A stretch of 31,954 bases of DNA from a virus (taxonomy: Duplodnaviria; Caudoviricetes). The notes beneath the pieces are model-generated. The model saw only the letters and a program-made list of their open reading frames with translations. It made no database searches and was not told the origin of the DNA. Made by a program: the position numbers and the translations under genes. Shown piece after piece: positions 1 to 31,954 of the stretch. The DNA is taken from the IMG/VR virus record IMGVR_UViG_3300008116_000655, positions 1 to 31,954 of that record; one strand, written 5' to 3'. Within the stretch, counting starts at the first letter, position 1. The number at the start of each line of letters is the position of its first letter.

Positions 1-82
1 ATAAGTTTTTCACTCATGCCATAAGTGTGACACAGGGGTCTGACAAAGTGTGGGATTTCGGCGTGTCGTGATATTGTTGGGT

Positions 83-240
83 CACCTCGTAAGAGGTGGG
101 GCAGAAACTTCAGGCGACACTATACGGTGTAGCACCTAACCAACCATAAGTTTTTTATGGGGGGTAGGGGGGCATTTCTTAGGCTCTCCTGCCGGTGTAG
201 TTTTAAGCAACAAAAAAAGGGGCCACCCGAAGGTGGCCCC
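83..240 (+). ncRNA. Candidate structured non-coding RNA between the lysis cassette and the next (leftward) module
   Basis: Hairpins CACCTC-GTAA-GAGGTG (83-98, GNRA loop), GCGACAC-TATACG-GTGTAGC (114-133) and CCATAA/TTATGG (144-160); GGCAG (100-104) can pair with CTGCC (189-193); TG-A-TATTGT extended -10 at 69-77; no ORF. Confidence 0.35.
212..240 (-). terminator. Rho-independent terminator of the late operon (possibly bidirectional)
   Basis: Minus strand reads GGGGCCACC-TTCG-GGTGGCCCC-TTTTTTT, just after the holin stop. Confidence 0.9.
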
Positions 241-263
241 AATGTTTTGCCGATATTAAGTTG

Positions 264-485
264 TTAGTCGAGATCCTCTGGATCAGTCCAAAGGGCTGCT
301 TCCGTCTTTTCATTCTCGACTCTCTGAGCATACTCACCTAGACCCAAAGATGACAAGACAAAGATAATTGCTTGCTCTACTGGAATCTCTGGTGAGATGT
401 AAGAGACTACTAATGCAACAGCCGAGGAGATGAATGCAGCTACTCGAGCAGGGTTGCGGTGGATCAATGATTTGATCTTTTCCAT
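264..485 (-). CDS. Putative holin
   Basis: 73 aa with two hydrophobic segments and an acidic C-terminus; immediately follows the endolysin; last gene of the operon. Confidence 0.65.
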   Translation of the reverse strand: MEKIKSLIHRNPARVAAFISSAVALVVSYISPEIPVEQAIIFVLSSLGLGEYAQRVENEKTEAALWTDPEDLD

Positions 486-971
486 TTAGCCCTCCTTAGG
501 ACTTGGTACTTCACATTTCTGTGGGTTTCGATTCTTCAGACTTTGAATTACAGCATCTGGAGAACTGAACACTTTCTTCTTTGTCCAAGGGAACCAAGAG
601 CTTGTGTCTTTGTCGTGCTTTGGATCGATGGATATATGCATATGTTTTGAGTGTGGGTTCGATCCGGTGTACCGGCGGTCACCCTCACTTGCTCTGGCAC
701 GAGACCAGATCTTGCTATCAAAAATCAAGTAGACAACTCTCTTGTCCTGCTTGAATTTCTGAAACAGTTCGTGACAGTCTACCCCTGACTTCGGATCATG
801 GGTGAGATCTACTGCGTGTCCTGTGTTGTGGTCTGAGTTAGGACTGGCCGCAAGATGTGCAGCCGAAGGGAGTAATCCATCGCTGGCTTTCGCCCTCTTT
901 GGCCACAGCTTGGTGGCTTGTCTCAAGACTGATTTGGCAGCAGGTGTCGCCGTCTTTGCAACAGGTTTCAT
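486..971 (-). CDS. Endolysin, Zn peptidase of the M15/DD-peptidase-like fold
   Basis: Motifs SDHNTGHAVD and PHSKHMHISI (H-x6-D ... HxH); located in the lysis cassette. Confidence 0.75.
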   Translation of the reverse strand: MKPVAKTATPAAKSVLRQATKLWPKRAKASDGLLPSAAHLAASPNSDHNTGHAVDLTHDPKSGVDCHELFQKFKQDKRVVYLIFDSKIWSRARASEGDRRYTGSNPHSKHMHISIDPKHDKDTSSWFPWTKKKVFSSPDAVIQSLKNRNPQKCEVPSPKEG

Positions 972-1540
972 TCATTCTTCCTAATCCATATCTGGGAGCC
1001 AGAGTCCAGTAACTCCATCTCTTCCTTTAGTAAGGTCACAAACAGGTCTATAGCCGGCTGTGGCCGCTTCTCGAGGGGTAATTCAGCCCCCCAAAGGTAA
1101 TCATCAAAGGCCATAATTCCACCCGGTTTAAGGGCTTTCCAGCCGTTTATGGCATCGTAGAAGACAGCCTGAGCCGTATGATCCCCATCGATGTAGATGA
1201 AGTCGTATATGGCAACCTCATCAAGATCGGTGAAGAACCTAAGGCTAGGCATCTTGGCTTTAATAATCCTGTGGTAATCCTTAGTCTTCCAGTCATAGGT
1301 CTTCTCGACATCGGTGAAGTCCATCTTGTGATGAACCTCTTCGTCAGATCCCTGCCAAGTGTCTACATCGGTCAGGACTGATCCCTTACCAGTCAGTACA
1401 TTCTGCATTAGCCACAAACTGGCATCGCCTGTGAATGCCCCTATCTGTAGATAGTTCAGGTTCTCTTGATCCTTGAACCTAGATAGGTGCTTATCAAAGT
1501 ATGCAACTGCATAGCTTGCGAACCAGTTAGGGTAAGTCAT
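968..1540 (-). CDS. Class I SAM-dependent methyltransferase (Methyltransf_24-like)
   Basis: LQIGAFTG motif I, VDTW, YDFIYIDGDH, LKPGGIMAFDDY. Confidence 0.9.
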   Translation of the reverse strand: MTYPNWFASYAVAYFDKHLSRFKDQENLNYLQIGAFTGDASLWLMQNVLTGKGSVLTDVDTWQGSDEEVHHKMDFTDVEKTYDWKTKDYHRIIKAKMPSLRFFTDLDEVAIYDFIYIDGDHTAQAVFYDAINGWKALKPGGIMAFDDYLWGAELPLEKRPQPAIDLFVTLLKEEMELLDSGSQIWIRKNE

Positions 1541-1731
1541 TTCTGAATCAGAAACTCGTATAGTTTGTCAACCTTTGCCTCTAATCTGTCGACCTTATCA
1601 CGGATCGAAGATCCACCATTGGGTTTAAGTTCAGCAAGATAATGCTTTACTAACCATCGGATTGCACCAGCGAATGCGGTGACGATTGTTGTTACGGCGA
1701 CCGCAAGGCCAGCCCAGTCCAAATAGTTCAT
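1537..1731 (-). CDS. Small membrane protein with C-terminal coiled coil (lysis-associated)
   Basis: One TM helix followed by PNGGSSIRDKVDRLE, typical of actinophage lysis-region membrane proteins. Confidence 0.7.
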   Translation of the reverse strand: MNYLDWAGLAVAVTTIVTAFAGAIRWLVKHYLAELKPNGGSSIRDKVDRLEAKVDKLYEFLIQK

Positions 1732-3740
1732 TAGACAACCGTTCTCATTGTGATAGTGATGATTCCCCCAAAGTTCTCATTATTCTGAGATGGAGGAGTC
1801 ATGCGAGTGAATGCGATTTCTTCGATGACAGTATCGAAGTTTTCACCAGAGGTGAAATCCTGTACGAGAACGGTGGCACCCGATGACTCGAGTTGCTCAA
1901 GTGCTGCCAAACGGATCTTAGCTCCGTCTTCAGTTCCGAATCTGACACCTCTTCGATCGGTCTCAAAGTCGTAACACATAATAGGCATTTGGATAAGTCG
2001 TGAACGAGTAGGCGATGGAATTGCCTTGATTGCATAACCCCTAAGTTCTGCACCCTTGGTTGCATCTGTAGAGTTACGATAAAGAGTAAATGTGAGTTGA
2101 CCATTAACCTGTGGTTGAACGAATGCAGCAGAGATATCAAAGTCTGTGTTGTATTCGTTGCCTTCAGTCAAGGTAACAATCTGTGATCTTCCTTCAATGG
2201 AGTCACCATAGACTTCAATCTTTCCTTGGAGAGTCTCAGTCTCAATACGAACACGCTTCCACGCTTTCTTCTCAAGAGTTCCCCAGTTAACGATTGCTGT
2301 CTGGATTGTTCCTTCTGCTACCAGTTGTGTTGCGTGTTCAATCCACACACCACTTGCTGTGATCGAGAAGAACAACTGACCAGTTGTTGGGAAGAAGCCA
2401 AGGTTATCCACAGCTCCGGTAGCACCAGAAGCATAGATATCGCTGGCATATGGGTAGCCACCATCATCGAGTAACTGACCTAGATAGATTCGGTAGGTGC
2501 CAGATGCACCACCGATTCCTTGTCTTACTCCTGCCCAGATGTATGAGTCACGAGCTGCAAAGGAGACTACCGGGTATGTAGTTTCAAAGATTATTGGGCC
2601 ATAAACAATGGTTGCATCATCGGCAATGGCTGCAATACGAACACCACGAGATGTACCGATTGCAAGATATGTGCCAAGATAACCAAAGATAGTACGGACA
2701 GTTTCACCTAATGGGATATCTGCCACAGAGATGGCAGGGCCAAGGTTACCTGTCGTTGCATCTGGTTGAATCTTAAAGATTGCAGATTTATCTCCAGCAT
2801 AACCAGAAACATAGATAGCTCCACGACCATCAGCAATACCAGTCCATTTCCAATCATTCGGTACTGTCTTGGTATTAGCAACAGCAGTTACTGATGAAAG
2901 ATTTGAAAGGCTGCTATGGTTTGAGAAAGTAAGTTCATATACTCCAGCAATGGTTGTTCCTGAAGCAAAGGTAATACCTGCAAGCAATCTGTTCTTTACG
3001 AATTTAAGAGTCACATTAGATGCAGAAGCAATAGATGCAATGTGATAATGCTGATGAAGTGTTGGACTTCCAGAAGTAAGATTGATGTCATAGATATAAT
3101 CTGCGGTAGCGATATAAAGAGAAGATCCATCTGTTTCGGCAGCAAGGATTTCAGCAGATAGATCTGCACCAGTAAGAACTGTCGTAGCGGATCCAGCAGA
3201 GGTTATCTTAGATACACGAACAGCAGATGAAGAAGTAGAAGTAGATGTGCAGTTAATGGCAAGAACATAATCTATGTCATTAAGAGTTGCTGGGATAGCA
3301 ATAGTTCTAGCAGTAGATGAAGTGCTGGTTACATTGTAAAGCTTTGAGGTGTCCTTAAGGAGAGAAAGTTCACCAGTAGTCCATGGGTTGATACCTGTGG
3401 ATGTGAAGTAACGGAAGCGAAGAAGATCGGGATTACCTTCAAGAGCTTCTTGAAACTGAATACCTGCACCAAGATGCCATGATGTCTGAGATCGAACCCA
3501 AAGACCTGAGTCAAGGGTCTGTTCACCCGGTTCTCTGGCTTGGTCAACACGCTCATACTTCCATCGGGCAGTTGATCTACGATAAGGAACTGTGTCTGTG
3601 ATGTTGTAGAGGAATGGCAAACCACCAATAGCAACATCAAAGGCATAGGTATCTGGATCGTAGTACTGAGATGTACGACCAGTAAGATCGACAATGACGG
3701 ATTCTGTAATATCCGGTGACTTAGATACCTTTAATACCAC
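1731..3740 (-). CDS. Tail tubular protein B / nozzle-like structural protein
   Basis: 669 aa, beta-rich; SQTSWHLGAG and GINPWTTGELSLL N-terminal motifs; position after the fibre cassette; RBS AAGGAG before GTG. Confidence 0.6.
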   Translation of the reverse strand: MVLKVSKSPDITESVIVDLTGRTSQYYDPDTYAFDVAIGGLPFLYNITDTVPYRRSTARWKYERVDQAREPGEQTLDSGLWVRSQTSWHLGAGIQFQEALEGNPDLLRFRYFTSTGINPWTTGELSLLKDTSKLYNVTSTSSTARTIAIPATLNDIDYVLAINCTSTSTSSSAVRVSKITSAGSATTVLTGADLSAEILAAETDGSSLYIATADYIYDINLTSGSPTLHQHYHIASIASASNVTLKFVKNRLLAGITFASGTTIAGVYELTFSNHSSLSNLSSVTAVANTKTVPNDWKWTGIADGRGAIYVSGYAGDKSAIFKIQPDATTGNLGPAISVADIPLGETVRTIFGYLGTYLAIGTSRGVRIAAIADDATIVYGPIIFETTYPVVSFAARDSYIWAGVRQGIGGASGTYRIYLGQLLDDGGYPYASDIYASGATGAVDNLGFFPTTGQLFFSITASGVWIEHATQLVAEGTIQTAIVNWGTLEKKAWKRVRIETETLQGKIEVYGDSIEGRSQIVTLTEGNEYNTDFDISAAFVQPQVNGQLTFTLYRNSTDATKGAELRGYAIKAIPSPTRSRLIQMPIMCYDFETDRRGVRFGTEDGAKIRLAALEQLESSGATVLVQDFTSGENFDTVIEEIAFTRMTPPSQNNENFGGIITITMRTVV

Positions 3741-3831
3741 GCCAGACTCCTTGGGTTAGAAAGATTGATAAGGGTTCTTACTTACGACATTAGGCGAGGA
3801 CACCCTTGAAACTGCCTCTGTTTCGAACTAA

Positions 3832-4197
3832 TTAGGCAGGTGTTATGTCAACCCAAGACTGATTTGATTCATCCCATGAATACATTTTTCCGTCTACTGG
3901 TTGTGCAATAGGTGCTTCCCATCGGCAAGTAATTTCATTTAGATTCCAAGAGGGAAATGGTTTTTCTGAAATAAATGCATCTCTGGATGCATCATAAGTA
4001 AAACCAGTTCCGGGATAATTTTTTCTGATTGATCCATTATATGAACATTGTTTCCAATAGGTATGTCCATAAAGTCCTATTAAGAAATCAATACCAGCTT
4101 GTTCAGACTCAACACCGTCTACAGTAATGACTTCGTTGTTGACTACATGAACAGCAAGCACGATGTTGTTCTCGTCAAGCTTTGCGAAATGTGCCAT
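3832..4197 (-). CDS. Conserved phage protein associated with Gly-rich tail genes (possible fibre chaperone)
   Basis: MAHFAKLDENNIV...WKQCSYN...RKNYPG..YD..RDAFI..KPFPSW pattern. Confidence 0.7.
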   Translation of the reverse strand: MAHFAKLDENNIVLAVHVVNNEVITVDGVESEQAGIDFLIGLYGHTYWKQCSYNGSIRKNYPGTGFTYDASRDAFISEKPFPSWNLNEITCRWEAPIAQPVDGKMYSWDESNQSWVDITPA

Positions 4198-4208
4198 TTG
4201 TTTTCTCC

Positions 4209-5120
4209 TTAGAAGGTAATTGATCCATCGCCTGTAAATTTATACACACGATAGCCTGTTGGATTTGTAACTGTTGGTGATCCTGTTGTTGAAGCTGCTG
4301 CTGGATATGTATCTGGATAACGAATAATAACTATCCCAGATCCTCCAGCTTTGCCATCTCCTGATGTACGGCCACCACCACCGCCGCCTGTGTTTGCAGT
4401 TCCAGCAGTTGATGCAGGAGATCCTGAATAATTGTTATCTGCTCCAGTTCCCCCACCACCTTGGCCACCTGCACAGGTTCCAAATGATCGAGAGTATGGG
4501 CCGCCTCCGCCACCTCCAGCATAGTAAGTAGCAGTTCCGGTTATAGAACTTTGTATTCCATCTCCACCTAAACCACCATTGGTTGATGTGCCTTCTTTAC
4601 CGGGGGCTCCTGCTCCACCACCACCACCGCCAGCATAGTAACCAGAATTGGTGCCAGCATTTCCGCCATTATGTCCTTCGCTTGGCGAATAAGTTCCATT
4701 ATTTCCTTGACCACCAGAACCAATATTGCCAGAGTTTTCTCCTCCTCCGCCACCAGATCCACCATTTCCACCATCGTATGGAGTTGAACCGCCAGATTTT
4801 CCGCCGCCCCCTCCGCCAGATGAAGTGATAGTAGAAAAAACAGAGTTACCACCTGTGCCTCCAGCACCACCACCAGTACCAGCAGTACCACCGTTTCCAA
4901 CAGTAACAGTTAATGCAGACCCAGCAGTTACGGCGAGTTTGCCATCACGATAACCACCTGCACCACCACCGCCACCAAGTCCACCACCAGCGGCTCCACC
5001 TCCACCACCTGCTACAACTAAGTATTCAACATATGGTGTTTTGCTCAAAGAGGATGCACTAATAGTAGGAAATTTAACACCAGTAGATATAGATGATTTA
5101 GAAAATAGTCTATTAGCCAT
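4209..5120 (-). CDS. Glycine-rich tail/receptor-binding protein (paralog 2)
   Basis: VEYLVVAGGGGG...GGSGIVIIRY...YRVYKFTGDGSITF. Confidence 0.75.
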   Translation of the reverse strand: MANRLFSKSSISTGVKFPTISASSLSKTPYVEYLVVAGGGGGAAGGGLGGGGGAGGYRDGKLAVTAGSALTVTVGNGGTAGTGGGAGGTGGNSVFSTITSSGGGGGGKSGGSTPYDGGNGGSGGGGGENSGNIGSGGQGNNGTYSPSEGHNGGNAGTNSGYYAGGGGGGAGAPGKEGTSTNGGLGGDGIQSSITGTATYYAGGGGGGPYSRSFGTCAGGQGGGGTGADNNYSGSPASTAGTANTGGGGGGRTSGDGKAGGSGIVIIRYPDTYPAAASTTGSPTVTNPTGYRVYKFTGDGSITF

Positions 5121-6007
5121 TAGAAAGTAATGCTCCCATCACCAGTAAATTTGTAAACTCTAAAGCCATCAAAAGTAGTAACAGTTGGAGATCCTGTAGT
5201 TGAAGCAGCAGGATCATAGTAAGAAGGATATTTAATAACTACAATTCCTGAACCACCATTAGGGCCAGCATTTGCATCACCTGCTCCACCTCCACCGTTA
5301 CCGGTATTTGGTGCAGCATTTGTTCCTCTTCCATTCTCTCTTCCGTCTGATCCTGTAGTTCCTCCAGATGGGCCAGCAGCACAAAGGGAACCCCAACTTC
5401 CGCCACCACCGCCACCAATGGCGTATTCAACAGCAAAACCGGTTATTGAATTAGTAATACCCGGGCCTCCAGTTCCAGATGGCCCAATGCCACCGCTTGA
5501 ACCGCTTGTGCCAGCACCACCTGCACCACCACCCCCACCACCGGGATATGGTGCTGCATTGATTCCATTAGCACCAGCATAACCTTCTACAGGAGTATAC
5601 CCACCAGAGTTTCCACTTCCGCCAGTTCCTGTATGAACGCTTGCTCTACCAGCACCACCGCCAGAACCGCCTGATTGTGCATTCTGAGTGTTTACTTGTC
5701 CACCCCCACCACCTCCCGAAGAGGTGATCGTAGAAAAGACAGAGTTACTTCCATTAGATCCACGATTTGTTGTTGGCCCATTTGTTCCAGCTCCACCTCC
5801 ACCAACGGTTACAGTTAGTGCTGTACCTACGGTTATGGCAAATGATGTGTTTGTTCTATACCCACCTGCTCCACCACCTCCTGAACCGCCACCGCCACCA
5901 CCGGCAACAACTAAACATTCAACAGTTGGTGTTTTACCACCCTTAACAGATGGGTATTTAGATAAACCATTGTTAATTGATGATGTTGTAAATTTAGAAA
6001 TAGCCAT
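5120..6007 (-). CDS. Glycine-rich tail/receptor-binding protein (paralog 1)
   Basis: VECLVVAGGGGG...GGSGIVVIKY...FRVYKFTGDGSITF; stop overlaps the next start. Confidence 0.75.
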   Translation of the reverse strand: MAISKFTTSSINNGLSKYPSVKGGKTPTVECLVVAGGGGGGSGGGGAGGYRTNTSFAITVGTALTVTVGGGGAGTNGPTTNRGSNGSNSVFSTITSSGGGGGGQVNTQNAQSGGSGGGAGRASVHTGTGGSGNSGGYTPVEGYAGANGINAAPYPGGGGGGAGGAGTSGSSGGIGPSGTGGPGITNSITGFAVEYAIGGGGGGSWGSLCAAGPSGGTTGSDGRENGRGTNAAPNTGNGGGGAGDANAGPNGGSGIVVIKYPSYYDPAASTTGSPTVTTFDGFRVYKFTGDGSITF

Positions 6008-6029
6008 GAATGATATTACCTTTCAGTAA

Positions 6030-6362
6030 TTAAGCAGAAAGTTCAGAACCAAAAGCTGTAAATGTAAGCGATGAAGCAGCAGATGCATAGCATCTTACTG
6101 AATTTCCAGCAGCAAGGGTAATTCCCAAAGTTAATGCTACTGAATCATTAGCTGCAATAGCTACATCATATGCAATGTAGTGTTCATCAGCAATAGTTGT
6201 ACCAGAAGTTGGCTTTACAGACAAACGATAGGTACGAGCAGATGCTGATCTATTAGCAATCACAATAGAAGAAACCACCGCTGCTGAAGAAGATGGAACA
6301 GTATAAAGTTCCTCTTCTGTCGTTGCGGCCGCAGCCTTGCGACCAAGTACTTTATATGCCAT
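6030..6362 (-). CDS. Small beta-rich virion/tail-associated protein
   Basis: 110 aa, YKVLG...LYTVP...FTAFGSE; located in the fibre cassette. Confidence 0.6.
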   Translation of the reverse strand: MAYKVLGRKAAAATTEEELYTVPSSSAAVVSSIVIANRSASARTYRLSVKPTSGTTIADEHYIAYDVAIAANDSVALTLGITLAAGNSVRCYASAASSLTFTAFGSELSA

Positions 6363-6364
6363 AT

Positions 6365-6568
6365 TTATGCTCCCATGAGTAAGAACGGATCTAAAGCCCC
6401 ACCGGCTTCAGAAGCTTTGGCTAATGGTATTCCACCAGCCGTAGACCCATCGTGAACCACGATAGTCTTTTTGTCTGTATCGACTGTTACCTCTCCAGAC
6501 AAACCTGTAAATGTAGAGTGCTGACTTGTTGTGCCTCTACGCAGTTGTATTGCAAATGAACTAGGCAT
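6365..6568 (-). CDS. Stand-alone Mtd_N / hyaluronidase-N-like fibre domain protein
   Basis: IQLRRGTT..HSTFTG..GEVTVDTDKKTIVVHDGSTAGG motif; ends DPFLLMGA. Confidence 0.7.
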   Translation of the reverse strand: MPSSFAIQLRRGTTSQHSTFTGLSGEVTVDTDKKTIVVHDGSTAGGIPLAKASEAGGALDPFLLMGA

Positions 6569-6569
6569 C

Positions 6570-8183
6570 TTATGCTCCCATCATCATAAATACATCTGGC
6601 AATGGATCAGTAGTGATCGATGCCCAAGATGCACTTGAACCATTTGTTGTTAAATACTTACCAGAGTTGCCAGTCTGTGATGGTAATACATCAACGGCTG
6701 CCCAAGATGTAGCAGATCCATTTGTTGTTAAGAATTTGCCAGAATTACCAGTTTGAGATGGAACTACATATCCTGCCGCCTCAGTAGCACTTGCAGCAGC
6801 ACTTGTTGCACTTGTAGCAGCAGATGATGCTGAAGTAGATGCTGAGTTAGCAGATGTCAAAGCAGACGATGCAGATGTACTTGCACTAGTTGCCGATGTA
6901 GCAGCCGAAGTTGCACTTGTGGCTGCACTAGAAGCAGATGTAGCTGCACTATTAGCAGAAGTCTGAGCATTAGATGCAATAGTTGAGATATTGATATAGG
7001 TCGATGTAGTTGTGTCTGCATCTGTAATAGATCCCATATCACGGACAATGCCAGCACCTGTTAGACCAGTAATTGAGGTATAACTATTGGCTGCTGAGGT
7101 AGCCGATGTCGCTGCTGAAGAAGCAGAGGTTGCTGCTGAAGTTGCCGATGTAGCAGCCGAAGTGGCTGAGGTGGCGGCAGAACTTGCTGAGGTTGCTGCA
7201 CTTGATGCAGAGTTTGCGGCAGAAGTAGCAGAGGTAGCAGCAGAAGAAGTCGATCCAAAGACTGTATCGATATAAGACTTAGGTACAGCATCGGTAGATG
7301 CAGTAGGTGTAGCAAGATCAGTAATCTTGTTATTACCCATGGACAAGGCACCAGTCATGCTGTCGCCAGCCTTGGCTACCTTGGTTGCAATCGAGTTAGT
7401 TACTGTGGTTGAGAAGCTTGCATCATCATTGATTGCAGCAGCCAACTCATTGAGGGTATCTAAGGCACCCGGAGCTGCATCAACCAAGTTAGAGATCTGA
7501 GTATCTACATAGGACTTAGTGGCAGCATCTGTGTTAGCAGATGGAGTACCAAGACCAGTTACTTTGTAACCACCAGCAGCAAGGTCTGTACCTAAAGTTG
7601 CACTAGATAGTGTCTTGCTTGAAAGGGTAGAAGCAACCCCATCAAGGGTTACTGTACCTGTGGCATTAGGAAGAGTGATTGTTCGATCTGCCGTTGGGTC
7701 AACCACAGTAAGGGTTGTCTCAAAACCATCGGCAGTTGCACCTTCAAATACGACTCCTGCTCCAAGAATTTCTGGAGCTGTAAGTTTCTTATTTGTAAGT
7801 GTCTGTGAATCAGTATCACCAACAACATTACCTGTGATGCCGTGGATTCCAGATGTTGTTGGGCTTGCTGTTGATCCAAGGTGAGCGGAAAATTCATTGA
7901 AGTCACGACCCGAAATAATGTGACGAACTGTTGCACCAGCAGAGTGGGCAACATTTGAGGTACCGTCTTCTCCACGAGTGACATTGAGTGTCGTTCCACC
8001 ACCAGAAGAAGTGACCGTAATGATTTCTTCTTTGTTGGTATCTGGATCGATAACCAGAGAATATGGATAGTTGGTTGGGAAGCCAGTCGTTAGATCCAAA
8101 GTAATCGAGGTAACAACACCATCGATTGAGGATGATAGCGAGGCTTGCTTTGCCGTTGAGGCATAGTATCTAGTTTGTGCCAT
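6570..8183 (-). CDS. Tail fibre protein
   Basis: 537 aa; DAATKSYVD, APGALDTLNELAAA, SAATSAT repeats and duplicated PSQTGNSGKxLTTNGS..SW. Confidence 0.8.
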   Translation of the reverse strand: MAQTRYYASTAKQASLSSSIDGVVTSITLDLTTGFPTNYPYSLVIDPDTNKEEIITVTSSGGGTTLNVTRGEDGTSNVAHSAGATVRHIISGRDFNEFSAHLGSTASPTTSGIHGITGNVVGDTDSQTLTNKKLTAPEILGAGVVFEGATADGFETTLTVVDPTADRTITLPNATGTVTLDGVASTLSSKTLSSATLGTDLAAGGYKVTGLGTPSANTDAATKSYVDTQISNLVDAAPGALDTLNELAAAINDDASFSTTVTNSIATKVAKAGDSMTGALSMGNNKITDLATPTASTDAVPKSYIDTVFGSTSSAATSATSAANSASSAATSASSAATSATSAATSATSAATSASSAATSATSAANSYTSITGLTGAGIVRDMGSITDADTTTSTYINISTIASNAQTSANSAATSASSAATSATSAATSATSASTSASSALTSANSASTSASSAATSATSAAASATEAAGYVVPSQTGNSGKFLTTNGSATSWAAVDVLPSQTGNSGKYLTTNGSSASWASITTDPLPDVFMMMGA

Positions 8184-8186
8184 TCG

Positions 8187-9089
8187 TTACCTCTTATAGT
8201 GGAGTCGGGGAGGATAAAGATCTCGTAGTCCAGCAGCTTCTTGCTGAAGTCGCTGAGTGTAAAGACCAAGGTAGAACCGAGCCGTTGAGGATCCTGCCCC
8301 AATAGGCTTGGTTTGATCGAGCATATCTGACTCGACAGATTGTGCAGGTACTCGAGCTGCATCGATATTCATAAGCAGACGAGCCATGGCACCGTATGTA
8401 ATACAGTCAACTGAACTTGATGGGAAACCTGTAACGGTTTCATACACATCACTATCAGAAGTCAGTACTGATGGAGCTTTAGCATAGACAACCTGAACTG
8501 TACGACCCGGATCGATAGAGTCAAAGATATTGATTGTCTTGCCATTGGCAAACTCTGTTGTGTTGGCTACCTTATCGGTATTGTAACGCCGAACATTGAG
8601 CCATTCTTTAGTAGATCCAATGGTCTGCCACTTAACATCAAGAACATATTCTGTAGTCGCTGGAAGCGAGTAAGTAGTTACTGCTGAGTTGAAGGAGAAG
8701 GTGTGGGTTCCTACTGCAAAGAGTTCTGGGTAGGAAGCCTGAATAGTATCGTTGATTGCATCCTTGATGAGTTTACGAGGATAGACAGGAGCAATAAGAA
8801 CCTTGGCATTATTGGCAGCAGTTGCTGCTGTAGTACCACGGAATCCTCGACCCCAAGGTGCAACGGTGACAGTCTTGGTTAGGTTGTCGACCTTATCTAC
8901 ATAGATGAGTTCATCACCAATCTCGATAAGACCACGACCCATCTGGTTGGTTTCATTCACAATAAATGTGGTAGCAGATGAAGTGATACCAGCCGCTTGA
9001 TTGATCCAAGTAGCAGTCTCTTGTTGAGCTGCACCACTTTGGATATTGAATGCAACCTTATCTACGAGTTGACCAAAAGTAATTGACAT
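8187..9089 (-). CDS. Head-tail adaptor / tail tubular protein A-like
   Basis: 300 aa, between the capsid-associated genes and the fibre; IEIGDELIYV...GRGFRGT domain. Confidence 0.6.
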   Translation of the reverse strand: MSITFGQLVDKVAFNIQSGAAQQETATWINQAAGITSSATTFIVNETNQMGRGLIEIGDELIYVDKVDNLTKTVTVAPWGRGFRGTTAATAANNAKVLIAPVYPRKLIKDAINDTIQASYPELFAVGTHTFSFNSAVTTYSLPATTEYVLDVKWQTIGSTKEWLNVRRYNTDKVANTTEFANGKTINIFDSIDPGRTVQVVYAKAPSVLTSDSDVYETVTGFPSSSVDCITYGAMARLLMNIDAARVPAQSVESDMLDQTKPIGAGSSTARFYLGLYTQRLQQEAAGLRDLYPPRLHYKR

Positions 9090-9358
9090 TATGACTCTCT
9101 TGCTCTTAGGGCAGCAGCAGGAGCCTTATCGGTTGTGCCACCAAGTTGATTACATACACCACGAAGGTCTTTGTAATTAGGTCTGGTATTACCAGCCTTG
9201 ACATTCAAGGCACCAACGACATCCAGACCAGTTGTGCCAGCCCAAGTGTTTGCAGCCAATGCATCATCAACATAACTCTGTAACGCTGGATAAGTGCCAC
9301 CATTAGCAAGACGATTAAGTTCTGCTGTAAATGTGCTTCCGTTAGTACCTGTTGCCAT
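9089..9358 (-). CDS. Hypothetical virion protein
   Basis: 89 aa ORF translationally coupled (TAATG) on both sides. Confidence 0.65.
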   Translation of the reverse strand: MATGTNGSTFTAELNRLANGGTYPALQSYVDDALAANTWAGTTGLDVVGALNVKAGNTRPNYKDLRGVCNQLGGTTDKAPAAALRARES

Positions 9359-9519
9359 TACTTACCCTTCCTCATAACTGCCGCATTGTCGACAAGGTTT
9401 GGATACTTGCGACCTGCTGCTTTGGCACGAGCCTTAGCCTTTGCCTTCTGAGTAGGTGTTAGTTTGGTTGATTTCTTCTTTGGGTTCTTCTGATCCCAGA
9501 ATGCTTTCTTCTTCACCAT
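9358..9519 (-). CDS. Small Lys-rich protein (53 aa, not in the ORF track)
   Basis: MVKKKAFWDQKNPKKKSTKLTPTQKAKAKARAKAAGRKYPNLVDNAAVMRKGK; overlaps the upstream stop, and its TAA overlaps the next ATG. Confidence 0.7.
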   Translation of the reverse strand: MVKKKAFWDQKNPKKKSTKLTPTQKAKAKARAKAAGRKYPNLVDNAAVMRKGK

Positions 9520-9788
9520 TTCACCTTATCTGCCCAATAGGCTGCTGACATCTTTCCTTTTGCAATGTTCTTTGCATGACGAGCCTTGAAAGACTTCTGT
9601 CGTTTAGTTGGTTGCCGATCACCGGTAACACCTTGCTGACCAAACCTGATGGTCTTGACTTGAGAACCTTCTTTAGCTACAACCACATGAGATTTAGTTG
9701 GATGAGAAGGTGTTCTTTTCGGCTTGTTAAAGCCAGATACCCCGGCTCTCTTCAACCGGGGATCTGCCTTACTTCTTTTTGCGGCCAC
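9513..9788 (-). CDS. Basic 91-aa conserved phage protein
   Basis: NKPKRTPSHPTKSHVV...IRFGQQG...SFKARH...SAAYWA motif. Confidence 0.75.
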   Translation of the reverse strand: MAAKRSKADPRLKRAGVSGFNKPKRTPSHPTKSHVVVAKEGSQVKTIRFGQQGVTGDRQPTKRQKSFKARHAKNIAKGKMSAAYWADKVKW

Positions 9789-9900
9789 TCTTCTTTGCCT
9801 TCTTGATGACCATCTTCTTGCCTGATTTCTTTGCTTCTGCTTTAGCCATAGCCATACCTTTTGCAGTATATGGATATTCTTTCTTTCCGACCTTTGGCAT
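9769..9900 (-). CDS. Small Lys-rich protein (43 aa, not in the ORF track)
   Basis: MPKVGKKEYPYTAKGMAMAKAEAKKSGKKMVIKKAKKSGRKKK; TAATG coupling. Confidence 0.7.
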   Translation of the reverse strand: MPKVGKKEYPYTAKGMAMAKAEAKKSGKKMVIKKAKKSGRKKK

Positions 9901-10028
9901 TATTTCTTCTTTCCGGGCTTCTTCTTGCCCTTTTTTCCGTATTCCATCATGCGTTCTTTTTTGCCCTCAGACTTTTCGTGCTTCATCTTTGCCTTTTTGG
10001 ACTTGTACTTTTCGCCTTTTGCTGACAT
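9900..10028 (-). CDS. Small Lys-rich protein (42 aa, not in the ORF track)
   Basis: MSAKGEKYKSKKAKMKHEKSEGKKERMMEYGKKGKKKPGKKK; RBS-like GGGAGAAGG upstream; overlaps the 3' end of the Ntn protease gene. Confidence 0.65.
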   Translation of the reverse strand: MSAKGEKYKSKKAKMKHEKSEGKKERMMEYGKKGKKKPGKKK

Positions 10029-10608
10029 CTGCCTTCTCCCTTTGAGTGATTACCTTGACTTTTCCACCTGTGTTTATGTCAAACGAAGCGGAAATCTCTA
10101 TTGCTTTTCTGGCCTCATTGGCCGCTACTTTTGTATTCGTTATTGAAATCGTAGCTCTTGATAGAGAACCTGCTGCATAGGATCCACCAGATCCAACTGC
10201 ATATATTCCTCGATCATCTCTGCACCAAGAGAAGTCATTGTCTATCTGATAGATCCTGCCACGGATACATATAAGGGCATCAAAGCCAGCATCCTCATTA
10301 GGCATTCCATCTTCCTTCTTTGGAGAAGGATCGTATCCATAATCTGCATACGCTTGACGAAGTGATGGAAGAAGATCCGTCATCATAAACTTATCTAAGT
10401 TGACCACCTTAGGTATCTTCGGTGGAGTCCAACTAAAGTTTGCTATATCCCCGGCGATTGCATCGCCAGCAAAGGCAAATACATACTCGCCTTTTTCTAT
10501 GACCTTATCCATACCAGTTGCTATGAACTTCTGGCCACCTGCCACCATCAAGGAATCCGCTGCTATAAGGCCCCAGCCTTTGCCTTGGATTCCAACGATG
10601 GTTGTCAT
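9967..10608 (-). CDS. Ntn-hydrolase threonine protease, proteasome beta / HslV-like
   Basis: N-terminal M-TTIVG, AADS, DKV (catalytic Lys region), AVGSGG, DINTGG. Confidence 0.85.
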   Translation of the reverse strand: MTTIVGIQGKGWGLIAADSLMVAGGQKFIATGMDKVIEKGEYVFAFAGDAIAGDIANFSWTPPKIPKVVNLDKFMMTDLLPSLRQAYADYGYDPSPKKEDGMPNEDAGFDALICIRGRIYQIDNDFSWCRDDRGIYAVGSGGSYAAGSLSRATISITNTKVAANEARKAIEISASFDINTGGKVKVITQREKADVSKRRKVQVQKGKDEARKV

Positions 10609-10610
10609 GT

Positions 10611-10883
10611 CTATTCCTTAAAACTATTGGTGTTGGCATCGAAGGCTTTACCAGCCATATTCGATAACTCAACAGCTCCTCGAATGTCTTTCATATTCGT
10701 TGTTGCTGGTTCAATGCCTTGGTCAATCGCTGACTTGTAAGCATTGAGTTCTGCATCCCAAGACTTCTGAGACATCGTTCTCCTGCTATTGGCATCACCT
10801 GTATTAACTTGTAGACCTGAAGCTCTTAGGCACTCTCCCCAGTTTTCGTGATCTTGTGTGGGGCAACCTGTTCTACACGGCAT
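10611..10883 (-). CDS. Hypothetical protein with Cys/His motif
   Basis: CRTGCPTQDH..WGEC, possible metal binding. Confidence 0.7.
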   Translation of the reverse strand: MPCRTGCPTQDHENWGECLRASGLQVNTGDANSRRTMSQKSWDAELNAYKSAIDQGIEPATTNMKDIRGAVELSNMAGKAFDANTNSFKE

Positions 10884-11194
10884 TATGACCTCAATACTAG
10901 AAATCCACTATGTGCTTCATCCGATGCTGCATCGGCTTCTGCTTGAGTCTTTATTGTATATCCAAGACCTACCAAAACATCTTTAACCGCTTCGCTTACG
11001 ACATGGCTTCTTCCACCGAGGAAGACATAATCGTAGTCTTTCAATTCATCTTCAGTTACTGCTCGAGATGTAGTCACAGTTGATCCATCAATCAAGACTG
11101 CCACTCCTCGTGGAGATACAACTCTCCTCCACCACTTGTCTCGTAGTGGGAAACCTTCCATCACTTGCGGTGGGTAAAAGGTATAAGTTGCCAT
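10883..11194 (-). CDS. Hypothetical protein downstream of the capsid gene
   Basis: 103 aa with strong RBS AAAGGAG. Confidence 0.7.
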   Translation of the reverse strand: MATYTFYPPQVMEGFPLRDKWWRRVVSPRGVAVLIDGSTVTTSRAVTEDELKDYDYVFLGGRSHVVSEAVKDVLVGLGYTIKTQAEADAASDEAHSGFLVLRS

Positions 11195-11211
11195 TTCTCT
11201 CCTTTAGTAGA

Positions 11212-11237
11212 GAGGGGGTGAGTTGCCCCACCCCCTC
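11212..11237 (-). terminator. GC-rich hairpin after the major capsid gene (attenuator or mRNA stabiliser)
   Basis: GAGGGGGTGGG-GCAA-CTCACCCCCTC on the minus strand; weak U-tract. Confidence 0.6.
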
Positions 11238-11253
11238 AACTAATTAGCTCCGA

Positions 11254-12177
11254 TTAAAGAGCAGATGCACCAGTTTCCAAACGGCAAACTGCTGCATCAC
11301 GGAAGATGCCCCAGCCACCGAAGTACTTCCAGCCGAGTGCTGACTTACGGCGAAGGATGTCGATCTGAGGTGCAATGACGGTTTGTACATCATAAACATT
11401 AGCCTCAAGAAGAGCTTCCTTACCAACTGCAACAGCCTTGTAAACAGTTGCAGATGCTGCACCTTCAGCAGCAGAAGGAACACGAGTTGTCTGAACAACT
11501 TGGAATCCTTCAAGAACACCGATGGTGCCAGTCAATAGGTTGCCAACATTCTCGGTTGTGTACTTGTGAATGTCAACAAATCCGCCTGATCCGGTTTCGG
11601 CACGAAGGTCGAAAGCCTGACGAGGGTGGATGAACAAGGTGTAAAGATCACCGATACGAGGCTGTGCTGATGCCTCAAGAAGGGTGGTCTGAGCCTTACG
11701 AAGCATTGTTGTTGAAAGAACATCAGATGCTGTAAGAGTTGCTGTTGATGTACGAGTTCCGCCGTACTTAACAACAGTTCCGCCTGTAAGGGCAGTAGCA
11801 ACAAGCTTGTCGAGAGTATCGGCAGCGTTGTATGCAATAGCATCACCGATCATTGTGTCAATGTCAGAGAATGCTGCAAGGTTTACCTTCTCAGTTTGCT
11901 CAACTGCATTACCGTATTCGGTAACAGTTACAGTAACTTGAGATGGGTTACCCAATGCAACTGGAGTTACATCGGATGTTTCGGTTAGAGCTGTGGTAGC
12001 AGCAGTCAAGTTGTCGTAAACGGCAAACTTGAGAGTTGTACCCGGGTTGGTCATAGAGACAGGGCGTAGATCTGCAACAGAACGCATAACAGGAAGTGAG
12101 CGGAGTGCAGCACGAACATATGTGTCATATGCATTGACTACGAGGTTGCCTAGACCAGAGATTTGTGTAGTTGCCAT
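11254..12177 (-). CDS. Major capsid protein (N4-gp56-like family)
   Basis: 307 aa; LTET..TP, VTVTEYGN, IHPRQAFDL, IGVLEGFQVV, GWKYFGG; follows the scaffold gene. Confidence 0.9.
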   Translation of the reverse strand: MATTQISGLGNLVVNAYDTYVRAALRSLPVMRSVADLRPVSMTNPGTTLKFAVYDNLTAATTALTETSDVTPVALGNPSQVTVTVTEYGNAVEQTEKVNLAAFSDIDTMIGDAIAYNAADTLDKLVATALTGGTVVKYGGTRTSTATLTASDVLSTTMLRKAQTTLLEASAQPRIGDLYTLFIHPRQAFDLRAETGSGGFVDIHKYTTENVGNLLTGTIGVLEGFQVVQTTRVPSAAEGAASATVYKAVAVGKEALLEANVYDVQTVIAPQIDILRRKSALGWKYFGGWGIFRDAAVCRLETGASAL

Positions 12178-12201
12178 TTGGCACTACCACCTTTCTATGG
12201 G

Positions 12202-12684
12202 TTAGTAACCCTGCTTACCTAGATCAGCAAAGAGTTGCTTGAGGGCTTCTGGCCCCTTTGCAGCAGCTTCTTCCATCTGGGCTTGAATCAATCGTTCTCT
12301 GTCGGCTGTGAGACCGGCATCGACTGTTGACTGAGCCTTGATGTAGCTTTCCTTGAAACCTTCTGGCAAGTTTGGGTTTGGTTGATTTGAACTTTGACTT
12401 GAGACACCGAAGACTTCTCCGTTTTCTTCAAGCCATTTCGACAACGATTCCTCCGTGAGGTCGATGTCCTGCGGAATGAATGAAGCAATCTTCGGATTCA
12501 CTCCTCGAGCCGACAAGGTTTCTTTGATAGTTCGATCTCGTTTTTCCTTACGCAGTTCGGCAAGCTCTGCCTGAATTTCCTTCAGTTGCTTGTCTTTTTG
12601 CTTATTTGCTTTGCGTAGGTTGGTGAAGCTATCTTCTTGACCTTCGTTTTCGAAGTCATCCTCATCGTATTCGTAATTGGACAT
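12202..12684 (-). CDS. Capsid scaffolding protein
   Basis: Acidic N-terminus, coiled coil, GVNPKIASFIP; directly upstream of the MCP. Confidence 0.8.
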   Translation of the reverse strand: MSNYEYDEDDFENEGQEDSFTNLRKANKQKDKQLKEIQAELAELRKEKRDRTIKETLSARGVNPKIASFIPQDIDLTEESLSKWLEENGEVFGVSSQSSNQPNPNLPEGFKESYIKAQSTVDAGLTADRERLIQAQMEEAAAKGPEALKQLFADLGKQGY

Positions 12685-12795
12685 TTGTCCTACTCCCTTT
12701 TTGTTTGTTTGTCGCTGGCCTCAAATAGATCGGGGAATCTACTTGGCTCCAACTTCCGGGCTAATACTCACCTCAAGTTCCGGCATTTCAAGAGA

Positions 12796-12841
12796 TGGAG
12801 TGGGTGTCTGGGTCTCGAACCCAGATGATTGCCAATCACCC
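12796..12841 (-). ncRNA. tRNA-like minihelix (T-arm plus acceptor-like stem) in the scaffold leader
   Basis: GGGTG-ATTGGCAATCA-TCTGGG-TTCGAGA-CCCAGA-CACCC-ACT-CCA; no D arm or anticodon arm. Confidence 0.4.
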
Positions 12842-12851
12842 TGTCATTCAA

Positions 12852-14460
12852 TTATTGGGCCCTTTGCCTCAATGCTCTTTGACCTACTCCTGAGGTGCCA
12901 GAGAACTGTGCAAGGTTAGTTGCTTTTAGTCTTTCCATAATTTGCTGTGATGCAGTATCTGCACCGAACTCAGCAGCAATGGCTTCCTTGGCTCCGAAGT
13001 TCTCACCATAGATCTCAGCAAGGTTTCCGTATTGCTGGATGTTCTGTGAAACTTGTGAATACTTCTGGCGTTGAGTTCCATAGGCAAGAGATCCTGCACC
13101 GTATTGCTGTGCAATATCTGCTTGTTCCTTAGTCAAACCTTCTAGCAATGCAGCGGCAGTATTGAGATTCTTACCGGTGATTGACTCAAGGATTGGCTGA
13201 CCTCTCTCTGGGTCAGCAAAGTATGCTGTCAACATATCATCGTTGATTCCATAAAGGTCACGAAGTTGTCCACGAATTGTTGGATTAGTTGACTGCACAA
13301 AGTCTCTATATGCTTGGAATACATTTGATACATCGACTGCTGTGTAGTTGTTCTTTAGGAACATCTGGAAGTCTTTGGTCTGATCGTAAAATCCCTTTGG
13401 TGCATTGTATGAAGTAAGCACCTTCTGGTATTCATCTTCCATTCCAACGATTGTCTTCTCATCTAATGATCGATAACCAGCAGCCAAACGAGCTTCGTTT
13501 ACTTGACCAAATCTTTCATAGTATGGCTGGGTCTGGATTAACTGTAGATAGAAACCTTCTGAGGTTGTAGGGATTTCGTCAAACTTATTGCCCCTGCGGT
13601 CTACACCTTCACCACGGAAGATCTTGGCAATAACATCTCCAAACTCTGGAACACCCATTTGAGTGAATCGTTCTGTAATGATGTCATAAGCAGACTTGCG
13701 TTCTTTGGCTAACTGATCGAGACGAGCCTTATCTGCTGCTGCTTGCTGTGCTTTAAGTTGTGCTTCGAATCCTGCTGTTGCTTTAGCAATAGCAGCATCG
13801 ATTGCTTTTTGGATATCTTCTGGTGTCATTCCACCAGTTGAACTATCTGGTGATGGAGTATCGCTAAATGTTCCATCATCATAATAGGTACGAATTACAC
13901 GATTTGCACCAGATCCAAGGATTTCAGTTCTAACAACTTTTTTACCTGTAGGGGTTCCAATTACTTCAGTATGTTCCATCAGCATTTGTAACTCGAGAAA
14001 CAATTTTCTTTCCGCCAGTACCGCCAGTACCTCCTGTACCGCCAGTACCGCCAGTACCACCATCTCCACCAGTACCACCATCGCCGCCTGTACCGCCTGT
14101 ACCACCAGTACCACCTGTGGGAGTTACGCCAGTTACATCTGTAATTTTGTCTGGAGCATTCTCAAACATTCGGAATGAACCGGGATCAAACACACCAGAT
14201 GTACTTGCTACATTTGAAATAGGATTAGAGCCAGTACCAAGACCTGCACCAGTACCTGCTTGACTTGCACCATAAGGGTTTGTTGCTGTATCAGGTGCAG
14301 TAATCTTTACCTTTGTACCACTATAAAGAACTGTCTGACCAGCAGATGCACGAGCTGCAAGTGTTGGGTTATCTGCAAGAATTTGTGCAACAGTAGTACC
14401 GTTTGCCTTAGCAATACCAGAGAGGGTATCGCCTTTCTTAGCCGTGACTCTTTCTGCCAT
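12852..14460 (-). CDS. Internal virion protein with N-terminal LysM domain, split by a frameshift at ~13970
   Basis: LysM (AKKGDTLSGIAKANGTTVAQILADNP) and GGT repeats in 13966-14460; sensible protein continues in the 12852-14114 frame from TEVIGTPTGKK. Confidence 0.7.
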
Positions 14461-14463
14461 GTC

Positions 14464-16110
14464 TTATAGTCCTAACATTTCTTTCAGTTGTAGTGTGATT
14501 GTGTCTGCCTTACCTCTAGCGTTAGATGTGTACTGCCAACGACTGTCTTTGTATAGGCCCTGCTCAAACATCCACAACGGAACGGTTTCGTAAGAAGTTG
14601 AATTACCTTTAGCATCCGTAATTGCTTTGCCTTGCATAGCTTTACGGATGGTTGGATCTTCCAGATCGAGACCACCTTCTGGGATCTCAAGGATACGAAC
14701 CATTGCTTGGATGTAAGGACTTGCAATGGATAGTGGAGATTCTCCATTAAGGATTCGATCACGGAATGCTGGGAAAGCAGCGATGGCTTGCTGACGAAGG
14801 TTCTCATCAATCTGCTCATTGTTAGAGTCGCCAAGGAAAACATTCTTAGCAAGGTTGTTTGCTGCTTCATCTGTAATGCTCAAACCATACTGGCGGTACT
14901 TAGTCTGAACCATGAGTTTATTAGCATTGATTTGCTGTTGAACCTGTGGCTGTGATAAGTACTTGTCAGTACGGCGAAGTTGCTTAGTAAAGTCTCCAAG
15001 GTCTGATGACTTGGTTAGAAGGCTCTGGAAGAGTTGGTCATTGACCGTAAACTGAGAAGCTGCAATCTGGAAGTTAGTCCGATAGATCTCAATATAGTCG
15101 GCTGCTGCTTGATTGAAATCAAGACCTGCCCTCATTGCTCGGGCTACATCTGGCTTGACTGTATCAAGTTGGAACTTCTGAATAGACATCAAACGGATGT
15201 CATATTGAATCTCTTCACGATCCTTGACCTTGGCAAGGAGTTGATCTCTAAATGCAGTCTGTTGATCTGATGTAAGAGTTACACCGTTAGCCAATGAGTA
15301 TCCACCGATAGTGGCATTGACTCTCTGGTTTACATCTTTGTACCAAGTGGTATTGCGAAGGAATCCTTCGACATTGGCTGTGGATTCATTAACCTTAGCA
15401 AAGTCAATAAGCTTGTTGTAAATCGTTGGATAGTTGGACTTGAAATACTCAAGAAGATACTTCGATCCATAGGTACCAAGTGTTGCTTCCTGCTTGGCAG
15501 TAAGACCTGCTCCCTCTTCTTCGGCTTTTGTAAGAACACCATTGGTGTACTTCTTGCCTTGGTATGTACCTGTAAAAGGAGTACCATTTTTAGTTAAAGG
15601 ATCTTTGTCGCTTCCTTTACCCTTGTAAACAATGTTACCGCTAGTGTTATTAACCTTCTTGTTACCACTTGAATCAACTGTAACATCTGGTGTTACGGTC
15701 TGATCTCCAGCAACATTAGTGGCTAATGGTTGACCACCAAATGGTCTACTACCCATTGAAACTCCACCATCGGCAGTAACAGGTGCAGGTTTTGGTTGAA
15801 GTTTTTCAATTTCAGCATCAACATCTGCGGTTGATTGGCCTTGATCGACTAAACGCTGCTTCTTCTCTTGAAGAGATTTAAGTTTGTCTGATGTCTTCTT
15901 GTCAGATTTAGCCTTTTCAGCATCAGACTTAATCTTCTTAATTTTGGATTCAATACCCGGAAGTGCAGCCTTAGCGGTATCGTAATTCTTCTTAGCAGCC
16001 TTATATGCAGTAGATCCAACCTTAGATGAATCCATCTTGGCTTTGGCTTCACCAAGCATTCTAGTGAAGTTATATCTCTGTTCTTCTAACTTAAATAGAT
16101 CTTCAGCCAT
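14464..16110 (-). CDS. Putative internal virion (ejection) protein, 548 aa
   Basis: Helical/coiled-coil composition; located in the cluster between portal and scaffold. Confidence 0.6.
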   Translation of the reverse strand: MAEDLFKLEEQRYNFTRMLGEAKAKMDSSKVGSTAYKAAKKNYDTAKAALPGIESKIKKIKSDAEKAKSDKKTSDKLKSLQEKKQRLVDQGQSTADVDAEIEKLQPKPAPVTADGGVSMGSRPFGGQPLATNVAGDQTVTPDVTVDSSGNKKVNNTSGNIVYKGKGSDKDPLTKNGTPFTGTYQGKKYTNGVLTKAEEEGAGLTAKQEATLGTYGSKYLLEYFKSNYPTIYNKLIDFAKVNESTANVEGFLRNTTWYKDVNQRVNATIGGYSLANGVTLTSDQQTAFRDQLLAKVKDREEIQYDIRLMSIQKFQLDTVKPDVARAMRAGLDFNQAAADYIEIYRTNFQIAASQFTVNDQLFQSLLTKSSDLGDFTKQLRRTDKYLSQPQVQQQINANKLMVQTKYRQYGLSITDEAANNLAKNVFLGDSNNEQIDENLRQQAIAAFPAFRDRILNGESPLSIASPYIQAMVRILEIPEGGLDLEDPTIRKAMQGKAITDAKGNSTSYETVPLWMFEQGLYKDSRWQYTSNARGKADTITLQLKEMLGL

Positions 16111-16940
16111 TAGAACTCACCTGCCAATCTTCCAATAACATCGCCATAGGAGTTGAGTCTCTTGTCAACTGCTTCTGCTTCTAAAGCAGGATTTTCCATA
16201 ACGGTTTCTTCGATAAGTTGCTGGGTTCCAGCAGCATTAAGACCACCAGTAGTGGTTGAACTGTAGACACCCGGGCTTACCATGGTCTGTGTTGTCACAG
16301 ATGGATTCTCTCTTTCGGCAGCGTTCAATGCTTTCACAAGCATCTTGCTTTCCTTCTCAGATGGATCTCTACCAAGGATTGCTCGTAATCCACTCTGTAC
16401 GATTCCTCGAGCTGCTATTGGATCAGAGATGTTGTAGGAGATATTCTTAGTTGGGCCTTGCTGACCACGACCAGCATCACCACTTGCAATCATCTTAAGC
16501 ATCTCTTGGTATGACATACCACCAGCAGAGTTTGCTTCTGCAAGAAGTTCACGAAACGCTTCAGTATCTTTCTGACCCCAATAGGCAGTCTGGAAATCAG
16601 ACTTGTTGAGGAAGCCACCTTGAACCATTAAAGATTTGATTTGGTTCTGATCGGCTGTAGTTAGGAAGTCAGTATTCTTGATAGCAATCGCTTCTTCGTT
16701 TGTTCCAGAGTAAAGGGCTGTAAAGAACTTACCTGTGACATCAGTCTTCTTACCTGTCTTTGGATCGACATAGGTAACGCCGGGTCTGAAAACATTTGTA
16801 CCCTTTGCAGGGAATGCAGAAGATCGTGCATACGGATTAGCTCCGACCGCAGGTGCTTGAATGACAGGAGCATTCTTATCTGGCACCGTTGGATTCGGAT
16901 CAATCGAATCCGGGATACCGTCTTTGTCTATATCAGCCAT
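16110..16940 (-). CDS. Putative internal virion protein, 276 aa
   Basis: N-terminal DIDKDGIPDSIDPNP Ca-binding-like motif; coupled to both neighbours. Confidence 0.6.
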   Translation of the reverse strand: MADIDKDGIPDSIDPNPTVPDKNAPVIQAPAVGANPYARSSAFPAKGTNVFRPGVTYVDPKTGKKTDVTGKFFTALYSGTNEEAIAIKNTDFLTTADQNQIKSLMVQGGFLNKSDFQTAYWGQKDTEAFRELLAEANSAGGMSYQEMLKMIASGDAGRGQQGPTKNISYNISDPIAARGIVQSGLRAILGRDPSEKESKMLVKALNAAERENPSVTTQTMVSPGVYSSTTTGGLNAAGTQQLIEETVMENPALEAEAVDKRLNSYGDVIGRLAGEF

Positions 16941-19900
16941 TAACTATTTCCTGTCTCGGTAGCAAATACACGCCAGTACATTACAGAGAACTCTGGGTGT
17001 TCAGCGATAACTTGATAAGCAGATTGGTTGAGCCATTCAGCCACATTGGCTACTGACTTTCCAGTAAGAGTCTTGAATCCTGCTTGTGCCACAGATTCCA
17101 ATGCTGCTTGACGATATAGCAAGAACTTAGCCAAGCCCTTACCTGATTCAGTCTCTGCAAACTTTGGATTATCTAGTGCAGCAGTTACTTCCTTGACGAG
17201 TGTCTCACGAGGAACACCAGCAGCTCTGAAGTCTGGTTGTCCACCAAACTCATCATCGAGTGCTGACTTCATCGTCAAGTAAACTTGATTAGCCATCTTA
17301 GGTTCTGCACCTTGCTGAATGGCTGTTGTCATATCTTGTTGAAGTTTAGCCTTACGAGCCGTGTAAACATATCGAGCCGCTTCCATCTGCATTTCGGCAG
17401 GTGATAGACGGAATCGCTGTCCACGCTGTTCTTGCCACTTTGCAAACTCTTGTGAGTATTGTCCACCGGGGAAGAAGAGGGCAAACGCATTTGGGAACTG
17501 GTTTGCATCATCACGGTTCGATGTATAGAACTGCCATGCTTCATCAGTAGGTGTAATACCACCACGAGTTCCAGATACCAATGAGAACAATGCGTTGTAG
17601 CCATACTTTTCTGCCCACTTAGCAACCGCTAGTTCGTAACTATCTGGGTTGTTAGCTCTCATCTGGATGAAGTCATTGAACATCAATGCCTGTACATGGA
17701 ACTCCCCTTCCTTGTCTTTAGCAAGGATCTGTGGAGAGATAGCTCCGGGAGAAAGGTTCTGGGTAATACCACGCCATAAGGCAAGGACTCGGTTGACTCG
17801 ACCAGCATCTTCAAGCAATCTAGCCTGAGATTGACCGTCAAGAGGGAAGTCTCCGTACTCACCAGTAGATGCAAGGTATGCCATCAATGGTCGAAGGGTA
17901 GAGACATTCTTTGCCTCATAGGAGTCCATACCAAGGCCGTAGAGGATACGAGAAGCCCATGCTGGGGTGAAGGTCTCAATGAGACCTACCTTGCCCTCTG
18001 GGGCCCCGAATGGGTAAATGATGTCTCGTAGTTGGTCTGCAATCCAGCCGTTCTGATCCTTGATGTATCGACCTAAGGAGAGCTGAATAGCAGGGCCTAC
18101 ACCCGGCAATAACTCGTTAGAGAAAGCAAGGTTCAGAGATGGGATCGAGAGAGATACCGGCATACCCGGAACCTTCTCACCTGTGACTGTTCCAAGCATT
18201 GCACCAAGAATGTTGCCAGCAAGTGGCATAACAAATCTTGGATCTCCATAAGTTGGATCCTTATAGATAAATCCTTGTGATGGATCTGACCAGTTAGAGT
18301 TAGTCCACTCGTAGATAACACCAGTCTCTGGATGAGTCAAAAACTCAAAAGCATTAGCAGCCTTATAGGTACGAGCCTTACCTTGAAGACGGAATGTGTT
18401 AGCCACATCCTTAGTAATCAACTTGCTCCATACACCAATGGTGTTTGCCCATGCTTGAATAAACGGTGCAACCAAACGGAACTGAGCCGCATACTGCTTC
18501 TGGCGAGTTGCATCGTAATAAAGTTTACGAACCTGATCGGCAGCATAACGCTGACCGATAGCATCGATATCAGTCTTTGTAAGACCTCGATCATCAAGTG
18601 TCTTGACTGCCTCACGCATACGAACCAACGCTGGGTTAGTGGTACCAGATTTGATACCAAATACCTTGATGTCACGAAGTTCTCGTTCTGCAACCTTGAG
18701 AATATCTTCTGCTTCTGCCTTAGATAACAAGTTGAAGTTATCTGCTACGCCGTTCCAATACTGTTGCTGGAACTCTGGGCCAAGTGCTGCTCTCTTTTCG
18801 AGTTGTGCAGATAGACGGAAGAATAGGTTTGCACCCTTATCCCATTGACCACGAAGAGAAGCAACTGCACGAATATCATCGGCAGGAAGTTTCAACTGAC
18901 CAATAGCAGATGAGACATCTGTGGTCTGGCGGTAATCCTTGAGGATTCGACCAAGCCATACATCTTTAGCAGTTGTACCCTTTGGATCGAACTTCTGTAC
19001 ATCACCCTTGATATCACGGATCTGCTTACCAGAGATGAAGTCACGAAGCTCTTGACGACCTGCTGCAAGGTTATCAATACCCTTATTGACGGTATCAAAG
19101 TATGCAGCCATAGCCTTCTTGGCTACTGCTTCATCAGGTGAAAGTAACAATGCACGATTAGTCTCATCGACCTTAGCAATCTGTTCACGAAGTAGTCGAC
19201 CTTGCTTTGTTTCAAACATGAAGTCGATAATGATTCGTGAGTAGTCACGAGATAGATCGAAACCTTGTGCTTGCTTCTTGATAATAAACTCTGGTGCTTC
19301 TGAGAACCAAGGCTTGAATACTCCACCCGGTTGAGTAAGTCCACCTTCAAGTCCACCTGCTGCTAGACGAGCAAGAGATGATTCACGGTACTGAAGGATT
19401 GCTCCAGCCCATGCACGATTGAATCCTTTTTCGGTGGAGTCAATGAATCGCATACCAGTACGAAGTGCTTGAGACAAGGACATAGTTCCTTGACCAACAC
19501 CCATACCCATGCCACGAGTCATCATCGCCGCAAACTGATCTGCATCGGATAGGAGTGAACCCTTGAAAGATGCTGTGTCTACTTCTTTAGCAAGTTCATC
19601 AAAGCGAGTACCGAAGACATTCTTATCGAATCGAGAGAACTGACTTAGGAACTTCTTTGATCTTGTACCTGCTGGGTTACCAAGCATCATACCGATAAAC
19701 TGCAATGGGTGGTTAAACAATGTTGATGATCCACCAAGGTATGCACGAACCTGCATATCACCGATGTTTCTTAGAACATAAGAGACACGATATACAAGAA
19801 CTGTCTGCTTGAAGAATGAATCGAAAAGATCTGTGCTTACTGCTCGGAACTGTTGGGCTGATGCATTCCTTGAGAGGAAGCGAGTCTTTCCAGATATCTG

Positions 19901-22825
19901 GCGGAAGGCATCGAGGTCAGGCCATTTAACAAAGTTAGCCAACTGAGAGTCGAGTAGTGGGTCAAGTGGGGAAAGTTTGAGTTTCTGTCCATCGATGATG
20001 TGTTCAACGGTTGAGGCTGTATTTCCATCAACTTGTGCCAAAAACCTTCTGTTAGCATCTTGTTCCTTCTTGAATACTCGTGCTGCATCATCAAGAAGTT
20101 TCAACTGCTCTTCGGTTAGATTCGGTGCCTTCTCTTTGACCAATGACTTGATCGTGTCGATGAAGATATTGAATCTTTCGGTGGATGTAGTCGCAGACAT
20201 CATTGCCTTGACTGAATCCTTTTGTAGACTTGGAGAAGCCTTTAGGAACGGCAATGTGTCATTCATCTGACGAACAAGTTCATCAACATCATCGAGATGG
20301 ATCAAATTCTTAGTAGGTGCAAATCGACCTAGAGGACTGTCCTTAACCTTGGCAAAACCTTTAGCGGTTACATCAAGGAAGAACTTCTCAAACAATGCAT
20401 GGTGCAACTTGAGTGAGTTTGGAGAATAGATTCCAGACTTGAACTCTAATGCACGAGACTGAGAAGCAAGACCAAGACGAGTACCTGTTGAGATATCAAG
20501 ACCTGCTTCACGAGCAAGGATCTGTAGAACTTCCTTCTCAGATGTAGCAGCGGCAAGTCGCTTGGCTGTATCTACTGTGAGATCGCCATTGAATGCTCGC
20601 CAGACATCATAGAAGTCATCTGGGCCAAAGTGAACAGCAACCATCTTTGCAACATTCTGACCCAATGGGCCAAAGAATGCTTTGGCTGCTTGCTGATAAT
20701 TGAGAAGTGATTTCTCACCAACAGACATCAAACCAAACTCTGCTTCAAGAGCTAGTCGTTCTGCACCTTTAGTCTCTGTGATCTTTTCAAGTAGAGCCTT
20801 TTGCTCCTTGATTCGATCTTCAATCATCTTGAGGTTATCAAGATAAGACTTGTTAGCCTTGGTATATTCTTCGTTAAGTAAAACCTTAACCTTCTCGACT
20901 TCAGAAATCTGTGTGTCGAGGTTAGCAATCTGTTGCTGAACAGTAAGTCGAGGTGTCGCTGCTGCTTCAGTAAGTCCTTGAACCTGCTGGGTGATACCCA
21001 TGCGAGTTGTATCAGCCTGTAGACCAAAGTCACGAACATCTGGAGATGCAATAGCATCAGCCTGAAGACGAGCAAAGTCTGTCAACTTAGCATCGAATGG
21101 ATCAACTGTTCGTGGGAAGTAAGCGAATCCGCCACCACCCATACCACGAGTTGCACCAACATTACTAAAACCTTGGATACCTGATCTTTCATAAGCCAGA
21201 TATAACTGATCCGTAACACCTGCTCGTTGAGCTGCTGCTACTAGATCTCCGTGTGTTGCACCCGGTGTATCGATAACATCAAGAACATTTTGAAGTTTTG
21301 CTTCTTGGATACCTGCTGCTGTTCCAACATCAATTAGATTGGATCCAATTTCGTTACCAACTCGAGTAGCCTGTGGAGAATCTCCAGCCTTGATAAGACC
21401 AGACCACTTGATAAGTCGTGGCTTCTGCTTTGCAGCAACACGAACTACAACATCTGCACCATCACGGATACCTTGAGTTGCAGCTCTTGCACCCTTCTTG
21501 AGTGCTGCTTCTTCAACTGTGTGGATAAGTCCGGGAGCCAACTGCTCTTGACGAGCAAGAGTTTCAGCAGACTGAGTGACTACATCAAAACCTTTATCGA
21601 GAACGCTTTGAACTTCTGCTGCACGACCAGCATTATTGAGTTCAAGACGGAATGCAATTAACTCTTCAGCCTTACGCTTATCTCCAACGAGTGCTTCAGA
21701 TCGAGAAGTCTCAGACTTGAGAGCAGAGAAAAGATCGTTACGCTTTCCAGCGAGGTCACCATAGGTAGCATCGAGTAGATCTGAATCCCACTTTGCTTGG
21801 TATACAAGATCTCGATTACGAGATAACTCTGGAAGCAATGCTTGGTAATCATCTTGAAGTTTGATCAAGTCACCTTCGAGCATACGAAGATCACCAGATG
21901 CAGCCTTCTTACCTGCACGAACCTTTGCAAGTTCTGGCAATATCTCTTCTGCTTCACGAGCCACAGCCTTGATTGGAGCCTTCTTGGCTTCGGCTGCACG
22001 AGCTGCTGCCTTAGGGCCAATACGAAGTGTTACACCAAACTTACCTGCTTCTTTACCGATCTTGAGTAAACCAACACCGGGAACATAAGTCAATGGGTCA
22101 GCAGCAAGGTTAAGTACGAATCCAGATACTGCTTGGAAAGTTCTAGCAGCCTTAGTTTCTGGATCGTCAAAGAGTGCTTGAGTAAGTCCTGTGGAATAAG
22201 TCCAAGGAACTCCACCCTTCATCTTTGGGCCAGCAGCAATCTTTGCTGCAAGGAGTGCCTTACCTACTTCAGAGGTTACATCTGTTCCAAGAAAACCAGT
22301 ACCGACATCAACACGACCAGTTCTAAAGAATTGATTAAGTGCTTGACCAGTTTGTGTCTCGTCAAAAGTATTTGAAAATGGTCTACCTGCTACAGCATTA
22401 CGAACGCTTGCTTCGAGCATTTCGAATGGTGTAGACAAAAGCATGAATGCTGTACGAGTTAGTGGTGCAAGAAAGTCGGCAGGTGATCCCTTAGGTGTCT
22501 TGTTCTGCTCACGCAACTTAGCAGCAGCAGCCTTGGCTGCTTCACGCTGTTGATCGATGAGTGCTTCACCATCCATGGTTGCAGCAGCAGTAGCTGTGTT
22601 TCCATAAGGAATTGCACCAGATTTAGCAAGACCTATAACTACACCCGGCGAAGCATTTGGATATGCCTTTGCCATTCCAGCAACTTGCTGTGCAAATTGT
22701 GGGTTGAGGTAGCGGCTCTCTTGCTGCCTTCTGTAAACATCATATTCAGGAGTTCCGGGTAGTGGAATGTTTCCAACTACACTCGGCAGACTTCCTGTAC
22801 CTTTAACTCCGCCGACTCCTGCCAT
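16940..22825 (-). CDS. Very large internal virion / ejection protein, 1961 aa
   Basis: Long Ala-rich helical ORF containing ADPLTYVPG; position and size resemble podoviral ejection proteins. Confidence 0.65.
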   Translation of the reverse strand: MAGVGGVKGTGSLPSVVGNIPLPGTPEYDVYRRQQESRYLNPQFAQQVAGMAKAYPNASPGVVIGLAKSGAIPYGNTATAAATMDGEALIDQQREAAKAAAAKLREQNKTPKGSPADFLAPLTRTAFMLLSTPFEMLEASVRNAVAGRPFSNTFDETQTGQALNQFFRTGRVDVGTGFLGTDVTSEVGKALLAAKIAAGPKMKGGVPWTYSTGLTQALFDDPETKAARTFQAVSGFVLNLAADPLTYVPGVGLLKIGKEAGKFGVTLRIGPKAAARAAEAKKAPIKAVAREAEEILPELAKVRAGKKAASGDLRMLEGDLIKLQDDYQALLPELSRNRDLVYQAKWDSDLLDATYGDLAGKRNDLFSALKSETSRSEALVGDKRKAEELIAFRLELNNAGRAAEVQSVLDKGFDVVTQSAETLARQEQLAPGLIHTVEEAALKKGARAATQGIRDGADVVVRVAAKQKPRLIKWSGLIKAGDSPQATRVGNEIGSNLIDVGTAAGIQEAKLQNVLDVIDTPGATHGDLVAAAQRAGVTDQLYLAYERSGIQGFSNVGATRGMGGGGFAYFPRTVDPFDAKLTDFARLQADAIASPDVRDFGLQADTTRMGITQQVQGLTEAAATPRLTVQQQIANLDTQISEVEKVKVLLNEEYTKANKSYLDNLKMIEDRIKEQKALLEKITETKGAERLALEAEFGLMSVGEKSLLNYQQAAKAFFGPLGQNVAKMVAVHFGPDDFYDVWRAFNGDLTVDTAKRLAAATSEKEVLQILAREAGLDISTGTRLGLASQSRALEFKSGIYSPNSLKLHHALFEKFFLDVTAKGFAKVKDSPLGRFAPTKNLIHLDDVDELVRQMNDTLPFLKASPSLQKDSVKAMMSATTSTERFNIFIDTIKSLVKEKAPNLTEEQLKLLDDAARVFKKEQDANRRFLAQVDGNTASTVEHIIDGQKLKLSPLDPLLDSQLANFVKWPDLDAFRQISGKTRFLSRNASAQQFRAVSTDLFDSFFKQTVLVYRVSYVLRNIGDMQVRAYLGGSSTLFNHPLQFIGMMLGNPAGTRSKKFLSQFSRFDKNVFGTRFDELAKEVDTASFKGSLLSDADQFAAMMTRGMGMGVGQGTMSLSQALRTGMRFIDSTEKGFNRAWAGAILQYRESSLARLAAGGLEGGLTQPGGVFKPWFSEAPEFIIKKQAQGFDLSRDYSRIIIDFMFETKQGRLLREQIAKVDETNRALLLSPDEAVAKKAMAAYFDTVNKGIDNLAAGRQELRDFISGKQIRDIKGDVQKFDPKGTTAKDVWLGRILKDYRQTTDVSSAIGQLKLPADDIRAVASLRGQWDKGANLFFRLSAQLEKRAALGPEFQQQYWNGVADNFNLLSKAEAEDILKVAERELRDIKVFGIKSGTTNPALVRMREAVKTLDDRGLTKTDIDAIGQRYAADQVRKLYYDATRQKQYAAQFRLVAPFIQAWANTIGVWSKLITKDVANTFRLQGKARTYKAANAFEFLTHPETGVIYEWTNSNWSDPSQGFIYKDPTYGDPRFVMPLAGNILGAMLGTVTGEKVPGMPVSLSIPSLNLAFSNELLPGVGPAIQLSLGRYIKDQNGWIADQLRDIIYPFGAPEGKVGLIETFTPAWASRILYGLGMDSYEAKNVSTLRPLMAYLASTGEYGDFPLDGQSQARLLEDAGRVNRVLALWRGITQNLSPGAISPQILAKDKEGEFHVQALMFNDFIQMRANNPDSYELAVAKWAEKYGYNALFSLVSGTRGGITPTDEAWQFYTSNRDDANQFPNAFALFFPGGQYSQEFAKWQEQRGQRFRLSPAEMQMEAARYVYTARKAKLQQDMTTAIQQGAEPKMANQVYLTMKSALDDEFGGQPDFRAAGVPRETLVKEVTAALDNPKFAETESGKGLAKFLLYRQAALESVAQAGFKTLTGKSVANVAEWLNQSAYQVIAEHPEFSVMYWRVFATETGNS

Positions 22826-23205
22826 TAAGCACGACCCTCTGCCTTAATTCGCTGGGCAAGTCGAGTGAGATCTGGATCTGGATACAGTTCTGCCAGCGAC
22901 ATGATCAGTTGAGCAGTTGGGTCTTGTGCCAAAGGTGGAGTTGGTAAAACTTCAGGGCCACGACCCGGGCCAAACGATGCACCATCAGTAATAGGAACAT
23001 CTTTGTCTGGATTAGGTGTTGTAAGACTTAGTGTTGGTCTCTGAACTGGAACAGCGTTAGCAACTGCACCCATTTGTTCAGCAGAAACTTCAGAGGCTGC
23101 AAGGTTTACACCCGGTGCAGTTTGCAATGACATGAGTTCTGAACCCTCACCATATGCTCCACCCGGGATGTACTGAGCTGCTTGTCTTCCTGTGTACTCA
23201 GCCAT
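22825..23205 (-). CDS. Hypothetical virion protein (likely start MAEYTG at 23205)
   Basis: RBS GGAGG upstream of the ATG at 23205; PITDGASFGPGRGPE motif. Confidence 0.65.
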   Translation of the reverse strand: MAEYTGRQAAQYIPGGAYGEGSELMSLQTAPGVNLAASEVSAEQMGAVANAVPVQRPTLSLTTPNPDKDVPITDGASFGPGRGPEVLPTPPLAQDPTAQLIMSLAELYPDPDLTRLAQRIKAEGRA

Positions 23206-23443
23206 CTTTCTTAGCCTCCATTTTTTCAATATCTTTGGACAACTTCTCCCACATATAACGCTTCTTTGCTTCGTTCACGGAATGTGAATGTACGATTCTT
23301 GAGAGAAGAGAGAAAAATTCTGTAAATGAAACGCTGATGTTGTACATCAATGCAACAAAAGCGTATAAAAAATCTATTTTCTTAGCAGGTCGGGCTAAGA
23401 TAAACATATCGTCTATGTCATCAAACTCTTGATCGTGATCCAT
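23198..23443 (-). CDS. Hypothetical protein with a hydrophobic helix
   Basis: 81 aa, RBS AAAGG, fills the operon gap. Confidence 0.55.
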   Translation of the reverse strand: MDHDQEFDDIDDMFILARPAKKIDFLYAFVALMYNISVSFTEFFSLLSRIVHSHSVNEAKKRYMWEKLSKDIEKMEAKKDG

Positions 23444-23465
23444 AGCCCGACCTTTCTAAGCGTTA

Positions 23466-23612
23466 TTAACTAACTTTCTTTCCACCAGCTTTTGCTGGCT
23501 TGCCTGTTTCACCAAGCTTCTGCATTGCAGACTTTCCCTTTGCAGACGAAGCACCCTGAATAGGGCCCTTGACTGGTGCTGGGGCTACTTTGCCTTTCTT
23601 GACTCCGAACAT
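23466..23612 (-). CDS. Small Lys/Gly-rich protein (48 aa, not in the ORF track)
   Basis: MFGVKKGKVAPAPVKGPIQGASSAKGKSAMQKLGETGKPAKAGGKKVS with a strong AAGGAGG RBS. Confidence 0.7.
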   Translation of the reverse strand: MFGVKKGKVAPAPVKGPIQGASSAKGKSAMQKLGETGKPAKAGGKKVS

Positions 23613-23629
23613 ATTTCCTCCTTGTTCGT

Positions 23630-25402
23630 TTAAGCGGCCCCAGTTAGGGCTGCTAATAGTTGTGACATTTGCGGAGATCCGCCTTGTGCTAGATCTGTCC
23701 GTCTTGAGAACTGACCGGGGCCAGCCACCATTTGGGAGCCAGCGGCCGGGGCCGCTCCCGGAACCATACCCATCATTTCAGGGGGTAATGGTTGCGAAGC
23801 ACCGGGGGCCATCGCAGTCGCCGCTGGCTGTTCCTGCGGAGCAAATGCTTTAGAAACAATCTGCTCCAAACTTTCACCCTTTTGACGACCTTGGATAATG
23901 TCAGCGATTCGTTTAACCGCTTCTGTTGGGTCGCCACCTTGTGTTGCAAGCATTGGAATAGCCGTTGCATATTGCGATACGGCGTTGCGTAGAGAGTCAC
24001 GAAGATCTTCGATATCAACCTTTTGTTCTTCTTGTGTGACATTGATAGAGAATGGAAGATTACGGCGTAGGAAATCACGGCTGATGAGTTTGTCACCACG
24101 AAGTTGTAATCCGAAGATAGCTGCACGATTAGGATCAAGTCCAGCCATGAGACCATACTGAACATCTACGGTGTAATCACCCTTGATGTCACGAGATGGT
24201 GTGTAGTTTAGTTCGAAAGGTGTACCGTCATCGGTTCCACGAATAACTTTTCGATCATTAGGGAAGACTTTCTCGTCTACCTCAAATGCAATACCGATAA
24301 GATTGATCAGGAATCTAGCGAATACTGCTTGTGCAGCCTTGACCTGTGAATCAAAACCACCCATAAGAGCCTGTACACCACGACCAGTAACGATAGATGC
24401 ATCGATCTGACCTGTACGACCTTCTGGATAACGAGATCCCATGCGAAGTTCTCGTTCAAGATTAGATGATTCTGCGAATACTCCACTAGGAAGTTCGATT
24501 GGAACTCGGCGGATTCTTTCTGGAGTGTTAGAACGAAGCAATGCATCAGGGCCAAGAGCAAATTCTTGGACATCTGGTGGGATAGCAATCGGTGCTTCTA
24601 CTGATTTCTTCGCTGCTTCTAGTTGTAGAAGAGCAAAACGAGCCTTAGCCATCTGTACTGGAAGCACATCATCGAATTGACCACGAGCTTGACCGTCAAC
24701 AGTTGGGCGTTCTGCAATGTCAACGAGTACTCGACCGATGACATTTGGGGTATTTGAGAGAACCAGATTGTCAAGATCTGGGATAAAGATCATGTCTTGG
24801 TACTTATCGTGGTAACGAATCATCGCTACATTGGCGTTCTGACCACGATACTTCTGCTTAATCTTGTTTGTATGCTCTGGATACTGGTAGATAATTGACT
24901 CAACATCCATGATGATGGTTTGAGAAACGCAAGTTACATTGCCAAATCGATCCTTGTCATAGTAAAGACCGAATGGATCGAGCAAACGAATGCGTGGAGT
25001 ATCGGTTTCAAAGTCAATATCAACGATACCTGCACAGAATCCATAGGTGTAATACCAGTCTGCACCCTTATAGAACTGTAGTTGTAGGTCTGATTTGTTA
25101 GCGTAATGGTTTGCAATGCGTGTACGGATCTCCGATTTACGCCTTGCAGCATCGCTAGTCATGTTAGATGAAGAGCAGTTGATTGCAGGGAGTGGGGCTG
25201 TGACTTCCGCTAGGTCACGAGCTGCGATATCCACCATGTTTGCGATAAGTGGTTTTGGATATTCATCAGAGAATTGACCAAAGAAAACATCCTGCATCTT
25301 TCCTTGGCGTACAGCAAGTACATCGGACATACGGCGATCACGATCCATGTTACGGTGCTTTAGCCGTTGTACCTTTGCTGCTACTTCCTGTGGAGTAAGC
25401 AT
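23630..25402 (-). CDS. Portal protein
   Basis: 590 aa directly after the terminase; ANMVDIAARDLAE, RGQFDDV, TGRGVQAL; low-complexity Q/P/A C-terminus. Confidence 0.85.
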   Translation of the reverse strand: MLTPQEVAAKVQRLKHRNMDRDRRMSDVLAVRQGKMQDVFFGQFSDEYPKPLIANMVDIAARDLAEVTAPLPAINCSSSNMTSDAARRKSEIRTRIANHYANKSDLQLQFYKGADWYYTYGFCAGIVDIDFETDTPRIRLLDPFGLYYDKDRFGNVTCVSQTIIMDVESIIYQYPEHTNKIKQKYRGQNANVAMIRYHDKYQDMIFIPDLDNLVLSNTPNVIGRVLVDIAERPTVDGQARGQFDDVLPVQMAKARFALLQLEAAKKSVEAPIAIPPDVQEFALGPDALLRSNTPERIRRVPIELPSGVFAESSNLERELRMGSRYPEGRTGQIDASIVTGRGVQALMGGFDSQVKAAQAVFARFLINLIGIAFEVDEKVFPNDRKVIRGTDDGTPFELNYTPSRDIKGDYTVDVQYGLMAGLDPNRAAIFGLQLRGDKLISRDFLRRNLPFSINVTQEEQKVDIEDLRDSLRNAVSQYATAIPMLATQGGDPTEAVKRIADIIQGRQKGESLEQIVSKAFAPQEQPAATAMAPGASQPLPPEMMGMVPGAAPAAGSQMVAGPGQFSRRTDLAQGGSPQMSQLLAALTGAA

Positions 25403-25412
25403 TTAGTCTCCT

Positions 25413-27219
25413 TTAACCGATTCTTCTACTAGCAGCCCACTCGTCTAGGTTTACAACCATCTGACGATTCTGGTCTGATCGAGTTAAAAACTCATTTCTC
25501 ATAAACTTGCCACCGTAATCTCCGTACTGACAGATCTCTCTGGCACGAATCTCACAGAACCAAAGTGCCATAACCAAGTCGGTTTTGTTCTTTGTCTCTG
25601 GTGACCAAGTGACAAGTTGGTCGATTAGTAATCTAACGCCTTCGTTTCTATCCGATGGAAGGTGAATTAGATTATCTCTACGGTGCTTCCCTTGAGGATC
25701 TGCTGATCCAAAGAGAGGTGCCATAGCTGCCACACCGAAGCCGACATCCCACTTATTGCGAGATGTTGTATGTTCCCGGAGCATCACTCCACGGTTGGCT
25801 AACCACATCCGTAGATTCTCATCTTGTGTCAGGTAGCCCTGAAATTGTGATGAGATCACGGATCGCTTGTGGCGAAGGTCGAGTAATAGTTGCCGCATCA
25901 AGTACATAACGCTTTTTACGGCGGCGATCTATAGCCATTACTACGGCCGCTGTATCACCAACGATTGCTGGGTCAAGCCCTGCAACGATGGTAAATCCTT
26001 CTGTCTCCTCTGGGTGTCCGGGGTTTCCAGAAACCAAAGGCCCAATCATTCTCATACGATCTACGGAGCCTTTTACACAGGTGACATTAAATGTCGAATC
26101 TTCATCAACATCTGCTTGCTGATAAACCATCGACCATGTTTTCGGATCGAGGGCTGATCTACGCATTGAAAGGTGGTGTCCATCCCAGCGAGGATATAAA
26201 CCACTCTCATCTGGTTCTTCTTCGGAACCTTGCCATGGGCGGTCTGATTTTGGCCAGAGGGTTTTCCAGTCGTTCGGGCTTTCACCGAACTCAAGAACCG
26301 CCGGCATGGCTAGGTATGTCCACGGAGATTGACCTGTTGGGTAGCGTTCTCCGTTACGGAGTTCCCTATACAAGTCGATGGAATCCACTCGGGTTCCTAA
26401 AACTAAAAGCTTTCCGGTGGGCCCAAGACGAGTTAAAACTTCTTGCTGGATCCAACGAATCTGTTTCTCATACTCGTGAGCGTTACTCATAGTTACGCAG
26501 TCATCGAGAATAATCAGGTCTGCTCTCGCACCGTAGACCTGACCTCCAATACCAATGGCTTGAAGGGTAGGGTCTTTCTGATCGGAGTCACGGAGTTCAT
26601 CTCCGAGGTAAACCTGTGTTGCTTGCCATGTAGCAGATTTGGACTTGAAGCCAGAACCAGCAGCGTAGGCAAGTTGTAGCTTTTGCCAGCCGGGGTGGGT
26701 AAGTCTTTGCTTGATGGCGTAGATAAATTCTGTTGCCTTCTGTTGACTCTTCGAGACAATCATGATTCGGACATTGGGATCCATACAGATCCGGTAGACC
26801 GGGTAGTCAATCGAGGTAGTCATCGACTTGGCGTGTTCAGGCGGAACATTGACCAAGACATATTGGGGGCGACCCTTTTCATACTGCATGGAGCTGTGGA
26901 TCCACGCTGGGTCACGACCTTCCAGTAGATCGATGATGTTCATCTGGTGGTCGAAAGTTTCGGAGTCTAGGTACTCCTTGCGGAAATCACGAAAACCTTT
27001 GGTGAGAGATTCCTCAGATTGGGTACGGCCTTTAGTTACTCTGGCGGCACGAATCTTGTCGGCGTTCTCTTTGAACTCTTTATCGGTGGATCGGTAGTAC
27101 TCCCAGAGTTTGACCGATTTGCCGACAGCCCTCATGGCTTCTTCGACTGTATAGCCTTGGGTGATGTAGCCAAGCACCTTCGCTTTAGTCTTGGCGGCTT
27201 CTTCTTGCCGTTTATTCAT
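25413..27219 (-). CDS. terL: Terminase large subunit with N-terminal HTH-like extension, interrupted by a frameshift at ~25846
   Basis: VPPEHAKS (Walker A variant), GARADLIILDD (Walker B), YQQ, GLDPA nuclease motif; C-terminal DLVMALWF lies in another frame; RBS GAGGA before the ATG at 27219. Confidence 0.85.
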
Positions 27220-27255
27220 TGGATTCCTCGGTGTCTTTTCATTGGATCCACGGTC

Positions 27256-27299
27256 TGTGGATAAACCTGTGGATACAGAAAACGACAGACCTGTCCACA
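27256..27299. promoter_or_regulatory. DnaA-box cluster
   Basis: TGTGGATAA (reverse complement TTATCCACA) at 27256-27264, TGTGGATAC at 27268-27276 and CTGTCCACA at 27291-27299. Confidence 0.55.
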
Positions 27300-27449
27300 C
27301 TCAACTATGAGTGTGTTAGGGGGTCTTCGGTCGCTAGAAGCTCCCTACGCCCCCCTAGGGGCGTGTAGGTCGTCTAATTACCTTGGTCGGTAATTATCCT
27401 CCTACTATGTATAAGCCGGGATAAGGGGTGTTTATCCCACCCTAAGGGG

Positions 27450-27465
27450 TGTGATTTACCTCACA
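27450..27465. promoter_or_regulatory. CRP/GlxR-family consensus site
   Basis: TGTGA-TTTACC-TCACA, perfect TGTGA-N6-TCACA. Confidence 0.5.
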
Positions 27466-27675
27466 GTCTATCCAATGCAGTCAAATATGGCTTTGACCTG
27501 CGGTTTTACTGTCTCGGATCCTATCAAAAATTTTAGAGTGGGTACATATATACACAGGGTGGTGGCATATAAAGCACTCGGGTCATTTTGCCGGGGCGTG
27601 TCGAACCAGCTAGTTTACATAATGCATATTATCGGCGACCAGTTTGGGGGCATTTTGTGGAGACTTGCAGGGCAT

Positions 27676-27993
27676 GGCAGACCCTCAGGAACTAGGCACC
27701 TTTCAAAGTTCCCCAACTAACCAACCGCCTCAGTACTTGGCAGGGGGGGCAGGGGTCAGGGGCAGGGGGCAGAACTGGCAGGGCAGACCTTCAACCTTTG
27801 ACCCATTGGGCAGACCATCGCCACGGATCGCAAAGCATCCACGCCAAGGATCGAGAACCCTCCACGCTTGGCAGACCCCAAGGGGAAGCAGTTCCACGCT
27901 TGGAACCCCTCGAGCTGGACTTCGAGCTACAGGAAAACCCTTCCCGAAATGCTTCCAATCTGACCCCGAAAATGGGAGAATGGAACCCTCGAG
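27676..27993. repeat. Short direct-repeat array in the putative genome-end region
   Basis: GGCAGACC x4 (27676, 27782, 27809, 27870), TCCACGC x3, GAACCC(C)TC x3 and G-tracts at 27743-27769. Confidence 0.55.
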
Positions 27994-28026
27994 GGCATCC
28001 TCGAGACCTAGAGAAAAGGAATCAGA

Positions 28027-28338
28027 ATGAAACTCAAGAACCAAGACCAAGCATCCGAAGCAATCCAAAATCGAGAAGCGTTTCTTGCTTCTGCATTGTG
28101 GGCAATAGATGGAAGAAGCAACACCTACGGAATGCTCAACCCTGAAGAGATTGAACAATATGAAGCAGTTCGAGATTCGATTGACTTCGTGGTCATGTCT
28201 TACAAAACCCCAATCGCTTGGCACTCTTCTGCTGGTTGGTACATGGTCAAACAGAAGTTTTCTGTGACTACTTCACGCCATCAGGGAATCGTTAGAAGGG
28301 CATTGAATAGCAAAGGATTAGTCGAGGTTTCACGATGA
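28027..28338 (+). CDS. First early gene, hypothetical
   Basis: Strong RBS leader; VVMSYKTPIAW...KFSVTTSRHQ motif. Confidence 0.8.
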   Translation: MKLKNQDQASEAIQNREAFLASALWAIDGRSNTYGMLNPEEIEQYEAVRDSIDFVVMSYKTPIAWHSSAGWYMVKQKFSVTTSRHQGIVRRALNSKGLVEVSR

Positions 28339-28706
28339 AAACTTTCACCGCTTTCATTGTCTGCCAATCGTTAGACATTCAAGCCGAAACAATCGAAGAA
28401 GCAGAGGAAAGATATTCAGAGTTCTTCGATGGAGGGGAATCATGTGCAAAGCATGAAGAAGATTGTGACTGCTTCTCCTTCGATGATTCAAATGTCTTTC
28501 ATTACTTCGAAGAAGAAAACGAATCCGCTTCGTGGAAGTTGGTTCACCGATTGGCTTCTCAAATCTTCGAGAAGTTCGGAGAAACTGAATCATTTCTCTA
28601 TCTTGTCGAACAGATAGCAGAAGCAACCGAAGAAGATCCCATGAAAACCCTCTACGAGGTCAAGGCATACACCGACCGACAAACAAGGGAGGACATGGCG
28701 AGTTAG
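28335..28706 (+). CDS. Early hypothetical protein (acidic)
   Basis: ATGA overlap with the previous gene. Confidence 0.75.
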   Translation: MKTFTAFIVCQSLDIQAETIEEAEERYSEFFDGGESCAKHEEDCDCFSFDDSNVFHYFEEENESASWKLVHRLASQIFEKFGETESFLYLVEQIAEATEEDPMKTLYEVKAYTDRQTREDMAS

Positions 28707-28767
28707 TCGAAACCCCTTCGGGGGTCTTCGGTGGGGTGGTTCCCCCCGAACTGATGAGACAAACCAC
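28706..28767 (+). ncRNA. Type II hammerhead ribozyme 1
   Basis: GTC-GAAA-CCCC-TTCG-GGGG-TC^-TTCGG..CCGAA-CTGATGA-GAC; loop TGGTT pairs with the downstream AACCA; predicted cleavage after C28726. Confidence 0.92.
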
Positions 28768-28783
28768 TAGAGAAAGGGTCAGA

Positions 28784-29041
28784 ATGTACGAAGTAAAGAA
28801 AGTCCGACTCTTCGAGAACTCTCGAGGAATGATTGGACACACTCTCCACATCTACAGAGGAGAGAAGGAAATCGGGGAGTCCACCCATGACGGAGATTCC
28901 CTCTGCTACGACATCCGATTTATCTACTCCAGCGAGGAATGCGACTTCCTTGCAGAGTTCGGGGATGCACAAGATGGAGTTGACCAACTCCTCACCGCTT
29001 ACGAAGACCGACTCCTCCACGGATCGAAGAAGGGGGCGTGA
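28784..29041 (+). CDS. Early hypothetical protein (start MYEVKK at 28784)
   Basis: ATG follows the conserved leader; the upstream GTG start falls inside the ribozyme. Confidence 0.75.
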   Translation: MYEVKKVRLFENSRGMIGHTLHIYRGEKEIGESTHDGDSLCYDIRFIYSSEECDFLAEFGDAQDGVDQLLTAYEDRLLHGSKKGA

Positions 29042-29496
29042 GGTTAGAGATGCAAATCGAGCTACAGGAAAAAAGATTCCACGAATCTGTTGCACCTTGC
29101 AAAGATTTCGTGGCACATCCACACATGGTTGATTATGAAGTTCACGATATGAATGGGAACTTCCTACGGATGGAACACGGCGGTTGTTATGTCTGCCGAT
29201 GTTCTTCTGTTGCTGAAAGTGATGGAAGCAATGAACTTGCTCTTGCTCTCGAAGATGCTGGCATCAAATGCCAAGTCGAACAGACTGGTGGGTTCTGCAT
29301 GGTGGTCTATGTCTACTCAGAAGATATGAAGAAGGCATTGACCCTGACCACCGATGCCATTGGGTTCGAACCCGATGTCGAGGAAGGCATAGAGGAATGG
29401 GTTGACCTGACTCCAACTGAGGTTGCAGAAGGAAAGACTGCAATCGAAACGCTAGTCGAAACAACCAAGGCAAACCTTTGGAGGATTGGAAAATGA
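29038..29496 (+). CDS. Early hypothetical protein
   Basis: GTGA overlap; VEQTGGFCMV motif. Confidence 0.7.
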   Translation: MRLEMQIELQEKRFHESVAPCKDFVAHPHMVDYEVHDMNGNFLRMEHGGCYVCRCSSVAESDGSNELALALEDAGIKCQVEQTGGFCMVVYVYSEDMKKALTLTTDAIGFEPDVEEGIEEWVDLTPTEVAEGKTAIETLVETTKANLWRIGK

Positions 29497-29801
29497 AAAC
29501 TGGAATGACTTACATCTGCTCAACTTGTTGGGCAGAAGCATCAACGAATGCTGATTATGAAAAGCACATGGACATCTGCCAACCCGACAGAGTTCGAATG
29601 ACTGACCGCAAGAACATCAAGGTCGGCGACCAATGGTTCGACATGATGTTCTTCTCAGATGGTTCGATTCAAAGAACTTGCATCTCTTATGTGATGAAGG
29701 ATGGGAAGAGAGTGGCGATTCCAGATTGCCAAGCAAGGGTCTCTGATTGGGAAGCGAAGTGGCACTACTGCAAGAACTGCGATTGGAATCAAGCATCGTA
29801 A
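29493..29801 (+). CDS. Early protein with Cys/His zinc-finger-like motifs
   Basis: ATGA overlap; CSTC..H..C and C...CKNC. Confidence 0.7.
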   Translation: MKTGMTYICSTCWAEASTNADYEKHMDICQPDRVRMTDRKNIKVGDQWFDMMFFSDGSIQRTCISYVMKDGKRVAIPDCQARVSDWEAKWHYCKNCDWNQAS

Positions 29802-29865
29802 GTCGAAACCTCCCTTCGGGGAGGTCATGGGGAACTGGTCAACCCCATCTGATGAGACAGACCAC
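29802..29865 (+). ncRNA. Type II hammerhead ribozyme 2
   Basis: GTC-GAAA-CCTCCC-TTCG-GGGAGG-TC^-ATGGGG..CCCCAT-CTGATGA-GAC; loop TGGTC pairs with the downstream GACCA; predicted cleavage after C29826. Confidence 0.92.
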
Positions 29866-29883
29866 TAGAGAAAAGGAACAGAT

Positions 29884-30036
29884 ATGAAACTAACGAAGAG
29901 AGGAAAGCGAGTTCGTGCAGTAGCAATACTTCTCGGGATCATCGCTATCTATTATGTAATGACCCACATTTGGTGGGTTGGAGACCACTACTGCTGGGGC
30001 AGTATGGTCGAGTGCTACTTCGAGGAGGGAAAGTAA
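29884..30036 (+). CDS. Small membrane protein (50 aa, not in the ORF track)
   Basis: MKLTKRGKRVRAVAILLGIIAIYYVMTHIWWVGDHYCWGSMVECYFEEGK; strong RBS; TAATG coupling. Confidence 0.75.
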   Translation: MKLTKRGKRVRAVAILLGIIAIYYVMTHIWWVGDHYCWGSMVECYFEEGK

Positions 30037-30308
30037 TGAACAAAGCTGAAACTTTCCTCGATATGAACTACAAAGAATGGGAAGCAAAGTACAAACCAAT
30101 CGCCAGCGAAGATGGCTCTTGGTTCCATGACGATGCTGAGAAGTTGAAGACCTTCGATCCTAAACAGATTTGGACTTGGGTCTCTGAGGGAGATAGCGAT
30201 TGGATTTACAACGGATATCGCTGGATAAACAGACTCTCTTACCTAGTGACTGAAGTTGCTTGGCAAGAAGGCGAAGACATCTGTGTCGTAGTAAGGGAGA
30301 CCAAGTAA
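30036..30308 (+). CDS. Early hypothetical protein (start MNKAET)
   Basis: WEAKYKPI...IWTWV...GYRWINRLSYLVTE; coupled start. Confidence 0.75.
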   Translation: MNKAETFLDMNYKEWEAKYKPIASEDGSWFHDDAEKLKTFDPKQIWTWVSEGDSDWIYNGYRWINRLSYLVTEVAWQEGEDICVVVRETK

Positions 30309-30451
30309 TGACTGACCTAAACAATGAAGTGAAGGAACTTCACAAGTTGATTGGCGATTCATATTGTCGCTATGAGTTATCAGAAGATGCTTACAACCAT
30401 TGGTTGAAGTTGGCAGGAATACAGATACAGGAGGTATCAAGTAATGCCTAA
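30308..30451 (+). CDS. Small hypothetical protein (47 aa)
   Basis: TAATG coupling, RBS AAGGGAG. Confidence 0.6.
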   Translation: MTDLNNEVKELHKLIGDSYCRYELSEDAYNHWLKLAGIQIQEVSSNA

Positions 30452-30617
30452 GTTCAAAGTGAAGTATGTGTATGAACGCTGGTATGACCTCGAGCTGGAG
30501 GCTTCGAGTCGAGAGGAAGCACTCGATAAGTTCCATGCCGGTGATTTCGAAATCGAATCAAGGCTTGTCGGCGGCGAACTTCAAGATTCGGTGGTCATTG
30601 AGGAGGTCTTGGCATGA
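30444..30617 (+). CDS. Small hypothetical protein (57 aa, DpnD/PcfM-like pattern)
   Basis: MPKFKVKYVYERWYDLELEASSREEALDKF...; RBS AGGAGG. Confidence 0.65.
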   Translation: MPKFKVKYVYERWYDLELEASSREEALDKFHAGDFEIESRLVGGELQDSVVIEEVLA

Positions 30618-30775
30618 ACATTTATGACGAGAACAACAACTGCATCGAATGCATGGAGTACTTCTACGATCCGCATCAACCTGATTGCAAGTACTCAGAT
30701 GTCTGTGGCATCTGCGATTGCAAATGGGAATCATTCAGCAAGTCACTTGCCATCCATTGGAAGGTGAACAAATGA
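30614..30775 (+). CDS. Small Cys-rich protein (53 aa)
   Basis: MNIYDENNNCIECMEYFYDPHQPDCKYSDVCGICDC...; ATGA overlaps at both ends. Confidence 0.6.
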   Translation: MNIYDENNNCIECMEYFYDPHQPDCKYSDVCGICDCKWESFSKSLAIHWKVNK

Positions 30776-30987
30776 ACCACGGAAAACGACTTGAGAGAAT
30801 AGCCAAAGCCCAAGCCAAGGCTTTGATTGGAACTCTTACCTTGTTAGATGATGAAGGTCTAGGTGATAGCGACCTTTCTGCATTGCGAGGTTCACTTCGA
30901 TCATGGATTGAACACATAACTCCTATCAGGGAAAGTAAATGGGATAGAAAAGTCCACGATGATACAGACTGCGAGGTAGAAGAATGA
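30772..30987 (+). CDS. Early hypothetical protein (start MNHGKR)
   Basis: RBS AAGGTG, ATGA coupling. Confidence 0.65.
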   Translation: MNHGKRLERIAKAQAKALIGTLTLLDDEGLGDSDLSALRGSLRSWIEHITPIRESKWDRKVHDDTDCEVEE

Positions 30988-31301
30988 CTGAAAAGCTACA
31001 GAGAATCATCGTGTCCATCTATTCAAGCGATAACAATCTCCTTCTTGGAGACCTATCTCGCCGACTCGATGGGTTGGAATGGTGGATTACTGACCGCCAA
31101 TCCATCGAACTTGGTGAAAAGTACACATTCAATGCGGTATTCGAAACCAACAGACCGCTAACACAGAAAGAGTTCGATGACATCGAGAACACATTGCGAT
31201 TGCAACTCGATGAACCTTGGGTCGAACAAGGTGATGGACAATGGGATGATGCCGAGTTCGATCTATCGGTGATCACCTGTGAGATGAAGCAGGAGGGTTG
31301 A
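30984..31301 (+). CDS. Early hypothetical protein
   Basis: 105 aa, ATGA coupling. Confidence 0.7.
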   Translation: MTEKLQRIIVSIYSSDNNLLLGDLSRRLDGLEWWITDRQSIELGEKYTFNAVFETNRPLTQKEFDDIENTLRLQLDEPWVEQGDGQWDDAEFDLSVITCEMKQEG

Positions 31302-31429
31302 TGGGGTATGTACTCTTCTTCCTTTCCTTCTTCACCTTCCCACTTGGTATGAGTGAAGACTCACCCATACTGATGACGATTCCCTTCCTTGTATGGACAG
31401 GGGCAATCCTCTTTGGAGGAGAAAGGTAA
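31301..31429 (+). CDS. Small two-TM membrane protein (42 aa)
   Basis: MGYVLFFLSFFTFPLGMSEDSPILMTIPFLVWTGAILFGGER; RBS AGGAGG. Confidence 0.6.
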   Translation: MGYVLFFLSFFTFPLGMSEDSPILMTIPFLVWTGAILFGGER

Positions 31430-31432
31430 ACA

Positions 31433-31843
31433 ATGCACCGACTTATCATCGGTGGTCTCTTGTTGGGGGCGGTACTCATATCGCCCCCACTCAAGACCAT
31501 TGAAACCAAAGCTGAAACAAACCTCGTGGTTCAAGACATTCCAGTCGTGATTCACTACGAGGATATGACCTTCGATCATCTGCCACCGGCATGGCAGAAG
31601 CTGGCTATGTGTGAGAGTAGCGGCAGATCGAACGCAGTAGCAGGAACAAAGAAGCAGTTCCAAGGCTACTTCCAAATCGAATATCCCCGGACTTGGGTTG
31701 CTCACGGCGGCGATAGCGGCACACCACCCAAGAAGGCAACCCTGATGGAGCAGTTCCATGTGGCACTACACATCTATGCTGACCGAGGATCGAAGCCGTG
31801 GCCATACTGTGGCAAGTTCCTGAAGGCGGAATACGGCAAATAG
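31433..31843 (+). CDS. rpf: Resuscitation-promoting-factor-like lytic transglycosylase with signal peptide
   Basis: WQKLAMCESSG (catalytic Glu), GYFQI...TW...GG, A...EQ...A, PWPYCG, matching the Rpf domain. Confidence 0.85.
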   Translation: MHRLIIGGLLLGAVLISPPLKTIETKAETNLVVQDIPVVIHYEDMTFDHLPPAWQKLAMCESSGRSNAVAGTKKQFQGYFQIEYPRTWVAHGGDSGTPPKKATLMEQFHVALHIYADRGSKPWPYCGKFLKAEYGK

Positions 31844-31856
31844 TGGTACGATAAAT

Positions 31857-31914
31857 GTAGTGGATCTGATCCTCCACTCTAGGGAAAGGCCCCCTCTTCG
31901 GAGGGGGTTCTTTC
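31857..31914 (+). ncRNA. Putative antisense small RNA complementary to the three early RBS leaders
   Basis: Extended -10 TGgTACGAT (31844-31852), hairpin AGTGGA-TCTGATCC-TCCACT, then a terminator; reverse complement of 31865-31883 = CCTAGAGTGGAGGATCAGA. Confidence 0.55.
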
Positions 31915-31918
31915 ATTT
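31884..31918 (+). terminator. Rho-independent terminator ending the early operon / sRNA
   Basis: GGCCCCCTC-TTCG-GAGGGGGTT followed by CTTTCATTT. Confidence 0.8.
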
Positions 31919-31954
31919 ACGGAAGTTATCTGTAGAGTAGAAGCCAGTAGCTTT

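Follow-up and report, generated by a model that had tools for sequence, protein, structure and literature searches.

A predicted small RNA covarying with the shared leaders of early gene blocks in a freshwater phage that carries hammerhead ribozymes

The analysis of an uncultured freshwater phage (Caudoviricetes; IMG/VR record IMGVR_UViG_3300008116_000655, the stretch of 31,954 nucleotides analysed being hereafter the window) revealed one type of leader before each of three early gene blocks. A unit predicted to encode a small RNA (sRNA) of ~58 nt follows the last early gene. Judging from sequence and from its variation among relatives, we think it probable, if well short of certain, that this sRNA pairs in trans with the three leaders and blocks translation, and that two hammerhead ribozymes cut the early mRNA into units made of a hairpin, a leader and an AUG. 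The elements concerned are the following.

27953..27981, + strand: predicted early promoter (weak -35 at 27953-27958, 17-nt spacer, extended -10 at 27973-27981)
27988..28005, + strand: 5' hairpin of the primary early transcript (sequence, fold)
28007..28029, + strand: leader 1 and AUG of a 103-aa gene (CCTAG box, A-rich spacer, GGAATCAGA box)
28705..28768, + strand: type II hammerhead 1 (Rfam RF02276, 40.2 bits; predicted cut between 28726 and 28727)
28767..28786, + strand: leader 2 and AUG of an 85-aa gene (sequence)
29801..29866, + strand: type II hammerhead 2 (Rfam RF02276, 46.0 bits; predicted cut between 29826 and 29827)
29865..29886, + strand: leader 3 and AUG of a 50-aa gene (sequence)
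31433..31843, + strand: last early gene, encoding a transglycosylase-like protein (PF06737, 45.1 bits, cut-off 27)
31844..31852, + strand: extended -10 box of the predicted sRNA promoter (sequence)
31859..31878, + strand: sRNA hairpin 1, 6-bp stem and 8-nt loop at 31865-31872 (folds, z -2.9; covariation)
31879..31883, + strand: single-stranded sRNA linker, complementary to the 5' leader box (folds, covariation)
31884..31914, + strand: intrinsic terminator hairpin (UUCG loop; U-tract and G-U pairs)

From the position of its promoter, the early transcript is predicted to start at ~27987, and this promoter is supported by its sequence and by a matching position in 20 genomes. RNA contigs from three studies start at 27999-28000 with no loose end, a weak hint of a 5' end as contigs can show neither strand nor ends, and relatives possess a short hairpin at the matching place of the early transcript. 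The hairpin and the three leaders had been recognized in a sequence-only reading of the window, and we recovered every string quoted there in place. On the + strand of the whole window, the leader form CTAGAG-N4-12-[TA]CAGA is found at the three leaders only, while its single occurrence on the - strand is the sRNA's own complement. In four whole records, 3 of 3, 3 of 3, 3 of 4 and 3 of 5 matches to the leader pattern fall within the early region; in a fifth (G004) the strict pattern missed the early leaders. Folds show the leaders to be A-rich and mostly open. The gene behind leader 1 belongs to phrog_32689, a family annotated without function, the 85-aa product behind leader 2 had no match in the family search, and overall the leader-headed proteins matched only families without assigned function. 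As just 3 of ~14 early genes carry the leader, the shut-off of whole units would need translational coupling or mRNA decay; the starts of most early genes overlap the preceding stop codon.

The promoter, hairpin and terminator described in the sequence-only reading are present after the last early gene, and this transglycosylase-like gene was used as anchor to locate relatives. In a pattern scan of metagenomes, 18 of the 44 matches had no transglycosylase gene upstream and were set aside as chance. The promoter itself was retained in part, since the extended -10 box could be recognized but nothing beyond that box, and a consensus promoter scanner made no call in the window at this place. Among the relatives, the unit with a promoter-like box on the + strand is found in 52 of 52 groups, with an extended -10 in 23 of 52 and a -35 matching at least 5 of 6 consensus bases in 29 of 52. 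The sRNA is predicted to fold into two hairpins, or into a single one in types C and D. Within a complementary 19-mer (31865-31883), the loop is complementary to the 3' leader box, which overlaps the Shine-Dalgarno sequence (SD). The complementarity to the leaders proposed previously holds, not as one continuous match but in an 8-nt loop and, separately, in a linker of 5-7 nt, the stem strand between them opposing the A-rich leader spacer with mismatches. The pairing motif is single-stranded in each scaffold folded, and 67 of 20,000 dinucleotide shuffles of the 5' part of the sRNA yield both complementary words in order. None of the contigs from RNA runs covers the entire sRNA, and they are uninformative on its presence.

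Covariation in trans between leader and sRNA is supported by the sequences of the relatives, where the co-occurrence anticipated in the sequence-only reading was found together with leaders that change in step. Genomes with a CTGTAGG sRNA have CCTACAG leaders (59 C, 2 G and 14 other at 75 sites) and those with a CTCTAGG sRNA have CCTAGAG leaders (52 G, 6 C and 10 other at 68 sites), the leader scan being blind to the variable base; four further sRNA variants also have matching leaders. Homologous genes switch leader along with the sRNA between L087 and L084 (59% and 68% identical) and between L049 and L060 (38% and 61% identical). At a second site, position 7, inspection by eye gave G in 11 of 12 sites of genomes with a TCTG loop and A in 35 of 38 of those with a CTTG loop. 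The unique loop of L049 matches all 3 of its 3 leaders, a 2-nt deletion in the sRNA of L058 is matched by CCTAGTG leaders, and L114 and L121 have lost both the linker and the CCTAG box. In type B, the loop matches the start codon region of the first gene, with a compensatory change in L033 and L031 versus L040. Well-supported branches provide just 3 independent pairs, all concordant (p 0.25), and a few original changes could have been spread by module exchange. Since the exposed bases match the leader and change in step across relatives, the sRNA likely lowers early genes via RNA-RNA pairing.

The rank of the leaders among possible targets varies with the pairing model. A raw duplex scan of the whole window, run without accessibility, placed them 13th, 20th and 26th; leaders 1, 2 and 3 ranked 2, 1 and 11 when ungapped helices were sought in 45 start regions, and 1, 8 and 2 when mismatches were allowed in 60 start regions. 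The expectation that the three leaders would rank top held for leader 2 or leader 1, each first in one of these last two scans, and not for all three together. A CCTAGAG before the phage sigma-factor gene came 4th of 60 in the mismatch-tolerant ranking; it was ruled out as a target, being shared by 3 of the 36 distinct upstream sequences and lying within a conserved reading frame. Predicted binding between sRNA and leaders is modest, two of the window leaders having a bulge or mismatch in the loop site. A swap matrix of 13 sRNAs and 41 leaders gave separate specificity groups, with means of -11.7 kcal/mol for cognate and -7.9 kcal/mol for non-cognate pairs, as obtained for 13 genomes hand-picked from 52 with a home-made energy model and a permutation test that ignores relatedness.

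Both hammerheads match the Rfam model over its full length (positions 1-66 of 66) and above the Hammerhead_II threshold of 37 bits, confirming that leaders 2 and 3 are fused to complete hammerheads, as previously stated. Sequence and cmscan alignments give each a complete catalytic core, loop-closed stems I and III and an open stem II of 3 bp. By eye, 6 and 5 complementary bases, respectively, form a pseudoknot between loop I and the 3' tail, which is altered on both sides in L023. The two hammerheads, as predicted from sequence, likely cut the early message at their positions; RNA contigs from four studies break across 28726, with one probable-DNA run bridging it, which is a weak hint as contigs cannot show ends. 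Hammerheads are present in just 8 of 43 groups of relatives. Many of the other groups carry a long covarying hairpin in place of the hammerhead, even before the same gene family: homologues of the 50-aa gene of leader 3 are preceded by a hammerhead in L023 and L050 and by a long hairpin in L051 and L027. In long hairpin family 3, 96.1% of cells are paired (slid controls, 44-52%) and 10 of 27 pairs changed on both sides, as did 11 of 22 pairs in family 2. These hairpins are RNA stems roughly two turns long that carry compensatory changes, as expected of an RNase III signal, and by analogy are likely RNase III sites. Rfam contains no family matching the sRNA or the long hairpins (window and four relatives' loci), thus at Rfam sensitivity they are not known ribozymes. 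The earlier proposal that the message is processed into units agrees with the presence, in the window and in relatives, of a processing-type element, hammerhead or long hairpin, before internal leaders. Its description as an all-RNA circuit applies to the 8 of 43 groups with hammerheads but not to the rest, which would likely need a host nuclease.

In the mechanism that we propose, self-cleavage at 28726 and 29826 would give hairpin-capped units, each with a 5'-OH and a leader of 57 nt. In many relatives, the long stem would instead be cut by a host double-strand RNase, by analogy RNase III, and the freed strand would refold into a short 5' hairpin. Transcribed from a promoter of its own downstream of the last early gene, the sRNA would pair through its loop with the box that overlaps the SD and through its linker with the box on the 5' side, both within the ribosome footprint. 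As both promoters look like the host sigma-A type, the sRNA would accumulate during infection and, past a threshold, early protein synthesis would go down. Given the type of its promoter, the sRNA would probably fire early and act as a dose timer, not as a late-triggered switch, and it would also silence incoming relatives bearing the same leader. The lysogenic form of the superinfection immunity suggested earlier is unlikely, because tyrosine and serine integrase domains (PF00589, PF00239) were found in 0 of 5 near-complete relatives; no repressor-cassette match was obtained among the 36 scanned proteins of the window.

Covariation reveals pairing, not its sign, and the sRNA might instead stabilize the units, aid ribosome loading or free the hammerhead core from the leader. 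In the predicted cleaved unit 2 the core can pair, weakly, with the leader box in cis, and, in the types with one site, the 7-nt seed is positioned 5' of the SD and not on it. We nevertheless consider such a positive or processing-related role unlikely, as the loop covers the SD-containing box in type A and the AUG in type B, the open, A-rich leaders offer little to unfold, and the sRNA is kept in 35 of 43 groups without a hammerhead. The same repression in trans could have superinfection exclusion or a carrier state as its main job rather than early timing, a possibility that is compatible with our explanation and that we entertain tentatively. The sRNA state changed 7 times on the tree, and the specificity groups of the swap matrix are reminiscent of c4, variants of which separate P1 from P7 in the portion of the c4 account used here (PMC5320573), whereas the lack of PF00589 and PF00239 in the 5 near-complete relatives and a total of ~six seed variants, few for a diversifying immunity system, speak against it.

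The motif may also be read as a protein-binding site, DNA operator or RNA site, its terminal copy being an inverted operator or a decoy from a converging - strand transcript. A changed protein specificity would yield matched changes too, a replication operon converges on the sRNA terminator from the - strand in L014, and wobble asymmetry (5 wobble-type vs 17 opposite changes, 13 of the 17 at the loop-edge base) does not favour the + strand. On the other hand, the promoter-like box is on the + strand in all 52 groups, as are the U-tract, UUCG loop and G-U pairs of the unit, and the match is limited to predicted single-stranded parts in four different scaffolds while intervening stem bases are unmatched, which makes this reading distinctly unlikely. 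No terminator was called in the window between the last early gene and the sRNA unit, so the early mRNA would end in the unit, and its 3' end might fold back on the leaders in cis. We find this hardly likely, since the unit has its own promoter-like box and, after processing, leaders 1 and 2 would be on other molecules, yet they covary equally tightly. Short matches, and raw duplex energies that do not single out the leaders, could be taken to mean that an anti-SD-like string beside a terminator was co-inherited by chance with the early region; the several separate matched sRNA-leader changes largely refute this extremely improbable account, and, put to the same test, the look-alike upstream of the sigma gene did not hold (3 of 36).

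We found no description of the combination of hammerhead, shared leader and sRNA in the literature, subscription journals and supplements being outside the scope of the search. On a broader reading, to which we give an even chance, a family of apparently lytic freshwater actinophages would run its early genes as an RNA-addressed regulon. Interchangeable devices, a hammerhead ribozyme or a hairpin cut by a nuclease, would trim every block to a standard end of hairpin, leader and AUG, and the leader would serve as a barcode for a single co-evolving sRNA, which would shut off the blocks and divide the phages into specificity groups. If true, such a regulon would be a natural case of a ribozyme insulator joined to an orthogonal antisense switch and would offer a working model for the role of over-conserved start-associated motifs in phages. 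The early control of an apparently lytic phage, whose hosts are probably abundant freshwater bacteria, would gain an sRNA that acts in trans on several targets. Over-conserved RBS motifs of actinophages are still described as of unknown function, at least in the text drawn on here (PMC11373665); the leader is such a motif with a co-evolving RNA partner. The natural swap of ribozyme and long hairpin before the same gene family gives comparative support to an mRNA-cutting role of hammerhead clusters. Natural alleles (C/G seed, several loop variants) are ready-made compensatory pairs, testable without phage culture.

In T7, RNase III cuts long stems between genes of the early mRNA to release unit mRNAs, and the long stems between early genes of our non-hammerhead relatives would do the same, cleavage being here predicted. 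We know of no antisense RNA against a shared leader in T7. The cultured Planktophila phages F5 and E7 have a leader common to early genes; neither such an sRNA at the early-operon end nor the hammerhead pattern was found in F5, E7 being covered by the leader-word check.

Type II hammerheads of phages and prophages occur in clusters, with several copies flanking genes or short blocks and a pseudoknot between loop I and the tail, and were proposed to cut long transcripts to operon- or gene-length mRNAs, their biological purpose being left open (PMC3088659, Perreault et al. 2011). The fold, pseudoknot and flanking copies are shared by the hammerheads of the window. Unlike those in the parts of that account drawn on here, each of ours is joined to a leader of standard form that a separate sRNA matches, and in relatives a long hairpin takes the place of the ribozyme at the same position.

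Start Associated Sequences (SAS) of Cluster K mycobacteriophages and Cluster EF Microbacterium phages are over-conserved asymmetric RBS motifs of non-structural genes that follow larger gaps, in 10-19 copies plus, in four K1 phages, a single one in reverse, whose function is stated as unknown, possibly an RNA or protein site (PMC3203893, PMC7302621, PMC11373665). Going by those descriptions, the window leaders resemble them as conserved asymmetric RBS motifs of non-structural genes, after a gap and in one orientation, but differ in sequence from both published motifs, including the 13-bp consensus, and number 3-4 copies. The reverse copy here covaries with the motif, whereas our Cluster K test gave no such covariation. 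The reverse SAS of Anaya is located in the loop of a hairpin, within a structured region that is conserved and led by a promoter. Extension to Cluster K was not supported: among 6 phages, 2 have a fully complementary loop, 2 a partly complementary one and 2 lack it, with a constant SAS in the four right arms checked; AnnaSerena (20000-56707) has 9 SAS and no reverse copy.

The CI RNA of P4 is a small structured phage RNA comparable to c4. The c4 antisense RNA of phages P1 and P7 (Rfam RF01695; PMC2864571) has three stem-loops in ~77 nt, is cut from a precursor by RNase P, and pairs through two single-stranded regions with a target in two parts that covers the RBS; its specificity groups are set by a few base changes (PMC5320573). 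A search with the RF01695 model, at E up to 1, found nothing in the window or in four relatives' loci. Compared with c4 as portrayed in the latter source, the unit described here has two hairpins or one, ~58 nt and its own promoter-like box; its targets are three separate early leaders, and, unlike the c4 lysogeny immunity region, it comes with no integrase in 5 near-complete relatives and no repressor-cassette match. It shares with that portrayal a bipartite target, RBS included, to which two predicted, covarying single-stranded regions are complementary. The phage sRNA is not a c4 member, but would work like a c4 antisense RNA.

The genes of the window, a virus record of 31,954 bases, fall into two oppositely oriented sets, and the elements discussed here are distributed as follows:

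Window, − strand: terminase, portal, major head and tail genes
28027-31843, + strand (opposite to the structural genes): block of small early genes, the last of which encodes a transglycosylase-like protein (PF06737)
28007-28029, + strand: leader 1
28767-28786, + strand: leader 2
29865-29886, + strand: leader 3
31844-31914 (approximate), + strand: predicted sRNA unit

A near-identical contig (L014, 99.8% to the window) extends past the window end, where it carries a converging − strand operon with genes for a sigma factor, a primase, a helicase, a WhiB-like regulator and a glycosyltransferase. Contigs L014-L016 also have a 53-nt insertion, absent from the window, at 31118-31119 (gene region 30984-31301). 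The best matches of the terminase among cultured phages are LanE43-AprF5 and LanE43-AprE7 (53% identity), phages of 'Ca. Planktophila' (PMC10202952), which suggests that the host is an actinobacterium, probably of the Nanopelagicales. Upstream of the terminase gene, 27318-27385 is rich in hairpins with two inverted repeats, and the non-coding gap between terminase and early promoter (27672-27914) holds several short direct repeats and G-rich runs, a possible origin or packaging region.

All the strings quoted in the sequence-only reading were found where it had placed them. The two complete hammerheads that it described as fused to leaders 2 and 3 both score above the Rfam threshold across the full model, with complete cores and a pseudoknot between loop I and the tail; their cuts would fall after 28726 and 29826, each 57 nt before the AUG. 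The predicted cleaved product allows cis pairing between 28751-28755 in the hammerhead 1 core and 28779-28783 in the leader 2 box. The terminal unit is predicted to fold as a hairpin (6-bp stem, 8-nt loop), followed by a 5-nt linker and a terminator. Its proposed complementarity to the leaders holds for the loop, which matches the leader 3' box, and for the linker, which matches the 5' box, but not for the intervening stem strand, which is mismatched. In the window the two-box leader has three copies on the + strand and a single one on the − strand, which is the sRNA itself.

Three protein searches returned 146 usable loci, many of them from the same contigs, which were collapsed to 52 groups. 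The unit lies behind the transglycosylase stop in 52/52 groups, in each case preceded at a distance of 3-8 nt by a promoter-like box consisting of a -35 with at least 5/6 in 29 groups and of an extended -10 in 23, the window included. Four scaffolds were distinguished among the relatives: type A, that of the window, is a hairpin-linker-terminator; type B combines a hairpin with a terminator carrying the motif in its loop; types C and D are single terminator hairpins with the motif in the loop. In those scaffolds that were folded the motif is predicted to be single-stranded. A palindrome occupies the sRNA promoter spacer in 28/52 groups, the window not among them (e.g. within the 25 nt that follow the transglycosylase stop in relatives L053 and L087), and is retained even where the -35 is lost; a possible operator or small 3' hairpin, it could gate the sRNA promoter in the groups that have it.

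The sequence-only reading had proposed looking for covariation of leader and sRNA in relatives, and matched allele changes were found. A leader scan made blind to the variable base gave at least one site in 44/52 groups. This base is C at 59, G at 2 and another base at 14 of the 75 sites in genomes with a CTGTAGG sRNA, and G at 52, C at 6 and another base at 10 of the 68 sites in genomes with CTCTAGG. Counted by group, the majority matches in 18/20 and 19/22, respectively; the only opposite group, L008, stems from a truncated contig whose single hit is coding. The sRNA state changed 7 times on the anchor-protein tree, and the independent pairs on well-supported branches are concordant in 3/3 cases, a number too small for significance (p 0.25). 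Relatives L087 and L084, whose sRNA scaffold is the same and whose first genes are 59% and 68% identical, carry opposite alleles in both sRNA and leader, and homologous genes of L049 and L060 likewise have opposite alleles in both parts; the allele switch, as read from these sequences, occurs on homologous genes.

Other positions behave similarly. Loop-leader pairing is Watson-Crick at 385/424 positions (53 sites, 16 genomes), and leader position 7, scored by eye, is G in 11/12 sites where the genome has a TCTG loop and A in 35/38 where it has a CTTG loop. The unique loop of L049 is matched in 3/3 leaders, a 2-nt sRNA deletion in L058 is mirrored by CCTAGTG leaders, and linker and 5' leader box are both gone in L114/L121. 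For type B, the match of the first loop is to the start codon region of gene 1, where L033/L031 and L040 differ by a compensatory change. L031 also has the leader three times in tandem before one gene (about 2146-2190). When 41 leaders were swapped among 13 hand-picked genomes in a home-made energy model, cognate combinations averaged -11.7 kcal/mol vs -7.9 for non-cognate ones, in blocks; none of 100,000 permutations, which ignore relatedness, was as extreme. A pattern scan of metagenomes gave 44 matches, 26 of them downstream of the transglycosylase anchor gene; among new loci with 3 kb or more of upstream sequence the leaders matched in 7/7 cases, in a test that was not blind. Of the matches to the strict leader pattern in four whole records, 3/3, 3/3, 3/4 and 3/5 were in the early region; in a fifth record the strict pattern missed variant leaders. 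The expectation that the leaders would be the top predicted sRNA targets was borne out in part, some ranks being high, but the order varied with the energy model: 13th, 20th and 26th in the window by raw duplex energy, 2, 1 and 11 of 45 starts for leaders 1/2/3 with ungapped helices, and 1, 8 and 2 of 60 starts with mismatches allowed.

Of the 43 groups with 2.5 kb or more of upstream sequence, only 8 have hammerheads. In the non-hammerhead genomes that were folded, nearly every internal leader has a short hairpin before it and, further upstream, a long GC-rich stem. Upstream of homologues of the window gene at 29884 there is a hammerhead in two relatives (L023, L050) and a long hairpin in two others (L051, L027). 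In hairpin family one (21/23 sequences aligned, two near-duplicates left out) 96.1% of cells are paired, vs 44-52% in slid controls, and 10/27 pairs changed on both sides; in a second family 11/22 did so. Since the families are alike in shape rather than sequence and no Rfam family matched them in the four loci scanned, a new ribozyme would fit them less well than a structure-specific nuclease, for instance RNase III. Refolding of the lower stem's 3' strand could form the short hairpin, which would cap the downstream piece after a cut. All RNA runs examined were assembled contigs. Contigs start at 27999-28000, with no loose end, in three RNA studies, just inside the predicted 5' hairpin. Around the first predicted cut, one RNA contig ends at 28720 and the next pieces start at 28747-28757 in four RNA studies; a probable-DNA contig bridges 28726. 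An assembly may also break at a strong hairpin alone, and these contigs point weakly to the 5' end and the cut at 28726; none from the RNA runs spans the whole sRNA.

Taken together, we regard the predicted sRNA/leader circuit as a real, well-supported candidate. The early transcript would most likely be cut into blocks, each beginning hairpin-leader-AUG, and the sRNA would pair in trans with the leader and block initiation, at the SD-containing box (type A), at the AUG of gene 1 (type B) or immediately upstream of the SD (types C and D). Its direct target would be the first gene of each block only, and coupling or decay would therefore have to spread the effect; most other early-gene starts overlap the preceding stop. 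Less probably, pairing occurs in cis, the motif is bound by a protein or acts as a decoy, or the sRNA has a positive rather than a repressive role. A wobble test of the strand models counted 5 wobble-type and 17 opposite changes, 13 of the latter at the loop-edge base, and did not favour the + strand. For repression in trans, the sRNA promoter, which looks host sigma-A-like and nearer consensus than the early promoter, makes a build-up timer more probable than a late-triggered switch. As for the immunity also suggested by the sequence-only reading, its prophage form is unlikely, since searches of five near-complete relatives gave no integrase domain of the tyrosine or serine type, though exclusion during infection is possible.

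Hammerhead processing of phage polycistrons has been proposed and demonstrated in vitro (Perreault et al. 2011, PMC3088659). Our literature search found no paper on the combination of hammerhead, shared leader and sRNA; the 2011 supplementary alignments may list these hammerheads. Cultured LanE43-AprF5 resembles the window family in its common early leader with upstream hairpins, and no matching sRNA unit was found at its early-operon end. In LanE43-AprF5/-AprE7 the replication operon has a complement of the shared leader within its 5' leader, immediately before the operon's own RBS (L153 32660-32715, − strand; L154 31655-31705); this complement might target the early leaders or work in cis. 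Start-associated motifs are still unexplained in the accounts cited here (PMC3203893, PMC7302621, PMC11373665). Extending the leader/sRNA covariation to Cluster K mycobacteriophages failed on covariation. Mycobacterium phage Anaya has a conserved promoter-like box and a structured non-coding region (z -6.1) at L200 15749-15905 (JF704106, about 59750-59905), with matches in 184 Mycobacterium phage records. The reverse SAS (Start Associated Sequence) reported in Anaya and LilPharaoh (Pope 2011) is the third hairpin loop of this region, a loop that differs in 4/6 phages, and we propose the region as a candidate unannotated RNA of Cluster K phages. In its logic the predicted sRNA resembles c4 of phages P1/P7, a bipartite antisense control with specificity variants (PMC2864571, PMC5320573), but it falls outside the c4 family.

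Follow-up and report, generated by a model that had tools for sequence, protein, structure and literature searches.

The window, by which we mean the whole stretch of DNA that was analysed, is a complete virus record of 31,954 bases. Its minus strand carries the terminase, portal, capsid and tail genes, and its plus strand carries a cassette of small genes of unknown function (28027-31843) which is opened by the gene at 28027-28338 and closed by a gene for a transglycosylase-like (Rpf-like) protein. On a near-identical longer contig the sequence continues beyond the window with converging genes for a sigma-region-4 protein, a primase, DnaB, WhiB and a nuclease. The predicted small RNA gene described here lies behind the Rpf-like gene, which separates it from its putative target genes, and is faced by two converging genes, one unannotated and the other that of the sigma-region-4 protein. 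The presence of WhiB and of an Rpf-like gene suggests that the host is an actinobacterium, and the position and gene type of the plus-strand cassette suggest that it is expressed early. By terminase, the nearest named cultivated phages are the Streptomyces cluster BF podoviruses at ~ 43% identity, no close cultivated relative of the phage being found, and the genome contigs searched contained no prophage or close host copy, with 2 distant matches only. Tyrosine integrase, serine recombinase and HTH_3 repressor were absent from all five related genomes searched, four of which are at least 90% complete. Between terminase and cassette, the non-coding stretch 27300-28000 contains short imperfect repeats (27819-27914) and a GC-rich run (27740-27790), is sparsely covered by contigs from RNA runs, and is likely a genome end or an early promoter region. 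In the near-identical relative L100, a C5 DNA methyltransferase is split over two ORFs (7282-8612). The features of the locus are the following.

28007..28029, plus strand: leader 1, CCTAGAG AAAA GGAATCAGA ATG, of the gene at 28027-28338 (cofold -11.2 kcal/mol, rank 3 of 315)
28705..28768, plus strand: type II hammerhead directly 5' of leader 2 (RF02276, 40.2 bits; predicted cut after 28726)
28767..28786, plus strand: leader 2, CTAGAG AAA GGGTCAGA ATG, of the gene at 28784-29041 (cofold -14.7 kcal/mol, rank 1 of 315)
29479..29495, plus strand: possible weaker fourth target, TGGAGGATTGG, ahead of gene 29493 (seed-duplex rank 3; cofold -8.9 kcal/mol)
29801..29866, plus strand: type II hammerhead directly 5' of leader 3 (RF02276, 46 bits; predicted cut after 29826)
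29865..29886, plus strand: leader 3, CTAGAG AAAA GGAACAGA T ATG, of the gene at 29884-30036 (cofold -13.6 kcal/mol, rank 2 of 315)
31433..31843, plus strand: transglycosylase-like (Rpf-like) protein gene (PF06737, E 1.7e-11; phrog_29757)
31844..31852, plus strand: predicted promoter of the small RNA, extended -10 box TGn-TACGAT (from the sequence)
31859..31915, plus strand: predicted small RNA, ~ 57 nt (from the fold)
31859..31878, plus strand: 5' hairpin of 6 bp, AGUGGA/UCCACU (predicted fold)
31865..31872, plus strand: putative seed I, loop UCUGAUCC, complement of the lower leader box (unpaired in the ensemble)
31876..31883, plus strand: putative seed II, ACUCUAGG, complement of the upper leader box CCUAGAG (covariation with CCTAGAG versus CCTACAG)
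31888..31918, plus strand: predicted intrinsic terminator hairpin and U tract (stem 31888-31909)

The earlier note had placed a small RNA candidate at 31844-31914. From 31859 on this placement stands, whereas 31844-31858 is predicted promoter. Both ends of the RNA are predictions, the 5' end by its spacing from the -10 box and the 3' end by the U tract, and the extended -10 box at 31844-31852 was not listed by a consensus promoter scanner. The loop of the 5' hairpin reads TCTGATCC (31865-31872) and is held between the arms AGTGGA (31859-64) and TCCACT (31873-78); CTCTAG lies at 31877-82, and a CUAGG linker joins the 5' hairpin to the terminator. The loop had been claimed to be exposed, which the fold ensemble bears out, and the CUAG of the flank is likewise unpaired in the predicted fold. 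Having a promoter and a terminator of its own and no conserved ORF, the unit looks, by its sequence only, like a small RNA gene. A search of Rfam gave no family match for the element, sub-threshold matches being treated as chance. A minus-strand ORF overlapping it (31605-31916) was rejected, as the region varies by indels among relatives. On that strand, as had been stated before, the inverted motif has no start codon behind it at normal spacing.

Contigs from the RNA runs of two studies extend from the Rpf-like gene to 31868 and stop there without a loose end, and a run that is probably DNA spans the stretch beyond 31868 with a contig break at that position. Of 11 runs, all in the form of assembled contigs, five were compared with the window, and no contig from the true RNA runs among them covers 31869-31915. 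The stop at 31868 is at most a weak hint and says nothing on a 57-nt RNA. The contigs reaching 31868 from the gene make read-through likely and, together with the finding that no terminator is seen between the Rpf-like gene and the hairpin, would also suit an element that is the mere 3' end of an early polycistronic mRNA, folding back on the leaders in cis. We hold this to be very unlikely, since three leaders cannot be covered by one end, the hammerhead cuts would part leaders 1 and 2 from the RNA, and a promoter of its own is kept across relatives although the sequence of that promoter changes.

All three leaders have an upper box CUAGAG, an A-rich middle and a lower box resembling GG(A/G)UCAGA, and this two-box pattern has no further copy in the window. 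From 27.2 kb on, the plus strand holds exactly three copies of CTAGAG (28008, 28767 and 29865), each 17-19 nt upstream of an ATG, and the whole window has 6 copies against 16.3 expected from shuffles, a depletion that would sharpen seed specificity. By sequence and cofold, the loop at 31865-31872 can pair as the earlier note had claimed, with one bulge in GGAATCAGA, one G-U in GGGTCAGA and one mismatch in GGAACAGA, and the flank CUCUAG(G) can pair with the invariant CUAGAG, which is the upper box in all three leaders. The target had been given as the spacer between Shine-Dalgarno sequence and AUG. Pairing near the start codon is retained, but the lower box in fact overlaps the 3' end of the Shine-Dalgarno sequence. 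In leader 2 the latter is AGAAAGG (28771-28777), which is contained in the complement of GGATCACCTCCTTTCT, a 16S-tail motif that is present in 38 of 61 genomes of the phylum (35 of 58 without three unpublished ones; no 16S gene was found in G006). Since this AGAAAGG lies as an exact copy in leader 2, the boxes overlap both ends of the Shine-Dalgarno sequence.

The cofold ranks given above are among 315 ATG starts (ORFs of at least 45 aa) and count the cost of opening structure. With seed-only duplexes over the same starts, leaders 1, 2 and 3 take ranks 2, 1 and 6. In a raw duplex scan with 30-nt windows two non-self sites scored better than leader 2, and the 25 sites listed did not include leaders 1 and 3; on this genome alone the single pairings are modest. 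The leader of gene 29493 possibly pairs through the CCUCC part of the RNA; the GGAGG-type leaders of genes 29493 and 31433 can both pair with this CCUCC and may be weaker targets. As for the structure of the leaders themselves, the Shine-Dalgarno region of leader 2 is predicted to be partly paired with its own coding sequence, and leader 3 is predicted to be open without the RNA.

Both hammerheads exceed the RF02276 gathering score of 37 and have the CUGAUGA and GAAA cores. None of the contigs from RNA runs bridges either predicted cut, and as both spots are strain-variable this says little on self-cleavage. By inspection, the loop of hammerhead stem I can pair with an ACCAC/GACCA stretch that ends at the target box of the small RNA. 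Type II hammerheads that flank phage gene blocks have been proposed to cut long phage transcripts into blocks (PMC3088659), and the two ribozymes of the window are members of RF02276. They differ from the described ones in that each ribozyme ends at a small RNA target box, a coupling that is not mentioned in the text available of PMC3088659. When 16 other loci were scanned with Rfam, a hammerhead was found in only one, though boxes were present; hence the ribozymes do not belong to the system in general. A degenerate hammerhead-like core (CUGAAGA ... GAAA), below the Rfam threshold, precedes a CCTACAG leader in L016 (~ 320-440) and L019 (~ 1960-2070).

Searches with the Rpf-like protein gathered 87 loci (80, and 7 new from later searches). 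Alignment of the intergenic region across these relatives, which had been put forward as a check, showed a short hairpin-terminator unit behind the Rpf-like gene in 86 of the 87, with seeds that change with the leader boxes; the remaining locus breaks off at the stop codon. In 81 of the 86 loci the first hairpin begins 4-8 nt after a TANNNT box, and 82 have either an extended -10 or a -35/-10 pair, the promoter sequence itself turning over, and relatives carry different terminator stems at the same place. The plus strand gives the more stable fold in 20 of 27 distinct RNAs. In many relatives (among them L008, L017 and L074) an imperfect palindrome, ATGCC-n-GGCAT, lies between the -35 and -10 of the small RNA, just behind the Rpf-like stop codon; it is missing from the window and is possibly an operator. 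The RNAs of the 86 loci sort into nine classes, as listed here.

Class A1: the RNA type of the window, loop UCUGAUCC
Class A2: loop CUUGAUCC
Class A3: loop UUGAUUC
Class A4: two bases lost, giving CACUAGG
Class A5: CUCGGU in place of CUCUAGG
Classes B, C and D1: ACUGUAGG in the 8-nt loop of the terminal hairpin
Class D2: ACUCUAGG in the 8-nt loop of the terminal hairpin

ACT[C/G]TAGG is kept in seven of the nine classes, being altered in A4 and A5, and three classes show the flank seed alone, in an 8-nt hairpin loop. By sequence comparison, the most conserved element is this putative flank seed, ACU[C/G]UAGG, rather than the loop. The loop had been regarded as the main seed; its variants do track the lower box, but the flank seed is the more conserved of the two. 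In the single-seed classes B, C and D (6 sequences) 7 of 12 stem pairs covary, and the 8-nt loop varies solely at the C/G position of the seed. For the 5' stem of class A, all 76 filled cells pair across 13 aligned variants; this stem is near-invariant, with one pair changed on both sides, and 41 of 500 shuffles scored as high. In class B (L016, L019, L027) the first hairpin is an extra one, with loop AAUAGACA or ACUAGACA and without a clear target; in L019 and L021 it might pair with AUGUCUAU, where the first cassette gene starts. Searches through the promoter palindrome and the converging gene yielded no further seed classes (six extra loci were left out).

For the comparison of seeds with leaders, duplicates and loci with less than 2.5 kb upstream were dropped, which left 54 of the 86 loci, and a CCTACAG box was counted when it lay 15-27 nt before a start codon. 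There were 66 such boxes, found in all 24 phages with seed ACUGUAGG and in 0 of the 30 others. The lower box behaves likewise: the 9 phages with loop UCUGAUCC have 29 boxes of GGATCAG type versus 6 of GGATCAA type, the 20 phages of A2-A4 (UUGAU loop) have 2 versus 57, and the 25 phages lacking the 5' hairpin have 1 and 6. Counts of CCTAG/CTAGAG were set aside, as some sites were counted twice. The rarer classes show matching changes, as A3 leaders (loop UUGAUUC) read GGAATCAA, A4 leaders (CACUAGG) read CCTAGTG, and ACCGA occurs in one leader of A5 (CUCGGU). Homologous genes follow the class of their phage: in a 160-aa gene family the box is CCTACAG for phages of B, C and D1 but CCTAG for those of A3 and D2. 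Three families of homologous genes show GGATCAA in A2 and GGATCAG in A5. In four near-complete relatives, boxes that are followed by an A-rich run and then a start codon are concentrated in the cassette, and scattered single boxes occur elsewhere.

The boxes were defined after the data had been viewed, and two checks were run, a blind energy test and a count in later loci. The blind assignment by energy chose the cognate seed in 36 of 54 phages, compared with a shuffled mean of 12.4 and maximum of 22 in 10,000 shuffles; 15 of the 18 misses fall in phages without an RNA of ACUGUAGG type. Among the later-fetched loci (13 with at least 2 kb upstream, from the same populations and with lineages that are not independent), CCTACAG occurs in 5 of 6 ACUGUAGG phages versus 0 of 7 others. 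When the classes are mapped on a tree of 49 Rpf-like proteins, 13 changes are required against a minimum of 8, and thus the Rpf-like gene, lying between RNA and targets, recombines. No upper-box mismatch was seen despite the scattering of the classes over this tree. Some fits are imperfect: an A1 phage (L010) has a GGGTCAA box, the A2 phages L040 and L051 keep GGGTCAG, and two of three A5 leaders are without the upper box. The number of independent compensatory events is about five rather than 54, given that the phages are related and that each seed variant may have arisen once. In these sequence comparisons both seeds covary with the leader boxes, as those of a trans antisense RNA should. The antisense reading of the earlier note gains support from this and from the frame of promoter and terminator around the unit. 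We consider the element a real, uncatalogued phage small RNA candidate, for which the comparative support for trans pairing is unusually strong.

The covariation bears on two readings in which the leaders are not the targets of an RNA. An ordinary terminator, or a generic anti-Shine-Dalgarno RNA directed against host mRNAs, would match the phage leaders incidentally; the RNA of the window has a CCUCC and resembles the 16S tail motif, and its raw duplex energies are unremarkable. Yet the Shine-Dalgarno core does not contain the covarying letters, no CCUCC lies in a loop in classes B, C and D, and a split of 24 of 24 versus 0 of 30 is impossible by rRNA mimicry, so that this reading is largely refuted and has hardly any probability left. 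The boxes could otherwise be sites for a protein binding DNA or RNA, with 31865-31883 as a decoy or inverted site. On double-stranded DNA, seed and box are one motif in opposite orientations, so a change of protein specificity would also give covariation, and the phage encodes WhiB and a sigma-region-4 protein. A test of G-U orientation did not discriminate (A>G 9, G>A 4, changes that are not independent), though G-U-compatible box variants do occur (GGGTCAG, GGATCGA), which argues against a protein. Moreover, the inverted copy stands in predicted unpaired parts of several different folds and starts a promoter-terminator unit, and the two boxes change independently, in about five combinations, at variable spacing. 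The box-to-box distance indeed differs between leaders and therefore suits RNA pairing. Taken with this evidence, binding by a protein seems quite unlikely.

Our preferred reading, to which we give a probability of roughly 70%, is that of a stand-alone phage small RNA which pairs in trans with both sides of the Shine-Dalgarno sequence of three likely-early genes and blocks their translation. It is carried by the complementarity of RNA and leaders, the conserved frame of promoter, hairpin and terminator and the covariation of seeds and boxes. The host housekeeping polymerase would make the RNA from its own promoter, with some added by read-through of the cassette. Seed II would pair with the box that lies just 5' of the Shine-Dalgarno site and overlaps it, and seed I with the one at the 3' end of this site; the A-rich part of the leader between them would be looped out or cross a retained stem. 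From this geometry, the RNA would cover the ribosome landing site and the translation of the first gene of each block would fall; coupled downstream genes would follow the drop of the first, and where hammerheads cut, each gene block would start with its own target.

Covariation reveals pairing and not the sign of its effect, and the RNA might pair with the leaders without repressing them, for instance by stabilising the hammerhead-cut mRNA, guiding its processing or raising translation. Two of the three targets begin close behind a predicted hammerhead cut, and the predicted partial pairing of the leader 2 Shine-Dalgarno sequence with its own coding sequence also speaks for such a role. We judge this unlikely, for the RNA covers the same bases that would have to be freed, leader 3 is predicted to be open already, and most of the box-carrying loci scanned have no hammerhead. 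Under the preferred, repressing reading, the simplest role would be a delayed shut-off of the early genes of the resident phage as the RNA accumulates, and possibly also a barrier to phages that arrive later and share its class of seed.

Among known phage RNAs, C4 of P1 and P7 (RF01695) is the closest in design: it is encoded by a phage and, as an antisense RNA, controls genes of the phage in trans. C4 is made from the operon that is under its control and represses an antirepressor in a temperate phage. According to Citron and Schuster (1990), C4 reportedly pairs through two short seeds, with compensatory changes. For the RNA of the window a separate promoter is predicted, its targets, three or more in number, are separate from one another and 1.9-3.9 kb away, and there is no immI-like operon with icd and antirepressor genes around it, its genomes being without detected integrase or HTH_3; moreover, the C4 covariance model gave no match, neither at gathering score nor with E relaxed to 10. 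By analogy the RNA would work like C4, but it falls outside the C4 family, with no model match and a different context. In P1 and P7, small differences in the immI sequence are described as making the phages heteroimmune (PMC6906374 and PMC8201110, in the text available). The sar RNA of P22, OOP of lambda and STnc6030 of BTP1 are small cis-encoded phage RNAs which, in the available part of PMC12197685, base-pair to block translation or exclude superinfecting phage. The RNA of the window shares with them that it is small and is predicted to act on phage genes through base-pairing, and differs in having short imperfect seeds and several distant targets where each of those is antisense to a single one.

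A second comparison is with the start-associated sequences (SAS) of cluster K mycobacteriophages and cluster EF Microbacterium phages, described in the available text as a motif over the ribosome binding site of several non-structural genes that is conserved beyond rRNA pairing (PMC3203893, PMC7302621). A single inverted copy occurs in four K1 genomes, the binding partner being left open in that text (PMC3203893), and in 2024-2025 the role of SAS was still called unknown or unverified in the available parts of PMC11373665 and PMC12699233. The likeness lies in an asymmetric motif that stands at the ribosome binding sites of several non-structural genes and has one inverted copy; the window has three plus-strand leader copies and an inverted one within the predicted RNA gene. 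The window differs in having another sequence, two boxes and 3-4 targets versus 11-19 for SAS, and in that its inverted copy has a promoter and a terminator around it, as a predicted RNA gene, and changes together with the target boxes, whereas SAS, in the texts available, is described without a partner RNA. By inspection of the leaders, the 13-bp cluster K consensus is not found in the window. In Anaya, the inverted SAS makes up a hairpin loop of 10 nt on the mRNA-like strand, in a non-coding gap (L148, ~ 34850-34920; record 59850-59920). Loops of this kind were also examined in the stretches L151, L152, L153 and L158. Over nine cluster K stretches the exact anti-SAS loop is present in five, partial in one (DarthP) and absent in three, namely the fetched stretches of Yuna, ShedlockHolmes and Scarlett. 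The stems of these hairpins differ, and once the hairpin sits at another place in the genome. No covariation of seed and SAS was seen in cluster K, where the DarthP loop has lost one base with the SAS unchanged. The anti-SAS hairpin of Adephagia is located before gene 93, and late transcription of this phage is reported to begin between genes 92 and 93.

In the Streptomyces BF phages, a CUCUCUCC loop on a long stem was found in six of six examined (minus strand, L147 at 38390-38520, and also in L149, L150 and L159-L161). Its complement, AAGGG(G)AGAGA, stands in the leaders of about nine cassette genes (three cassettes). The gene right behind the CUCUCUCC hairpin uses a different Shine-Dalgarno site. 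With no covariation, and being close to plain anti-Shine-Dalgarno sequence, the loops of cluster K and BF are leads only.

That a seed and three or four targets change jointly is hard to obtain by drift and hence suggests, speculatively, that new specificities have been selected for, as would happen where related phages exclude one another. We tentatively extend this to a wider proposal, which as a whole we think more doubtful than probable: non-integrating actinophages would carry a swappable RNA lock-and-key, in which one small RNA silences the early cassette, the seed classes are superinfection-exclusion groups set by RNA only, and the SAS design and a cluster K off-switch belong to the same scheme. 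If true, this would explain why the seed and three or four targets change in step and would account for the start-associated sequences of cultivated actinophages, and the cluster K anti-SAS hairpin could be a late-made off-switch for SAS genes. In the literature searched, mainly open-access texts without supplements, neither a description of this RNA nor a partner RNA of SAS was found. Whether the RNA is new may also depend on the SAS figures of PMC3203893 and on the motif catalogues of PMC5737381 and PMC2864571.

Most predicted pairs of small RNA and target rest on a computed duplex, and here the support comes from natural compensatory changes of one RNA versus several distant mRNAs. The natural seed classes would offer partly orthogonal pairs of RNA repressor and leader. 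The function of SAS, open since 2011, gains a testable idea in phages that grow on laboratory hosts. For the phages themselves, the finding points to a protein-free control of early genes in a widespread freshwater group in which no repressor or integrase has been detected.
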